Part shown: piece after piece, positions 1 through 64,000 of the stretch
Numbering within the stretch: the first letter of the stretch is position 1
Layout of the letters: each line of letters opens with the position of its first letter
Assembly (NCBI GenBank): GCA_965221775.1
Contig: CBDCSU010000004.1
Location: forward strand, 352,001-416,000
DNA length: 64,000 bases
From: Candidatus Latescibacterota bacterium
GTDB lineage: Bacteria > Latescibacterota > UBA2968 > UBA8231
Reading direction: 5' to 3'
The notes under the pieces: model-generated
Seen by the model: the letters and a program-made list of their open reading frames with translations, nothing else
Told to the model about the DNA's origin: nothing
Databases searched by the model: none
Program-made: the position numbers and the translations under genes

Positions 1-1
1 G

Positions 2-2155
2 GTGAATAGAGCCATCCCACAGGAGTACGGCGACCACCTGGCGGCGCGCCGGGACCGCGCCCTGGGGGACAGCGGTGAGCGCCTCTCCTTCCGCGCTCTC
101 TGGGTGGGCGGCTTCCTCTCCTTCTTCCTCGCCGTGGGCGCCCCCTACGGCAACATGATCCTCCGCGGGTCCTTCATGGCCATGGACTTCAGCACCCCGG
201 GGGCGATCTTCCTCTTCCTCTTTCTCATCGGCCTTCTCAACTGCGCCTTCAAGCTCGCCCGGCAACCTCCCGTGGCTCTCGGTCTCGCCCTCTCGGCGAC
301 CGCGGCCTGGCTGGTCGTCTACCGGCCGGTCATCGCCGACCTCGACTACCACTCCCCGGGCCTGATGATGGCCACCTTCCTGGTGCTGACCACCTGGCTC
401 AACCTGCCCGTGGTGCTGCGCGGCGGCAGCCTGGCCCTCAACCGCTCCGAGCTGGTCCTTGTCTACGCCATGCTGCTCATCGTCTCCGCCCTGTGCACCA
501 TGGGCCTGACCGAGCAGATCCTGCCGATCATCACGGCGATCTACTACTTCGCCACCCCGGAGAACCGCTGGGCCGAGAAGCTCTTTCCCCACCTGCCGGA
601 GCGGGTGATGGTGAACGACGGCACGGACAGCCGCCTGTTCTACGAGGGCCTCGGTCCGGAGGAGGCGATTCCATACGCCTCGTGGGTGGAGCCTCTCCTC
701 TGGTGGGGGATCTTCCTGCTGGCCCTCTACGTGATGATGGTTTCGGTGGCGGTGATCCTTCGCCGCCAGTGGATGGAGCGCGAGCGACTGGCCTACCCGA
801 TCGCCCAGGTGGGCCTCTCCATGATCCGGTCGGAGCACGCCGACCGGGCGGTGAACGGCTTCTTCAAGCAGCCCGTCATGTGGCTGGGAGCGGCCCTGCC
901 CCTGCTCCAGGGCAGCGTGCGGGGCCTCAAGTTCTATGAGGTGCCCGTGCCCACGACGCGCCTGGAGTGGCATCTGCCCTTCATCGGCCGCCAGACCCTG
1001 CATCTGAGCGTCAACTTCGCCGTCCTCGGGTTCTCCTACTTCATCAACGCCAACATCGCCGCCGGCATCTGGGTCTTCCACCTGCTCTCCACCCTGGAGA
1101 AGCAGGTGCTCATCCTCACGGGGGTGCAGTCATCGCAGAAGATCGGCCTCGGCGTCTCCGACTACCCCTTTCTCGGGTACCAGGGGGTGGGGGCGCTGCT
1201 GGCCATGGTGATCGGTGTCCTGTGGGTGGGCCGCGAGCACTGGCGGCGAGTGCTGCTCAAGGCCATTGGACAGGCGCCCGAGGTCAGGGACGACGACGAG
1301 ATCCTGTCCTACCGGGGCGCCGTGGCCGGAGCCCTGGGAGGCACCGCCGTCATGACGGCCTGGCTGTGGTACATGGGGACGCCCCTGTGGGTGGCCCTGC
1401 TCTTCATCCTGGTGGCGGTTCTGATCTTCATCGGAATCACGCGGGTCGTGGCCGAGGCCGGGCTGGCGGTCGTCCGCGGGCCGATGATCGCCGGCGACCT
1501 CGTGGTGCAGGGAGTCGGTTCCTCCCTGATCGGCCCCGCGGGGGTGGTGAACCTCTCCCTGGCCCACGTCTGGGCCGCCGACATCCGTGTCTTCGTCATG
1601 GGCACCGCCTCCAACGCCCTCAAGATGATCGAGGAGATGGAGCCCCGGAACCGCCGCACCGTGTTCTGGGCCATGATCGCCGCCCTCTTCATCGGCGCCG
1701 CCGGCTCCATGTGGATGATCTTTCACATGGCCTATCTCCACGGGGCCCTCAACCTGAACGGCTGGTTCTTCCAGGGGCTGCCCAGGTACGCCTACGGTGC
1801 GGCCCTGCGCAACATGGAGCCCCAGGGGACGTACTGGCCCGGGCTGGGCTTCTTCGGCAGCGGGGCCGGCGCCATGGTCATCCTCATGTGGCTGCGCCAG
1901 CGCCTTCCCTGGTGGCCCGTCCATCCCATCGGTCTTCCCGTGGCCGCCACCCCCATGATGAACCGCCTCTGGTTCAACGTCTTCGCGGCCTGGGTCGTCA
2001 AGCGCGCCGTCCTGCGCTACGGCGGCGCCACCGCCTTCAACCGCAGCCAGCCCTTCTTTCTCGGGCTGATCAGCGGCCAGGTCCTGTGCAGTGGAGGCTG
2101 GCTGGTGATCGACTACTTCGCAGGCGCTGTGGGGAACTACCTTTACGAGATATGA
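2..2155 (+). CDS. Polytopic membrane protein, DUF6785/DUF6784-like (OPT-superfamily-like transporter subunit)
   Basis: 717 aa with many hydrophobic segments. It has the ERERLAYPIAQ motif and a C-terminal WWPVHPIG...RYGG...PFFLGLI pattern that I recall from DUF6785/6784 proteins. The GTG start is at the window edge, and the stop overlaps the next ATG (ATGA). Confidence 0.7.
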   Translation: MNRAIPQEYGDHLAARRDRALGDSGERLSFRALWVGGFLSFFLAVGAPYGNMILRGSFMAMDFSTPGAIFLFLFLIGLLNCAFKLARQPPVALGLALSATAAWLVVYRPVIADLDYHSPGLMMATFLVLTTWLNLPVVLRGGSLALNRSELVLVYAMLLIVSALCTMGLTEQILPIITAIYYFATPENRWAEKLFPHLPERVMVNDGTDSRLFYEGLGPEEAIPYASWVEPLLWWGIFLLALYVMMVSVAVILRRQWMERERLAYPIAQVGLSMIRSEHADRAVNGFFKQPVMWLGAALPLLQGSVRGLKFYEVPVPTTRLEWHLPFIGRQTLHLSVNFAVLGFSYFINANIAAGIWVFHLLSTLEKQVLILTGVQSSQKIGLGVSDYPFLGYQGVGALLAMVIGVLWVGREHWRRVLLKAIGQAPEVRDDDEILSYRGAVAGALGGTAVMTAWLWYMGTPLWVALLFILVAVLIFIGITRVVAEAGLAVVRGPMIAGDLVVQGVGSSLIGPAGVVNLSLAHVWAADIRVFVMGTASNALKMIEEMEPRNRRTVFWAMIAALFIGAAGSMWMIFHMAYLHGALNLNGWFFQGLPRYAYGAALRNMEPQGTYWPGLGFFGSGAGAMVILMWLRQRLPWWPVHPIGLPVAATPMMNRLWFNVFAAWVVKRAVLRYGGATAFNRSQPFFLGLISGQVLCSGGWLVIDYFAGAVGNYLYEI

Positions 2156-5100
2156 CGGGATCCCTCTTCCGACCTGCCCGGGCGCTCACCGCCTGGCTGC
2201 TGCTGTCTGCCGCGGCCTTTGCCGACGGCCCCGACCTGTGGGCCATCGCCGACGAGGGGGAGCGTCTGCGGGCGAGCGTGGAGTACCTCTCCGGCCTCGG
2301 CTCCCGCATCAGCGGACACGAGGGGGCCCGGCGCGCCGGGGACTGGATCGAGCGCCAGCTGGCGGCCCTCGACCTGGGCTCCGTGCACAGGGAGACCTTC
2401 CCGATCACCGTGCCGGTGGAGCTGGGCGGCCGCAGCCGCCTGGAGGTCGTCGACACCGGTGAGGAGTTCGACATGCACGGGTTGTGGCCGAACGGCCCGC
2501 GCACGACGACGACCCCGCCCGAAGGCCTGGAGGGCCAGCTCACCTGGGTCGGCAACGGCGAGTACACCGACTTCGAGGGCCGGCAGCTGCACGGCCGCGT
2601 AGTCCTGATGGAGTTCAACACCTGGGACCGCTGGGTGCGGCTGGCGGCGCTCGGCGCCAGGGCGGTGATCTTCATCGAGCCGGCGGAGACTTCCTACCCC
2701 CAGACCGAGGACAAGAGCCTCATCGTTCCCGTCGATGTGCCGCGGTTCTGGGTCGGGGCAGAGGCGGGGCGGCAGCTCCGGCGAAGACTGGAGGGGGGAG
2801 CCGAGATCGGCGTCCGCCTGCACAGCCGGATGGACTGGCTCGAGCGCCCCTGCGCCAACCTCTGGGTGGAGATCGCCGGTGCCGACACGGCCCTGGCGCG
2901 GCAGCGGATCGTCGTTCAGAGCTACTACGACGGGACCTCGATCGCGCCCTCCCTGGCGCCCTCGGCCGAGGCTTCCAGCGGCGCCGCGGCGATGCTGGAG
3001 CTGGCCCGCCATCTGCGCGACCATCGGCCCGCACGGACGGTGGTTCTCCTGCTCACCGGCTCCCACTTCCAGGACCAGGCGGGGATCGTCGACTTCGTCG
3101 AAAGCCACACCCGCAAGTCGGACTTCCACGCCCCTTTCACCGACTCGATGGCCGTCGATCTGTACCTCGGTCTCGACCTGTCCACCAAGACCGACCAGGT
3201 GGCGATCTGGAACAACACCACCAGCTTCGACCTCAAGCGGTTCTACGTCCCCTTCGGGCGGCGCTACACCCGGTACGCCGAGGAGACGGCCGCCGAGCTC
3301 GGACGGCGGGGCGAGCCGCTGCTGCTCAACGGCATCTCTCCCATCCGGGGGATGGACTGGTCCACTTTCGTCCCCGACGGTGCCATCGTCGACACCCGCA
3401 TGGCCATGCTCGCCGGCCAGGTGGCCCTCTCCTTCGTCACCGCCCACGACGCCCGCTTCCCCCTGGCCACCCCCCTCGACACGCCGGGCCGGATGAACCT
3501 CGGCAACCTCCGGAGCCAGTCGCGGTTCCTCAAGGGCGTGCTGTCCCGGTCCTTCGACGACCCCGACCTGTTCACGGGTCTGGAGGACTTCGGCCCCGTT
3601 CTCAAGGACCAGCTGCGCAGCCACACCGTTCGCGTGCGGGCCTTCCCGCGCCGCAGCCAGATCCCCGACCGCCCCGTGGCCGACGCCCTGGTGATGGTGG
3701 GATGGGGAATGCACAAAGGCCTGAACATGAGCCGGGCCTACCTGACAGACGAGTTGGGCGACGTCACCGTGTCGGGACTGGTGGTCGGCGCAACCACGGT
3801 GGTGGCCTATGTCCTCGACCGGGAGACAGGGGAGGTCGTCTACGCTCCGGACCTGAGCGAGCGCGGCCAGAAGCACCACGGCAAGCCCCTGGCCAGCGGC
3901 CGCATGAACTGGAGCATCCGCTGGAACAAGGACAGCAAGCCCCTCGTCGTCTTCCCGAGCATGCAGAGGACCCTCTTCGGGCTGACCCATCCCAACCAGC
4001 TGGTGGGGCTGTCCACCCTGACGATGCTCGGCAGCGGCGGCATCGCGCCCCGCCAGTTCGGCTACGCCTTCGGCCGCACCCTGAGCAGCAACCTCTGCGT
4101 CGTCTTCGCGCCCCAGGAGGCGGCCGTCGAGGATCCCCGCGTGAAGATGCTCTTCGGCGACATGCTGCTGATCAACAGCCCGGGGGGCACGTCGGAGCAG
4201 GAGGCCAAGGGCGCGGGGTACGACCTGGCGGTGGACGACCTGCTGCCCTCGGAGTTGTTCGCCCTGCGCGACACCTGGAGGCTCAACGAGGCCCGCCTGG
4301 CCACGATGCGCTCCCACGCCATCGAGAACCAGCGCATCACCCGCCTCCACGAGGCCGGCCGCCGGTTCCTCGCCAGGGCCGAGGACTCGCTGCGGGAGGG
4401 GCGCTGGCGGGACTACGTCGCCGAGGTCCGCTCCGGCCTGGGGGTGACGTTGAAGGCCTATCCCCAGGTGAAGGCCACCCTCAACGACGTGATCAAGGGC
4501 ATCGTCTTCTTCCTGGCCCTGGTGGTGCCCACCGCCTTCTTCGGGGAGCGCCTGCTCTTCGCCGCCTCCGACATCCGCTGGCAGATCGGGGGGTTCTCCG
4601 TCCTCCTGCTGATCGTGTGGATCCTGATCTCCCAGGTCCATCCGGCCTTCGACATCGCCCACCCCCTGATCATCCTCCTCGCCTTCTTCATCATGGCCAT
4701 GGCCGTCTTCGTGCTGGGCATGGTATCGAGCCGGTTCAACCGGTTCATCAAGGAGTACCAGGCCGAGAGGGCCAAGGTCCACGAGACCGACATCAGCCGC
4801 GTCAGCGCCGCCTACGCCGCCTTCATGCTCGGCATCTCCAACATGCGCAGGCGCAGGCTGCGCACCGGACTGACCCTGCTCACCCTGACCTTGCTCACCT
4901 TCACCGTCCTCTCCTTCACCTCCGTCCGGCCCGAGGTGTGGTACTTCGTCTTTCCCCTCCGCCACGAAGGGGCCTACACGGGGGCCCTGATCCGCGACCG
5001 CGGCTGGAGCTCCCTGCCGGAGACCACCCTCGAGTACGCCCGCTCCCACTTCGAGGAGCACGGCCTCGTGGTACCGCGGAACTGGTATATCACCTACGAC

Positions 5101-6603
5101 GACGAGGAGAAGAAGTACACGGAGATCCGGCGCGACGGCCGGATGGTGCGCGCCACCGGTCTCCTTGGCCTCACCTCCGAGGAGCAGCGGGTGACCGGAC
5201 TGGCCTCGACCCTTGCGGCGGGGAGCTGGTTCGAGGGTGGCGGCGAGTCGACCTGCCTGATCTCGGAGGGCATGGCGGAAGGTCTGGGTATCGACCCCGG
5301 AGAAGTAGGCCGGGCCGAGGTGCAGGTCTTCGGCAAGAGGCTGACCGTGGCCGGAATCTTCTCCGCCGATGCCTTTGACGAAGTGCGGGATCTGGACGAC
5401 GAGCCCCTCAGTCCGGCGGACTTCCAGCTGTCGAGCATGCAGGCCCTGGGTCCCATGGAGGGGCCGCAGATGACGGTGCAAGAGGAGGAGGAGGCGCAAG
5501 AGGTGCGGCCCTTCGTCCACCTGGACCCCGCCAACGTGCTCATCCTGCCCTACGAGACGCTGAAGGTCGCCTTCGGCGACCTGCGGTCCGTGGCCATCCG
5601 CTTCGACGAGGGCGCCCCGGCCCAGGAGCTGATCGAGGAGTTCCTGCAGCGCATCTCCGGCACCGTCTTCGCCGGCCTTCCGGACGAAGAGGGCCGCATC
5701 AGGGTCGTCTCGTACACCTCCCTCGGCGGCACCTCCGTCGAAGGTCTGGCGGCCCTCACCGTGCCCATGCTGATCGCCGCCCTCATCGTCCTCAACACGA
5801 TGATGGGCGCCGTGTACGAACGCTTCCGGGAGATCGGCATCTACTCCTCCGTGGGGCTGGCGCCGATGCACATCGCCCTGCTCTTCATCGCCGAGGCCTG
5901 CGTGTACGCGGTCATGGGGGTGACCCTGGGCTACCTCATCGGCCAGATCCTCGGCCGGGGGCTGGTGCACTTCGACCTGCTGGGGGGCATGAACCTCAAC
6001 TACTCCTCCTTTGCCGCCATCCTCGCCGCCTGCATGGTCATGGGCGTGGTGCTGCTGTCCACCATCTACCCGGCCCGCGTCGCCTCCCGGTCCGCCGTTC
6101 CCGACACGGTGCGCCGCTGGCGGCCGCCACCGCCCGACGGCGACCGCTGGGAGTTCGACTTCCCCTTCATGGTGGGCCAGAGCGAGGTGGTGGGGATCTG
6201 CGGGTTCCTGGCCAACTTCTTCAGCGCCTACAGCGAGGAGTCGATCGGCGACTTCTACGCCGACAAGGTACGGATCACCACCGAGGAGACACCGGCGGGC
6301 AGGGAGTACGCCGTGCAACTGCTCTTGTGGCTGGCCCCCTTCGACATGGGCGTGAGCCAGTTCCTGCAGATCGAGCTGGCGCCCACCTCCACGCCGGGGG
6401 TCTTCGACGTGCAGATCTACATCCACCGGGTGAGCGGCCAGGACACCTACTGGCAGCGCGTCAACCGCCGCTTCGTCAACCACCTGCGCAAGGAGTTCCT
6501 GATCTGGCACACCCTCGACGCGGAGTCCAAGGCCTTCCACGACCAGAGCGCGCGAGAGCGGATCGCGGCTGAGGCGGAGGCGGAAGTGGAGGCGGCGACC
6601 TAG
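2152..6603 (+). CDS. Large fusion: signal peptide, PA/M28 peptidase-like domain, TM helices and MacB/FtsX-like permease
   Basis: ATG at 2152 overlaps the upstream TGA, giving 1483 aa. It has a signal peptide (AWLLLSAAAFA), an M28-like segment (IVVQSYYDG...SSGAAAMLELAR), a MacB-type RRRLRTGLTLLTL helix and an FtsX motif (VYERFREIGIYSSVGLAP...FIAEA). Confidence 0.75.
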   Translation: MTGSLFRPARALTAWLLLSAAAFADGPDLWAIADEGERLRASVEYLSGLGSRISGHEGARRAGDWIERQLAALDLGSVHRETFPITVPVELGGRSRLEVVDTGEEFDMHGLWPNGPRTTTTPPEGLEGQLTWVGNGEYTDFEGRQLHGRVVLMEFNTWDRWVRLAALGARAVIFIEPAETSYPQTEDKSLIVPVDVPRFWVGAEAGRQLRRRLEGGAEIGVRLHSRMDWLERPCANLWVEIAGADTALARQRIVVQSYYDGTSIAPSLAPSAEASSGAAAMLELARHLRDHRPARTVVLLLTGSHFQDQAGIVDFVESHTRKSDFHAPFTDSMAVDLYLGLDLSTKTDQVAIWNNTTSFDLKRFYVPFGRRYTRYAEETAAELGRRGEPLLLNGISPIRGMDWSTFVPDGAIVDTRMAMLAGQVALSFVTAHDARFPLATPLDTPGRMNLGNLRSQSRFLKGVLSRSFDDPDLFTGLEDFGPVLKDQLRSHTVRVRAFPRRSQIPDRPVADALVMVGWGMHKGLNMSRAYLTDELGDVTVSGLVVGATTVVAYVLDRETGEVVYAPDLSERGQKHHGKPLASGRMNWSIRWNKDSKPLVVFPSMQRTLFGLTHPNQLVGLSTLTMLGSGGIAPRQFGYAFGRTLSSNLCVVFAPQEAAVEDPRVKMLFGDMLLINSPGGTSEQEAKGAGYDLAVDDLLPSELFALRDTWRLNEARLATMRSHAIENQRITRLHEAGRRFLARAEDSLREGRWRDYVAEVRSGLGVTLKAYPQVKATLNDVIKGIVFFLALVVPTAFFGERLLFAASDIRWQIGGFSVLLLIVWILISQVHPAFDIAHPLIILLAFFIMAMAVFVLGMVSSRFNRFIKEYQAERAKVHETDISRVSAAYAAFMLGISNMRRRRLRTGLTLLTLTLLTFTVLSFTSVRPEVWYFVFPLRHEGAYTGALIRDRGWSSLPETTLEYARSHFEEHGLVVPRNWYITYDDEEKKYTEIRRDGRMVRATGLLGLTSEEQRVTGLASTLAAGSWFEGGGESTCLISEGMAEGLGIDPGEVGRAEVQVFGKRLTVAGIFSADAFDEVRDLDDEPLSPADFQLSSMQALGPMEGPQMTVQEEEEAQEVRPFVHLDPANVLILPYETLKVAFGDLRSVAIRFDEGAPAQELIEEFLQRISGTVFAGLPDEEGRIRVVSYTSLGGTSVEGLAALTVPMLIAALIVLNTMMGAVYERFREIGIYSSVGLAPMHIALLFIAEACVYAVMGVTLGYLIGQILGRGLVHFDLLGGMNLNYSSFAAILAACMVMGVVLLSTIYPARVASRSAVPDTVRRWRPPPPDGDRWEFDFPFMVGQSEVVGICGFLANFFSAYSEESIGDFYADKVRITTEETPAGREYAVQLLLWLAPFDMGVSQFLQIELAPTSTPGVFDVQIYIHRVSGQDTYWQRVNRRFVNHLRKEFLIWHTLDAESKAFHDQSARERIAAEAEAEVEAAT

Positions 6604-6606
6604 ACC

Positions 6607-9309
6607 ATGGCCGAGAACGAGAACGGAAAGAAGAGCCTGCGCCAGCGACTGCGGAAGACGCAGTGGCAGGAGGTGGAGGAGTACCGCGCCCTGCTGGAGC
6701 CGGCCGAGCAGTTCGAGAGCGGCTTCACGATGCGCACCATCATCGGCGTCATCTTCATCTCCCTGGTCATGACCCCGGGGGAGATGTACCTGGGCCTGGT
6801 CACCGGCGGGGGCATCGGCGCCGCGGCCCAGTGGGTGACGGTGATCCTCTTCCTGGAGGTGGCCAAGCGCTCCTTCACCTCCCTGCGCCGGCAGGAGATC
6901 TACCTGCTGGTGTACGTGGCCTCGGCCCTGGTGGCCCGCGAAGAAGGGGCCTTCCTCGACCTGCTCTTCCGGCAGTACTTCGTGCGCTCCGCCGAGGCCG
7001 AGCAGTTCGGGATATCCAAGCTGCTGCCGTTCTGGTACGTCCCCCATCCCGAGTCGCCGGCCCTGGCGGCGCGCACCTTCCTGCACCGCGACTGGCTGTG
7101 GCCGATCGCGCTGCTGATCATGGGCACCATCGTCGGCCGCATCAGCTGGTTCACCTCCGGGTACCTGCTCTTCCGCCTGACCTCGGACCGGGAGCGTCTG
7201 CCCTTTCCCACGGCGCCCATGTCGGCCCTCTCGGCCATGGCTTTGGCCGAGGAGAGCGGCGGCGAGAAGGAGACCTGGAAGTGGCCCGTGTTCTCCCTGG
7301 GAGGGGTCATGGGCGCCCTCTTCGGGATGGTCTATGTGGGCATTCCCACCCTGACCGAGGTCCTGCAGGGGACGAAGATCATGCTGATCCCCATCCCCTG
7401 GTGGGACCTGACGCCGTACCTGGGCAACCTCCTGCCGGCCGCGCCCATAGGGATCACCCTCAACCTCGGCATCATCTTCGGCGGTCTCCTGGCCCCGTTC
7501 TGGGGGATCGTCGGGTCCAGCCTAGGCGTGATCGTGCACACCGCGGTCAGCCCCTGGCTGCACTCTCAAGGCCTGCTGCCCGGCTGGTCCCTGGGGATGG
7601 GCCTGATCGAGACCTCGATCGTCACCGGCATCGATTTCTGGAGGGCCTTCTCCATCGGCATCACCGTGGCGGTGACGATCATCAGCTTCTACCAGCTCTT
7701 CGCCACCGCCCGCCAGCGCCGCCTGGCCACGCGCGACGAGTTCCTCGGAGAGAAACGCGAGTACCCGAGGACCTGCGTCCACGACGGCTGCAACGCCCCC
7801 TCGCAGGTCCGCGGCTACTGCATCAAGCACCTCGGACGGGGCGACTTCAACCTCTGGGTCTGCGTCGTCCTCTTCGCCGTGGCCGCCCTCTATCCCATCG
7901 TCCTGGCCAAGACCCTCTTCCCGGCCCTGGTGACCACGGGCCTGCTCCTGACGTTCTTCGGCATCGCCTTCGTGTACGCGCCGATCATGTCCTTCGTCTC
8001 GGCCCGTCTCGACGGGCTCATCGGCCGCGAGGTGTCGATCCCGTACATCAACGAGGCGATCATCTTCCTCACCGGGTACCGGGGCGTGGACATCTGGTTC
8101 GTTCCCTTCCCGACCCGCAACTACGGGGGCCACGCCGAGGGCTTCCGCGTCGTCGAGCTGACGGGCATGCGCTTCACCAGCCTGCTCCATGCCGAGCTGT
8201 TCATGCTGCCCATCGTCTTCGGCGTGAGCCTCATGTACTGGAGCTTCCTCTGGCGCCTGGGGCCCATACCCTCGGAGAGCTACCCCTACGCCCAGCTCAT
8301 GTGGCCCCTGCAGGCTTTCAACCAGGCCCTGTTCTACTCCAGCACCATGTACAACAAGATGTGGCGGGCGGGGGAGGAGGTGGACGGGCGCCGCGTCGCA
8401 GGCGGCGAAGTGGTCTGGAGCCCCTCCAACCTGCAGGACCGGGAGTGGTGGTACTGGCGAGTGCGCGCCACGGACGATGTGCACGTGCCCGATCAGGAAA
8501 GGCGGGAGTACGGCGCGTGGTCGAAGACGGGGTACTTCTACACCAACTTCGGCGACGGCACACCGCCGTCAGAGGTGCCGGAACGCGTCCTCGACCTGCT
8601 CGCCGACGCGAAGCGGAGGGCGGAGCTGAAAAGCAATCCGTCCCGCGCTCCCCCCGAGCCCGCGGCCCTCGGACACACGGCGGAGCTGCTCTGGCCCGCG
8701 CCCGGCGAGGTCGTGGACACGGCGAACCCGAACTTCCACGCCCGGGTGACGGGGGTGGCGGACTCCCTCGAGCTCTACTTCGAGGTGGACCGACTGCCCA
8801 CCTTCGACGGGGAGTTCCTGCAGCGCTCCTCGGACTGGCCGCTCATGTTCACCGCCTTGTGGCGGGACGTTCGCTACACGGGCGACCGTCGGGACAACGA
8901 CGGCGACGGCCTCGTCGACGAGGAGCTCTACAACCTCGAGGACGACGACGGCGACGGGCTGACCGACGAGGACTTCCACCACCCCCTCGATGGCTACAAG
9001 TGGCCGATCATGGTGGGGGGCGCCGGCTTCGGGCTGCTGATGTACTTCGGCCTCTCCTTCCTCGGATTGCCTGTCTTCCTGATCTGGGGGTACGTGCAGA
9101 GCGTTCTGGGGATACCCACGAGTCTGCTGCCCCAGCTGGCCGGGGCCCTGCTCGCCCGGTTCTATTTCTGGAAGCGCTACGGACGGCAGGAGTGGCGCCG
9201 GTACGCCATGGTGCTCACCGTCGGCTTCGGCGTCGGCATGTCCCTCATCGGCATGTTCTGCGCCGCCCTCGCCATGGTCGCCAAGGCGGTCTCGGCCCTG
9301 CGCTACTGA
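6607..9309 (+). CDS. OPT-like oligopeptide transporter family membrane protein with soluble insertions
   Basis: 900 aa, starting 3 bp after the upstream stop. It has FTMRTIIG, DRERLPFPTAP and many TM segments, plus a CxxxxC-x9-CxxH insert and DxDGDG repeats. Confidence 0.65.
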   Translation: MAENENGKKSLRQRLRKTQWQEVEEYRALLEPAEQFESGFTMRTIIGVIFISLVMTPGEMYLGLVTGGGIGAAAQWVTVILFLEVAKRSFTSLRRQEIYLLVYVASALVAREEGAFLDLLFRQYFVRSAEAEQFGISKLLPFWYVPHPESPALAARTFLHRDWLWPIALLIMGTIVGRISWFTSGYLLFRLTSDRERLPFPTAPMSALSAMALAEESGGEKETWKWPVFSLGGVMGALFGMVYVGIPTLTEVLQGTKIMLIPIPWWDLTPYLGNLLPAAPIGITLNLGIIFGGLLAPFWGIVGSSLGVIVHTAVSPWLHSQGLLPGWSLGMGLIETSIVTGIDFWRAFSIGITVAVTIISFYQLFATARQRRLATRDEFLGEKREYPRTCVHDGCNAPSQVRGYCIKHLGRGDFNLWVCVVLFAVAALYPIVLAKTLFPALVTTGLLLTFFGIAFVYAPIMSFVSARLDGLIGREVSIPYINEAIIFLTGYRGVDIWFVPFPTRNYGGHAEGFRVVELTGMRFTSLLHAELFMLPIVFGVSLMYWSFLWRLGPIPSESYPYAQLMWPLQAFNQALFYSSTMYNKMWRAGEEVDGRRVAGGEVVWSPSNLQDREWWYWRVRATDDVHVPDQERREYGAWSKTGYFYTNFGDGTPPSEVPERVLDLLADAKRRAELKSNPSRAPPEPAALGHTAELLWPAPGEVVDTANPNFHARVTGVADSLELYFEVDRLPTFDGEFLQRSSDWPLMFTALWRDVRYTGDRRDNDGDGLVDEELYNLEDDDGDGLTDEDFHHPLDGYKWPIMVGGAGFGLLMYFGLSFLGLPVFLIWGYVQSVLGIPTSLLPQLAGALLARFYFWKRYGRQEWRRYAMVLTVGFGVGMSLIGMFCAALAMVAKAVSALRY

Positions 9310-10391
9310 CGCCTTCGGCCGGAGGGCTGATCTCCTGGACTGGTCGCGCCAGTGGCCGGCGGTCCCTCCTCCCGGCGCCAGCGGCGCCCCTGCAGGAACG
9401 CCGGCAGTCCGACGGCCAGGTAGGTGAGGTTGGCCAGGGCGTGGACGACGGTGGCGCAGGCCATGGCCGCCGCCAGGGGAACGGCGAAGAGGACGTGGAG
9501 GGAGTAGCCGTAGAAGTAGTGGTACGGTCCCGTGCCCGCCGGTGCCGGGATCACCATTCCGATCGATGACACGGCCATGATGACGAGGGCCTCCGCCGTC
9601 CCGAGGGACCAGGGGGGGCCGTCGAAGCCGAAGGCCACGTACGACTGGTAGATGATGAGGATGTAGGCCAGGTTCAGCAGGATGGAGCTGACCACGACCT
9701 CGGCCAGGGCAGAGGCGGACCGGAGGGCCACCAGCCCGTCAACGAAACTCCGGAGCATGCCTCCCAGGCGGGCCGCCAGGCCTTCCGACAGCCGGCCCGT
9801 CATGGCTTCCAGGACGCCGATGCCGCGGCCGCCGAAGGTGTAGGCGCCTGCCATGGCGACGGCGACGGCGACGCAGGCGGCCAGGAGACAGAGCTTCGCT
9901 TCCGCCAGGGACAGGGTGAAGGTGATTCCCCCGAGTTCGGTCTCCCAGGGGAAGAGAGCGGCCACCCGCCCCGGCACCACCGCCAGGGAGAGGGCCAGGA
10001 GCGAAGCCAGGCACAGCAGATCCAGGGCCCGCTCCACCACCACCGTGCCGAGGACGGCGCTGATGCTGGCGCCGCGGCGCCACTTGAGGCTGAGGGCGCG
10101 CGCTGCTTCGCCGGCCCGCGGCAGGGCGATGTTGGCGCTGTAGCAGACGCCGAGGGCCAGGGTGGCGTCGAGGACGGTCACCGTGGGGGCCACCGGGCGC
10201 AGCAGCACGATCCAGCGCCAGCCGCGCAGCACCAGGGTGAGCACCGTGGTCGCCGCCATGGCCGCCATCCAGCCGGGAGAGACCGCCCGAGCCGCCGACC
10301 ACAGGGCGCCCGCGTCGATGCCTCGGAAGGCCCAGTAGAGAAACAGGGCCATCAGACCGAGACCGACGACGTACCTGGAGAGGAACTTCAC
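9303..10391 (-). CDS. Lysylphosphatidylglycerol synthase TM-domain (UPF0104/flippase-like) protein
   Basis: Motifs LRGWRWIVLL, ANIALPRAGEAAR, VVERALD and PAPAGTGPYH. The GTG start at 10391 (MKFLSRY) was chosen over the longer ORF. Confidence 0.8.
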   Translation of the reverse strand: MKFLSRYVVGLGLMALFLYWAFRGIDAGALWSAARAVSPGWMAAMAATTVLTLVLRGWRWIVLLRPVAPTVTVLDATLALGVCYSANIALPRAGEAARALSLKWRRGASISAVLGTVVVERALDLLCLASLLALSLAVVPGRVAALFPWETELGGITFTLSLAEAKLCLLAACVAVAVAMAGAYTFGGRGIGVLEAMTGRLSEGLAARLGGMLRSFVDGLVALRSASALAEVVVSSILLNLAYILIIYQSYVAFGFDGPPWSLGTAEALVIMAVSSIGMVIPAPAGTGPYHYFYGYSLHVLFAVPLAAAMACATVVHALANLTYLAVGLPAFLQGRRWRREEGPPATGATSPGDQPSGRRRQ

Positions 10392-10428
10392 CGCGGGCGC
10401 CGCGGAGAGGGAGCCCCGCGTGGGCCGA

Positions 10429-10824
10429 TCAGGTGTAGACCTGGTCGGGATCGAAGATGCGTTCGTCGACGACTTCCCACCGCTGCTCATCGCGGTTCCA
10501 TCGCCGGTAGTAGCAGGAGTGATACCCCCGGGCACAGGCCGCCACTTCCTGGTCGACCCGGATCTCGAGGGAGTTGCTGTCGCAGTTGAGGCGGATCTCC
10601 CGCACCCTCTGCACGTGTCCCGACTCGACGCCCTTCTTCTGCACCCTTCCCCTCGAGCGCCGGTACAGGTGGACCAGGCCGCTCTCGAGGGTCAGGTGGA
10701 GGGCCTCCTCGTTCAGGTAGCATAGCACCAGGAGCCGGCCCGTCGGCCAATCGGTGACCGCCGCCGGCACCAGGCCGTCGGGCCCCCACTCGATCTCCCC
10801 GGCGATGGTGGTCTCCACGCCCAT
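10429..10824 (-). CDS. hisI: Phosphoribosyl-AMP cyclohydrolase
   Basis: Motifs DGLVPA, YRRSRGRVQKKGVESGHVQ, NCDSNSL and AACARGYHSCYY. Confidence 0.88.
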   Translation of the reverse strand: MGVETTIAGEIEWGPDGLVPAAVTDWPTGRLLVLCYLNEEALHLTLESGLVHLYRRSRGRVQKKGVESGHVQRVREIRLNCDSNSLEIRVDQEVAACARGYHSCYYRRWNRDEQRWEVVDERIFDPDQVYT

Positions 10825-10826
10825 GG

Positions 10827-11567
10827 TCACTCCAGGAGATCCTCGGAGACGTCGGCCACGAGGGTGCCGGCATCCTCTCCTTCGCAGATCCTCTGCACGG
10901 TGCCGGTCTCGGTGACGTCGAAGAGGTGCAGGGGCAGGCCGTTGTCCCTCGCCAGGATGACGGCGGTCTGGTCGATGACCCGCAAGTCGCGGCTCAGGAT
11001 CGTGTTGTAGTGCATGCGCCGATACATCCGCGCCTGCGGATCGGTCTTCGGATCGGCGGTGAAGACCCCCCGGGCGCCGTTCTTGGCATACAGGATGGCG
11101 TTGGAGCGCGTCTCCAGGGCGCGCTGCACGGCCGGATAGTCCGTGGTCAGGTACGGCTGGCCCAGCCCCCCGGCGAAGATGACCACGTATCCCTTCTTCA
11201 GATGCTGGATCGCCCGCAGGCGGATGTACGGTTCGGCCACCATGTTTATCTCGATCGCCGTCATGACGCGCACCTCGACGTCGCCCCCGGACTTGGACGA
11301 CAGCACGCCGCGCAGCATCAGGCTGTTCACCACGGTGCCCATCATGCCGATGTTGTCGGCCTCCGCCCGTTCGATGCCCCATTGGGAGGAGAGGTCGCCG
11401 CGGAAGATGTTGCCGCCGCCGATGACGACCGAGACCTGCACCCCCCTGGCATGAAGGCGAAGCACCTCGTTGGCGATGTGATCGAGGGCGGCGTGATCGA
11501 AACCGTACTCCTGTCCGCCGGAGACCGCCTCGCCGCTGAGCTTTAGGGTTACGCGTCGGTAGCGCAT
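10827..11567 (-). CDS. pyrH: UMP kinase
   Basis: Motifs YRRVTLKLSGEA, VIGGGNIFRG, GQPYLTTD and GVFTADPK. Confidence 0.92.
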   Translation of the reverse strand: MRYRRVTLKLSGEAVSGGQEYGFDHAALDHIANEVLRLHARGVQVSVVIGGGNIFRGDLSSQWGIERAEADNIGMMGTVVNSLMLRGVLSSKSGGDVEVRVMTAIEINMVAEPYIRLRAIQHLKKGYVVIFAGGLGQPYLTTDYPAVQRALETRSNAILYAKNGARGVFTADPKTDPQARMYRRMHYNTILSRDLRVIDQTAVILARDNGLPLHLFDVTETGTVQRICEGEDAGTLVADVSEDLLE

Positions 11568-11578
11568 GGTGTCCTTGG

Positions 11579-13018
11579 TCAGAGGAGGGGACTCTTCTCG
11601 ACCTCGCCCGCCGCGGGCCACCTGGCCACGACATCGTCCACGCGGCGGGAGAACCGGTCGACCTGGTCGGCGGCGAGCCCCACGAAGTCGGCGCCGCGGG
11701 ACAGCAGCTCCTCGATCTCGGCGGTGCTCAGGGGCACCCGGTCGTCGCCGCCGAGACGCTGGACGAGGTCGTTCTCGGTGGCACCCTGCTCCCGCAGGGC
11801 CAGAGCCGCCGCAACGGCGTGCTCGCGGATGGCCTCGTGGACCTCCTCGCGGCCCCCACCGCGGTGGAGGGATTCCATCAGCAGGGTGGTGGTGGCGAGG
11901 AAGGGCAGGTAGCGCTCGAGCTCGCGGGCCAGCGCGACTTCGTAGACCCCCATGTCGTCGACGACGTGGAGAGCGGTCTCCAGCAGACCGTCGAAGGCGA
12001 AGCAACTGTCGGGCAGGGCCACGCGCCGCACCACCGAGCAGGAGACGTCGCCCTCGAACCACTGGTCTCCCACGAGCCCGCCGAGCATGTGGACGTAGCC
12101 GCCGAGGACGACCTGCAGGCCGTTGATCCGCTCGGCGCTGCGCGTGTTCATCTTGTGCGGCATGGCCGATGAGCCCACCTGGCCGCGGGCGAAGCCCTCG
12201 GTAGCGGCCTCGGCCCCGGCCATGAGGCGCAGGGTGCGGGCCAGGTTGGCGATGCCGCCGCCCATCTGGTAGAGGCAGCTGACGACCTCGAAGTCGAGGC
12301 CGCGGGGATAGACCTGGCCCACGGCGTCGAGCCGCGCTTCGAACCCGAGGTGGGCCCGGACCCGGTCCTGGAGCTCTTCCACTTTTTCCGCCTCGCCGCC
12401 GAACAGGGTGAGCTGGTCGAGGGCGGTGCCGACGGCGCCCTGGAGACCCCGCAGGGGGTACGACGCGGCGAGGGCCTCGAGCCGCCGAAAGGCGATCAGC
12501 ATCTCCTCGCCGTAGGCGGCGAGCCGCTTGCCCATCGTCGTCGGCTGGGCCGCGGCGTGGTGGGTTCGGGCCACCACGGGCAGGTCGCGCCACTCGAGGG
12601 CGCGGCCCCGAAGCCGGTCGAGGAGGTGGACGTACTTGGCGGCCAGCAGGCCGAGGCTCGTGAGGATCTGAAACTGCTCGACGTTGTCGGTCAGGTCCCG
12701 GCTCGTCATGCCCTTGTGGATCTGCTCGTGGCCGGCGAGGGCGCAGAACTCCTCGATGCGGGCCTTGACGTCGTGGCGGGTGCGGAGCTCGCGCCGGTGG
12801 ATCGAGGCGAGATCGACCCGGTCCGCGACGGCCTCGCAGGCCTCGACGGCCCCTGCCGGCACCTCGATCCCGAGGTCGGCCTGAGCCTTCAGGACAGCGA
12901 TCCAGAGGCGCCGCTCGAGCCGTACCTTGCCCTCATCCGACCACACCGACCGGACCGCGGGGCTGGCGTAGCGGCTGGCGAGGACGTTCGGGTTCGAGTC
13001 CCGCGTCGGGTCAGTCAA
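11579..13018 (-). CDS. purB: Adenylosuccinate lyase
   Basis: Motifs NVLASRYAS, HKGMTSRD, GSSAMPHKMN and EGDVSCSVVRRVALPD. The start is uncertain; TTG at 13018 was assumed. Confidence 0.93.
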   Translation of the reverse strand: MTDPTRDSNPNVLASRYASPAVRSVWSDEGKVRLERRLWIAVLKAQADLGIEVPAGAVEACEAVADRVDLASIHRRELRTRHDVKARIEEFCALAGHEQIHKGMTSRDLTDNVEQFQILTSLGLLAAKYVHLLDRLRGRALEWRDLPVVARTHHAAAQPTTMGKRLAAYGEEMLIAFRRLEALAASYPLRGLQGAVGTALDQLTLFGGEAEKVEELQDRVRAHLGFEARLDAVGQVYPRGLDFEVVSCLYQMGGGIANLARTLRLMAGAEAATEGFARGQVGSSAMPHKMNTRSAERINGLQVVLGGYVHMLGGLVGDQWFEGDVSCSVVRRVALPDSCFAFDGLLETALHVVDDMGVYEVALARELERYLPFLATTTLLMESLHRGGGREEVHEAIREHAVAAALALREQGATENDLVQRLGGDDRVPLSTAEIEELLSRGADFVGLAADQVDRFSRRVDDVVARWPAAGEVEKSPLL

Positions 13019-13150
13019 AGTCTCGTGATCTGGGGTCGAAGAAGTGGCCGAGGACCGGAGCAAGATCATAAGGATTCCCCTCCACAATCGCTACCGCCAC
13101 CGTGCCCGGCGTGGACACCCCCGGGCGCCTCTCGGAACCGCGGGCCACGG

Positions 13151-14557
13151 CTACATCGGGCCCGCCCAGCGCCAGTAGAGCACGTTGAGCGGCGCCAGCA
13201 GGAGCAGGGACAGGGAGGAGACCAGGAACATGGCCGCCGCCAGCTGCCTCGGAGTCAGGGCGCCATGGGCGAGGACAACCATGAACGGCGCCGACTGGTA
13301 GGGGAGGAAGGCAACCGTCGTCGCCATGGCCACGCTCAGGGCGCTGGCCAGCGGGTCGAGGCCGGCCGCCGCCCCCGCCTCGAGGAGGCTCGGAGTGGCC
13401 ACGGCGCCCACGGCGGCGATGTCCATCAGGAAATCGAGGGGCACGGCCGCCGCGGTCAGCATCAGCTGCGGACCGAGCCATCCTTCACCCACCTTACCGA
13501 GGTGGGCTGCCGCGCCGGCCAAGGCGCGCTGGCTGAAGCCCGTCCCGTCGAGGACGGCCCCGATCCCGAAGAGGGCCACCAGGTAGAAGAAGAAGGGGTA
13601 GTCCACCTGACGCAGGCGCTCCGGTGCGAGGGGACCCACGCCGGGGGTGACGGCCAGCAGGACGACGGCGAGGCCGACGAGGACCGGTGGGAAACCGTGG
13701 ACCACGTCGCTGGCCCACAGGCCGACGCCGAGGAGCATCAGCAATGCCGTGCGGCGCTGATCCGCCCCGGCGCCTTGGGGCGGGACCGGGCGCCGCTGGC
13801 CGAAGGGCCGCAGCCGGCGCCCCCAGATCGCCCAGATCACCGCCGCGCACAGGAGCGTGCGCAGGGCGCCCATGACGGGGAACATCCACAGCAGCCACTC
13901 GCCCCAGTAGACGACCCGTCCGGTGACCGCCTCAAGCTGGCCGGCCACGACGAGGTTCGGCACGGTGCCGGTGAGAATGCCGGCGCCGCCGTAGTAGGTC
14001 CCGAACAGAATCGACAGGATCACCACCGGAGGCAGGGCGGGATCCTCGCCGTCGGGATCGAGGGCGTGGATCAGGGCCGTCCCCACCGGCATCAGCAGCA
14101 GCACACGTACCACGCCGGAGGGGACTAGGAAGGCCGCCAGCAGACCCAGGCCGTGGAGACCGAGGATCAGGCGCCCCCGGCCTCCGGCGAGCATGGGCAG
14201 GGCCGCCCTCGCCAGTCGATCCCCCAGGCCGCTCTCGGAGACCATCAGGCTGAGGACCATCCCGGAGAACACCAGCCAGATGGTGGTACCGGCGAAGGGC
14301 GCGAAGGTCCGGCCGAAGTCGACCAGTCCGCTCACCGGCAGCAGCACCAGCACGACGAGGGAAGTCCAGGAGATGGGGACGGGCTGGGCGGTCCACAGGA
14401 GCAGCGCGAAGAGGCTGATCCCGAGGGCCCGCTGCTGCTCCGCCGGCAGCCACGGCAGGGGCGCGAGGAATCCCGCCGCCAGGAGGACTGCGGCGACCAC
14501 GCCGACCCGGCGGGCTGCCCTCGTCGGCGGTGCGCCGGCCGCCGGGGTGGCTCCCAT
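13151..14557 (-). CDS. SLC13/DASS family permease
   Basis: 468 aa hydrophobic protein with FLVPSGVVR, LTGTVPNLV and FLPYQSAP, matching the DASS hairpin motifs. Confidence 0.8.
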   Translation of the reverse strand: MGATPAAGAPPTRAARRVGVVAAVLLAAGFLAPLPWLPAEQQRALGISLFALLLWTAQPVPISWTSLVVLVLLPVSGLVDFGRTFAPFAGTTIWLVFSGMVLSLMVSESGLGDRLARAALPMLAGGRGRLILGLHGLGLLAAFLVPSGVVRVLLLMPVGTALIHALDPDGEDPALPPVVILSILFGTYYGGAGILTGTVPNLVVAGQLEAVTGRVVYWGEWLLWMFPVMGALRTLLCAAVIWAIWGRRLRPFGQRRPVPPQGAGADQRRTALLMLLGVGLWASDVVHGFPPVLVGLAVVLLAVTPGVGPLAPERLRQVDYPFFFYLVALFGIGAVLDGTGFSQRALAGAAAHLGKVGEGWLGPQLMLTAAAVPLDFLMDIAAVGAVATPSLLEAGAAAGLDPLASALSVAMATTVAFLPYQSAPFMVVLAHGALTPRQLAAAMFLVSSLSLLLLAPLNVLYWRWAGPM

Positions 14558-14561
14558 GGCG

Positions 14562-15857
14562 TCAGTCCAGGGCGAACAGACTGAGGGCCGGGACGTAGGT
14601 GATGATCAGCAGGCAGGCCAGCAGGATCAGGAGGAAGGGCACGGAGGCCCGGTAGAGATGGAGGATGGGCCGCTCCAGGCGGGCGCTGGCGATGAACAGG
14701 TTCAGCCCCACCGGCGGCGTCGAGTAGCCGATCTCCAGGTTGGCGAGGAAGATGATCCCGAGGTGCACGGGATGGATGTCGTAGGCCGCGGCGACTGGCA
14801 GAATCAGGGGCACGACGACGACGAGGGCGGAGAACATGTCGATCATGCAGCCCACGGCGAGGAGGAACAGGTTCAACAGAACGAGGAAGAGCAGCCGGCT
14901 CTCGATCCCTCCCTGGAGCGCCGCCAGCAGACGGGCGGGGATCTCGGCGTCGATGAGGAAGGAGGTGTAGGCCATGGACGAGGCCAGGATCAGGTAGATC
15001 CCTCCCACGAGGACCATGGTCTCGCGGATGATGCCCGGCAGCTGGGAGGGCCGGATCTCCTTGCGCAGGATCATCTCCACCACCAGCACGTACATGGCGC
15101 TCAGGGCGGCGGCCTCGCTGACGGCGATGAACCCGGAGTAGATGCCGGCGATCACGGCCACGGGCAAGAGCAGCTCCCAGACCGCGTCAACGCAGGCGGA
15201 TACAACCCTCGCTCCCGACCTCGCCGGAGGATTCCCCGGGATCCCGGCCGGCGGCTCCGGAAGGGAGGTGCGGCCGACGCGGCGTCCGACGACGAAACCG
15301 TACCCGGCGAGAGCCAGGACCAGGAGCATGCCCGGAGCGATGCCGGCGACGAACAGCTGGTCGATCGGCGTCTCCGAGACGATTCCGTAGAGGATCAGGG
15401 GGATGCTCGGCGGGAAGAGCAGGCCCAGGCTCCCGGAGGTGGTGAGCAAGCCGAGGGAGAAGGACTCGGGGTAGCGGGCCTGTTGCAGGGCGGGAAAGAG
15501 CAGTCCGCCCACGGCGACGATGGTCATCCCCGAGGCGCCGGTGAAGGCGGTGAGGAGAGCGCACACCGACAGGGCCATGATCGCCAGCCCTCCAGGCAGC
15601 CACCACAGAAGCGCCTCCGACAGCCGGACGAGACGGCGGGCGGCTCCGCTCTCGGCGAGCAGGAACCCGCTGAAGGCGAAGAGGGGGATCGCCGTCAGAG
15701 CCGGCTCGTCGGCGAGCCGGTACATCTCGATGAACAGCACGGTGAGGTCGACGCCGTCGGAGGCGAAGACCACGAGAGCGAGGACGGCGATGACCACGAA
15801 GAGGGGCGTCCCGACCGTGGCCAGCAGGAGTCCCGTCAGAGTGGTGAGGAGGGACAC
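14562..15857 (-). CDS. dctM: TRAP transporter large permease subunit
   Basis: Motifs AIPLFAFSG, GSLGLLFPPSIPLILYG and NLEIGYSTPPVGLNLF. The GTG start is adjacent to the dctQ stop. Confidence 0.9.
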   Translation of the reverse strand: MSLLTTLTGLLLATVGTPLFVVIAVLALVVFASDGVDLTVLFIEMYRLADEPALTAIPLFAFSGFLLAESGAARRLVRLSEALLWWLPGGLAIMALSVCALLTAFTGASGMTIVAVGGLLFPALQQARYPESFSLGLLTTSGSLGLLFPPSIPLILYGIVSETPIDQLFVAGIAPGMLLVLALAGYGFVVGRRVGRTSLPEPPAGIPGNPPARSGARVVSACVDAVWELLLPVAVIAGIYSGFIAVSEAAALSAMYVLVVEMILRKEIRPSQLPGIIRETMVLVGGIYLILASSMAYTSFLIDAEIPARLLAALQGGIESRLLFLVLLNLFLLAVGCMIDMFSALVVVVPLILPVAAAYDIHPVHLGIIFLANLEIGYSTPPVGLNLFIASARLERPILHLYRASVPFLLILLACLLIITYVPALSLFALD

Positions 15858-15858
15858 G

Positions 15859-16341
15859 TCAGGCCCCGCTGCGCACCCGGCGCCAGCCGTTGACGAGAAA
15901 GCGCAGGGCCATGCCGGCGAAGACGGCGGGGAAGACGAGCTGGGCGACCCAGGCGGGCACGCCGGGGAAGGCCTCGGCCCCGTAGGCGCGTTCATCGAGG
16001 ACGAATCGCAGGGCGATAGGGGCCAGGACCCCGCAGAGGGCGGCAGCCACCAAGTCTCCCAGGGCCGCCACTCGGGGCCGCCAGGGCGGGGGCACCAGAC
16101 GCAGGACCGCGTCGATGCGGATGTGCCGGTCCTGGCGGGTGGCGACCAGGGCCCCCAGGAAGCTCGACCAGAGAACGAGGTGGCGCAGCAGCGGGTCGGC
16201 CCAGAACCAGGTGATCTGGAACAGGTTGCGCATCAGGATCTGGGCGAAGGCGAGGCCCAGAAGACAGCCCACGAGGACGACGAGAGCGACCTCCTCGGGG
16301 CGCCGGTGGAGGGGGGAGCGCGTTGGTTCGGCGGCCTTCAT
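15859..16341 (-). CDS. dctQ: TRAP transporter small permease subunit
   Basis: About 160 aa with four TM segments and the motif LWSSFLGALVATRQDRHIRID. ATGA overlap with dctP. Confidence 0.88.
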   Translation of the reverse strand: MKAAEPTRSPLHRRPEEVALVVLVGCLLGLAFAQILMRNLFQITWFWADPLLRHLVLWSSFLGALVATRQDRHIRIDAVLRLVPPPWRPRVAALGDLVAAALCGVLAPIALRFVLDERAYGAEAFPGVPAWVAQLVFPAVFAGMALRFLVNGWRRVRSGA

Positions 16342-17387
16342 CCTCCGTCCCGGCGCTCGCGGAAGTCGGCCAGATGCCGCAGGATCCGCTCGTACACCGG
16401 GGCCGAGAAGGCGCGTCCGACGAGCTCGGGGCGCGACTCCTCCACCAGGGACCGGAAGGAAGCGACATCCGCCTCCGTCGGGACGACGGGCTGAAGCCCC
16501 TCGGCCCGCATGATCCGCAGGGCCTCCTCGTTGTCGCCGCGGCCCCTCAGGTTGTGCTCGCCGATCCGGGCGGCTGCGACTCGGGTGAGGAGCTCCTGGT
16601 GCTCGGCGGAGAGGGCGTCGAAGTACTTCCGGTGGACCACGAAGGCGCCGAGGGTGTAGTTGATCGGCAGCTCGGTGTAGTAGCGGACCCTCGTGAACCA
16701 CTGCAGGACGATCGCCGCCGCCGGCGAGGCATAGACCACGTCCACCAGGTTGGTCTGCAGGCCGAGGAGCACATCCGGAATCGCCAGGGGAACCGAGGTG
16801 ACCCCCGCCTTCTTGAAGAGCACCTCGGTGATCGGCTCTCCCTGCAGCCTCCAGATCTTGAGACCGCGGAGGTCTCCCGTTCCGCGCACCGGGTCCTTCG
16901 ACAACAAGTGGACGAAGCCGATGTCGGCCCACCCGAGGAGCACGAATCCCTGGTCGAGGAAGAGGGCCTTGAACTCCTCCTCCGTCTGGGCGAGGACGTA
17001 GTCGATCTCGTCGTAGCCGCCGAAGAGGAAGGGCATCTCCAGGGCGAGCACCTCCCGGCACACGCGGCTGACGCCGGTACCCCCGAGGGCGGCTCCCTGC
17101 AGCTGGCCGATCCGGATCTTGCGCAGTATCACATCCTCGTCGCCCTGCACTCCCCCTGGGTAGATCCGCAACTGAAGGACATCGTCGGTGGCGGCCCTCA
17201 GGTCCGCGTCCATCTCCCGCAGCGCCCGGGCCCAGCCGCTGCCCTCGGGTGCGAGGGTTGAGATCTTCAGGACCGTGGCCGCCTCCGCCGGGCCGGGGGC
17301 CCAGAGTGCCACTGCCATCCCGGCGGCGAGGACGGCCAGACACGCCCGCGGAAAGCGAATCCGCACGGCGGCTTCAGAAGTATTCAT
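16338..17387 (-). CDS. dctP: TRAP transporter substrate-binding protein (TatP-type DctP)
   Basis: Signal peptide, then LKISTLAPEGSGW and YPGGVQGDE...LRKIRIGQLQG. The start could instead be GTG at 17366. Confidence 0.88.
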   Translation of the reverse strand: MNTSEAAVRIRFPRACLAVLAAGMAVALWAPGPAEAATVLKISTLAPEGSGWARALREMDADLRAATDDVLQLRIYPGGVQGDEDVILRKIRIGQLQGAALGGTGVSRVCREVLALEMPFLFGGYDEIDYVLAQTEEEFKALFLDQGFVLLGWADIGFVHLLSKDPVRGTGDLRGLKIWRLQGEPITEVLFKKAGVTSVPLAIPDVLLGLQTNLVDVVYASPAAAIVLQWFTRVRYYTELPINYTLGAFVVHRKYFDALSAEHQELLTRVAAARIGEHNLRGRGDNEEALRIMRAEGLQPVVPTEADVASFRSLVEESRPELVGRAFSAPVYERILRHLADFRERRDGG

Positions 17388-18246
17388 CGATCTCATCCAG
17401 AAGGAGTCGGGCCTGCCGCTGGGCAGCCGCGTTCTGCAGGGTGAGCTCCGGCACCGCATCGACGGGGCGGTCGAGGACCTCGCGCAGCAGCTCTTCGTAG
17501 AGCCGGCGGTCGAAGACCTGGCGGGCGTAGTAGCGGGCCTTCTGCACCAGCACGGTGAGGTCCTTCCCCCCGCTGAGCTCGAGGGCCCGGTCGAAGTGCC
17601 GGAGCGAGCGCTCCGGATCTCCGCCGAGCATGCGCGGCAGCGCCGCGTAGTAGACGCCGAGGAAGACGTGGGGGCCTCCCCCCTGAAAGCCCTCGTCGTG
17701 CTTGAGGACCCACTCCATCATGTATATGACGCGCGGAAGCTGGGCCAGTGCCGACATCGACCCCAGATTGGTGCCTACCCAGCCGCCCCAGGCACTCGCC
17801 GTCCAGAAGACCCAGGGCAGGTCGTCCTTCTTCAGGTGCCGCTCCGCCTGGGCGAACTCGCCGAAAGATGCCTCCCGCAGCCCCTTCAGCGCCGGCCTGC
17901 GCGCCTCGAGACCATCCCATCCGTAGTCTCTGGCGCGCCGGTACAGTCGGCGGGCTCTCGACGCGTCCTCAGGTTCGATCAGAACGGCATAGGCGGTGTA
18001 TCCCTCGGCCGCCGCAAGCAGAAGGTCATCGTCCTCCGGGCTGGACTCGAGGAGACCCTCGAGGAGCACCAGAAAGGTGGGTACCGCCTGCGCCACCAGC
18101 TCGACGTCGTCATGGCGGGCCGAGGCCGCCGACACGTCTTCCGTCAGGTTGCCGATGGCGGCGGACCGGAGGTATCCGCACGAGGAGACGATGGCCCAGA
18201 TGCAGAGAAAGAGGGCGCGGAGCGGGAGTCGCGCCGCCAAGCGCAT
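17374..18246 (-). CDS. tatT: TRAP transporter T-component (TatT) lipoprotein
   Basis: Lipobox IVSSC and a helical TPR-like body (LLEGLLESSP, FWTASAWG, LGGDPERSLRHFDRA, NAAAQRQA). It lies directly upstream of dctPQM. Confidence 0.82.
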   Translation of the reverse strand: MRLAARLPLRALFLCIWAIVSSCGYLRSAAIGNLTEDVSAASARHDDVELVAQAVPTFLVLLEGLLESSPEDDDLLLAAAEGYTAYAVLIEPEDASRARRLYRRARDYGWDGLEARRPALKGLREASFGEFAQAERHLKKDDLPWVFWTASAWGGWVGTNLGSMSALAQLPRVIYMMEWVLKHDEGFQGGGPHVFLGVYYAALPRMLGGDPERSLRHFDRALELSGGKDLTVLVQKARYYARQVFDRRLYEELLREVLDRPVDAVPELTLQNAAAQRQARLLLDEIDEYF

Positions 18247-18356
18247 GTTCCGATCTCTCTGGAGCGGGGAGCGGTTAAAGAGGGGGAGGGGGCCTGCGGA
18301 GTAGTCGGCCCTCCGAGCCGGGTGAGGATACAAATATCAATCGCACCGAGGGATCG

Positions 18357-19397
18357 TCAAGGAGCCGGCGCCTCCGCCCCGGCTGGTGGGTGGCCCTGCC
18401 GCACACAGCTCCACGGATCATCCGTATGGGCGCACGCGGCCAGGGCCGCCACCGCCGCCGGCAGCTCCCCCTGAAAGCGCGCGAGGACCGCCTCGAAGTC
18501 CGCCGACCGGCTGTGGTAGCGCCGGTACGACAGCAGGAGCGCGTTGTTGGGTTCCCAGTCGAGGAATCCATCGTATCTGCCGCCGAAGCCGGCGCGGGCC
18601 TGCCGGAAGTCCCTCCGGGCCTGCCGAAAGATCGCCCGACGCTTCCGGAGGACCTCGTCCTTGTCGGAAACGCTGGTGTACAGGCTGTCCAGGCGCGACG
18701 CCACGCCTTGGACGAACCCGGTGAAACGGTCCGCCTGCCTCCGCCGCCGCAGCGCTCGACGGACCTGGGCCGAATTCGATCCGTGCCGCTCGGTCAGGTA
18801 CTTCAACGCTCCCGCACGTCCGACGAAGGTGGCCGCGCTCTCGTTGTAGTCCGCGTGCCCCTCGGCGTAGATGTCGGAGTGGGTCAACTCGTGCAGGATC
18901 AACTCCGCCAGGCGGTCCTCGGAGTATCCCGCCATGGTGCTCAGCACCGGATCCTCGAGGTAGCCGAGGGTGCTGTAGGCGGACACGGGCCGAAAGATGG
19001 CGTCATACCCCTCGGCGCGCAGCCGGTCTCGTTCGGCCCGGGCGAGGCCCCCGTCGAAGTAGCCCTTGTACGGCAGCTCGCCCACGATCGGAAACCACCA
19101 CAGGAACGGCTCGAACCGGTGGGGCGGAGAGGCGGAGACGTTCCAGGCCACGGGGCCGCCCCCCGTGTCGAAGTAGCGCGTGTATCCCCTGGAGGCGGTC
19201 AGTCCGACGCGCTCGCGGCCGAAACGGCGCACCTCCTCCACGCGCTCGAGAACCTCCAGAACCTCGAGTGGAGTCGAAGGCTCGCCCATGAGTTCGTCGA
19301 CCGCCTGGCTGTAGAGCAGGATGCGTCCCTGGCCGTGGGCGAGGTGCGCGTAGTACTCGAGCTCGCCGCAGGCCGCCAGCAGCGGCACCAAGGTCAT
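18357..19397 (-). CDS. Putative zinc aminopeptidase lipoprotein (DUF2265-like)
   Basis: Motifs LLAAC, WWFPIVGELPYKGYF, AYSTLG...DP, HELTH and NESAATFVG. The start is uncertain; the ORF is open to GTG at 19586. Confidence 0.8.
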   Translation of the reverse strand: MTLVPLLAACGELEYYAHLAHGQGRILLYSQAVDELMGEPSTPLEVLEVLERVEEVRRFGRERVGLTASRGYTRYFDTGGGPVAWNVSASPPHRFEPFLWWFPIVGELPYKGYFDGGLARAERDRLRAEGYDAIFRPVSAYSTLGYLEDPVLSTMAGYSEDRLAELILHELTHSDIYAEGHADYNESAATFVGRAGALKYLTERHGSNSAQVRRALRRRRQADRFTGFVQGVASRLDSLYTSVSDKDEVLRKRRAIFRQARRDFRQARAGFGGRYDGFLDWEPNNALLLSYRRYHSRSADFEAVLARFQGELPAAVAALAACAHTDDPWSCVRQGHPPAGAEAPAP

Positions 19398-19585
19398 GAT
19401 GGCGATCCTTGAGACGACGAAGCGGGAAGGTGGGGAACGCCCCCCGAGGCTCGGCTCTTGCGATTGGCCCGGACCGGTGGGGAAGCGGTACGGCCTGCCC
19501 GAGCCGTGTGGCGGCGCAAGGGAAGGGGATGAGGAGTCCTTGCGTGGACGGCCTCCTCCGCGCGAGGCTGTGCCGCCCGGCAGCA

Positions 19586-20338
19586 CTACAGCCGTGTCCG
19601 AGCCTCCTCGAGCCCCCGCTGGGCGACTACTGACCGAGGATTGACGCGGAGGGCCTTTTCGTACTGGGCCGCCGCCTCCGGCCAGCTCGACTCCTCCGCG
19701 AACAGGGCGCCGAGACCGAGGTAGGCGTCGATGGCGTTGATGTTGTTCTCGATGGCGCGCTCGAAGGCCTGGCGCGCGCCATGGGCGTCACCGGCCTTGG
19801 CCAGAGCCTTGCCGAGAAGGATGAAACTCTCCGAGTAGCCTGGGTTGGCGGCTGCGGCGCGCTCGAAGCAGGCGATGGCACTGTCCAGACGGCCTTCCGC
19901 CTGGGCCATCTCTCCAAGGCGGAGGAGAGCCAGGGGATGATCCGGCAGGGCATTGAGGGCCAGGTCGAAGGCGGGCCGGGCGCGGTCTGGCCGATCCTGG
20001 GCAAGCCACTCGATGCCGCTGTTGTAGTGGATGGAGAACAGCCGCCCCCGGTACTGGCGGGCGAGCCGGGACAGCCCCTTCGCCTCGTAGACGCCGGCCA
20101 GCCCGTCGAGGGCCTCGACGCTCGAGCTGTCCTGGCGCAGGGCTCGCCGGAAGCCCTCGGTGGCCCGTTCGAGCCTGCCTTCGGACTGCTGGTGCCGTGC
20201 CCAGGCGAGCAACTCGGAGGTACCGGCCTCGGCCGGCACCTCCTCAGGTGGACCGCAGGACGCTGAAAGGCAGCAGAAGACGAGGGGGAGGAAGCCGCTC
20301 AGGCGACGGACCCGGGGATTCCTTCGGAGAGATATCAC
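19586..20338 (-). CDS. TPR-repeat lipoprotein
   Basis: Lipobox-like LSASC followed by several TPR repeats (AYLGLGAL...YEKALRVNP). Confidence 0.8.
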   Translation of the reverse strand: MISLRRNPRVRRLSGFLPLVFCCLSASCGPPEEVPAEAGTSELLAWARHQQSEGRLERATEGFRRALRQDSSSVEALDGLAGVYEAKGLSRLARQYRGRLFSIHYNSGIEWLAQDRPDRARPAFDLALNALPDHPLALLRLGEMAQAEGRLDSAIACFERAAAANPGYSESFILLGKALAKAGDAHGARQAFERAIENNINAIDAYLGLGALFAEESSWPEAAAQYEKALRVNPRSVVAQRGLEEARTRL

Positions 20339-20826
20339 CGCTCAGGAGGGATCACGATCTTGCCGTCGTAAATGACTTCGCCATTGCGGTCCAGGATCCG
20401 GCCATCCTCGGTGAACTCGTACTTCATCGCCTGGCCCAGGGTGAGGTGCCGCCTCACTTCGTCCAAGTCCCCGTATTTCTCTATGAGTTTCTCGATGGGC
20501 CCCTCGAACTCGGTGGCGTGGTACTTGGGCCGGTCTCTGTCACGCGCCTTCCGTTCCTCCGTGGTCATGATCGGCAGGCGTTCGGCGGCCGGCGAGGTGC
20601 GGCCACCCATGGCCTGCCGGCGGCGGTACTGCTCGTGCCGCTTCTCGGACTCGGAGAGCATCTCCTCCGGCACCGCGCCCAGTCCCGCCCCGCGCTCGAC
20701 GGAGGCGCTCTCCTGCTGGCGCTGCTGCGCCTCCTCGGACTCGCGGGCGAATCTCTCCTCACGCTCCTGATCCAGATCGATATCGGTGCCGAGCTTGCGC
20801 AGCACGTTCTTCGCCGCTCTGTTCAT
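20335..20826 (-). CDS. Hypothetical charged protein
   Basis: 163 aa with natural-looking composition, a GGAGAG-like RBS and an overlap with the downstream gene. No family recognised. Confidence 0.65.
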   Translation of the reverse strand: MNRAAKNVLRKLGTDIDLDQEREERFARESEEAQQRQQESASVERGAGLGAVPEEMLSESEKRHEQYRRRQAMGGRTSPAAERLPIMTTEERKARDRDRPKYHATEFEGPIEKLIEKYGDLDEVRRHLTLGQAMKYEFTEDGRILDRNGEVIYDGKIVIPPER

Positions 20827-20993
20827 CGCTCTCCGTTCTCCGTGGACGGGTGATCATCCCCTCCGGGAATATAGGTTCAGGTCCGTACCTCAGAAAGACG
20901 GCCCAGTGGACATGGCCCCACGGGCACCGCTAATTTACGCACACAAAAACGGTCCGGATTCGGGCAGCCAGGCTTCGACACGGCGGGGTTTGA

Positions 20994-22013
20994 ATGGCGT
21001 TCTTCTCCCGGTTCTTCTCAAACGACATCGGTATCGACCTTGGCACGGCCAACACCCTGATTTACGTGAAGGGCGAGGGGATCGTGCTCAACGAGCCTTC
21101 CATCGTGGCTCGCCAGGTGATGACCAAGAAAGTCATCGCCGTGGGCCACGAAGCGAAGGAGATGATGGGCCGCGAGAACTCGGAAATCGAGACGATCCGG
21201 CCTCTCAAGGACGGCGTCATCGCCGATTTCGAGGTCACCGAGGAGATGATCCGCGCCTTCATCCGAATGGGAATGAGGAACCGGCTGTTCGTCCGGCCCC
21301 GGATCGTCGTCTCCGTGCCTTCCGGCAGCACCGAGGTCGAGAGACGCGCCGTCCGCAATTCCTGCGAACGCGTCGGCGCCCGGGAGGTTCACTTGGTGAG
21401 CGAGCCCATGGCGGCTGCCATCGGCATCGGACTGCCCGTGGAGCAGGCCGTTGGATCGATGGTCATCGATGTCGGCGGCGGGACGACCGAAATCGCGGTC
21501 ATCGCCCTGTCGGGAGTCGTCGCCGCCGAGTCGATCCGGGTCGCCGGCGACGAGATGGACCGGTCGATCGTCGAATGGGTCCGAAAGAAGTACAACCTCC
21601 TCATCGGCCCCCGGTATGCCGAGCAACTGAAGTTCGAGATCGGCTGCGCCATGCCGCTCGATCCCGAGGAGGAGGCGACCGTCCGGGGCCGGGATCTCGT
21701 GGAGGCGATCCCGAAGATCCAGATCGTCGACTCGCGGGAGATCCGCGAAGCCCTGGCCGATCCCGTATCCCAGATCGTCGCCGGGGTCCGCCGAGGGCTG
21801 GAACGCACGCCCCCCGAACTGGCGGCCGACATTCTCGATCGGGGCATGGTCCTGTCGGGCGGCGGCAGCAAGCTGCGCGGCCTGCGGGAGCGTTTGATCG
21901 AAGCCACCAGCCTGCCCACCTACCTCGACGACGAAGATCCGCTGTCGGCCGTGGTGCGCGGAAACGCCCGAGTCCTCGACGAATTCGAGCGGTATCAGAA
22001 GGTCCTCTACTGA
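20994..22013 (+). CDS. mreB: Rod shape-determining protein MreB
   Basis: Motifs IGIDLGTANT, RPLKDGVIADF, DVGGGTTE and ERTPPELAADI. Confidence 0.96.
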   Translation: MAFFSRFFSNDIGIDLGTANTLIYVKGEGIVLNEPSIVARQVMTKKVIAVGHEAKEMMGRENSEIETIRPLKDGVIADFEVTEEMIRAFIRMGMRNRLFVRPRIVVSVPSGSTEVERRAVRNSCERVGAREVHLVSEPMAAAIGIGLPVEQAVGSMVIDVGGGTTEIAVIALSGVVAAESIRVAGDEMDRSIVEWVRKKYNLLIGPRYAEQLKFEIGCAMPLDPEEEATVRGRDLVEAIPKIQIVDSREIREALADPVSQIVAGVRRGLERTPPELAADILDRGMVLSGGGSKLRGLRERLIEATSLPTYLDDEDPLSAVVRGNARVLDEFERYQKVLY

Positions 22014-22022
22014 GCGTCGTTC

Positions 22023-22805
22023 GTGCTCCAGCGCCGTCGTGAGTACCTCTGTCTCGGCCTGGTGGTGCTGGCGGCCCTGATGTTGCTGGCTACGCCTTCC
22101 GCCCAACAGGAGAGTCTCGCCCGCAGGCTGCGCACGGTGTCCTGGCAAACGGGACAGTGGATGTTCTCCCGGGTGATCAGCTTCGCCCGGAATCAGGAGC
22201 ATTCGAGGCACCTCCTCACGCAGAATGTGCAGCTCGCCCTGGAGAACATGCGCCTGCGCGAATCGGCCGAGGAAACCCTGCGTCTGCGGACGGCCCTGGA
22301 GTTCCGGGAGCGCAGCCGGATGGGGGACCTGACTCCCGCCGAGGTGATCGGCCGGGATCCCGACCAGGGGTTCGGGATCCTGTTGGTCAACGGCGGCAGG
22401 GACCTGGGCCTGCAAGAGAACTGGCCGGTGGTCACTACGGAGGGACTTGTCGGCCATCTCCAGCAGGTCGATGCCCACAGTTCCGTGGTGCGCCTGATCC
22501 TCGATGCGAGAGTCGCCGCTCTGGTCCACGGCAGCCGGGCTCAGGGCATCGTCTCCCCTCTCAAGGACAACCTCTTCGAGCTCAGCTACGTGGAAGCGAG
22601 CAAGGAGGTGTCGCCAGGCGATCGAGTCGTGTCGTCCGGCATGGGCGGGCGGTACCCGAAGGGGATCACCATCGGTCACGTCACCCAGGTCAGCAGGCGA
22701 GTGGACAACCCGCTCTTCAAGCAGATCGTTCTGCAGTCGGATGTCGATTTCCGGGGTCTGGAGGAGGTGTTCATTCTCCGTCCTTCAGGCGGCGAGAGCC
22801 GTTGA
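22023..22805 (+). CDS. mreC: Rod shape-determining protein MreC
   Basis: N-terminal TM and coiled coil, then AEVIGRDP and VVSSGMGGRYPKGITIG. Follows mreB. Confidence 0.92.
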   Translation: MLQRRREYLCLGLVVLAALMLLATPSAQQESLARRLRTVSWQTGQWMFSRVISFARNQEHSRHLLTQNVQLALENMRLRESAEETLRLRTALEFRERSRMGDLTPAEVIGRDPDQGFGILLVNGGRDLGLQENWPVVTTEGLVGHLQQVDAHSSVVRLILDARVAALVHGSRAQGIVSPLKDNLFELSYVEASKEVSPGDRVVSSGMGGRYPKGITIGHVTQVSRRVDNPLFKQIVLQSDVDFRGLEEVFILRPSGGESR

Positions 22806-22830
22806 CAACCCCCTGGGCGGTAGTTATTAT
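22802..22830 (+). promoter_or_regulatory. Sigma70-type promoter for the HU/tRNA cluster
   Basis: TTGACA (22802-22807), 17 bp spacer, TATTAT (22825-22830). Confidence 0.8.
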
Positions 22831-22962
22831 GGCAGGGCCGTCAAGTGCGCGTAAGCGTCTGGCGCACAAGCGGAAGCGCCGAGCCGACCCGGCCCGGAAG
22901 GGCGCTCGACCGACAGGGTGCAGCGGGCCGGGGCATCGACCGTGAACGAGAGGGGGGCGGCC

Positions 22963-23295
22963 TTGACCAAGGCTGACATCGTCCGCCGAATCGCCCAAGG
23001 CACGGGGCTCACGAAGACCGACACGGGTGCAGTCGTCGACGGCTTCATCGAAGCCGTGGTGGAGGCTCTCCAAAAGGGCGAGCACATCGAGATCCGAGGG
23101 TTCGGCACCTTCAAGTCGGTCAGCCGGGCCCCCCGGACGGGGCGCAATCCGCGAACCGGCGCCGAGGTCCGGATCTCTCGCCGCAAGGCCCCAGTATTCA
23201 AACCATCCAAGGAACTGCGCGCTCGAGTCGGAGCCGAGGGCAATCCAGAAGGAGCGGAAAAGGATGCCGTGTGGAAGGAAGAGAAAGCGGCATAA
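22963..23295 (+). CDS. hup: HU/IHF family DNA-binding protein
   Basis: Motifs (M)TKADIV, IEIRGFGTF, GRNPRTG and PVFKPSKELR. TTG start after a GAGGGG RBS. Confidence 0.92.
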   Translation: MTKADIVRRIAQGTGLTKTDTGAVVDGFIEAVVEALQKGEHIEIRGFGTFKSVSRAPRTGRNPRTGAEVRISRRKAPVFKPSKELRARVGAEGNPEGAEKDAVWKEEKAA

Positions 23296-23359
23296 GATCA
23301 ACACCCACAAGCGCAAGAAGCGCCTGCGCAAGAACCGTCACAAGAAGCGCGACCTCTAG
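23264..23359 (+). CDS. Small basic AURKAIP1/COX24 (bS22/mS38-like) ribosomal protein
   Basis: MPCGRKRKRHKINTHKRKKRLRKNRHKKRDL (31 aa) matches the pattern of this small-protein family. Confidence 0.8.
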   Translation: MPCGRKRKRHKINTHKRKKRLRKNRHKKRDL

Positions 23360-23412
23360 GTCCAGTTCGCGCGTGGCGCGACGGTCACGGACCGTCGCGC
23401 GCAGCAAGGCGT

Positions 23413-23489
23413 GAGCTATTAGCTCAGCTGGATAGAGCGCTTGCCTCCGGAGCAAGAGGTCACAGGTTCGAATCCTGTATAGCTCACCA
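23413..23489 (+). tRNA. tRNA-Arg(CCG)
   Basis: Acceptor stem GAGCTAT/ATAGCTC, anticodon arm CTTGC-CTCCGGA-GCAAG, T loop GGTTCGAATCC and encoded CCA. Confidence 0.95.
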
Positions 23490-23497
23490 TCGCCGGT

Positions 23498-23574
<77 letters not shown>

Positions 23575-23677
23575 TTTTTCGCACGTCCGGCGGGCCTCGG
23601 GGACTCTCAGGAGTCTCCGGGGGCCCCCACGAAGCCGCAGTGGGCCTCCGGCCCGATGTTGGCCCATGCCCTCGCGT

Positions 23678-23755
23678 CGGGGTGTAGCGCAGTCCGGTTA
23701 GCGCACCTGCTTCGGGAGCAGGGGGTCGGCGGTTCGAATCCGCCCACCCCGACCA
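23678..23755 (+). tRNA. tRNA-Pro(CGG)
   Basis: Acceptor stem CGGGGTG/CACCCCG, anticodon arm CCTGC-TTCGGGA-GCAGG, T loop GGTTCGAATCC and CCA. Confidence 0.95.
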
Positions 23756-23773
23756 TCCCTTCACGGATCCACT

Positions 23774-23815
23774 GATCGGCCCCCGGAAGCGGACCTCCGG
23801 GGGCCGATCCTCTTT
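23774..23815 (+). terminator. Probable intrinsic terminator or processing hairpin after the tRNA cluster
   Basis: Perfect 14-bp stem GATCGGCCCCCGGA / TCCGGGGGCCGATC followed by CTCTTT, which is a weak U-tract. Confidence 0.6.
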
Positions 23816-23826
23816 GCCCTCACCCC

Positions 23827-24780
23827 ATGGCCTACCCGATACCGAGCGTCGTCATCGTCGGCCCCACCGCCGTGGGCAAGACGGAGCTGGCCCTCGGCTT
23901 GGCGGAGTCCATGGAAGGGGAGATCGTCTCCATCGACTCTCGCCAGGTCTACCGGGAGCTGAACATCGGAACCGCCAAGCCGAGCGCCCGACAGCGCCGG
24001 CGGGTCCGCCATCACATGATCGACCTCATCGAGCCCGGCCAGACCTTCAGCGCGGGACGTTTCGGCGCCGCCGCGAGAGAGACGGTCGAGAGTCTCGAGG
24101 CCCGCGGCCGCACGGCGCTTCTGGTGGGTGGGTCGGGACTGTACCTGACCGCCGCCATCGATGGTCTGTTCGATGCGCCGCAGCCGGACCCCGCCCTTCG
24201 GGAGAGAGTGGCCGTCCGCCTGCGGGAGCAGGGAACCGCCGCCTTGTACGACGACTTGCGGCGCCAGGATCCGGCGGCCGCCAGCGAGATCGAGCCCGGC
24301 GATGGAGTCCGCATACTCCGGGCGCTCGAGCTGACCCTGACCGACGGCCGCCAGCGGGCGGAGAGGTGGGAGACGGATGGCGGCCGCGGCTTGAGAGCCT
24401 TGCCGATGATGATCTGTCTCACCCGGCCCCGGGACAGCCTCTACCGGCGGATCGACAGGAGGACCGTGGAGATGTTCGAAGCCGGGTGGCCGCTGGAGGT
24501 GGAGAGATTGCTGGAAGAAGGCATGGACCCGGGCGCTCCCGGACTGCAGAGCCTGGGCTATGCCGAGATCCTGGAGTACCTGGCCGGCCGCCTTCCGAAG
24601 GACCTGGCGATCGAAGCCATTCAGCGTCGGACGCGGCGGTTCTCCAAGCGCCAGATGACCTGGTTCCGGCGCGATCGACGCCTCCGCTGGCTCGACCTGG
24701 ATCGGGTGGGCTCCAGGGGAGCAAGGGATCGGATTCTGCGCCAATGGACAGCCAGCAAACCACCTCCTGATGACAATTGA
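23827..24780 (+). CDS. miaA: tRNA (adenosine(37)-N6)-dimethylallyltransferase
   Basis: Motifs GPTAVGKT, DSRQVYR..IGTAKP, VGGSGLY and KRQMTWFR. Confidence 0.95.
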   Translation: MAYPIPSVVIVGPTAVGKTELALGLAESMEGEIVSIDSRQVYRELNIGTAKPSARQRRRVRHHMIDLIEPGQTFSAGRFGAAARETVESLEARGRTALLVGGSGLYLTAAIDGLFDAPQPDPALRERVAVRLREQGTAALYDDLRRQDPAAASEIEPGDGVRILRALELTLTDGRQRAERWETDGGRGLRALPMMICLTRPRDSLYRRIDRRTVEMFEAGWPLEVERLLEEGMDPGAPGLQSLGYAEILEYLAGRLPKDLAIEAIQRRTRRFSKRQMTWFRRDRRLRWLDLDRVGSRGARDRILRQWTASKPPPDDN

Positions 24781-24805
24781 CCCTGGCACTTAGCCCGGTT
24801 ATCTT
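24777..24805 (+). promoter_or_regulatory. Sigma70-type promoter for tRNA-Gly
   Basis: TTGACC, 17 bp spacer, TATCTT, ending 33 bp upstream of the tRNA. Confidence 0.65.
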
Positions 24806-24838
24806 ACTGCCCACCTCAAGTGCGGAAAGAGGACCGGA

Positions 24839-24913
24839 GCGGGAGTAGTTCAGGGGTAGAACGCAAGCTTCCCAAGCTTGATGTCGCGGGTTCGACTCCC
24901 GTCTCCCGCTCCA
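24839..24913 (+). tRNA. tRNA-Gly(CCC)
   Basis: Acceptor stem GCGGGAG/CTCCCGC, anticodon arm CAAGC-TTCCCAA-GCTTG, T loop GGTTCGACTCC and TCCA end. Confidence 0.95.
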
Positions 24914-25045
24914 ATTCCTCTCCATCCTTCCGGCAGATCCCGTGAACGGCCCACAGCGGCCTCCCGGCTACAAGAACCTGCTCCCGAACGTCCTCCCGCC
25001 TGAACGAGAGTCTCAAGGGCCTTTCCGTGGGCATCGGAGGGTTGA

Positions 25046-26395
25046 ATGATCCCGGTGAGCGGGGTGGCATCCGGTTCCCTGGCCGAGCGTGCGGGGTTCG
25101 CGGCAGGAGACCGGATCGCCCGTGTCAACGGTGAGCCGGTAGGGGACCTGATCGACTTCCAGGTGGCCAGCTCCGAGCCGCGGCTGCTGTTCGAGGTCGA
25201 GCGGGAGGGCGAGCTGTACGAGGTGGAGGTGGAGCGCCGGGACGGAGAGTCCCTGGGCTTCGACTTCGAAGAGATGCGCCTCCGGCGATGCAACAACAAG
25301 TGCGTGTTCTGCTTCCTCCACCAGATGCCGGGGGGCATGCGGCGGTCCCTCTACTTCGAAGACGACGACTACCGGCTCTCCTTCCTCCACGGATCCTACG
25401 TGACCCTGACCAACGTCAAGGAGCGCGACCTCAGGCGGATCGTGGATCAGGGCCTGACGCCCCAGTACATCTCGGTTCACGCCACCGACCCGGCCCTGAG
25501 GCAGCAACTGCTCGGCCGCAAGGGGGGCACCGTGCCCATCCTCGAGCGGATCGGGTTCCTGGCTCGCTCAGGGATCGAGATGCACACCCAGATCGTCCTC
25601 TGCCCCGGCTGGAACGACGGCGACCACCTGGAGCACACATTGCGGGACCTCGAGGGCTTCTACCCTTCGGTCCGCTCCGTGGCGCTTGTCCCTGTCGGAC
25701 TGACGCGTTTCCGGCAGCACCTGCCGGAGCTGCGGCCCGTGACGCCAGCCACGGCCGAGAGCTACCTGGCGCATGCCGACCGATGGGGGGTGCGCTGTGC
25801 CCGGGATCTGGGCGAGCGCTTCGTCTATCCCGGAGACGAGTTGTTCCTGATGGTCGGGCGGCTGCCGCCGGCGGCCTCCTACTACGATGCCTTTCCCCAG
25901 ATCGAGAACGGCATCGGAATGGTGCGGACCTTCCTCGACCGCTGGGAGCGGGGACGGACGGATCTGCCGAAGGATCTCCACAGGCCGCTGCACCTCGCCC
26001 TGGTCACGGGCCGGCTGGCAGGCCCGTTCCTGACCCCCATGGTGGAGGGCATCGAGACCGCAGGCCTCCGGGCCGATGTGGTGGTGGTGGACAACGACTT
26101 CTTCGGGACCGGCATCACCGTCTCCGGGCTCCTCACGGGGCAGGATATCATCGGCGCCGTGCGCGGGGGGCCCTGGGATCTCGTCGTCCTGCCCCCCAAC
26201 ACCGTCAACGGCGAGGGCATGACCCTCGACGACATGACCGTACCCCGGATCGAGGCGGCCACGGGTATTCCCGTGACGGTCGGGGAGTACGATCTGGCGG
26301 CGACCTTGCTGCGCTGCATCGACCGGGAGAGCGTGGCCCACGGCCGAGGCCGCCAGCTCTCGGAACTCGGGTTCTACGTCGGGCGGAACCGGTGA
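25046..26395 (+). CDS. DUF512 family PDZ/radical-SAM-like protein
   Basis: N-terminal PDZ-like region, then CNNKCVFCF (CxxxCxxC), DDDYRLSFLHG and QIENGIGMVR. Confidence 0.88.
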   Translation: MIPVSGVASGSLAERAGFAAGDRIARVNGEPVGDLIDFQVASSEPRLLFEVEREGELYEVEVERRDGESLGFDFEEMRLRRCNNKCVFCFLHQMPGGMRRSLYFEDDDYRLSFLHGSYVTLTNVKERDLRRIVDQGLTPQYISVHATDPALRQQLLGRKGGTVPILERIGFLARSGIEMHTQIVLCPGWNDGDHLEHTLRDLEGFYPSVRSVALVPVGLTRFRQHLPELRPVTPATAESYLAHADRWGVRCARDLGERFVYPGDELFLMVGRLPPAASYYDAFPQIENGIGMVRTFLDRWERGRTDLPKDLHRPLHLALVTGRLAGPFLTPMVEGIETAGLRADVVVVDNDFFGTGITVSGLLTGQDIIGAVRGGPWDLVVLPPNTVNGEGMTLDDMTVPRIEAATGIPVTVGEYDLAATLLRCIDRESVAHGRGRQLSELGFYVGRNR

Positions 26396-27789
26396 CGACC
26401 TCGGGATCCACCCCCACCGGCCTTCCCGTGGCGCCGGAAGGTCCCGTCGTCGCCATCGTGGGCCGGCCGAATGTCGGCAAGTCCACCCTCTTCAACCGTC
26501 TCACCGGCACCCGGCGGGCCATCACCGACGATCGTCCCGGCGTCACCCGCGACCGGATCCGCGGCACCGCGGAGTGGGGCGGACACCGATTCACTCTCGT
26601 GGACACCGGCGGCTACGTCCCCCGCGCCGGCGGCCTCGAAGGCCAGGTGCGGCAACAGGCGGAAAAGGCCCTGGAGGAGTCCGACCTCGTCCTCCTTGTC
26701 TGCGACGCCACGGAGGGGGTCTCGGCAGCCGACCGGGATGTGGCTGATCTCCTGCGGCGGAGAGATGTGCGGTGCCTGCTGGTGGTCAACAAGGTCGATC
26801 ACCCCGATCCGTGCCGTTACGACATGGGGGAGTTCTTCGGACTCGGACTGGGCGATCCCCATCCCGTGTCGGGTGCAACCGGCCGCCGGTCGGGCGACCT
26901 GCTCCAGGCGATCGTCTCCGGCTTCGACGATCCAGCGTCCCCGGAGCCGGATCGCCCGCCCGAGGAGGTGCGCGTGGTCCTGGCGGGACGGCCGAATGTG
27001 GGCAAGTCGACGCTGATCAACCGGCTTTGCGGAGAGCGGATCTCCATCGTCCACGCCGAACCCGGAACGACGCGCGACTCCACCGACGTCACCATTCTCC
27101 GCGGCGGCCGGCGCTTCGTCCTCGTCGATACCGCCGGGATCCGCAGGCGCGCGCGGGTTCAGGATCCGGTCGAGTACTTCAGCACCCTCCGGGCTTCCCA
27201 CAGCCTCGAGAGGTCGGACGTGGTCGTCGTCCTCCTGGACGCAGTCGAGGGAACCACCGCACAGGACGCCCGGCTCATGAGCCGGGTCATGGAACTCGGA
27301 CGAGGCATGGTGGTGGCGGTGAACAAGTGGGATCTGGTGGCCGGGTCCGCAAGGGCCGACATCGACGCCTATCGCGACGGGATGAGACGACGGCATCCCT
27401 TTCTCCAGCACTATCCGATCCTCACCCTGTCGGCGATGACGGGCCGCCGAGCGGCGGCCTGTCTCGACACCTCGGCCGCAGTGGCCGGCCGCGCCCGCGC
27501 CCGGGTTCCCACCCCCAGGCTGAACCGGTGGCTCGGGGAGGTCACCCGGAGGCTGGCCCCGGGCGGCGGTGGGGAGGTACGGATCCTCTACGCCGCCCAG
27601 ACCGGGATTGAGCCGCCTTCTTTCGTCCTGTTCTGCAATCACCCGGACCGGATCAGCCCGTCCTATCGCCGCTTCGTGGAGAACAACCTGCGAGAGAGCA
27701 TCGATCTGGTTGGGACGCCGGTCCGCATCCACTGGCGAAACAGGCGCCCGGACAGGACTCCGGAGCGAACGGGGAAGAGGTCGGGATGA
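26392..27789 (+). CDS. der: Ribosome biogenesis GTPase Der
   Basis: Two GRPNVGKS P-loops, DTGG/DTAG and NKVD/NKWD. GTGA overlap with the upstream gene. Confidence 0.95.
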   Translation: MTTSGSTPTGLPVAPEGPVVAIVGRPNVGKSTLFNRLTGTRRAITDDRPGVTRDRIRGTAEWGGHRFTLVDTGGYVPRAGGLEGQVRQQAEKALEESDLVLLVCDATEGVSAADRDVADLLRRRDVRCLLVVNKVDHPDPCRYDMGEFFGLGLGDPHPVSGATGRRSGDLLQAIVSGFDDPASPEPDRPPEEVRVVLAGRPNVGKSTLINRLCGERISIVHAEPGTTRDSTDVTILRGGRRFVLVDTAGIRRRARVQDPVEYFSTLRASHSLERSDVVVVLLDAVEGTTAQDARLMSRVMELGRGMVVAVNKWDLVAGSARADIDAYRDGMRRRHPFLQHYPILTLSAMTGRRAAACLDTSAAVAGRARARVPTPRLNRWLGEVTRRLAPGGGGEVRILYAAQTGIEPPSFVLFCNHPDRISPSYRRFVENNLRESIDLVGTPVRIHWRNRRPDRTPERTGKRSG

Positions 27790-28223
27790 GTGAGCTCAAG
27801 CCGGGGATCGGCAAGTTGTACTACAGCATCGGAGAGGTATCGGAACTGACCGGTCTGCCGCCATACACCCTGAGGTCCTGGGAGAAGGAGTTCCCCTCCC
27901 TGCGCCCCAGGCGGGTCCGCGGCAAGAACCGGGCCTACCGTCCCCGCGACATCGGCATCATCCTGCTCATCAAGCGGCTCCTTCACGAGGAGCGCTACTC
28001 CACCGCAGGCGCGCGCCGGAAGCTGCGCAACGAGCCGGAGTTGGTTCAGCAGGCGGCCGACGGCTTCCCGGAGGAGTCGCGCGGCAGCCGGCTTCCCGAG
28101 GGGGGCCGGGAGACCCGGCCGCCGGCTCCGCAATCGGGCCCCGGAAGCGACGAGGCGCGGTCCGGCGACCTGCCCGGGGGGATCCTCGAGGAGCTTCGCC
28201 GGATCGCGCGGTTGCTGGAATAG
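27786..28223 (+). CDS. MerR family transcriptional regulator
   Basis: Motif KLYYSIGEVSELTGLPPYTLRSWEKEF...NRAY. Confidence 0.88.
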   Translation: MSELKPGIGKLYYSIGEVSELTGLPPYTLRSWEKEFPSLRPRRVRGKNRAYRPRDIGIILLIKRLLHEERYSTAGARRKLRNEPELVQQAADGFPEESRGSRLPEGGRETRPPAPQSGPGSDEARSGDLPGGILEELRRIARLLE

Positions 28224-28255
28224 CTGCAAGGGTGCCGGCCTCGGTACCCTCAACC

Positions 28256-28284
28256 TTGCTCAACGCCATAATTGTCTGTATTTT
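28256..28284 (+). promoter_or_regulatory. Possible sigma70 promoter of the rimP-nusA-infB operon
   Basis: TTGCTC, 17 bp spacer, TATTTT, within an AT-rich patch. Confidence 0.45.
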
Positions 28285-28339
28285 TTGGAACTTCGGCAGG
28301 CTCGGCGTGCCTGCTGGTGACCCGGGAGAGCCAAGGGCC

Positions 28340-28828
28340 ATGGCCGAAGCAGAGGCAAGCGACGACCGGGCGGGCCGATCTGCGCAGCCGGAGGCCCTGC
28401 GCCCTCTGTTGTTCGAGATCGCGGAGCCCGTCGTGGCCGACCACGGCGCCGAGCTCGTCGATGTCGAGGTCTCCGGGTCGGGCAGCTTCAGCGTTCGCCT
28501 GGCGGTCTACCGCGACGCGGGCATCACCGTGGATCTGTGTGAGGCCATCTCCCGGGAGCTTTCGGATGTCCTCGATATCGAGGATCCCCTTCCCGGGCGC
28601 TACCGGCTCGAGGTGACTTCACCCGGCCTCGAGCGGCCGCTGCGGACCGACGCCGACTTTCGGCGCGCCCACCGTCGCAGGCTCAAGGTCGTCACCTGCG
28701 ACGGTCGTACCGAATTCGGCCGTCTCACCGGGTTCACGGAGACCTCGATCGAGCTCGAGCGCAAGGCCGGCCCCCGGAGCGTCGCCCGCGGCGACATCGC
28801 CCGGGCCACCATCGAAGTGGAATTCTGA
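28340..28828 (+). CDS. rimP: Ribosome maturation factor RimP
   Basis: Motifs ITVDLCEAISRELS and YRLEVTSPGLERPL. Lies upstream of nusA. Confidence 0.93.
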   Translation: MAEAEASDDRAGRSAQPEALRPLLFEIAEPVVADHGAELVDVEVSGSGSFSVRLAVYRDAGITVDLCEAISRELSDVLDIEDPLPGRYRLEVTSPGLERPLRTDADFRRAHRRRLKVVTCDGRTEFGRLTGFTETSIELERKAGPRSVARGDIARATIEVEF

Positions 28829-28838
28829 ACGGAGCGGG

Positions 28839-30338
28839 ATGAACGCTGAGTTCAACATCATCGAAGCCTTGGGCCAGATCGCGCGCGAGAAGAACGTGGA
28901 TCGCGAGATGGTCATCCAGACCCTGGCCGACGCCCTCGTCTCGGCTGCCAAGAGGCGCTACGGCAACGTCGACAACTTCGAGGTCCAGACCGATCCGGCG
29001 AGTGGCCGCATGCGGGTGGTGGCCCGCAAGACCGTCGTGGAGGAGGTGAGCGTCCCCGAGCTCGAGATCGAGATCGAGGAGGCCCGCCATATCGATCACC
29101 AGGCCCAGATCGGCTCGGTGGTCTTCCAAGAGCTGAACCTCGCCGACTTCGGCCGCAACGCCATCCAGACGGCCAAGCAGATCCTGATCCAGCGCGTGCG
29201 CGAGGCCGAGCGCGAGCACATCTACGAGGAGTTCGCCAGCCGCATCGGCAAGATCGAGTCCGGCACGGTACAGCAGATCAGCCACGGCGACATCATCATG
29301 AATCTCGGACGCGCCGAAGCCGCCGTCCCCCTCAAGGAGCAGATCCGCCGCGAGCGCTATCGCCAGGGCGACACCGTGCGCGGCTACATCTTCGAGATCC
29401 TCAAGTCGAGCCGGGGCCCACAGGTACTGCTCTCCCGGACCCATCCCGAGTTCCTGCGCAAGCTGTTCTCCCTCGAGGTCCCGGAGATCGCGGAAGGGAT
29501 CGTGACCATCCACGCCGTGGCCCGGGAGCCGGGGGAGCGGGCCAAGATCGCGGTGAGCTCCAACGACGAGCGGGTCGATCCGGTCGGTGCCTGCGTCGGC
29601 GTCAAGGGTTCGAGGGTACAGGCGATCGTCCGCGAGCTCTCCGGAGAGCGGATCGACATCGTCCCCTGGATCGACGAGGCCGACATCTTCATCTCCCGGG
29701 CCCTGGGGCCGGCCACGGTGTCGCGGGTCATCACCGACGGCCGCCGCCACCATGCCCAGGTGATCGTCGAGGAAGAGCAGCTCTCCCTCGCCATCGGCAA
29801 GTCCGGACAGAACTCCCGGCTCGCCGTTCAACTCACGGGCTGGGGCCTGGACATCATCACAGACGAGGAGTATCAGCGGCGCCTCCGGAGGTTGGAGGAG
29901 AGCAAAGTGGAGTTGCGACGCCTGGAAGGCGTCAGTGAGCTCATCTCCCTCAGTCTGGCGACCTCGGGCTTCATATCCATCCGGGGCATCGCCCAGGCCG
30001 AGGTCGACATGCTGCGCACTGTCCCCGGCCTGGAGGGAGAGGGGGAAGCGGCCCGCTTGAAGGGGCTGGCGGTCGCCTATACCGAGCAGGCGGAGGTCTC
30101 CGGCGAGGAGCTCAGGCCGGCCACCCTCGAGGAGCTGGAGGCCGCCGAGAGGGCCGCCGCCGAGGCTCGGGCGGCCCAGTTGGCCCGGGCCCGTGGGGAG
30201 GAGGAGGCCGAAGACGATGGTGCGCCCGTGGAGGATTCGGGCGGCGAGGACGAAGAGGGAGGCGGGAGCGAAGCTGTGAGCGCAGCCCCCGGGGAGGCCG
30301 AGGCCCCCAGCACGCGCGGTCCCTTCGAAACCAGTTGA
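28839..30338 (+). CDS. nusA: Transcription termination factor NusA
   Basis: Motifs FGRNAIQTAKQ, AREPGERAKIAV, DPVGACVGVKGSR and SLAIGKSGQN. Confidence 0.96.
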   Translation: MNAEFNIIEALGQIAREKNVDREMVIQTLADALVSAAKRRYGNVDNFEVQTDPASGRMRVVARKTVVEEVSVPELEIEIEEARHIDHQAQIGSVVFQELNLADFGRNAIQTAKQILIQRVREAEREHIYEEFASRIGKIESGTVQQISHGDIIMNLGRAEAAVPLKEQIRRERYRQGDTVRGYIFEILKSSRGPQVLLSRTHPEFLRKLFSLEVPEIAEGIVTIHAVAREPGERAKIAVSSNDERVDPVGACVGVKGSRVQAIVRELSGERIDIVPWIDEADIFISRALGPATVSRVITDGRRHHAQVIVEEEQLSLAIGKSGQNSRLAVQLTGWGLDIITDEEYQRRLRRLEESKVELRRLEGVSELISLSLATSGFISIRGIAQAEVDMLRTVPGLEGEGEAARLKGLAVAYTEQAEVSGEELRPATLEELEAAERAAAEARAAQLARARGEEEAEDDGAPVEDSGGEDEEGGGSEAVSAAPGEAEAPSTRGPFETS

Positions 30339-30364
30339 CCGGGTAAGCGGATCGAGGAGCTCCT

Positions 30365-32773
30365 TTGGAAAAACGCCGGGTATATCAGGTAGCGAAGGAG
30401 AAGAAGCTCTCCAGCGATGCCCTCATCTCAATGCTGAAAGGGATGGGGCAGGAGGTGAAGAGCCACATGAGTGTGGTGACTCCCGAGATGCTGGAGGCGA
30501 TCACCAGGAAGATCGACGAGGAGAAGCAGTCCTCGATCGAGGAGGTGCAGCGGCAGAAGGTCAAGGAGACCCAGCGCAAGGCCGAGGCTCGAGCCGCGCG
30601 CCAGCCCACGGATTCCAAGGAGGAGAGCAAGCCGCGGGACGGCCGCGCCACCGGACGCCGACCCGACCCGGCCCCGCGCCCCGGGATGCCCGCCCCGGCG
30701 CCCGAGCGCCCCGAAGAGGGCCGTCGCCGCAAGCGGCGGGGGGGCAAGGTCGACGAGGAGATGCTCAACGAGCTGCGCGAGACCCACACCGCGGACCGGC
30801 CGGCGGAGAAGGCTCCCGCCAGTTCCGACGTCAGCGGTCGCTGGCGGTCCGGCGGAGGCCGCCAGAGGCGCCGCAAGCAGGTCGATTCGCAGGCGGTCCA
30901 GGAGAGCGTCCGCAAGACCCTGAGCCAGATCAGCGAAGGACGCACGCGCCGGCGCTACGACCGCTCGCGCGACGAGGGGGGGGAGGAGGACGAGTCTCCG
31001 GAGACCCAGGTCCTCCACATCAACGAGTTCGCCACCGTCGGTGAGTTGGCAGAGGCCCTGCACGTCCGGCCGGCGGAGGTGATTGCCGTCTGCCTGCATC
31101 TGGGCGTGGTGGTGACGATCAACCAGCGTCTCGACATGGACACCATGGTGACCGTGGCCGACGAGTTCGGGTACGAGATCAAGCGTCTGGAGGCCGCCGA
31201 GGAAGAAGAAGCGGAGGACTTCGGGGACGATGACCTGGCCGACGAAGGAGACGTGGGAGATCCCGCTCCTCGGCCGCCCGTGGTCACTGTCATGGGACAC
31301 GTGGACCACGGCAAGACGTCCTTGCTCGACTACCTGCGCAAGACCAACGTCGTCAAGGGCGAGTCCGGGGGAATCACACAGCACATCGGCGCCTACTCCG
31401 TCCGGGTCTCCGAGGGACGGTCCATCACCTTCCTCGATACGCCCGGCCACGCCGCCTTCACCGCCATGCGGGCCCGCGGGGCCCGCATCACCGACCTCGT
31501 CATCCTCATCGTCGCCGCCGACGACAGTGTCATGCCCCAGACGATCGAGGCCATCGACCATGCCCGGGCGGCCCAGGTGCCGATCGTCGTGGCCATCAAC
31601 AAGATCGATCTGCCCACCGCCGACCCGGAACGCATCAGGCGCGAACTGGCCGAGCACAACGTCCTCGTCGAAGGTTGGGGGGGGCAGGTCTCCTGCGCCG
31701 AGATCTCGGCCACCACCGGCGCGGGGATCGAACAACTCCTCGAAGCGGTTCTGCTCGAGGCCGACGTTCTGGAGTTGAAGGCCTTCCCGGAGAAACGGGC
31801 GCGGGGCACGGTCGTGGAGGGTCAGCTCGACCGGGGTCGAGGCGCCGTGGCCACCGTTCTAGTCGAGGATGGCACCCTGAGCCAGGGCGATCCCTTTGTC
31901 ACCGGCATGTACGGGGGCCGCGTGCGGGCCCTGATGGACGAGCAGAATGCCCGCCTCAAGTCAGCCGGCCCCGGGCAACCGGTCCAGGTCCTGGGGCTGG
32001 GCGGTGTCCCCCAGGCGGGCGAGGTATTCACCGTCGTCCCCTCGGAGCGCGATGCCAAGGCCATCGTCACCAGGCGCCAGCAGATCAAGCGGGAGCAGGA
32101 CGCCCGCAGGAGGAGCCTGACCCTCGGCGACCTGCAGCACCAGATCCAGGAAGGCCGCATCAAGGACCTCAACGTCGTGGTCAAGGGCGACGTGGACGGT
32201 TCGGTGGAGGCGATCACCCAGGAGCTGGGCGGCATCACCCACGAGGAGGTGCGCATCGCCGTCATCCACGCTGCCGTCGGTCCCGTATCGGACAACGACG
32301 TGATGCTGGCCTCGGCCTCGGGGGCGGTAATCATCGCTTTTCATGTGACCATCGAGAGTTCCGCGGCGGCCATGGCCGAGGAGAACGGCGTCGAGATCCG
32401 CGAGTACAGCGTGATCTACGAGGTCGTGGAGGAGTTGAGGGCCGCCCTTGGCGGCCTCCTCGCCCCGAGCCTCGAGGAGCGCATCATCGGCACCGTCGAG
32501 GTGCGCCAGCTGTTCTCCTCCTCCCGGGCCGGCAACATCGCCGGGTGCTACGTGCAGGACGGCCGGATCGCCCGCAGCAACTCGGTCCGGCTGCGCCGCG
32601 AGGAAGAGATCGTCTGGGAAGGCCGCATCGCCTCGCTGCGGCGGTTCAAGGACGACGTGCGCGAAGTGCTCGAAGGTTTCGAGTGCGGGATCGCCCTGGA
32701 GGGACACAACGATGTCCGCGAGGGAGACCTGATCGAGGCGGTGGACGTCGTCGAAACCGTGCGGACCCTGTAG
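30365..32773 (+). CDS. infB: Translation initiation factor IF-2
   Basis: Motifs RPPVVTVMGHVDHGKT, GGITQHIGAY, DTPGHAAF and SLRRFKDDV. Confidence 0.97.
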   Translation: MEKRRVYQVAKEKKLSSDALISMLKGMGQEVKSHMSVVTPEMLEAITRKIDEEKQSSIEEVQRQKVKETQRKAEARAARQPTDSKEESKPRDGRATGRRPDPAPRPGMPAPAPERPEEGRRRKRRGGKVDEEMLNELRETHTADRPAEKAPASSDVSGRWRSGGGRQRRRKQVDSQAVQESVRKTLSQISEGRTRRRYDRSRDEGGEEDESPETQVLHINEFATVGELAEALHVRPAEVIAVCLHLGVVVTINQRLDMDTMVTVADEFGYEIKRLEAAEEEEAEDFGDDDLADEGDVGDPAPRPPVVTVMGHVDHGKTSLLDYLRKTNVVKGESGGITQHIGAYSVRVSEGRSITFLDTPGHAAFTAMRARGARITDLVILIVAADDSVMPQTIEAIDHARAAQVPIVVAINKIDLPTADPERIRRELAEHNVLVEGWGGQVSCAEISATTGAGIEQLLEAVLLEADVLELKAFPEKRARGTVVEGQLDRGRGAVATVLVEDGTLSQGDPFVTGMYGGRVRALMDEQNARLKSAGPGQPVQVLGLGGVPQAGEVFTVVPSERDAKAIVTRRQQIKREQDARRRSLTLGDLQHQIQEGRIKDLNVVVKGDVDGSVEAITQELGGITHEEVRIAVIHAAVGPVSDNDVMLASASGAVIIAFHVTIESSAAAMAEENGVEIREYSVIYEVVEELRAALGGLLAPSLEERIIGTVEVRQLFSSSRAGNIAGCYVQDGRIARSNSVRLRREEEIVWEGRIASLRRFKDDVREVLEGFECGIALEGHNDVREGDLIEAVDVVETVRTL

Positions 32774-32791
32774 AGTTGTCCCTCGGGTGCC

Positions 32792-33073
32792 GTGGTCGTT
32801 CTGGTCAGCGAGGTGCAGTTGTATCTGCCCGACGCCCACTCCCTCAAGCAGAAGCGCCAGGTGCTCAACAGCATCAAGGAACGCCTGCACAACCGGTTTC
32901 ACCTCTCCGTGGCGGAGATCGATCACGCCGATCTGTGGCAGCGCAGCACCCTCGGCATGGCCGTGGTGAGCAACTCCGGAAGGCAGGCCGACGAGGTTCT
33001 GGCCAAAGCGGTGAATTTCATCGAATCCGACGGTCGGGTGCAGATCATCGACTACACCATAGAGGAGCGCTGA
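32792..33073 (+). CDS. DUF503 (YlxP-like) protein
   Basis: Motif HSLKQKRQV...SVAEIDHADLWQR. Typical position between infB and rbfA. Confidence 0.88.
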   Translation: MVVLVSEVQLYLPDAHSLKQKRQVLNSIKERLHNRFHLSVAEIDHADLWQRSTLGMAVVSNSGRQADEVLAKAVNFIESDGRVQIIDYTIEER

Positions 33074-33075
33074 CC

Positions 33076-33459
33076 TTGGCAGGCACCCACCGCGTGCAGC
33101 GCGTGCGCCTGCAGTTGCTGCGGGAACTGGGCGAGATCGTGCGGCGGCTGCGGGACCCGCGCCTCGGGTTTGTGACCGTCATGGACGTGGAGATCCCCAG
33201 CGACGACCTGAGCCACGCCACTCTCTTCGTCAGCGTCCTCGGCGACGCAAGAGAGCAGGAGCATGCAATGGCCGCGCTGGAGAGCGCCCTCGGGTACATC
33301 CGCCGCGAGTTGGCCCGGCGGTTGACGATCCGGCACGTGCCCGAGCTCGCTGTCCGCTACGACCACACCTCGGAGCGCGCGGCCCGGGTCAACGCCATCA
33401 TCGACGGGCTGCCCGGCACCGGGGGCCGCACGGCGGAGGCTCCGCCGCCTCGTGGATGA
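33076..33459 (+). CDS. rbfA: Ribosome-binding factor A
   Basis: Motifs DPRLGFVTV..VE...DLSHA and RHVPELAVRYD. TTG start. Confidence 0.92.
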   Translation: MAGTHRVQRVRLQLLRELGEIVRRLRDPRLGFVTVMDVEIPSDDLSHATLFVSVLGDAREQEHAMAALESALGYIRRELARRLTIRHVPELAVRYDHTSERAARVNAIIDGLPGTGGRTAEAPPPRG

Positions 33460-34346
33460 CCGTGGAGGGGACCGGGGGCGTCCTCGTCGTCGACAAGCCC
33501 ACCGGGCCGACGTCGCACGATGTGGTGGCCAGGACTCGCCGGGTCCTCGGGATCCGACGAGTCGGACACTGCGGCACCCTCGATCCCCTGGCCACGGGCG
33601 TTCTCGTCCTCTGCGTGGGCCCCATGACCCGGTTCAGCCGCTGGCTGACCGGCGGCGACAAGGAATACGAGGCCTGCTTCCGCCTCGGGGCGACCAGCGA
33701 TACCGACGACGCCCTCGGCGAGATCACCGAAACGCCTGGCGCGAAACCGATGCCGCGGAGCGGGATCGAAACCGTCCTGAAGCGCTTCCTCGGGGTCATC
33801 GATCAGGTGCCGCCCGAGCACTCGGCGGTGCGTGTCCGCGGCGTCCGCAGCTACCACCGGGCCCGGCGCGGAGAGGCCACGGGGCTGGTGGCGCGGCCGG
33901 TCCGCATCGACCGGTTCGAGATCACCGGCTACGAGCCGCCCCGGTTGCGCGTGCGGGTACAGTGCGGCCAGGGCACCTACATCCGCTCCCTGGCGCGGGA
34001 CCTGGGCCGGGCCCTCGGCTGTGGCGGCCTGGTGGAACAGCTGAGGCGCCTGCGCGTGGGTGCGCTGACGATTCGCGATGCCGTCGAATGGGCGGCCCTG
34101 GAGCGGCCGGCCGCGCCGGGCATGTTTCTGGACGCACGCAGGGCCTTGTGCGGAATCCTCGGCTTCGTCGAGATCGACGGGGGAAGGGCCGATTCCTTCT
34201 TCCATGGGCAGCCCGTACCGGTAGAGGCGTGCCCCGGAGAGAAGGCGGTCTTTCACGAGGCCGGTTTTCTCGGCGTGGGACAAGTCGACGAGGAGGGCCG
34301 ACTGCGCCCCCTCAGAGTGGTGGCCGAGTGGCCCGCCCTGCCATGA
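33456..34346 (+). CDS. truB: tRNA pseudouridine(55) synthase
   Basis: Motifs DKPTGPTSHDVV, GHCGTLDPLATG and GTYIRSLARD. Confidence 0.95.
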   Translation: MTVEGTGGVLVVDKPTGPTSHDVVARTRRVLGIRRVGHCGTLDPLATGVLVLCVGPMTRFSRWLTGGDKEYEACFRLGATSDTDDALGEITETPGAKPMPRSGIETVLKRFLGVIDQVPPEHSAVRVRGVRSYHRARRGEATGLVARPVRIDRFEITGYEPPRLRVRVQCGQGTYIRSLARDLGRALGCGGLVEQLRRLRVGALTIRDAVEWAALERPAAPGMFLDARRALCGILGFVEIDGGRADSFFHGQPVPVEACPGEKAVFHEAGFLGVGQVDEEGRLRPLRVVAEWPALP

Positions 34347-34753
34347 GCGGGCCTCCGAGGGCGCCGCGGCAGGACGCCGGCGGCCAGGGCCCTTCGGAGA
34401 TGACCCTGGAGGGCACCGTCGTCCGGGGCGAGGGCCGGGGCCGGCGGCTCGGGTTTCCTACCGCCAACCTGCGGGTTGCTGCCGGTACGGAGCCGCCGCA
34501 AGGCGTCTTCGCGGCCCGGGTCCATCGGGCCGGAGTCGAGTTCGCAGCCGTCGCCAACATCGGCACACGCCCGACCTTCGATGGACAGGAGGTCTCGGTG
34601 GAGGTGCATCTACTGGACTTCGAGGGAGACCTGTACGATGAGCGGCTGCGCGTCACCCTCGAACGCCGTCTTCGGGGCGAAAGGCGCTTCGACACGGTCG
34701 AGGAACTGCGGCGCCAGATCGCCGGAGATATCCAGCAGGCCCGTTCCCGATGA
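34343..34753 (+). CDS. Riboflavin kinase (stand-alone C-terminal RibF domain)
   Basis: Motifs GRRLGFPTANL, NIGTRPTF, EVHLLDF.GDLY and LRGERRF. There is no FMN adenylyltransferase domain. The start is 34343 or 34400. Confidence 0.85.
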   Translation: MSGPPRAPRQDAGGQGPSEMTLEGTVVRGEGRGRRLGFPTANLRVAAGTEPPQGVFAARVHRAGVEFAAVANIGTRPTFDGQEVSVEVHLLDFEGDLYDERLRVTLERRLRGERRFDTVEELRRQIAGDIQQARSR

Positions 34754-34789
34754 GGGAGGGCTCACACAACAACATCGGAGGCAAGGACG

Positions 34790-35059
34790 TTGTCGATCAC
34801 CGCTGAACGCAGGAAAGAGCTGGTTGTGAAGTTCGGAGAGAAAGAGGCCGACACGGGGTCGGCGGCGGTGCAGATCGCCATCCTCTCCGAGCGCATCCGC
34901 AATCTCACCGAGCACCTTCGGGTGCACGGCCGCGACTTCGCCACCCGGCGCGGCTTGCTGAAGCTCATCGGGCGGCGGCGGCGCTTGCAGCAGTACCTGC
35001 AGGGGAAGTCGCCCGAGGCTTACGCGGCACTGATCAGGAACCTCGATCTGCGGCGCTGA
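34790..35059 (+). CDS. rpsO: 30S ribosomal protein S15
   Basis: 89 aa with DTGSAAVQIAIL and RRGLLKLIGRRRRL. Confidence 0.96.
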   Translation: MSITAERRKELVVKFGEKEADTGSAAVQIAILSERIRNLTEHLRVHGRDFATRRGLLKLIGRRRRLQQYLQGKSPEAYAALIRNLDLRR

Positions 35060-35167
35060 AGTCCCTGGCGCCGAAGCCAGGTCCGGACACGAACGATCCG
35101 TCACCCTCCTTCTGCCAGGGATGGCGGGTCCCACCCAAGAACGCCACACAGGAAAGCACCGAGAGAG

Positions 35168-37243
35168 ATGACACACAAAGTCGAGATGGACTGGGGAGGA
35201 CGCACGCTCTCCCTGGAGAGCGGCAAGGTCGCCGCGAGAGCCAACGGAGCCGTGTGGGTCCGGTACGCGGACACCATCGTGCTGGTCACCGCATGCAGGT
35301 CCCATCGCGCCGAGGACAGAGGTTTTCTGCCCCTGACCGTGGAGTACCGCGAGAAGGCGTACGCCGCCGGCCACATTCCCGGGAACTTCTTCAAACGGGA
35401 AGGCCGCATGGGGGAGAAGGAAACCCTGAGCGCGCGGATGATCGACCACATGATCCGCCCCCTGTTCCCCAAGAAGTTCCCCCACGAGATCCAGGTCTTC
35501 GTCTCAGTCCTCTCTGCCGACGGCGAGAACGACGCTGACATCATCGGGATGGTCGGGGCCTCGGCGGCCCTTTGCCTCTCCGACCTCCCCTTCGAGGGGC
35601 CCATCGCCGCTCTCCGAGTCGGGCGCGTCGACGGCGATCTGATCGTCAACCCCACCCTCTCGCAACTCGAAGAGAGCGACATGGACCTCATCATCTCGGG
35701 TGACCGGGACAGCATCGGGTCCGTCGAAGGAGGCGCCGAGGAGATCTCGGAAGCCGCCCTCCTGGAGGCCCTCGAGTTCGCTCATGAGCACATCCAGGAG
35801 ATCCTCGATCTCCAGGAGGACCTCGCCGAGAAGGCGGGGCGCCAGAAGATGGAGTACTCGCCGCCGGTCATCGACGCCGAGTTGGTGAAGGCGGTGGAGG
35901 CAGCCGCCGCGCAGCGGATCTCCGAGGCGAACCGCTGCGGAGACCGCGACAAGCGCGGCACCCTGATCGAGCAGATGGAAGCCGAGGTCGCCGCCGAGTT
36001 GGAGGAGCGTTTCCCCGACTCGGGCAAGGCCATCGGCGAATTGCTCTACGACATGACCAAGGCGGACATGCGTAGAATGGTGCTGAGCGAGCAGCGCCGC
36101 ATCGACGGCCGCAAGCTCGACGAGGTCCGGGAGGTGACCTGCGAGGTCGGAGTCCTGCCCCGGGCGCATGGCTCGGCCCTGTTCACCCGGGGCCAGACCC
36201 AGGCCCTGTGCACCTCGACCTTGGGGAACAAGTTCGACGAGAGGATGATCGAGGACCTGCGGGGCAAGGCCTTCAAGTCCTATTACCTCGACTACAACTT
36301 CCCCTCCTACAGCACCGACGAGGTCTCCTTTCCCAGGGGTCCCGGGCGGCGGGAGATCGGGCACGGCCACCTGGCCGAGCGGGCCCTGGAGCCCGTGGTC
36401 CCGGTGGTGGAGTCCTTCCCGTACACCGTCCGGCTGGTCTCCGACATCCAGTCATCCAATGGATCCACGTCGATGGCCACCGTGTGCGGCAGCTCCCTGG
36501 CCCTCATGGACGCCGGCATCCCGATCAAGTCCGCCGTCACCGCTTCCGGCGTCGGTCTCATCAGCGAGGGGGAGGAGTACGCCATCCTCACCGACATCCT
36601 CGGCGACGAGGACTTTCTCGGCGACATGGATCTGAAGGTGGCGGGCACCGAGGAGGGGATCACGGCGGTGCAGATGGAGAACAAGATCGCCGGCATCCGC
36701 CTCGAGATTCTGGAGGAAGCCCTCGAGCGGGCCCGCGCGGGGCGCATGCACATCCTCGATGTCATGAACGCCTGCATCGACACCCATCGGGCCGAGCTGT
36801 CCCGCCACGCGCCGCGTATCGAGTTCCTCAAGATCGACCAGGAGAAGATCGGCGCCGTCATCGGCCCGGGGGGCCGGACGATCCGCGAGATCGAGAAGAG
36901 CGGCGCCAGCGTCAGTGTCGAGGACGACGGCACGATCACCATCTCCGCCGTCGAGGCGGAGGCCGCGGACCAGGCGCGGGGGATGATCGAGGCGGTCACG
37001 GCGGAGGCCGAGATCGGCGCCGAGTACGAGGGCACGGTGAAGCGGATCATGCCCTTCGGCGCCTTCGTCGAGATCCTTCCCGGCAAGGAGGGGTTGCTCC
37101 ATATCTCCGAGCTCGACCACCGCCGCGTCGACACGGTGGAGGACGTCGTCGCCGAGGGAGACCAGGTGGCGGTGAAGGTTCTCGACATCGACAACGCCGG
37201 CAAGATCCGGCTCAGCCGCAAGGCGATGCTGCCGAGGAGCTGA
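35168..37243 (+). CDS. pnp: Polyribonucleotide nucleotidyltransferase
   Basis: Motifs [29 protein letters not shown] and GDMDLKVAG, plus KH and S1 domains. Confidence 0.97.
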
Positions 37244-37343
37244 CCTTCGGAAGAGGCGGCGCGACAGGCGCGGAAAGAAGACTACCGAAGCTCGCGGCAG
37301 GCCCTCGGCATCGGTAGTCTTTCTGTTGAAGGAGTGGACGATC

Positions 37344-38672
37344 GTGGGTGACGACCGTTCAGCACAGCCGGACGTGACCATCTGCCGGGTCGCCGAGATC
37401 GCGGAGAGGGAAGGGGAACGCGTGCAGCTCTCCGGCTGGATCTACAACAGCCGCTCCAGCGGCAAGCTTCACTTCCTGCAGGTGCGCGACGGCTCCGGCA
37501 TCGTCCAGTGTGTCATCTTCCAGGGAGAGGTGGCGCCGGAGGTCTTCACAGGGTGCCATCAACTGCCCCAGGAGACGGCGGTGGTCGTACGGGGCCGGGT
37601 GCGCGCCGATCCGCGTTCGCCCCTCGGTTACGAGGTGGGGGTGGAGGACCTGGAGGTGGTCCATCGGTCCGAAGAGTACCCCATCTCGCCCAAGGAGCAC
37701 GGCGTCGCTTTTCTGCTGGAGCATCGCCACCTGTGGCTGCGCTCGGTGCGTCCCAACGCCGTGCTGCGGGTGCGCGCCGTGGTCATCGACGCCTGCAGGG
37801 AGTACATGCGGCGCGAGGGCTTCCTCCTCATCGACGCCCCGGTCCTCACCCCCGCCGCCTGTGAGGGAACGACCACCCTCTTCGAGACCGACTACTTCGG
37901 CGAGACGGCCTACCTCACCCAGAGCGGCCAGCTCTACATGGAGGCTGCGGCCATGGCCTTCGGCAAGGTATACTGCTTCGGCCCCACCTTCCGCGCCGAG
38001 AAGTCGAAGACGCGGCGCCACCTCACCGAGTTCTGGATGATCGAACCCGAGATGGCTTACTGCGATCTGGCGGGCAACATGGAGGTCGCCGAGGGGTTGG
38101 TGACGCACGTGGTGCGAAGGGTCCTCGCCGAGTGCCGGCACGACCTCGAGGCGTTGGAACGCGACCCGGCGCCCCTGGAACGGACCGCCGAGGGACAGCC
38201 TTTCCCGCGGATCTCCTACGGGGAGGCGATCGAGATCCTGCGCGAGGAAGGAAGCGATCTGCCCTGGGGAAGCGATCTCGGCGGCGACGACGAGACCCTG
38301 CTGTCGAAGCGCTTCGATCGGCCCGTCCTCGTGCATCGCTATCCGGCGCAGGTGAAGGCCTTCTACATGAAGTCCGATCCCGAGGACCGGCGCCTCGCCC
38401 TGTGCGTGGACATGATCGCTCCCGAGGGATACGGTGAGATCATCGGCGGCGGCCAGCGCGAGGACGACCTGCGGGTCCTCGAAACACGCATCGCCGAGCA
38501 CGGGCTCCCAGCCGAGGCCTTCGCCTGGTACCTCGACCTGAGGCGCTACGGCTCCGTGCCCCATGCCGGCTTCGGCATGGGCATCGAGCGCGTCGTGGCG
38601 TGGCTGTGCGGCACCCGGCACGTGCGCGAGACGATTCCCTTTCCCAGAACCCTGCAGAGGCTGTACCCCTGA
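37344..38672 (+). CDS. asnS: Asparagine--tRNA ligase
   Basis: Motifs [26 protein letters not shown] and [15 protein letters not shown] at 37344 follows GAAGGAG; the ORF is open from 37326. Confidence 0.94.
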
Positions 38673-38675
38673 TCG

Positions 38676-41615
38676 ATGGCAAAGACGGCTGACCACCCCG
38701 GCTCGGCGGGATCCTACGACTTCCAGCGCATCGAGAAGCGCTGGCGCGAGCACTGGATCGCCGAGGGCACGTACCGCACCGCCGGCCCGGGAGAGGAGGG
38801 CTACGACCCGGAGCAGCCGCGGTGCTACATCCTCGACATGTTCCCTTACCCCAGCGGTGAGGGCCTGCACATCGGCCACCCGAAGGGCTACATCGCCTCC
38901 GACATCTACAGCCGCTTCAAACGCATGGCGGGATACAACGTCCTGCATCCCATGGGGTTCGACAGTTTCGGCCTACCCGCCGAGCAGTATGCCATCGAGC
39001 ACAACGTCCATCCCGCCGTCTCCACCGATCAATGCGTCGACCGCATCCGCGCCCAGCTGCAGTACCTGGGCCTCGGCTACGACTGGGACCGGGAGATCTC
39101 CACCTCCCACGAGGACTACTACCGCTGGACCCAATGGATCTTCCTGCAGCTCTTCGACAGCTGGTACGACCCGGAGCTGGCGTGGCGCGACGACTCGGGG
39201 CGGTCCGTCCGCGGGCGGACCCGCCCGATCTCCGAGCTCGTGGATTCCTTCGAGAGGGGAGAGCGGCGGATCACGGACCAGGACCGGCGGTCCCTGCAGG
39301 GACGCCCCGGGGGCGCCGTGGAGGCCGGGTGGCAGGAGCTGTCCGAGGCGCAGCGCCAGGCGGTCCTGAACAACTACCGCATGGCCTACCAGAAGGAGGT
39401 CACCGTCAACTGGTGCCCCGGCCTCGGCACGGTCCTGGCCAACGAGGAGGTCACCGCCGAGGGTTGCAGCGAGATCGGCGACCACCCGGTGTACAGGCGG
39501 CCGCTGAAGCAGTGGATGCTGCGCATCACCGCCTTCGCCGAGCGGCTCCTGGAGGACCTCGATGCGGGGGCCCTGCCCGACGGCCGCGGCGGCACCTTTG
39601 CCCTCAACTGGCCGGAGTCGATCAAGCAGATGCAGCGCAACTGGATCGGCCGCAGCGAGGGCGCCGAGGTCCGCTTCGACGTGCTCGACGCCTCGGGCCG
39701 CGCCCGATCCAGCCTGGAGGTCTTCACCACCCGCCCCGATACCCTCTTCGGAGCCACCTTCATGGTCGTGGCGCCCCAGCATCCCCTGTTGTCGGAGGGC
39801 GACCAGATTCCGGAGGCCTGGCCGGAGGACACGCCTGGCGCCTGGAGGGGGGAGCCGGGAGCCTCCTCGCCCAGGGAAGCCGTGTCCCGCTACGCGGCCC
39901 AGGCGGCTCAATCCGCCTTCTCGGCGGCCGGGCAGGACCAGGAGAAGAGCGGGGTCTTCACGGGGATCTTCGCGCGCCGCCCCATGGACGGGCAGCGCAT
40001 CCCGGTCTTCACCGCCGACTATGTGAGCATGGACTACGGCACCGGAGCGATCATGGCCGTCCCCGCCCACGACGACCGGGACTACGCCTTCGCCCACAAG
40101 TACGGGATCCCGGTCATCGAGGTCGTCGAGCCGCCCCCGGAGGCGGCCGGCACCTCTCCCTATACGGGGGATGGAAGGTCGATCAACTCGCCCGGCGCAG
40201 GGGCCGGCGATCCCGCAAGCGGCAGCCCCTTTTCGATCTCGGGTCTGGCCACGGCCGAGGCGAAATCGCGCATGGTCGGCGCCCTGGAAGCGGCCGGCGT
40301 GGGCCGAAGGGCGGTCACCTGCCGCCTGCGTGACTGGGTGTTCTCGCGCCAGCGCTATTGGGGAGAGCCGTTCCCCCTGGCCACCCATCCCGACGGCTAC
40401 ACGGTGACCACCGGCCTGCCCGTGGTCCTCCCCGAACGAGAGGACTTCCGGCCCAGTACCTCGGATGATCCCGACACCCCGGTCACTCCGCCCCTCGGGC
40501 GGGCGGGCAGGGAGTGGACCCAGGTGGCGGTGGGGGGAACCCTCTGCGACCGCGAGCTCAACGTCATGCCCCAGTGGGCGGGATCGTGCTGGTACTTCCT
40601 GCGCTTCATCGATCCCCACAACGACGGAGCCTTCTGCGATCCGGAGAAGGAGAAGAGCTTCATGCCCGTCGATCTCTACATCGGCGGCGCCGAACACGCG
40701 GTGCTCCACCTGCTCTACGCCAGGTTCTGGCACAAGGCGCTCTTCGATCTGGGGCACGTGAGCTCCCCGGAGCCCTTCAAGAAGCAGTTCAGCCAGGGCA
40801 TGGTCACCGCCGACGCCTTCACCGACGACCGGGGGGTGTACATCGACATCCGCCAGGTCGCTTTCGACGGCGACGGCGAGCCCATCCACGCGCAGACCGG
40901 GCAGCGGCTGTCGAGACAACGGGGGAAGATGGGGAAGCGCTACAAGAACGGACTGCCCCCGGAAGAGGTAGGGGAGGAGTTCGGCGTCGATACCCTGCGG
41001 CTGTACGAGATGTACATGGGGCCCCTGGAGCAGAGCGCCCCGTGGAGCATGGAGGGGATCCGCGGCATGCAGCGGGTCCTGCAGCGGATCTGGAGAAACC
41101 TCGTCGCCCAGGACGGGAGCGCAAAGATCGACGACGGCAACGCCCCGGAGGAACTGCGCAGGCTGCTCCACCGGACCATTCGACGGATCACCGCCGACCT
41201 GGAGGGCCTGCGCTTCAACACCGCCATCGCCGGCCTCATCGAGCTCAACAACGAGTTGGTCTCACTCGAGAGAGTCCCGGTCAAGGTGGCGCGAACGCTC
41301 ATCCTCCTCCTGCATCCACTGGCCCCTCATCTTGCGGAAGAGCTGTGGGAGCGTTGCGGTTTCGGCTCCGGAGATCTCTCCGGCCAACCCTGGCCCGAAT
41401 TCGACGAAGCCCTGACCCGCCGGGAGACGATCCTCCTTCCGGTGCAGGTCAACGGCAAGGTCCGCGCCACGGTCGAGGTACCCGCTTCGACCTCCGAGGA
41501 GGAGGTGAGGGAGCATGTCCTCGGCCTGGACAACATCAAGCGGTACTTGCCCGACTCCGGCGAGATCAAGCGCATGATCCTCGTCCCGGGCAGGATCGTG
41601 AACATCGTAGTCTGA
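38676..41615 (+). CDS. leuS: Leucine--tRNA ligase
   Basis: Motifs DMFPYPSGEGLHIGH, FTTRPDTLFG, YGTGAIMAVPAHD and SRQRYWG. The KMSKS motif reads KMGKR. Confidence 0.96.
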   Translation: MAKTADHPGSAGSYDFQRIEKRWREHWIAEGTYRTAGPGEEGYDPEQPRCYILDMFPYPSGEGLHIGHPKGYIASDIYSRFKRMAGYNVLHPMGFDSFGLPAEQYAIEHNVHPAVSTDQCVDRIRAQLQYLGLGYDWDREISTSHEDYYRWTQWIFLQLFDSWYDPELAWRDDSGRSVRGRTRPISELVDSFERGERRITDQDRRSLQGRPGGAVEAGWQELSEAQRQAVLNNYRMAYQKEVTVNWCPGLGTVLANEEVTAEGCSEIGDHPVYRRPLKQWMLRITAFAERLLEDLDAGALPDGRGGTFALNWPESIKQMQRNWIGRSEGAEVRFDVLDASGRARSSLEVFTTRPDTLFGATFMVVAPQHPLLSEGDQIPEAWPEDTPGAWRGEPGASSPREAVSRYAAQAAQSAFSAAGQDQEKSGVFTGIFARRPMDGQRIPVFTADYVSMDYGTGAIMAVPAHDDRDYAFAHKYGIPVIEVVEPPPEAAGTSPYTGDGRSINSPGAGAGDPASGSPFSISGLATAEAKSRMVGALEAAGVGRRAVTCRLRDWVFSRQRYWGEPFPLATHPDGYTVTTGLPVVLPEREDFRPSTSDDPDTPVTPPLGRAGREWTQVAVGGTLCDRELNVMPQWAGSCWYFLRFIDPHNDGAFCDPEKEKSFMPVDLYIGGAEHAVLHLLYARFWHKALFDLGHVSSPEPFKKQFSQGMVTADAFTDDRGVYIDIRQVAFDGDGEPIHAQTGQRLSRQRGKMGKRYKNGLPPEEVGEEFGVDTLRLYEMYMGPLEQSAPWSMEGIRGMQRVLQRIWRNLVAQDGSAKIDDGNAPEELRRLLHRTIRRITADLEGLRFNTAIAGLIELNNELVSLERVPVKVARTLILLLHPLAPHLAEELWERCGFGSGDLSGQPWPEFDEALTRRETILLPVQVNGKVRATVEVPASTSEEEVREHVLGLDNIKRYLPDSGEIKRMILVPGRIVNIVV

Positions 41616-41666
41616 CGCGGCGAGGCCCCACCCCTGGGACTTCGTGGTGGCAGGCTGCCCAGGAAT

Positions 41667-41694
41667 GGGACACATAAGTAACTTTATGTCTATT
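41667..41694 (+). other. dif-like Xer recombination site A
   Basis: GGGACACATAA-GTAACT-TTATGTCTATT in 11-6-11 form. Each arm matches E. coli dif (GGTGCGCATAA / TTATGTTAAAT) at 8/11 by hand alignment. Confidence 0.65.
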
Positions 41695-41742
41695 TCCGGT
41701 CTCACCTGGGCGCGGAAAGCCCCCCGGCGAACAGGGAAGCCA

Positions 41743-42696
41743 TCACCGGATGTGGATGTAGTCCGAGGCGTTGTCCGTCAGCCGTTCCCGGTTCTCGTAG
41801 TATCGCATGGTGGTCTTGAGATCCTTGTGGCGCAGGTGAGCCTGCACCTGCTGGGGCTTGGCCCCGCCCTCGATCGACAGAGTGCAGCAGGTGTGGCGGA
41901 ACATGTGAGCGGTCACGTTTCGAGTCACGCCGGCACGGCGGGCGTGCTTGCGCACGATGGCGTTGATCGACTGGTCCGAGATCGGTCTTCCGCGGGACCG
42001 GTTGCGGGCCAGGGAGATGAAGGCATGCCCGTCCACCCGAAAGCCCCCGAGCTCGAGGGCCTGACGGTAGAGTGCCAGGTAGTGCAGAACGATGGGCTGC
42101 AGCTTTACGTCCTGAGGAACGCCGGACTTCGTCTCCGTGAGCCGGAGGAGGTGGAAGGCGCCTTCCTCGCTGAAATCCGCCCACTTCACGTTGGCAACTT
42201 CGGAGCGCCGAAGGCCGGCAAAGGTGAGGAGGTGCAGAACCGCCAAGTCCCGTGCCCGGATCAGCGGGTTCTCCTCTTCGGCAACAACATCAACAATGCT
42301 CTGTAATTCATTTCGGGACAGCGCCTTGCCGCTCACCGTCTCGTCCAGGCGATAGCCGCGCACGAGAGAGGCGTCGGCCGGGTTCTTGTCGATCAGGTCC
42401 GTGGCGACCATCATGCGGAAGAAGGCCTTCAGGCTCGCCAGCTTGCGGTTGATCGTCGACCGCCTGCGGCCGCTGGCGGCCAGGGTGTTCCGGAAGTCGA
42501 TGACATCGTCGAAGGTCACTGCGGCCACTCTCTCGGGAGTGACATGGCCGCTGCCGAAAAACTCACGGAGGTCCGCGCCGTAGGCCTTTCGGGTGCGCTC
42601 CGTCAACTGGCCCGCAAGGAAGCGCTCCAGTGGGTCCTCGGAGGCGGATCGTACAGGGTGCGTCGAAAGAGGGGCTGGCGTGGCTTCGGTGCTCAT
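41743..42696 (-). CDS. Tyrosine recombinase (Xer/integrase family)
   Basis: SAM-like N-terminus (TRKAYGADL, STINRKLASLKAFF) and a full catalytic set: GLRRSE (R), TETKSG (K), HMFRH (HxxR), HLRH (H) and TTMRYY (Y). Confidence 0.93.
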   Translation of the reverse strand: MSTEATPAPLSTHPVRSASEDPLERFLAGQLTERTRKAYGADLREFFGSGHVTPERVAAVTFDDVIDFRNTLAASGRRRSTINRKLASLKAFFRMMVATDLIDKNPADASLVRGYRLDETVSGKALSRNELQSIVDVVAEEENPLIRARDLAVLHLLTFAGLRRSEVANVKWADFSEEGAFHLLRLTETKSGVPQDVKLQPIVLHYLALYRQALELGGFRVDGHAFISLARNRSRGRPISDQSINAIVRKHARRAGVTRNVTAHMFRHTCCTLSIEGGAKPQQVQAHLRHKDLKTTMRYYENRERLTDNASDYIHIR

Positions 42697-42786
42697 CGAT
42701 CCAATATACCCAGCGCGCCGGGATCTGTCATTGCCGCGATCTCGCGGCAGCAGGCACGCTTCCTGGGGCCCGATTCGGGCTGTATC

Positions 42787-42818
42787 TAACCAACGATAAT
42801 GACTGTTATCGTTGGTTA
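42787..42818. repeat. Perfect 13-6-13 palindrome, probable cognate site of the adjacent tyrosine recombinase (site B)
   Basis: TAACCAACGATAA-TGACTG-TTATCGTTGGTTA, about 90 bp upstream of the recombinase start codon. Confidence 0.8.
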
Positions 42819-42921
42819 AGGGGCTTCGGCTTCACGGGGCGGCCGGGTCTTTGCCCCGGGGCCTCCTGGATCCCTTTGCTCGCACGCAGGCCAACCCCCT
42901 GGGCCTGGCTTCCAGAGCAGA

Positions 42922-42949
42922 ATGACACATAATCTATATTATCCGCCAT
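42922..42949 (-). other. dif-like Xer recombination site C
   Basis: The plus strand reads ATGACACATAA-TCTATA-TTATCCGCCAT. The reverse complement ATGGCGGATAA-TATAGA-TTATGTGTCAT resembles dif (7/11 and 8/11 arm matches). Confidence 0.6.
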
Positions 42950-42964
42950 GAATGCCGGTTGGAG

Positions 42965-44761
42965 TCATGTCCGGTGGAAGAGTCGATCGAGCTCTTGCAG
43001 AAGGATCTTGATCAGGATCGGCCGGCCGTGAGGACAGGCGAAGGGCTCGCGCGCGTTGAGCAGCTTCCGGACCAGCGTCTCCATCTCCGGGACGGAGAGC
43101 CTCTCGCCGGCGCGGATCGAAGTGTGGCACGCCATCGATGCGGCGACGGCGTCCCGTACCTCCAATCGGACATCCAGCTCCTCGATCAGGTCGGACAGAA
43201 TCTCGTGGAACAGGTCTCCGTCACCCCAGTGACGCAGCCCGGGCGGGATGGCATCGAGCAGCAGGCTCCCGGGACCGAACTCGCGCACGCCGAATCCCAG
43301 TCTCTCGAACAGCTCCCGAGCTTGCAGAAAGGCCTCCATCTCCACCGGGCTGACCGTGACGGTGAGGGGCACCAACAGCTGCTGGGAGGCCCCGCCTTCC
43401 GTTTCGAGGGCGTCCTGCACCTCCTCGAAGCGAACCCGCTCGTGCGCCACGTGCTGATCGACGACGAGGAGCCCGTCGCGGATGGGGATCAGCACGTACT
43501 TGTCGTGTATCTGCCAGGAGACCGTGGAGCGCCGCGCCTCCCCCAGGGTCTTCCTTCCCGCGGCGTCCGCCGGCACCGGCTCTCCGGGGACCGGGGCCGC
43601 GGGCAGCAGGGTCAGTCTCATCTGGTCCGCCGACCCGTCCCACGGCTCTGACTCGGGTTCGGGGAGATAGCCGGTCCGGCTCTCGGCCGGACCCTCGACC
43701 CGGGCCGTCTCCGCCGGCGCCGCCTCTCCGTCCTCACCGGACGGATAGGAGTAGGCCCGGGCCTCGGGGACCTTCAGGGCATCTCGCACCGCCTCCTGCA
43801 CCAGCTGCCGCAACTCCGGCTCCCGCGAAAAGCGCACCTCCCGCTTCGTGGGATGGACGTTGACGTCGAGATGGCGGGGATCGAGGTCCAGCCACAGGAC
43901 GAACTCGGGATGGGCGTTGTGCGGCAGCAGCGAGCCGTACCCGTTGTAGACGGCGGTGGTCAGGGGGCGACAGGCGATGGGACGCTGCCGGACCACGACG
44001 TACTGCCTGGAACGGGCCCGCCCGCACTCTCCCGGAGGCGTCAGGAAGCCCTCGACCCGCGCCTCCGCTCCACCGACCTCCGACTCCCGCTGAAGGGCGA
44101 GGAGCCGGCTGGCCTCGAGGCGGAGCAGTTCTGCCGCTCGCAGGTCTCGCTCCCCCGGAGGCAGGTCGAGGATCTGCCGGCCGCCGTGATCGAGGCGGAA
44201 GGAGACCTCCGGCCGGGCGGCGGCCAGGGCCACGACGGCCTGGGTCACATGCCGCAGCTCCGTGTCCCGGTGGCGCAGGAACTTCCGCCGTGCGGGGGTG
44301 TTGTAGAACAAGCCGCGGACCTCGATGGTGGTCCCCACGTCGCGCCCCGCGGGCAGCAGCTCGCGCTGCACACCGCCCTCGACGACGAGACGCGTGCCCT
44401 CGTCGCCCCCGGCGGGCCGGCTCTCCACCGTCAGCCGGGAGACGGCGGCGATGCTGGCCAGCGCCTCTCCTCGAAACCCCATGGTGGAGATGGTGAAGAG
44501 GTCGGTGGGCGTACGCATCTTGCTGGTGGCATGACGCTCGGTGCAGAGCTCCACGTCCTCCCGCGGCATGCCCAGACCGTTGTCGGCGACGCGGATCGCC
44601 TGCCGGCCCGCCTCTTCGATCTCGATCCCTATACGGCTGGCCCCGGCGTCGAGAGCGTTCTCCACCAGCTCCTTCACCACCGAGGCCGGCCGTTCGATCA
44701 CCTCCCCGGCGGCGATCTTGAGCACGAGGCTCTCGGGCAACCGCTGGATGCTCGCGCCCAT
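42965..44761 (-). CDS. mutL: DNA mismatch repair protein MutL
   Basis: Motifs IAAGEVIERPASVVKELVEN, GFRGEALASI, DQHVAHER and CPHGRP. Confidence 0.96.
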   Translation of the reverse strand: MGASIQRLPESLVLKIAAGEVIERPASVVKELVENALDAGASRIGIEIEEAGRQAIRVADNGLGMPREDVELCTERHATSKMRTPTDLFTISTMGFRGEALASIAAVSRLTVESRPAGGDEGTRLVVEGGVQRELLPAGRDVGTTIEVRGLFYNTPARRKFLRHRDTELRHVTQAVVALAAARPEVSFRLDHGGRQILDLPPGERDLRAAELLRLEASRLLALQRESEVGGAEARVEGFLTPPGECGRARSRQYVVVRQRPIACRPLTTAVYNGYGSLLPHNAHPEFVLWLDLDPRHLDVNVHPTKREVRFSREPELRQLVQEAVRDALKVPEARAYSYPSGEDGEAAPAETARVEGPAESRTGYLPEPESEPWDGSADQMRLTLLPAAPVPGEPVPADAAGRKTLGEARRSTVSWQIHDKYVLIPIRDGLLVVDQHVAHERVRFEEVQDALETEGGASQQLLVPLTVTVSPVEMEAFLQARELFERLGFGVREFGPGSLLLDAIPPGLRHWGDGDLFHEILSDLIEELDVRLEVRDAVAASMACHTSIRAGERLSVPEMETLVRKLLNAREPFACPHGRPILIKILLQELDRLFHRT

Positions 44762-44763
44762 CG

Positions 44764-45342
44764 CTACAGCTCCGGGGCGATCTCGGAGACGCGGCGCTCG
44801 TACTCCTCCTGGGTCAGGCGCCCCTCCTCCAGGTCCTTGCGGGCCCGGGCCAGGCGCTCCCGGGGGCTGCCCACCCGGCGGTGCGTCCGGGCCTGCTGCA
44901 CCAGGTTGTACAGTCCGAAGAGGAGGAGGCCGCCGATGGCGGCCATCCAGGCGGACTCGCGCAACCAGCGTCCCCGGTCGGAGCCCACGGACACGGCCAC
45001 CCCCGAGGCCCGCCACCGGGCGAAGACCTCGATCAGCTCGGACTCATCGGGCATGGGCGCGATGACGTCCTTGGCCAGGGACTGGTGGCCCTCCGCCTCG
45101 ATGACCACGGGTTGGCGCAGGCGGCCGATGAGCCTGCCCTCCACCACCTCGACCCTCTCGACCATCTCCTGGGACACCAGCTCCTCCAGCCGCTCCGGAC
45201 GGATGGCGGTCTCGGAGGGTGCCAGAAGGCTCAGCAGCAGGAGCAGGCTGATCAGCCCCAGGGCCAGGATCAGGGCGAGGGCCGTGGGCGAGGGTTCCGG
45301 GGTCGTCCCCGGGTTCTCCCTGGTCTCGTCATGGGTTGTCAC
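44764..45342 (-). CDS. Two-TM membrane protein with an FtsH-extracellular-like loop and a SHOCT-like tail
   Basis: TM, then ELVSQEMVERVEV, a second TM and a C-terminal EEGRLTQEEYER. GTGA overlap with the upstream gene. Confidence 0.55.
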   Translation of the reverse strand: MTTHDETRENPGTTPEPSPTALALILALGLISLLLLLSLLAPSETAIRPERLEELVSQEMVERVEVVEGRLIGRLRQPVVIEAEGHQSLAKDVIAPMPDESELIEVFARWRASGVAVSVGSDRGRWLRESAWMAAIGGLLLFGLYNLVQQARTHRRVGSPRERLARARKDLEEGRLTQEEYERRVSEIAPEL

Positions 45343-46238
45343 CGCAGCTCCCTCTCTCCCAGCCGGTGTCCGTGGCGGGCCGCCCGGTGCAGCCAGGCCG
45401 CCAGCTGCAAGGCGCGTCCGAGGCCCTCGGCCAGCGGGTCGGGGGCCGCCCCCCGTCCCTGCCTGACGGCCAGTAGATCTCGGTACTGGCGGCGCAAGCC
45501 GGTCACGCGGGCCTCGCCCAGGTCCTCGTGCACGAGGGCGCGGCCGCCCTGGCCGTAGAGCTCGAAGGCGGCCTCCGCCTCCGTCTCGGCTCCAAGGGCG
45601 TGAACCTCCAACACCGCTTCGAGCCCGTTGAGAAACTCCAGGTGGGCGAGGGCCAGGTCCTCCTCCGGCCGGTTGCGGACCAGGGCCCGGGTGTGGGCGG
45701 CCACCGTGTCGATGCGGCCGAAGATCTCCTCCAGCAGCAGGGGCGCCCAGAGGGCGTGCGACCCGAGGACGCCGCCCGTCCCGGCCCAGGCTCGCGGCAC
45801 CCGGACCCGCAGTCGGGAGTAGACCGGCCTCTCGACCCGGGTGACGGAGCGCCGCACCTCGTCGGCAAAACCCGAATGCAGGCTCGGAGCGTCGATGCGA
45901 AGCAGGCCCTGCCGCTCCGGCGCCCCCACGACGTCCCCCAGCTCTCCCGTCCGCCGCCCGGCGGCGGGAGGGCAGGCGCACAGGACCCCGTGCCCCGCTT
46001 CCAGGGCCCGGCGCACCCAGTATCCTCGCTCCGAAGGCGGGGAGAGAACGGTGACGATCCCCACCCGCGGGTCCGCCAACCACCCCTCCGGGCTCTCCTC
46101 CCCCGAAGGATGGAGGGCTCGCAGGCCCTCCACGGCGTCGACGGCCGCCAGATGGCGGGAACGCTCGGCGCTCCCCAGGACGGCGACGCCCATCTCTTCC
46201 GACACGAGCTTCCTCTCTCCTCTGACAGGGGTGAGCAC
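45339..46238 (-). CDS. Gfo/Idh/MocA-like oxidoreductase (degenerate)
   Basis: VAVLGS, WLADPRVGIVTV..PP and RALEAGHGVLCACP, where the canonical motif is HVLCEKP. Confidence 0.6.
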   Translation of the reverse strand: MLTPVRGERKLVSEEMGVAVLGSAERSRHLAAVDAVEGLRALHPSGEESPEGWLADPRVGIVTVLSPPSERGYWVRRALEAGHGVLCACPPAAGRRTGELGDVVGAPERQGLLRIDAPSLHSGFADEVRRSVTRVERPVYSRLRVRVPRAWAGTGGVLGSHALWAPLLLEEIFGRIDTVAAHTRALVRNRPEEDLALAHLEFLNGLEAVLEVHALGAETEAEAAFELYGQGGRALVHEDLGEARVTGLRRQYRDLLAVRQGRGAAPDPLAEGLGRALQLAAWLHRAARHGHRLGERELR

Positions 46239-46293
46239 CGCCGCCGGCCAGGGGCCATAAGGGGACGGCAGCGGGACCTCCTCGCGGAAGGGC

Positions 46294-47295
46294 TCAAGCC
46301 TTGGCGGGCCTGTTCCCCCCCTCCTTCTCCCCTGCCGCCTGTCTGTTCATCTGCCGAATGAGGCGCTTGTTGAACTCATGGGCCGCGTGGTAGCCGTCGA
46401 TGCGGAGCAGGTAGTTGAAGGCGATCGTCTCGGCGATGACGGTGATGTTCTTTCCGGGGTAGATCGGAACGGTGATCTCCGGGACCTCCACCCCGAGGAT
46501 GTTGAAGGCGCGGTCCTCGATGCCGGTGCGCTCGTAGTCCAGCTCCTCCTCCCAGTCCACGAGGGTGAGGACGATCTCGACTCGTTTCTGGCGGCGGGTC
46601 CCGCCGACGCCGAAGAGCCGCTTCACGTCCACGATGCCGATGCCCCGGATCTCGATGTGGTCCTGCAGCAGCCGCGGCGGACGGCCCATGAGCAGCCCGT
46701 GCGACTGGCGGGTGATGATCACCGTGTCGTCGGCCACGAGCCGGTGTCCGCGCTCGACAAGATCGAGACCGACCTCGCTCTTGCCGATGGCGCTGCGGCC
46801 CATGACCAGCAGGCCCACACCGTGGACATCGACGAGGGTTCCGTGCAGGGTCACCTGCGGAGCGAAGTGATCGTCCAGGTAGAAGTGAAGGAGATGGATG
46901 AACTTGGTGGTGTCGAACTCCGAGCGCAGCAGGGGGATCCCGTACTTGTCGGCGAGGCGGCGCAACTCGGGGAGCAGCCGGCCCCGGCCGGTGACGATCA
47001 CGCAGGGCAGCTCGAACTGGTAGATGATCTCCAGGGCCTGGAGCCGCCGGTCGGGAGGCAGGCTCCGGAGGTACTCCAGTTCGTGGTTGCCGAGGATCTG
47101 CACCAGGTCGAAGGTGAAGACCTCGACGAAGCCGGTGAGGGTCAGTCCGGGCCGATGGACGTCGCTGCTGTTGATGGAGCGGCCCATTCCCCCCTCCCCT
47201 GCCAGCAGACGCAGACCGAGACGGCGGCCATACTCCTTGAGCAGAGTCTCGATCTCCATCCGCGCCTCGCTCTGGCTGTTCGTGGTGGTGCTCAT
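46294..47295 (-). CDS. hprK: HPr kinase/phosphorylase
   Basis: Motifs HRPGLTLTGF, GRSAIGKSE..LDLVERGHRLVADD and IEIRGIGI. Confidence 0.95.
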   Translation of the reverse strand: MSTTTNSQSEARMEIETLLKEYGRRLGLRLLAGEGGMGRSINSSDVHRPGLTLTGFVEVFTFDLVQILGNHELEYLRSLPPDRRLQALEIIYQFELPCVIVTGRGRLLPELRRLADKYGIPLLRSEFDTTKFIHLLHFYLDDHFAPQVTLHGTLVDVHGVGLLVMGRSAIGKSEVGLDLVERGHRLVADDTVIITRQSHGLLMGRPPRLLQDHIEIRGIGIVDVKRLFGVGGTRRQKRVEIVLTLVDWEEELDYERTGIEDRAFNILGVEVPEITVPIYPGKNITVIAETIAFNYLLRIDGYHAAHEFNKRLIRQMNRQAAGEKEGGNRPAKA

Positions 47296-48209
47296 CCCGC
47301 TCCCTCCCTGGCCACGGCGTCGCCGTGGGCCCGCCTGAAGCCCTCGTAGCGGCTGCCGGAGATCTGTCCCCGCTCCACCGCCTCGCGGATGGCGCATCCC
47401 GGCTCGTGGATGTGCGTACAGTCGCGGAACCGGCATCCGCCGGCCAGGGGCTTCATCTCCCGGTAGTACTCCACCAGGTCCGACGCTCCCACTCCCCACG
47501 GCTGGAGCTGCTTGAGGCCGGGCGTGTCGACCACGTAGCCGCCCCCGCGCAGCCGGTGCAGGGAGGCCGCCGTCGTCGTGTGGCGCCCGCGGTCGTGATG
47601 GCGCATCAGCCCCTGCGTCTTCAGGCCGAGCCCCGGCTCGAGGCGGTTGAGGATCGCCGACTTGCCCACCCCGGAGGGGCCGACCAGGACCGAGACGCCC
47701 TCGCGGAAGGACTCGGCCAGGGACTCCATCCCGGCCCCCGTGGCGGCGCTGGTCTCGACCACCCGGTAGGCGAGGTTCCGGTACAGGTCCACCAGGGGCC
47801 GGCGGCTGTCTGCGTCGTCGAGGTCGATCTTGTTGACGCAGAGGATGGTCTCCTCGATGCCGCCGCTGGCGGCCATGACCAGGGCGCGGTCGATGAACCC
47901 CGTGCTCGGCGCCGGATCGAGGGCCGCGCAGACCACGAAGAAGCGGTCGAGGTTGGAGGCGATGACCTGCCGGGTCGGCCGCCCGCCGGTGGCCATGCGG
48001 GCGAGGTTCGACGTCCGCGGCAGGACCGACTCGATCACCCCCCGGCCGGCTTCGGTGCGGCTCACGCGGACCAGGTCTCCCGCCACCACCGGGGAGCGGT
48101 CCTCCCGGCGCCCGGCCTTCAGTCCTCCCCGGAGCTGACAGAGGATCTCCCCCCCGTCGAGGCCGACGAGGACCTCCCAACCGGAGACGCGCAGGGCCCG
48201 GCCGCGCAA
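47292..48209 (-). CDS. rsgA: Ribosome small subunit-dependent GTPase A
   Basis: Motifs NKIDL, GPSGVGKS, GRHTTT, DTPG and CRFRDCTHIHEPGC. The start is uncertain; TTG at 48209 was assumed. Confidence 0.93.
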   Translation of the reverse strand: MRGRALRVSGWEVLVGLDGGEILCQLRGGLKAGRREDRSPVVAGDLVRVSRTEAGRGVIESVLPRTSNLARMATGGRPTRQVIASNLDRFFVVCAALDPAPSTGFIDRALVMAASGGIEETILCVNKIDLDDADSRRPLVDLYRNLAYRVVETSAATGAGMESLAESFREGVSVLVGPSGVGKSAILNRLEPGLGLKTQGLMRHHDRGRHTTTAASLHRLRGGGYVVDTPGLKQLQPWGVGASDLVEYYREMKPLAGGCRFRDCTHIHEPGCAIREAVERGQISGSRYEGFRRAHGDAVAREGAG

Positions 48210-48216
48210 CTCGCGG

Positions 48217-48939
48217 TCACTCGCCGCGGGCGAGGCGCTCTGCGGCGTAGGCTGGCCAGCCGAGGTCGTGGATCTTCTCCTGGGTACGGCGCAGGGGATA
48301 CTCGGCGCGTCGAAGCTCGACGCGCTCGGCATCGACGTCCCACAAGGCGAAACTGGCGCGCGGGTCCCCGTCCCGGGGCTGTCCCACGCTGCCGGTGTTG
48401 ACCAGGTAACGGTGGCGTCCGATGGCCAGCTCCGACGAGGTGAGCGGGACGGGCCCGGACTCCATCTGGCAGAACAGGGCGGCGTGGTGCGTGTGTCCGA
48501 CGAAGGCGATGCGCCACTCCAGTTGTTCGAGACACCAGCGGACGTGCTCCAGCAGGTAGAGGGTCTGCCACTCTTCCGGACAGACGGGGTTGGCATGGGC
48601 GAAGACCCCTTCCCCCTCGACGTGGCGGTAGGCGAAGCCCCGGATGTAGTCGAGTTCGTCCTCGGCCACGAGGGCCCTCGATTCCAGAAGGGTGTCCCGG
48701 GCCATGCTGTTGAGCTCGTGAACCCGCTGTCCGTCCACCAGGGCCTGGTCGTGGTTTCCGAGGACGCAGACCGCGCCCGCCTCCCGCAGCCGGTGGATGC
48801 AGGCCACCGGGTCGGGACCGTAGCCCACCAGGTCGCCCAGCACGAGGAGCTTGTCGGCGCCTTCCTGGTCGACGGCGATGAGAACGGCCTCGAGGGCCTC
48901 GAGGTTCGCGTGGATGTCGGAGAGAACGGCGAGCCGCAT
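48217..48939 (-). CDS. Calcineurin-like metallophosphoesterase
   Basis: Motifs SDIHAN, GDLVGYG, GNHD, GHTH and NTGSVGQPRDG. Confidence 0.92.
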   Translation of the reverse strand: MRLAVLSDIHANLEALEAVLIAVDQEGADKLLVLGDLVGYGPDPVACIHRLREAGAVCVLGNHDQALVDGQRVHELNSMARDTLLESRALVAEDELDYIRGFAYRHVEGEGVFAHANPVCPEEWQTLYLLEHVRWCLEQLEWRIAFVGHTHHAALFCQMESGPVPLTSSELAIGRHRYLVNTGSVGQPRDGDPRASFALWDVDAERVELRRAEYPLRRTQEKIHDLGWPAYAAERLARGE

Positions 48940-48941
48940 GG

Positions 48942-49883
48942 TCAGTGGAAGAGGGCGCTGATCGACGTCTCTTCGTGGATGGCGCGAATGGCGTCGGCGA
49001 AGTGCCGGGCCACGGAGACGACGGCGAGCTTGCTCGAGTCGGCCCGCCCCGGCTGCGGCACCGTGTCGGTGACGACGAGGGACTCCAGGGCGGATGCCTC
49101 GATCCGGCTCGCCGCGTCGGCCGCCAGGGTCCCGTGCACACAGCCGGCGTGGACCGACCGGGCCCCCCGCTCGAGGACGGCCTCGGCGCCGTCGAGGATG
49201 GAGTCCCCGGTGATGATCTCGTCGTCGAAGAGCAGCACGTCGCGGCCCTCCACGGCGCCGATGACGCCGTGCACCTGCCTCTGACCCGCGGCCTCCCGGA
49301 TGTCGATCACCACGAGGGGCAGCCCGAGGTGGCGGGCATACGCCTCGGTCACCTTGGCACGGCCGATGTCGGGTGCCGCGGCGACGCAGCGGGACAGGTC
49401 GAGGCGGTCGGCGAAGTGGCCGCAGATCGACGGCACGCCGCTCAGCTGGTCGATGGGGATGCGGCAGAAACCCATGATCTGCGGGCTGTGCAGGGTCATC
49501 GTCAGGACCCGGTCGGCGCCGGCCTCCACCAGCAGGTCGGCCATGAGCCGGGCGGCGACGGAGATGCGCGGCTCGTCCTTGCTGTCGGCCAGGGAGTACG
49601 GGTAGTAGGGCAGGACCGCCGTGACCCGCCCGGCGGAGGCGTACTTGAGGGCGTCGAGAGCGATGAGCAGCTCCATCAGGTGATCGCTGACGGGCGGGCA
49701 CGAGGTCTGGATCAGGAAGACGTCACAGCCGCGCACGTTCTCGCAGATCTTGACCTTCACGTTCTCGTTGCTGAAGCAGACGAACTCGATCCGCCCCGGC
49801 TCGATGCCGAGAGCTCGGCAGATGCCCTCGGCCAGGTCCGGGTTGCTGTTGCCGGCGAAGACCTTGAGTGTCCTGGCGCCCAT
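48942..49883 (-). CDS. prs: Ribose-phosphate pyrophosphokinase paralog with degenerate catalytic motifs
   Basis: PRPS fold throughout (FSNENVKVKI.ENVRG.DV, LPYYPY, CVHG), but it lacks the DKRR loop. Confidence 0.85.
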   Translation of the reverse strand: MGARTLKVFAGNSNPDLAEGICRALGIEPGRIEFVCFSNENVKVKICENVRGCDVFLIQTSCPPVSDHLMELLIALDALKYASAGRVTAVLPYYPYSLADSKDEPRISVAARLMADLLVEAGADRVLTMTLHSPQIMGFCRIPIDQLSGVPSICGHFADRLDLSRCVAAAPDIGRAKVTEAYARHLGLPLVVIDIREAAGQRQVHGVIGAVEGRDVLLFDDEIITGDSILDGAEAVLERGARSVHAGCVHGTLAADAASRIEASALESLVVTDTVPQPGRADSSKLAVVSVARHFADAIRAIHEETSISALFH

Positions 49884-49889
49884 CTCTCT

Positions 49890-50561
49890 TCAGGGCAGCA
49901 GGGCCAGCTCCTGGCGGGCCCGCTGGGCAACGGGGGTCTGCCCGTACTCGCGGACCACCCTCTCCAGGATCTCGCGTTGGCGGGAGGCATCGTCCAGCAG
50001 CCGGTAGCACCGGGCCCCGTCCATCAGCGCCATCGCCGAGGGCGGGTGGTCGGGATGGTCGTCGGCGTAGTCCACGAAGGCCCGGGCCGCGGCGGCGAGG
50101 TCGCCCTGGGCCTCGAGGCAGGCGGCAAGGCCCGTGCGGGCGGCGAAGACCAGAGGCGGCTGGTCGCCGTGCTCGTCGAGGTAACGCTGAAACAGCCCCT
50201 GGGCGTCGACGTAGCGGCCCAGGGTGAAGTAGCGGTTGCCGAGGGTGATCATCCCGTGGGCCGCGGCCGGGGTCCCGGCGTATTCCTCGATCAGTTGCCG
50301 GGAGATCCCGACGACGCGGTCGATCTGTCCGGACTGCTCGGCCAGGTCGGACTCGAAGATCATGGCCGACGCCTGGCTGCGGGCCTCCAGGCGCTGGCCC
50401 TGCACGAAATTGGCGATGACGATGACGGCCACCACCGCCACGGCGCCGCCGATGAACAGTTGCGCCCGGCTCTTGACGTACTCCCCCGCCTGGAGGACCC
50501 ACTCGAGGAATCGGTCCTCCTCCAACTCCGCCTTGCTCGGCCGCCGGTTACGCTCCTCCAT
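49890..50561 (-). CDS. TPR-repeat membrane-anchored protein (YfgM-like)
   Basis: KAELEED N-terminus, a single TM segment and TPR repeats. Confidence 0.75.
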   Translation of the reverse strand: MEERNRRPSKAELEEDRFLEWVLQAGEYVKSRAQLFIGGAVAVVAVIVIANFVQGQRLEARSQASAMIFESDLAEQSGQIDRVVGISRQLIEEYAGTPAAAHGMITLGNRYFTLGRYVDAQGLFQRYLDEHGDQPPLVFAARTGLAACLEAQGDLAAAARAFVDYADDHPDHPPSAMALMDGARCYRLLDDASRQREILERVVREYGQTPVAQRARQELALLP

Positions 50562-50594
50562 GGGGCTCCTTTCCAGGACGCTGGGTGGTCGAAC

Positions 50595-51122
50595 TCAACC
50601 CTCTTCTCCAAACTGAACGGCGCTCTCGATCCGGTACGCCTCCAGTCCCTTCCGGCCTCCCAGGGGCTGGAGCTCGACGAGGAAGGAGAGCCCCGCGATC
50701 CGGCCACCGAGGGCCTCCACCAGCCGGCAGGCGGCGCGGGCGGTCCCTCCCGTGGCCAGCACATCGTCGAGGACGAGGACGCAGTCACCAGCCACCAGGG
50801 CGTCCTTGTGAACCTCGATCACGGCACGGCCGTACTCAAGCTGGTACTCTTCCCGGACCGTCTCCCGGGGCAGCCGGCCCTCCTTGCGCATGGGCACGAA
50901 ACCGGCGCCGAGGCTCGTGGCCACCGCCGGGCCGAGGAGGAAGCCGCGCGCCTCGATCCCGGCCACGAGGTCGACGCCGCTGTCGGCGAAGGGCGCCGCC
51001 AGGGCGTCGACGGCGGCCCTCAACTCCCGGGCATCGCCCAACAGCGGGGTGATGTCCCGGAAGAGCACCCCCGCCTCGGGAAAGTCGGGCACGTCCCGGA
51101 TGAGGGACCGCAGTCGGCTCAC
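50595..51122 (-). CDS. apt: Adenine phosphoribosyltransferase
   Basis: Motifs IRDVPDFP..GVLFRDITP, GIEARGF, YQLEYG and LDDVLATGGT. Confidence 0.96.
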   Translation of the reverse strand: MSRLRSLIRDVPDFPEAGVLFRDITPLLGDARELRAAVDALAAPFADSGVDLVAGIEARGFLLGPAVATSLGAGFVPMRKEGRLPRETVREEYQLEYGRAVIEVHKDALVAGDCVLVLDDVLATGGTARAACRLVEALGGRIAGLSFLVELQPLGGRKGLEAYRIESAVQFGEEG

Positions 51123-51137
51123 CTCTCTCTCCCCTTC

Positions 51138-52082
51138 TCAGCCCAGGAGACGGCTCACCGACTCGCCGTGATGGATCGCCTTGATGGCGTCGCCGAAGAG
51201 GCGCGCCACGGAGATCGTCTCGATCCGGGACGAGGCCTGGCCGGTGGGCAGCGGAATCGTATTCGTCTTGACGAAGACCTCCACCGGCGAATCGTCGATC
51301 CTGGCCAGCGCGTCTCCGGAGAACACCCCGTGGGTGCAGCCGGCCATGATGCGCTGGGCTCCGCGTTCCTTCAGCAGGCGGACCGCCTCCATCATCGAGC
51401 CGCCGGTGAGGACCTCGTCGTCGAAGATCAGGGCGTCGCGTCCGTCGATCTCGCCGATCACGGTCAGGATCTCGGCGGTCTCGTCGTCGGCGTGGCGGCG
51501 CTTGTCCATGATCGCCAGCGGCAGGTCGAGACGATGGGCGTAGAAGCTGGCCTCGGTGGCCGATCCCACATCGGGCGACACGACCACCGCCCGGCTCAGG
51601 TCCTTGGTCTGCATCAGGTGATCGCAGATGAGGTTGGTTGCCCACAGCTGATCGACGGGGATGCGGGAGAAAGCCGCGATCTGGGGCGAGTGCAGGGTCA
51701 TGGTGAGGATCCGATTGGCGCCGGCCGTCTCGAGGAGATCGGCCACGAGGCGGGCGCTGATCGAGATCCGGGGCTCGTCCTTCTTGTCGGAACGCACGTA
51801 GGGGTAGTAGGGCAGGACGGCGGTGATCCGGCGCGCCGAGGCGTACTTCAAGGCGTCGATGAGCAGCAGCAGCTCGATGAAGTGGTCGTTCACCGGGGAG
51901 CAGGAGGTCTGGATGACGAAGACGTCGTCCTCGCGGACATTCTCCTCCACGCGCACCTTGATGGTGTCGTTGGGAGTCCTCTCGAAGCTCACGCGTCCCG
52001 GGGGACAGTCGAGATAGGAGCAGATCTCGGCAGCCAGCTCCGGGTTGCTCGAACCGGACAGGATCTTGAGGTAGTTCTTCAT
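51138..52082 (-). CDS. prs: Ribose-phosphate pyrophosphokinase
   Basis: Motifs [34 protein letters not shown] and CTHGVFSG. Confidence 0.92.
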
Positions 52083-53113
52083 CCCAGGGAGCGCGCCACG
52101 TCCTTGGCGAAGTAGGTGAGGATGAGGTCGGCGCCGGCCCGCTTGATGGCGACCAGCACCTCGTCGCGGATGCGGACCTCGTCGATCCAGCCGCGCTCGG
52201 CGGCGGCCTTGATCATGGCGTACTCGCCGCTGACGTTGTACGCCGCCAGGGGCGCGTCGAAACGGTCGCGGGCGGCGCGCAGGACGTCGAGATAGGCGAG
52301 GGCGGGCTTGACCATGACCACGTCGGCCCCCTCCTCCAGATCGAGGGCGATCTCCCTCAGGGCCTCGCGCACGTTGGGCGGATCCATCTGGTAGCCGCGG
52401 CGGTCGCCGAAGCGCGGCGCCGAGCCGGCGGCCTCCCGGAAGGGGCCGTAGAAGCCGGAGGCGTACTTGGCGGCATAGGCCATGATCGGCACCCCGGGGT
52501 GCCCGGCGCGGTCCAGGGCCCGGCGGATGGCGCCGACGCGGCCGTCCATCATGTCCGAAGGTGCCACCACATCGACGCCGGCATCGGCGTAGACCACGGA
52601 GGTGCGCGCCAGCAACTCCACGGTGCGGTCGTTGTCGACGCCGTCTTCGGTGAGCACGCCGCAGTGGCCGTGGTCGGTGTACTCGCAGAGACAGACGTCG
52701 GCGATCACCAGCAGGTCGAGGCCGGCCTCGCCGATCGCCGCCGCCGCCCGGGGGATGAGGCCCTGCGGGTCGTACCCCGGGCTGCCGGCCTCGTCCTTGT
52801 GATCGGGAACGCCGAAGAGGATGACCGCGGGGATACCCGCGCCGGCAGCCTCCCGGCACTCCTCCACCAGCACGTCCACCGACATGCGGGCCACCCCCGG
52901 CATGGCCTCGATCTCCTGGCGGACGCCCCGGCCCGGGCAGGTGAAGAGCGGCAGGACCAGGTCCTCGCGGCGCACATGGTGCTCGCGGACCATGCTGCGC
53001 ACGAGGGCGCTGCCGCGCAGACGCCGGGGACGGCAGGCTCCCGGCAGGCCGGCGGCCTGTTCCGGGAGGGTTGCGAGAGGGTTGCCGATGCTGGCCACGA
53101 AGCCCGGTCTCAC
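52079..53113 (-). CDS. hemB: Porphobilinogen synthase (Zn-type)
   Basis: Motifs [29 protein letters not shown] and [10 protein letters not shown]. Confidence 0.96.
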
Positions 53114-54306
53114 ACCTTGTCGAGGGCCTGCTCGAGGTCGTCGATGAGGTCCCCCGCATCCTCGATGCCGACGCTGTAGCGGACCAGCTCGTCGGTGATG
53201 CCGATGGCCAGCCGGTCGGGTCGGCTGAGGTCGGAGTAGGAGATCGTCGCCGGATGGCTGACCAGGCTCTCCACCCCCCCGAGGCTGGGGGCCAGGTACG
53301 GCAGCCGCAGCTGGTGGACGAAGCTGCGCGTGAGCTGCAGATCTCCCTCGACATCGAAGCTGACCACGCCTCCGAACCCCTTCATCTGGCGCGTCGCCAC
53401 GGCATGGTCGGGATGACTGGCCAGGCCGGGGTAGAACACCTTGCGGACCTTGGGGTGCCCCTCGAGCCAGCGGGCGATCTCGAGGGCGGTCTGGTTCTGT
53501 CGCTCCATGCGCAGGGCCAGGGTCTTGAGGCCGCGGATCAGCAGGTAGGCGGTGTTCGGATCGGAGTTGGTGCCGATGATGTCGCGGAACTCCTTGATCG
53601 CCTGCACCATCGGCCCCTTGCCGCAGACGCTGCCGGCCATCAGGTCGTTGTGCCCCCCCAGGTACTTGGTGGCGCTGTGGAACACGAGATCGGCGCCGAA
53701 CTCGATGGGACGCTGGTTCACCGGCGTGGCGAAAGTGCTGTCGATGAGCAGGCGCAGCCGGTGCTGTCTGGCGAAGGGCACGAGCCGGTCGAGGTCGGCC
53801 ACGTGCAGGTGCGGGTTCGTCGGCGATTCGGCGAAGAGGATCCGGGTCTCCTTGCGGATCGCCCCTTCCAGGGCTTCGAAGTCGCCCGGGGCGACGCCCG
53901 TGCAGGTTATGCCGAACTTGCCGAGGACGTCGCAGAGCTGGACCGTGCGCCGGTAGCAGTCCTCCATGATCACCAGGTGCTGGCCGCTGCGCATCATGGC
54001 CAGCAGGACCGTGGTGATGGCGCTCATGCCGGAGGAGAACAGCAGGGCGGCGTCGGCCCCGTCGAGGGCGGCGAGCTTGGCCTCGGCGGCGCCGACCGTG
54101 GGATTGCCGTAGCGGCCGTACTCGAAGTGGGTGCGCTGGCCCTGCTTGTACTCCTCGAACTCGTCGAGGCTGTCGAATACGTAGGTCGCCGTCTGGGCGA
54201 TCGGCGTGGTCACCGACTTGGCGTGCTTGCGGCGCTCCTCGCCGCCGTGGACCGCCCAGGTGGAAGGGCCGCCCGCGGCGGCGGTCGAGAGATCTTCTTC
54301 GCTCAT
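53110..54306 (-). CDS. metB: Cystathionine gamma-synthase family PLP enzyme
   Basis: Motifs [32 protein letters not shown] and SLGGVESL. Confidence 0.85.
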
Positions 54307-54316
54307 TCGGACAGGT

Positions 54317-55654
54317 TCAGGCGTAGACGGTGTCCACGGTTTCGAGAACGGCCCGCCGCACCTGCTCGAGGTCGGCGTCGACTTCCACGGGCCGGTTGGC
54401 ATGGTTCGGGGTGACGCCGAACCCGTCCAGGCGGTCCTCGTGGTAACCCACCTTGAATTCCGGGAACTTCAGCCCCAGGGCGGTGGAGATCACCACGACG
54501 CGGCTGTCCGGCCGGACGGTCCCGCGGGCGATGAGCTTCTCCAGCGCCGCCAGGGCGACCCCGGTGTGGGGACAGGTGAACAGGCCGCCGCGGTCGGCGC
54601 GGGCGCAGGCGTCGGCCAGCTCGGCCTCGGTGGCCTCCTCCACGACACCGTCGAGACGGCGCATGACCCGGATCGCCCGCTCCCAGCTGACCGGGTCGCC
54701 GATGCGGATGGCGGAAGCCAGGGTGTCGGAGGCCTCGACCGGCTCGAAGGACTCGAAGCCCGTCCGATAGCTGCGATAGAGAGGATCGGCGTTCCGGGCC
54801 TGGGCCACCGCCAGGCGCGGCAACCGGTCGATCATGCCCATCTGGCGCATCTCCAGGAACCCCTTCCCGAGGGCGCTCACGTTCCCCAGGTTGCCGCCCG
54901 GGATCACGATCCAGTCCGGGACGACCCAGTCGAACTGCTGCAGCAGCTCGATGCCGACCGTCTTCTGCCCCTCGATCCGCAGGGAGTTCATCGAGTTGGC
55001 CAGGTAGACGTTCTCGCTCTTCACGAGATCCCGAACCAGGCGCATGCAACCGTCGAAGTCGGTGCGGATCGACAACGTCAGGGCGCCGTTGGCGATGGGC
55101 TGGATCAACTGCGACACGGAGATCTTGTCCTTTGGCAGGAGCACGATCACGGGGATGCCGGCGGCGGCGCCGTAGGCGGCCAGGGAGGCCGAGGTGTCCC
55201 CCGTGGAGGCGCAGGCGATGGCCGGGATCGCCTGTCCGTCGGCCCGCATCTGCTTGACCATGGAGACGAGCACCGTCATGCCGAGATCCTTGAAGGAGCC
55301 CGTGTGGCTGTGGCCGCACTGCTTGATCCACAACTCGCCGACACCGATCTCGTCGCCGAGGCGGTCGGCCCAGAACAAGTTGCTGCCGCCCTCGTAGATG
55401 GAGACCACGTTGCCGTCGTCCACGGCGGGACAGACCAGTTCTTTCTTGCCCCACACGCCGCTGCCGTAGGGCCAGACCGTCCCCATGTAGCGCTGGTCGA
55501 AGAGGCGCCGCCACTCGGTCCCCGGCCGCCGGCCCAGGGCCTCCATGTCATGGACGACCTCGAAGAGTCCGCCGCACCCGCACTCGTAGACCACCTCGTC
55601 GAGATCGTGGCGGCTGCCGCAGCGGATGCACTCGAACCAAGCCTGGTACTCCAT
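54317..55654 (-). CDS. thrC: Threonine synthase (plant-like long form)
   Basis: Motifs [28 protein letters not shown] and CPHTGVAL. Confidence 0.93.
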
Positions 55655-55751
55655 CGATCACCGAGCGGTTGGAGCGGTTGCGGGAGAAGGGGTTATACAG
55701 CGGGAAATCTACCCCGGGGGCCGTACACCGGCAAGGAAACGGGACGCCGGA

Positions 55752-56312
55752 TCAGGCTGGCACGCGCCGCACCAGCCATGGGACCGCGGCCGCGGCGATG
55801 AGGGTTTCGGGCACCATGTAGCTGGCGTTGTAGAGGAGGGAGTACTTCCACACCGGCGTCCCCTCGGGGGCCAGGTGGGCGAAGTAGACGACCCCGGACA
55901 GGACGTGGCTCCCCAGCCTTGCCAGGCTGGCGCCCGCCGCGGCCGCGGCGATCGTCCAGGGGCCGCTCCCGGCGGAGGCCGCCAGGCCGGCGAGGCCCAG
56001 ACTGGCGAAGGCCGCGGGGTAGTCCAGAACCAGCTGCACCGGGTGTACGAAGTAGGGTGTCATGACGAAGTTGACGACCCCGTAGGCGGCCCCGGCCAGG
56101 ATGCCGGCGCGGGGCCCCCTGCGCAGCGAAAGAAAGAGAATGGGCAGGGTGTGCAGACTCACCGAGCCGCCGTACACCAGGTGGGGCAGCTTGACGCGAA
56201 CCAGGCTGAGGACCGCTGCCAGGGCGATGGCGACGGCGGTCTCCGCGGCGGTGCCGGTCCTCACGAAGGAGGAACCCGCCGGCCCGGGAGGCGTCTCACC
56301 AGTGCGGGCCAT
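55752..56312 (-). CDS. thiT: ECF-type thiamine transporter S component
   Basis: Motifs YGGSVSL, HPVQLVLDYP, HVLSGVVYF and YSLLYNASY. Confidence 0.85.
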   Translation of the reverse strand: MARTGETPPGPAGSSFVRTGTAAETAVAIALAAVLSLVRVKLPHLVYGGSVSLHTLPILFLSLRRGPRAGILAGAAYGVVNFVMTPYFVHPVQLVLDYPAAFASLGLAGLAASAGSGPWTIAAAAAGASLARLGSHVLSGVVYFAHLAPEGTPVWKYSLLYNASYMVPETLIAAAAVPWLVRRVPA

Positions 56313-56405
56313 CCCGGTCTTGGCTCGCGCCTCCCTGGCGGCCGGGGGCGTACTCGCCTCCGGCCGCACCTCGTTCTACCGCCCGGGGGCCTCGGCACCC
56401 CGGCC

Positions 56406-57434
56406 TCAGTTCAAGCGCTGCAGGAGCATGTACCCCTGCTGGATGCGGACCGGGCCGCCGACCCCCCCCACCTGCAGCTTCAGCACATTGCTCTCGACCT
56501 CGGGGAGCATCTCCCCGGGCCCGAAGAACCCGAGATCGCCGCCGTCCCTGGCATTGGGCGCCTGGGAGAACCTGGCCGCCAGATCCCCGAAGTCGCCGCC
56601 GGCCTCCAGCTTCTCGAGGATGTCGAGGGCCTGGGACTCCGTCGGAACGAGGATGAAGCGGGCCCGCATCTTGCCGTCGAGGATCGCCCGGATGCCCTCC
56701 ATGTTGACGTTGATGGCATGCAGGAGTCCCGGATCCCGGGCGACCGCCTTCGTCCGGCCGTACCACTCGAGGGCCTCGGCATAGCGTTTCCCGGCGGCCA
56801 GCAGGTAGGCGATGTTGTTGTGCGACTCCACGTCGTCGGGGAGAAACTCGAGGACCCTGTGGTAGCGCAGCAGAGCGCTGTCGGGCTTCCCCGTGCGCGT
56901 GTAGTGCAACGCCAGCAGGCGGTGGGCGTGGGCGTTGCGGTCGTCGAAGGCGAGGGCCGTGTCGAGCTCGGCGCGGGAGGCGGCCAGGTCTCCGGCCTGC
57001 AGGTGCAGGAAGGCGAGCTGGGTGCGCACGCCGGAGTTCCCCGGGGCCAGCTCCATGGCCCGGCGCACGTAGTGCAGGGCGGAGTCGAGGCGGCCCACGG
57101 CGAGGAAGGCGTCGTTGAGCATGGAGTAGACGGGAAGCTGGGCCGGGCGCTCGCCCAGGGACCGGTGCAGGAGCTGCACCGCACGGCTGCCGTTTCCCTG
57201 GATGAGGTAGAGCTCGGCGATGCGGTTCAGCACCTGGGCGCTGCCGGCTCCCTCGGCGAGGGCCTCTTCGTAGCGCAGCAGCGACTGGTCGAGTTGGCCG
57301 CGTCGGGCCAGCCCTTCGGCCTCCCTCACCAGGCTCACCAGCCTGGGTTCCGGGTCCGGCCGGTCCTGTGCCGACGTGCCCGCCGCCGCCAGGGTGATCC
57401 CGGCGAGCAGGAGGGCGCCATTGGCCAGGCTCAC
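56406..57434 (-). CDS. Exported TPR-repeat protein with a C-terminal parvulin (PpiC) peptidyl-prolyl isomerase domain
   Basis: Signal peptide, TPR repeats, then ARFILV, FGDLAARFS and GGDLGFF..GEM. Confidence 0.85.
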   Translation of the reverse strand: MSLANGALLLAGITLAAAGTSAQDRPDPEPRLVSLVREAEGLARRGQLDQSLLRYEEALAEGAGSAQVLNRIAELYLIQGNGSRAVQLLHRSLGERPAQLPVYSMLNDAFLAVGRLDSALHYVRRAMELAPGNSGVRTQLAFLHLQAGDLAASRAELDTALAFDDRNAHAHRLLALHYTRTGKPDSALLRYHRVLEFLPDDVESHNNIAYLLAAGKRYAEALEWYGRTKAVARDPGLLHAINVNMEGIRAILDGKMRARFILVPTESQALDILEKLEAGGDFGDLAARFSQAPNARDGGDLGFFGPGEMLPEVESNVLKLQVGGVGGPVRIQQGYMLLQRLN

Positions 57435-57450
57435 CGATCCGCCTCCCGCC

Positions 57451-58218
57451 TCACCGGTCCTCGGACCGCAGCCGCTGCACGACTTCCCGGGTGATCCGCT
57501 CCACGAGGCCGTCCTCCGGGCTGCCCTCCGGGGGATCGCACCCGGGCCGTCCGCGGATCCCGAATCGCTTGCGCAGCTCGATCAACTCCCCGACCTGATC
57601 GCGGTCGAGGGTGTTGGTGGCCCCGAGCTGCCGGGAGACGAGGACGATCCGCGCGAAGTGCTCCACCGTCTCCATCTTGAAGTGGGCCTCCTGCACCGAC
57701 TTGCCGAGGGTTACGGCGCCGTGATTGGCCATCAGCACGGCATCGTACTTCTCGAGGAGGGGGCGCATCGGCTCGAAGATGTCGGGCCCGCCCGGCGTGC
57801 CGTAGGGCGCGAGAGGGACACCGCCGAGGAGCACGACCACTTCCGGCAGGACGCATTCGGTCAGGTCGAGGCCGGCCACGGCAAAGCCCGTGGCCGTGGG
57901 CGGATGGGCGTGGACGACGGCGGCCACGTCGGCGCGCAGCCGGTAGGCCTCCAGGTGCATGCGGATCTCCGAGGAGATCTTCATCGGCCCGGAGACCTGG
58001 GTCCCGTCCATGTCGCAGATGGCCAGCATCTCCTCGGTGAGGAACCCCTTGCTGACGCCGGTGGGGGTGCACAGCACCCGGTCGCCGCCGATCCGGGCCG
58101 AGAGGTTGCCGTCGTTGGCGGCGACGAATCCGAGCTGGTAGATGCGGCGCCCCATCTCGCAGATCTCGCGGCGGGCGGCGAAGGCGGAGGAAGCGGTGGC
58201 CACCGGATCAGCGGGCAT
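57451..58218 (-). CDS. Class II aldolase/adducin family protein with a C-terminal encapsulation-peptide-like tail
   Basis: Motifs ANDGNLS, TPTGVSKG, SSEIRMH, VHAHPP and ANHGAV. The tail reads LVERITREVVQRL. Confidence 0.88.
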   Translation of the reverse strand: MPADPVATASSAFAARREICEMGRRIYQLGFVAANDGNLSARIGGDRVLCTPTGVSKGFLTEEMLAICDMDGTQVSGPMKISSEIRMHLEAYRLRADVAAVVHAHPPTATGFAVAGLDLTECVLPEVVVLLGGVPLAPYGTPGGPDIFEPMRPLLEKYDAVLMANHGAVTLGKSVQEAHFKMETVEHFARIVLVSRQLGATNTLDRDQVGELIELRKRFGIRGRPGCDPPEGSPEDGLVERITREVVQRLRSEDR

Positions 58219-59107
58219 GGGCCGGGCCGAGGACCGAAACCGGCGACCAGCGCCCCTGACCGAGGACGATCAGGCCGGCCAGACCCGGCACCACGAGGTT
58301 GACGGCACACAGCGCGAGGGCGGCCTGCAGGGCCACCGCCGGCTGGACTCCGGCCAGCCCGAGGACGGAGACCGCGGCGAACTCGCGCACCCCCAGGTCG
58401 AGGAAGCTGATCGGCAGCAGGGTCTTGAGGGCGAAGACGGCGGGCACGCTCCAGAAGACGGAGGGGGGCAGGGGACCGGCAGCCAGCAGCAGGAGGTGGA
58501 ACTGCGCGAAGAAGACCAGGTTGAAGACCGCGGAACCGCAGAGATTGGCAGCCCAGCCGCGACCGGGAACCGCGCTCAGCACCTCGAGCCATTCGCGGCG
58601 GTGCCGACAGCGGCGAAGGAGGTACCATCCAGCCCCCCCGATCGCCACGGCCGACGCCGCGCCGCCGAGGAGCCAGCCACCCCCGATCCCGGGGAGGACG
58701 GATGCCGAGAGGGCGCCCGCCAGCAGCGTCACTCCAGCGGATGTCGTGCGGTCCGCCGCGGCCAGCTGGGTGGCGGCCAGCCGCCGTCCCGGCAGGATCA
58801 GGCCGCGGCCGAGCTCCCCTACCCGCCCGGGGGTGATGAGACCCAGGCCGAAGCCGGCCAGCAGGGACCGCAGCGCGTCGGCGCCGGAGACCTCGGGAGC
58901 CGCCGCGCGCAGCAGGACCCTCCACTTCCACCACTGCAGGACAAGACCGACCGGCAGGAGAGCCACGGCGGCCCCGGCGAAACGCAGGTCCAGCCCGGCC
59001 ACCGTGCGCAGCAACGCCTGCGGCGACGTGGTCAGGCCGACGACGCCGGCCAGGAGGACGAGGCCGACGGCGACTCTCGCGAGGGACGAGGGCAGCCGCC
59101 CCATCAC
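58208..59107 (-). CDS. Lysylphosphatidylglycerol synthase TM-domain (UPF0104) protein
   Basis: Motifs [20 protein letters not shown] and [11 protein letters not shown]. Confidence 0.8.
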
Positions 59108-59397
59108 GAGCCGGGTCCGGGCCCGGCCGCAGAGCTCAGCAGCGGCTCGAGGGATGGGTGCGGCCGGGGTATCACGTGAACGGCGACGACCTCCCCCACG
59201 GCGCGCGCCGCCCGCTCGCCGGCCTCGGTGGCGGCGCGCACGGCGGCCACGTCCCCGCGGACCAGGGCGGTGATCAGCCCTCCGCCGACGGGGTGCCAGC
59301 CGAGGAGCTCCACCTCAGCTGCCTTGACCATGGCGTCGCTGGCCTCGACGAGGGCCACCAGGCCGCGGGTCTCGATCAGCCCGAGGGCATCGCCCAT
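59104..59397 (-). CDS. Bacterial microcompartment shell protein (BMC-H)
   Basis: Motif [24 protein letters not shown]...[11 protein letters not shown]...VHVIPRPH. Confidence 0.93.
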
Positions 59398-59522
59398 GTT
59401 TGGATAACATTCTCGGAGAAAAGGACTTGCAGGGTTCTTCGGGAGCAACCGGGCAATAATCGCGCCGCCCCCGGCATCGGTCAAGGCGGCGGGGCCGGCC
59501 CGATGGCCCCCCGGGACGCCGG

Positions 59523-60611
59523 TCAGCGGAACAGGAAGGTGATCACCTCGCCGTCCCCGACCACGTGGTCCCGGCCCTCGGAACGCAGCCTCCCCGTGTC
59601 CCGCAGCCGCGCCGCGTCCCCGTCCACCGACAGCACGTCGGCGACGGTGGTCACCTCGGCGCGGATGAACCCGGCCTCCATGTCGGAGTGGATGCGGCCG
59701 GCGGCGGCGGCCGCCTTCGTGCCCGACGGCACCTGCCAGGCCTGCAGCTTGTCGTTGGCCAGGGTGTAGAAGGTGATCAGCCCGAGCAGATCGCGCGCTT
59801 CCCTCAGGAGGCGGTCGACACCACTCTCCCGCATACCCAGGGTGGCGATGAACTCCTCCCGCTCCTCCTCCCCCAGTTGGGCGAGCTCGGCCTCGATGCC
59901 GGCGGAGATCCCCAGGACCGACCGCGGTCCGTAACGGTCGCGGAGGGCGCTGGCGGAGCGGGCCTCCACCCCGTCCTCTTCCGACACGTTGGCCACGACG
60001 AGCACCGGCTTGCCGGTGAGGAAGTCGTATCCTCGGAGGGCCGCCAGGTGCTCCGGTGAGAGATGGCCCTGTCGAAGTGGAACTCCCTCCGACAGGATCC
60101 CATGGGCCGCCCCCAGGGCGGCCAGCTCCGTCTGCCGGCCGGACTTCGGATCGGACCGCACCACCTTGTCGAGCTGGGGCAGATTGCCCTCGGCCACCTC
60201 CAGGTCAGCCAGGATCAGCTCGGTGTCCACCGTGTCGGCGTCCCTCGGCGGGTCGAGGTCCCCCTCCACGTGGGAGACCGTCTCCGCCTCGAAGCAGCGC
60301 ACCACGTGAAGCAGGGCGTCGGTCTGGCGCACGTCGGCGAGGAACTGGTTGCCCCTCCCCTCTCCGCGGCTGGCGCCGCGCACCAGACCCGCGATGTCGG
60401 TGATCCGGATGGCCGCCGGGGTGCAGCTGGCCGGCTGCAGCGCCCCTTCGAGCCGGCGCAGGCGCCCATCGGGAACGTCGACGACGGCCACGTTCGGCTC
60501 GATGGTGCAGAAGGGATAGCTGGAGGCCGCCGCCGACCCCCGGCTCAGGGCGTTGAACAGGGTCGACTTGCCTGCGTTGGGCAGACCGACGATCCCGACG
60601 GAGAGGCTCAT
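59523..60611 (-). CDS. ychF: Ribosome-binding ATPase YchF
   Basis: Motifs [36 protein letters not shown] and [13 protein letters not shown]. Confidence 0.95.
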
Positions 60612-62299
60612 CCGCCCTCCTCCGCCGGCAGCAGACCCGGGCGGACCATCAAGGTCTTCTCCCGCCTCACCGAGGCCAGACCCGGCGGGCCACCCCTGGG
60701 CTTGGAGACGTACTTGGCGAGGGTGTAGATGACGGGCACCTTGCCGGCCGTGCGGCCCTTGCTCCACCAGGCGGCCACCGCCGCCGCCTCTTCGAGGGTC
60801 TTCCGCGACGGCTCGTCCTTGCGTCCCTCGCGGCGCAGGATCACGTGGGAGCCGGAGTAGCCCCGGGCGTGGAACCAGAAGTCGTTCTGGGCCGCCATGC
60901 GATGGGAGAGCCGGTCGTTCTCCTGGTTGTTCCGTCCGGCCCACACCGACCAGCCCGAGGAGGTGCGGTAGCGGCGCGGATGGGCGGGCGAGTCCTGTCG
61001 ACCGTCCGCAGCCGCCCGGCCGTCCCTGTTCAGACCCAGGTTCTCCTCCCAGCGCTCCATCTCCTTCTCCGGCAACTGGTTGTCCCTGTTCTTCTCAAGC
61101 TTCTTCAGAAGGAGGCGGGTCTCCTCCAACTGCTCCTCCACCCGCTCCAGGCGCGGCGGCAGCACCTCCAGCCTGCGGCGCAGGCGCCGGGCCCGCTTGA
61201 GCATGCGGCCGGCCTGGCCCGCCGCCGACCGCCCCGGCTCCAGCTCGACGACGATGGCCGCCGCCTCCGGGTCGTGCACGTCGGTCACCTCCAGACGGCC
61301 CGGCCCCCTGGCGCCCGGGTCGCCGGCGGCCATCAGGGAGTGGGCGGCCCTCTCCAGGTGGTCCACTTGGCGGGCCTCCTCGAGGTCGGAGTTCAGCGCC
61401 GCCCTGCGGCGCTCGAGCCGGCCGGCGGCCCGGCTCAGCCGGGAGCGCTGGCCGGCGCCGGCAGAAGGGGCGGCCTCGGCCAGGGGCGCCCGAAGGGCGT
61501 CGCTCACGGAGCCGAAGACCTGCACCTCGGCCGCGGCAACCGGCTCCAACAGGGAGACCCGCACCCATCCCCCGCCCGCGGGCCACCGGAACACCTGGAG
61601 GTGGCAGCCGCCGTGCAGCCGCCGGCCCGCCTCGTGCAGTCTCTCGGCCACGGCCGGTCCGCAATCGCTCAGCGGCCGGGTCGGGTCGGCGCCGGCCTCG
61701 GCGCACCATCGGGCGATGACGTGACGGTCCAGGCCGGCCAGCGACCGGCGCATCGCCTCCTCCAGGGTTCCCTCCCCCGCGAGCACCGCCTCCCAGTCCG
61801 CCCTCTCGATGGCGGCGGGATCGAGACGGCCGGAGAGGCCGGGAGACCGATAGGAGTCGCCCGTGCGCGGCGCCCGCCGGTCGCCCCCGGCGGACCAGGT
61901 CCCGAGGATCCGGCCGTGGCGCTCCCCCACGAGGCAGAGCCGGTACCGGGGCGGGACCAGCACGATGTGGAGGACGCCGTACGTCGGATCCCCGGCGGCG
62001 TCTTTGCGCTGCAGGCGAACCTGCAGGACGCGGTCGCCCTCGGCGCAGGAAACCGCCTCCACGCGGGCCCCGAGGAGGTAGCGCAGGGAGCGGTCTCCCC
62101 GCTCCGGACGCTCCGGCGACGGACCCAGAGCGAGACCGCCCGGGGGGCCGAAACGGACCTGCAGCGAGTGCTCCGAGGCCCCCTGCGCCTCGAGGGACAT
62201 CCCCTCGGCGTCGGCGGCGGCCTGCCGCAGGCGGAGGCCGCTCCAGGCGGCGCCCAGTTCCTCGGAGAGCAACTCGAGCGTGATCCGGTCGAGGAGCAT
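60608..62299 (-). CDS. rqcH: NFACT family protein (RqcH/Rqc2-like)
   Basis: N-terminal NFACT-like region, coiled coil, and NFACT-R domain (GRNNQENDRL...DFWFHARGYSGSHVI). Confidence 0.85.
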   Translation of the reverse strand: MLLDRITLELLSEELGAAWSGLRLRQAAADAEGMSLEAQGASEHSLQVRFGPPGGLALGPSPERPERGDRSLRYLLGARVEAVSCAEGDRVLQVRLQRKDAAGDPTYGVLHIVLVPPRYRLCLVGERHGRILGTWSAGGDRRAPRTGDSYRSPGLSGRLDPAAIERADWEAVLAGEGTLEEAMRRSLAGLDRHVIARWCAEAGADPTRPLSDCGPAVAERLHEAGRRLHGGCHLQVFRWPAGGGWVRVSLLEPVAAAEVQVFGSVSDALRAPLAEAAPSAGAGQRSRLSRAAGRLERRRAALNSDLEEARQVDHLERAAHSLMAAGDPGARGPGRLEVTDVHDPEAAAIVVELEPGRSAAGQAGRMLKRARRLRRRLEVLPPRLERVEEQLEETRLLLKKLEKNRDNQLPEKEMERWEENLGLNRDGRAAADGRQDSPAHPRRYRTSSGWSVWAGRNNQENDRLSHRMAAQNDFWFHARGYSGSHVILRREGRKDEPSRKTLEEAAAVAAWWSKGRTAGKVPVIYTLAKYVSKPRGGPPGLASVRREKTLMVRPGLLPAEEGG

Positions 62300-62343
62300 G
62301 GGTCAGTCGATCCTGAGGCGCGGCCGGAGCCGGGGCCGCTGCT

Positions 62344-64000
62344 TCAGTTGGCGAGCATCTCCAGGCTCGAGGACAGCCTGGCGAGGCTGGCGCGGCACTC
62401 CCCCTGGCGCAGGCGCTCCTTCTCGACCACCGCCGCCGGCGCCTTGGCCAGGAAGGCCTCGTTGCCGAGCTTCCGCTCCAGGCCAAGCAGCAGGCCCTGC
62501 AGCTTGTCGATCTCCTTGCGCAGCCGGCGTGTCTCGGCATCGACGTCGATCACCCCCTCGAGGGGGATGAAGAGCTCCACCTCCCCCACCACGGCACTGC
62601 CGGAAGAGGGCGGCTGCGGCAGGCCGACGCCCACCTCGACCGACTCCGCCCCGACCAAGGCCTGCAGGTAGGCCCGCCGGCGATCGAGGGTGGAGGCGGT
62701 CTCCGGGCCGGCGGTGGAGATCACGAGGGCCACCTTGCGCCCCCGGGGCACGTTGAGCTCGCTGCGGATCGTGCGCGCCGCCGAGATCACCTCCTGCAGA
62801 AAGGCCATCTCCCGCTCGGCGTCGTCGTCCAGGTCCCCCTCCTCGGCCACCGGCCAGGAGGCGATCATCAGGCTCTCGGCCTTGTCGTCCACCGGCAGTT
62901 GCTGCCACAGCTCCTCGGTGACGAAGGGCATGATCGGGTGCATCAGGCGCAGCGCCTGCTCGAGGACGGAGACCAGCACGCCCCGCACCTGGTCCCGTTC
63001 GGCCGGCGACCCGGCCAGGAGACGGGGCTTGGCCAGCTCGATGTACCAGTCGCAGTAGTCCCGCCAGAGGAAGTCGTGGAGCGCCCGGGTGGCCTCGCCG
63101 AAGCGGCACCCCTCCTGGGCCTGATCGACGAGCTGCACCGTGCGCGCCAGCCGGCTGCGGATCCAGCGGTCGGCGAGATCCTCGGGAGGAGCGGCGGAGG
63201 ACGGCGCCGCCTGGCCGTCGAGGTTCATCAGCACGTAGCGCGCGGAGTTCCACAGCTTGTTGCAGAACCGCCGCCCCGACTCGGCGCTGAGACTCTCCTT
63301 GACCTCGTTGTCGGCCACGTCGGCGTCGAAGCGCATGTCCTGGGTGGAGCCGCACTGGGCCAGCAGGCTCCAGCGGGTGGCGTCGGCGCCGTAGAGGCGC
63401 ACCAGGTCGAGGGGGTTCAGGCCGGTGCCGAGACTCTTGCTCATCCGGCGACCGTCGCGGGTGAACACCGTGGGGTGCACGAGGACCTTGCGGAAGGGGA
63501 TCTCGTCGACGAACTCCAGCGCCGTCATCACCATCCGCAGGACCCACAAGTAGAGGATCTGGCGGTCGGTGATCATGAGATCGGTGGGGTGGAAGTACTC
63601 CAGGTCCTCGGTCGAGTCGGGCCAACCCAGGGTGGCGAAGGGCCACAGGGCCGAGGAGAACCACGTGTCGAGCACGTCGGGGTCCTGCACGATGCGGCGG
63701 CCGCCGCACTCCGGGCAGGCCTCCGGCGCCTCGACGCCGACCAGCGGCCGGGCGCCGCCCTCCACCGAGACGCGGAAGGCGCCGGCAGCCAGGGCCTCGT
63801 CCCGCCCGTACCCGCTCACCGGCTCCAGGCCATCGCCCGAGCAATCGGCGCAGTACCAGGCCGGGATCCTGTGGCCCCACCAGATCTGCCGCGACAAGGC
63901 CCAGTCGCGGATGGTGTCCAGCCACTCCAGGGCATAGCTCCGGTAGCGGTCGGGCACGTAGGCGACCTGCGCCGCCGCCCTGCCGTCGAGGTGGGGGCGA
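62344..64000 (-). CDS. valS: Valine--tRNA ligase (5'-truncated by the window edge)
   Basis: Motifs DWALSRQIWWGHRIP, DVLDTWFSSALWPF, RMSKSLG and FCNKLWN, plus the C-terminal coiled coil. The frame stays open to the window end. Confidence 0.96.
   Translation of the reverse strand, partial: RPHLDGRAAAQVAYVPDRYRSYALEWLDTIRDWALSRQIWWGHRIPAWYCADCSGDGLEPVSGYGRDEALAAGAFRVSVEGGARPLVGVEAPEACPECGGRRIVQDPDVLDTWFSSALWPFATLGWPDSTEDLEYFHPTDLMITDRQILYLWVLRMVMTALEFVDEIPFRKVLVHPTVFTRDGRRMSKSLGTGLNPLDLVRLYGADATRWSLLAQCGSTQDMRFDADVADNEVKESLSAESGRRFCNKLWNSARYVLMNLDGQAAPSSAAPPEDLADRWIRSRLARTVQLVDQAQEGCRFGEATRALHDFLWRDYCDWYIELAKPRLLAGSPAERDQVRGVLVSVLEQALRLMHPIMPFVTEELWQQLPVDDKAESLMIASWPVAEEGDLDDDAEREMAFLQEVISAARTIRSELNVPRGRKVALVISTAGPETASTLDRRRAYLQALVGAESVEVGVGLPQPPSSGSAVVGEVELFIPLEGVIDVDAETRRLRKEIDKLQGLLLGLERKLGNEAFLAKAPAAVVEKERLRQGECRASLARLSSSLEMLAN

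Follow-up and report, generated by a model that had tools for sequence, protein, structure and literature searches.

What does a lone recombinase gene do when it sits, together with three Xer-type sites, between two converging runs of housekeeping genes? This arrangement is found in a window of 64 kb (the whole stretch of DNA analysed here, 64,000 nucleotides) from the genome under study (G000, 5.36 Mb, 70% G+C), in which the gene of a 317-aa tyrosine recombinase, hereafter REC, is accompanied by the sites A, B and C. The preliminary description of this stretch left two readings side by side: a lineage-specific locus for the resolution of chromosome dimers, or a cargo-free module that moves by means of the host XerCD.

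The borders of the locus are clear. On one side, leuS (979 aa, 38676..41615, plus strand; Pfam tRNA-synt_1_2, tRNA-synt_1 and Anticodon_1) is the final gene of a PNPase-AsxRS-LeuS run that converges on REC and whose synteny is retained in relatives; on the other, mutL (683 aa, 42965..45016, minus strand; Pfam MutL_C, DNA_mis_repair and HATPase_c_3) is the first gene of the run converging from the opposite direction. The sole long open reading frame with a family match between them is REC (41743..42696, minus strand), an Xer-like protein composed of a Phage_integrase domain (E 1.5e-23) and a SAM-like N domain, and the earlier account of a single intact tyrosine recombinase between convergent leuS and mutL is thus borne out. 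Its catalytic set is complete (R163, K190, H264, R267, H290 and Y299) and invariant in 17/17 aligned orthologues, and its C-terminal tail, RYYENRERLTDNASDYI, is conserved. A promoter-like pair, ATGACA-17-TATATT, precedes the gene (42703..42731, minus strand; 1 found against 0.2 expected), and relatives show comparable ATGACA ... TATATT boxes ahead of REC. Since only 6 bases separate the end of the -10 box from the ATG, the REC mRNA would be leaderless or nearly so.

The motif ATAA-N6-TTAT occurs three times in the window, always at the REC locus, against 0.01 occurrences expected from 100 shuffles; there are six in the whole genome, half of them here. The preliminary description had reported these three sites, and all of them are read at the same positions. 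Site A (41667..41694; GGGACACATAA GTAACT TTATGTCTATT) lies 48 bp beyond the REC stop codon and has an 11-6-11 structure with two ACATAA-type arms. Site C (42922..42949; ATGACACATAA TCTATA TTATCCGCCAT) is separated from the mutL stop codon by 15 bp and, on the minus strand, shows an XerD-like arm, TTATGTGTCAT, and an XerC-like arm, ATGGCGGATAA. Both have a TTATGT-type arm, in agreement with their description as dif-like sites of XerCD type. Site B (42787..42818) has a 13-6-13 structure in which the arms TAACCAACGATAA and TTATCGTTGGTTA surround the centre TGACTG. It had been called a perfect palindrome; this holds for the 13-bp arms, which when extended match at 13 of 14 positions, but not for the 6-bp centre, which is asymmetric. 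B is found 56 bp upstream of the REC -35 box and 90 bp from the start codon.

The position of the locus on the chromosome is informative. GC skew alone gives just a broad plateau on contig C4, from 150 to 450 kb, with its cumulative maximum at 410 kb (10-kb resolution), so that a test based on octamers was needed. Ten strand-skewed octamers were picked from contig C6 alone, taking dnaA as the origin, and on C4 their cumulative skew reaches its maximum at C4:392,981. This corresponds to position 40,981 of the window, some 0.7 kb away from site A. In all 19 relatives assembled as a single contig (4.2-7.3 Mb), REC is found at 0.467-0.498 of the circle from dnaA. The REC locus is the replication terminus, as the first of the two readings would have it. 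An FtsK with a gamma domain is also encoded in G000, at C6:1479429.

REC is present in G000 and in 59 of the 75 other genomes of its family (f1), and it was found in none of the 92 genomes that represent 13 further families of the phylum. Of 18 relatives retrieved, 12 keep the order leuS-REC-mutL, three have the locus interrupted by a contig end and three are variants; REC is inverted in G019. Apart from such local rearrangements, the gene is confined to the terminus slot among the 60 genomes. The divergence of REC equals that of LeuS (88 vs 92%, 62 vs 62% and 60 vs 61% identity), which argues against recent transfer. Judging from this congruence, REC is vertically inherited in one family of uncultured bacteria labelled as Latescibacterota or Gemmatimonadota.

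The three sites do not follow REC to the same extent. Site B was recognized upstream of the gene in about 49 of 55 full-length loci: 36 have a strict 14-6-14 palindrome, 10 have 4-5 mismatches in the arms and three have a TTCT core. It was not found there in four loci (L040, L072, L088 and L090), one is ambiguous (L084) and one has too little upstream sequence (L031). Both arms retain ACTA and ATAA in 45/45 sites, and they accumulated 27 symmetric double changes where 14.3 were expected, a comparison in which the related genomes are not independent samples. With respect to REC, the centre points either way (CAGGCA in 18 cases, TGCCTG in 5), which is tolerable for a site with symmetric arms. 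In comparison, an A-type site follows REC at a distance of up to 300 bp in 20 of the 55 loci and a C-type site in 7 by a strict rule, with four more weak cases (7-11/55); in the largest genus, B is alone in the spacer between mutL and REC. Thus, whereas the preliminary description gave the main role to A and C, it is B that travels with REC. Among 40 listed strain differences, five fall in A and none in B or C, which makes A the site with the weakest constraint among strains. B could also be a regulatory site. Its role as a classical promoter-overlapping operator is unsupported, given its distance from the -35 box.

The history of the canonical recombinases in the same family points in a similar direction. 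The XerC orthologue has no nucleophile tyrosine in 17 of 23 f1 genomes, whereas this residue is present in 6/6 outgroup genomes; in G000 the protein has lost Y, H and K and, by these residues, is catalytically dead. The situation of XerD is less clear-cut; in G000 the XerD-like gene lies at C5:204037-205017. The tyrosine, both arginines and the second His are retained in 30/30 genomes, and so XerD may still work. Its catalytic Lys, in contrast to 8/8 outgroup genomes, is kept in just 4 of 22 f1 genomes (lost in 18), and its first His in 8 of 22 (lost in 14) against 8/8 in the outgroup, calls that are alignment-dependent for both residues. Since G019 and G022 have both REC and an apparently intact XerC, the two systems seem to coexist in places.

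Several scenarios may explain these observations. The one that we favor, with a probability of roughly 0.6, is that REC and site B constitute a lineage-specific, single-recombinase system for dimer resolution at the terminus, which would be displacing the decaying XerC/XerD. The corresponding reading of the preliminary description is strongly supported as regards position and inheritance, with the terminus at this place, a clade-specific and vertically transmitted gene, a conserved adjacent site and the decay of XerC in the same clade. The palindrome B, with its long arms and its position immediately before the REC promoter, would be the partner of REC, and two REC monomers would occupy its two identical arms. 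Once a dimer had arisen from sister chromosomes by homologous recombination, two B sites would synapse at the septum, probably with the help of the genome-encoded FtsK translocase, and four REC subunits would exchange strands across the 6-bp centre to give back two monomers. In this scenario REC would bind and recombine B alone and under the control of FtsK, just as one enzyme suffices in XerS/difSL, XerH/difH and XerL/dif. A and C would then be dif sites of XerC/XerD type, left over from the ancestral two-enzyme system or weakly used by it.

Additional information comes from the members of the family that lack REC. Four of these genomes (G006 and 3/3 genomes of the genus g22) carry in the same slot a Cre-like recombinase with its own palindrome, at about 47% of the circle from dnaA in g22. 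In G006, XerC is decayed and REC is nowhere in the closed genome; its slot contains a Cre-family protein that matches Cre chains over nearly the full length (E 2e-19), is 23% identical to REC and is 71% identical to a G000 gene located beside a P4-type integrase. The palindrome next to it (14-6-14, with 12/14 positions matching) also has an ATAA-N6-TTAT core. That the slot has hosted two unrelated recombinases, both accompanied by a palindrome of their own, is more easily reconciled with an enzyme that works by itself than with one that pairs with XerD. With REC replaced in G006 and g22, the slot does act as a cassette site over evolutionary time. The G006 protein resembles the Cre/loxP system of phage P1 in this near-full-length match and in the inverted-repeat site by the gene, but the G006/g22 version is chromosomal and lies at the terminus, between leuS and mutL. 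Cre resolves dimers of the P1 plasmid, and the G006 site has an ATAA-N6-TTAT core instead of being a loxP.

A broader model, which we regard as tentative and would put forward as an open possibility rather than as an expectation, is that the dimer-resolution systems of this family are swappable cassettes, each made up of a recombinase and a palindrome, that occupy a fixed terminus slot beside the old dif. It would imply at least one exchange between REC and the Cre-family enzyme, probably through Xer-type integration at dif, and a decay of XerC/XerD in stages. If it were true, a Cre-family protein would be acting as a chromosomal dimer resolvase, and the replacement of XerCD would have been caught midway, with XerC intact, half-decayed and dead in sister genera.

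Alternatively, REC could have replaced XerC alone. In that case, it would form a heterotetramer with the surviving XerD on C (or A), which would be the true dif, and B would be an accessory or autoregulatory binding site of REC. This is conceivable, yet rather unlikely. The tyrosine, the two arginines and the second His of XerD did persist in 30/30 genomes while the tyrosine of XerC disappeared from 17 of 23, and site C has the canonical layout of one XerC arm and one XerD arm. Moreover, A and C bear the TTATGT(A/G) arms typical of XerD sites, and C has a counterpart at the same place in G006 with 16/22 arm positions in common and an identical TCTATA centre; together with the lack of changes in C among the listed strain differences, this suggests that C is constrained too. 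Nevertheless, C-type and A-type sites are much rarer than B beside this gene, and in the mutL-REC spacer of the largest genus B stands alone. The half-sites of B differ in sequence from the XerC-type arms found in A and C, XerD itself has lost its Lys in 18 and its first His in 14 of the 22 family genomes, and the Cre-family enzyme that occupies the slot in G006 and g22, so distant from REC, would probably not associate with XerD in the way supposed for REC.

The second reading of the preliminary description, a 1.3-kb unit similar to IMEX or pdif elements, bounded by A and C, that moves or inverts by Xer recombination and brings its own recombinase, appears improbable for the present-day locus. 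Xer-type sites do flank REC on both sides, and another cassette has come to occupy the slot in G006 and g22; in G006 two sites, the dif-like s308 and s1448 on the mutL side, form, weakly, direct repeats around this cassette (15 vs 13 of 22), whose recombinase has the close G000 relative beside a P4-type integrase mentioned above. The inversion of REC in G019 and the fact that its nearest relatives are outside the sampled genomes of the phylum could also be explained in this manner. As in the IMEX and the pdif/dif modules of Acinetobacter, a short unit is flanked by Xer-type sites at or near dif and the slot is re-used. Those elements, however, depend on the host XerCD, carry cargo and occur in varied contexts, while the REC unit has its own recombinase as sole gene, no cargo and one slot family-wide, and diverges with its host at the rate of LeuS; an IMEX would furthermore need the XerCD of a host whose XerC is dead in G000. 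The preliminary description read A and C as the inverted C|D ... D|C layout of a pdif module; in G000 their arms agree at 14/22 positions in the direct and inverted readings alike. The two nearest relatives favor the direct reading (16 vs 10 in G007, 14 vs 8 in G002), and four distant relatives or loci the inverted one (G019, L069, L085 and G023). The two centres have 1/6 bases in common in G000, which makes a full Xer exchange between them unlikely.

No trace of present-day movement turned up. No homologue above about 31% identity was found in plasmid and phage records, and among the contigs of four metagenome runs there is none in which the cassette is skipped or inverted, a weak argument because contigs drop rare variants. 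A joint of one run that skips 103 bases (42851-42955) and a 29-base insertion of another (42955/6) correspond to strain differences in the spacer between C and mutL. An empty allele of the leuS-mutL junction, which the preliminary description had proposed to look for, was found in none of the genomes surveyed (G006, G003, G012, G020 and G021; the outgroups G025, G029, G030 and G040; G138-G140 and G144). The readable REC-less genomes hold the Cre-like cassette instead (G006 and g22), the contig of G012 stops just past a C-type site and the locus is uninformative in G021 and G144. No mutL match was obtained in G003, G020, G024 and G149, all multi-contig draft assemblies, and the four outgroup genomes have neither a leuS-mutL junction nor such a site beside mutL.

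It is still less probable that REC is a domesticated integrase, an invertase or the partner of another element, with B as the attachment site of a mobile element and XerC/XerD resolving dimers at C. The genome of G000 does contain one further B-like palindrome, and just one (TGAACCCCCGATAA GGGACA TTATCGCTGGTTCA, at C6:2410189), with two integrase genes about 40 kb off and seven ORFs devoid of Pfam matches in its neighbourhood. Yet the XerC that would have to resolve the dimers is dead in G000, B and REC have kept their place at the terminus in 15 or more genera, and no invertible segment with a B site at either end was seen. Finally, the notion that REC is a plain, vertically inherited xerC or xerD, with dif elsewhere and three incidental sites, can be dismissed, because REC, in spite of having XerC and XerD as its best NCBIfam matches, remains far under their cut-offs (116 bits against 335 and 114 against 330; XerA, 103 against 220), falls outside the XerC+XerD clade of the phylum in a quick tree, coexists in G000 with separate XerC and XerD orthologues and is surrounded, at the terminus, by half of the ATAA-N6-TTAT sites of the genome.

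The favored reading, a single-recombinase system made up of REC and B, has counterparts in other lineages. In streptococci and lactococci, XerS is encoded beside its terminus site, difSL, and this pair is regarded as a module that displaced XerCD (PMC5357621, PMC1914069). The Xer-like gene adjoining its site at the terminus is a common trait with REC, which nevertheless reaches just 63 bits with the XerS model (cut-off 267) and belongs to another phylum, in a lineage that still has XerC/XerD orthologues and XerCD-type sites. The centre of difSL is 11 bp long and its arms are unequal (PMC5357621), in contrast to the 6-bp centre and the perfect 13-bp arms of B. XerH of Helicobacter and Campylobacter is likewise a single recombinase next to its site, difH, near the terminus (PMC5357621, PMC9765430). 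The match of REC to the XerH chain 5jjv is limited to the catalytic domain (E 8e-5), which indicates that they are not orthologues. The sequences of difH and of the sites at the REC locus are not known to be related. In Legionellales, XerL is described as a single recombinase whose dif has arms formed by long uninterrupted inverted repeats of 10 and 12 bp (PMC9765430); the proposed REC/B pair, with the long inverted-repeat arms of B, resembles it in organisation. As for the canonical XerC/XerD-dif system, A and C resemble it in their 11-6-11 ATAA-N6-TTAT structure, TTATGT arm, terminus position and the FtsK gamma domain, but REC is neither XerC nor XerD and the true XerC of G000 has lost its Y, H and K.

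Only four single-recombinase systems for dimer resolution are described in the portion of the literature reviewed (XerS, XerH, the archaeal XerA and XerL), and REC/B would be a candidate fifth, in one family of sponge- and marine-associated uncultured bacteria. In the lineages of the former four, the old system is already gone or unrecognisable, which hides the route by which XerCD was displaced. In family f1, old XerCD-type sites are still found beside REC, XerC ranges from intact to dead across genera and a Cre-like enzyme takes the place of REC in four genomes, a natural series for how an essential genome-maintenance system gets replaced. With an enzyme of 317 aa and a site of 32 bp, the system is compact enough that its parts could also be tried as a new tool for site-specific recombination.

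Beyond the family, the relatives with which REC groups in the quick tree are metagenomic. Among the metagenome loci with at least 250 bp upstream of the gene, 7 of 61 have a B-type site; since six of these seven have leuS or mutL as neighbours, they correspond to orthologues from the family, and the seventh (L218) is 1.3 kb long, too short to show its neighbours. Neither leuS/mutL neighbours nor a B-type palindrome were found for the metagenomic relatives at 40-50% identity. One subgroup of the metagenomic relatives has a different conserved inverted repeat, located downstream of the gene.

REC, a tyrosine recombinase of 317 amino acids (41743-42696, minus strand), is encoded in a draft genome of 5.36 Mb and 70% G+C made up of six contigs. 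It is the sole gene between a plus-strand run of PNPase, Asp/Asn-tRNA ligase and leuS and a minus-strand run that includes mutL and, beyond it, a homologue of HPr kinase; the gene content of the window thus bears out the solitary position between converging runs reported in the preliminary description. The HPr kinase homologue (46294-48180, minus strand, 628 amino acids) has its first Pfam domain only from residue 311, its long N-terminal part being without any Pfam match. Read directly, the sequence also holds the three sites where that description had placed them: site A at 41667-41694 (GGGACACATAA GTAACT TTATGTCTATT), site B at 42787-42818 (centre TGACTG flanked by perfect 13-bp arms) and site C at 42922-42949 (ATGACACATAA TCTATA TTATCCGCCAT). 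Their ATAA-N6-TTAT core occurs three times in the window, always at this locus, against 0.01 expected, and in six places genome-wide. REC has a sigma-70-like promoter (ATGACA-17-TATATT, 42703-42731, minus strand) whose -35 box lies 56 bp from site B, with B on the upstream side. Since just 6 bases separate the -10 box from the ATG, the mRNA probably has no leader. Comparable promoter boxes are visible in relatives.

The REC locus is the replication terminus. The origin was set at dnaA (contig C6, 1,805,950) and the ten octamers most biased towards the leading strand were picked on C6 alone, then applied to the other contigs. On contig C4, which carries the window, their cumulative strand difference has a single maximum at 392,981 (window 40,981) and falls afterwards, with a density of one event per ~550 bp. 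The preliminary description had proposed cumulative GC skew and KOPS polarity as a check; the octamers put the switch ~0.7 kb from site A, and plain GC skew on C4 gives no more than a plateau that is highest at 410 kb. With the switch at the octamer maximum, the replichores measure ~2.59 and ~2.69 Mb (summed contig arms). REC lies at 0.467-0.498 of the circle from dnaA in 19/19 single-contig relatives (4.2-7.3 Mb); as these are kin, the nominal probability of the agreement is too strong a figure, but the position is kept over a 1.7-fold range of genome sizes.

Among 168 genomes of the phylum, REC (called at E <= 1e-35) is present in the source genome and in 59 of the 75 other genomes of its family, f1, and in none of the 92 genomes from 13 other families. 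The order leuS-REC-mutL is that of the window in 12 of 18 relatives; three loci are cut by contig ends and three are variants, with a 3.9-kb insertion (G016), REC inverted and leuS gone (G019) or no mutL found (G015). The identities of REC and LeuS to those of the source genome run parallel (88/92, 70/68, 62/62 and 60/61%), and the six catalytic residues and the C-terminal tail of REC are invariant in 17 orthologues. The plasmid and phage records searched contained no homologue above ~31% identity. Present in most genomes of its family, in the same slot, as divergent as LeuS and without closer relatives in those records, REC did not arrive recently. Eight genomes of the largest genus (L055, L058, L059, L064, L067, L071, L077 and L095) have the mutL-B-REC block inverted in place, giving the order leuS, mutL, B, REC, HPr kinase gene; these loci are still opposite dnaA wherever measurable.

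The sites accompanying REC were surveyed in 55 distinct full-length loci. Under a strict rule (14-6-14 palindrome, at most three arm mismatches, within 1 kb upstream of REC), B-type palindromes are found in 36/55; ten further loci have a B sequence with 4-5 mismatches and three one with a TTCT core. No B-type palindrome was found upstream of REC in four, one locus is ambiguous and one lacks upstream sequence. ACTA and ATAA are present in both arms of 45 B sites without exception, and the arms have 27 symmetric double changes where 14.3 would be expected. Relative to REC, the asymmetric 6-bp centre can face either way (mostly CAGGCA, in 18; flipped TGCCTG in 5; CAGTCA in the source genome versus TGACTG in L085), which suggests that the spacer was repeatedly flipped between the inverted arms. 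A-type sites (XerD-like arm, at least 8/10 positions) lie downstream of REC in 20/55 loci, three of them register-shifted, and C-type sites in seven plus four weaker ones, the source genome among the latter. The mutL-REC spacer of the largest genus has B and no other site. The layout of A and C, put forward as inverted in the preliminary description, reads as inverted in G019, L069, L085 and G023, as direct in G007 and G002, and is tied in the source genome (14/22 either way). The window stretch is present in sponge and marine metagenome runs from seven studies. Among 40 listed strain differences in three other runs, beyond which there are 13 more, five lie within A; B and C are free of any. 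In other samples the spacers at 41650-41740 and 42820-42960 show many substitutions and small indels among strains, among them 29 bases inserted between C and the stop codon of mutL. Elsewhere in the genome there is a single further 14-6-14 palindrome with a TAA-N6-TTA core (C6:2410189-2410222; L023:5190-5223); it is B-like (GAACC..CGATAA arms) and lies among ORFs without Pfam match, with a P4-type integrase and a Cre-like gene ~40 kb away.

The source genome has seven integrase-family genes, including orthologues of XerD (C5:204037-205017; L021:1001-1981; 290 bits, above the PRK00283 cut-off) and XerC (C6:352306-353271; L022:1001-1966; 149 bits). In alignments, XerC keeps K, HxxR, H and Y in 6/6 outgroup genomes; in f1 the tyrosine at the nucleophile position is missing in 17/23, and in genus g1 the histidines are also gone in every member. 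By the same alignments, XerC looks intact in G012, G019, G021, G022 and G024 and half-way in G017. In the source genome, XerC no longer has the catalytic Lys, either His or the Tyr; its ORF is still intact, four close relatives have it at 83-94% identity, and the protein may persist without catalytic activity. XerD retains Y, the second Arg and H2 in 30/30 aligned genomes; its Lys is kept in 4/22 f1 genomes versus 8/8 of the outgroup, and its first His in 8/22 versus 8/8 (alignment-based). The source genome's XerD has Tyr, both Arg and the second His, with Lys changed to Arg and the first His to Gln, as throughout its genus; outgroup XerD has Lys and His at these two positions, and genus g22 shares the f1 pattern. 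Judging by these residues, the old XerC/XerD system is decaying in f1.

REC was searched for and is absent in G006, a closed genome from the source organism's genus in which XerC is decayed. Its leuS-mutL slot encodes, on the strand opposite to REC's, a 319-aa recombinase (L043:426-1385) that matches Cre chains (E 2e-19) and is 23% identical to REC. At 35 bp upstream of the start of this gene there is a palindrome (12 of 14, ATAA-N6-TTAT core), and the slot also has three dif-like sites, one with the same centre as site C and 16/22 arm positions shared. Orthologues (58-64% identical) occupy this slot in 3/3 genomes of g22 (L292, L293 and L294, from G138, G140 and G139), at ~47% of the circle from dnaA in two of them. 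In four genomes without REC, the terminus slot is thus filled by a Cre-family recombinase beside an inverted-repeat site of its own. The G006 recombinase shares 71% identity with a gene of the source genome (C6:2369962) that adjoins a P4-type integrase.

From the position of REC, its inheritance, the pairing of gene and site, the way XerC has decayed and the presence, in some genomes, of an unrelated recombinase and its palindrome in place of REC, we favor, with a probability of about 60%, the reading that REC and its site form a XerS/XerH-type module in which a single recombinase resolves dimers and which displaced XerCD. The likeness to those systems would lie in this organization, dimers being resolved by REC alone at its own site in place of XerCD. 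The lineage-specific dimer resolution locus of the preliminary description fits the terminus position, inheritance and gene-site pairing, its function being predicted from sequence. The main rival, that REC pairs with XerD on site C or A, is consistent with the retained XerD tyrosine and the constraint on site C, but we consider it unlikely. It is highly improbable that the REC unit, found family-wide in one slot, is a currently mobile pdif/IMEX-like module. Literature searches on tyrosine recombinases of Latescibacter, on Cre-like enzymes with chromosome dimers and dif, and on XerC and dif of gemmatimonads brought up no account of a REC-type system.

REC scores far under all NCBIfam cut-offs (XerC 116, XerD 114, XerA 103 and XerS 63 bits), and its closest solved chains, with weak E-values, are XerA-like 4a8e, Tn1549 Int, XerD and XerH. 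A library of 1.84 billion proteins holds 59 clusters of relatives (E <= 1e-30) along a gradient of 54-35% identity, which are marine metagenome proteins with generic names or none. In a quick tree, the 12 REC rows (support 95) are nested among metagenomic relatives (96) and apart from the XerC+XerD clade of the phylum (96), which gives the XerC/XerD part of the placement asked for in the preliminary description. Metagenome relatives ~48% identical to REC (L208-L215) have no leuS or mutL neighbours; a different inverted repeat (9-6-9) is conserved 26 bp downstream of their stop codon and is followed by a hairpin whose stem has compensatory changes.
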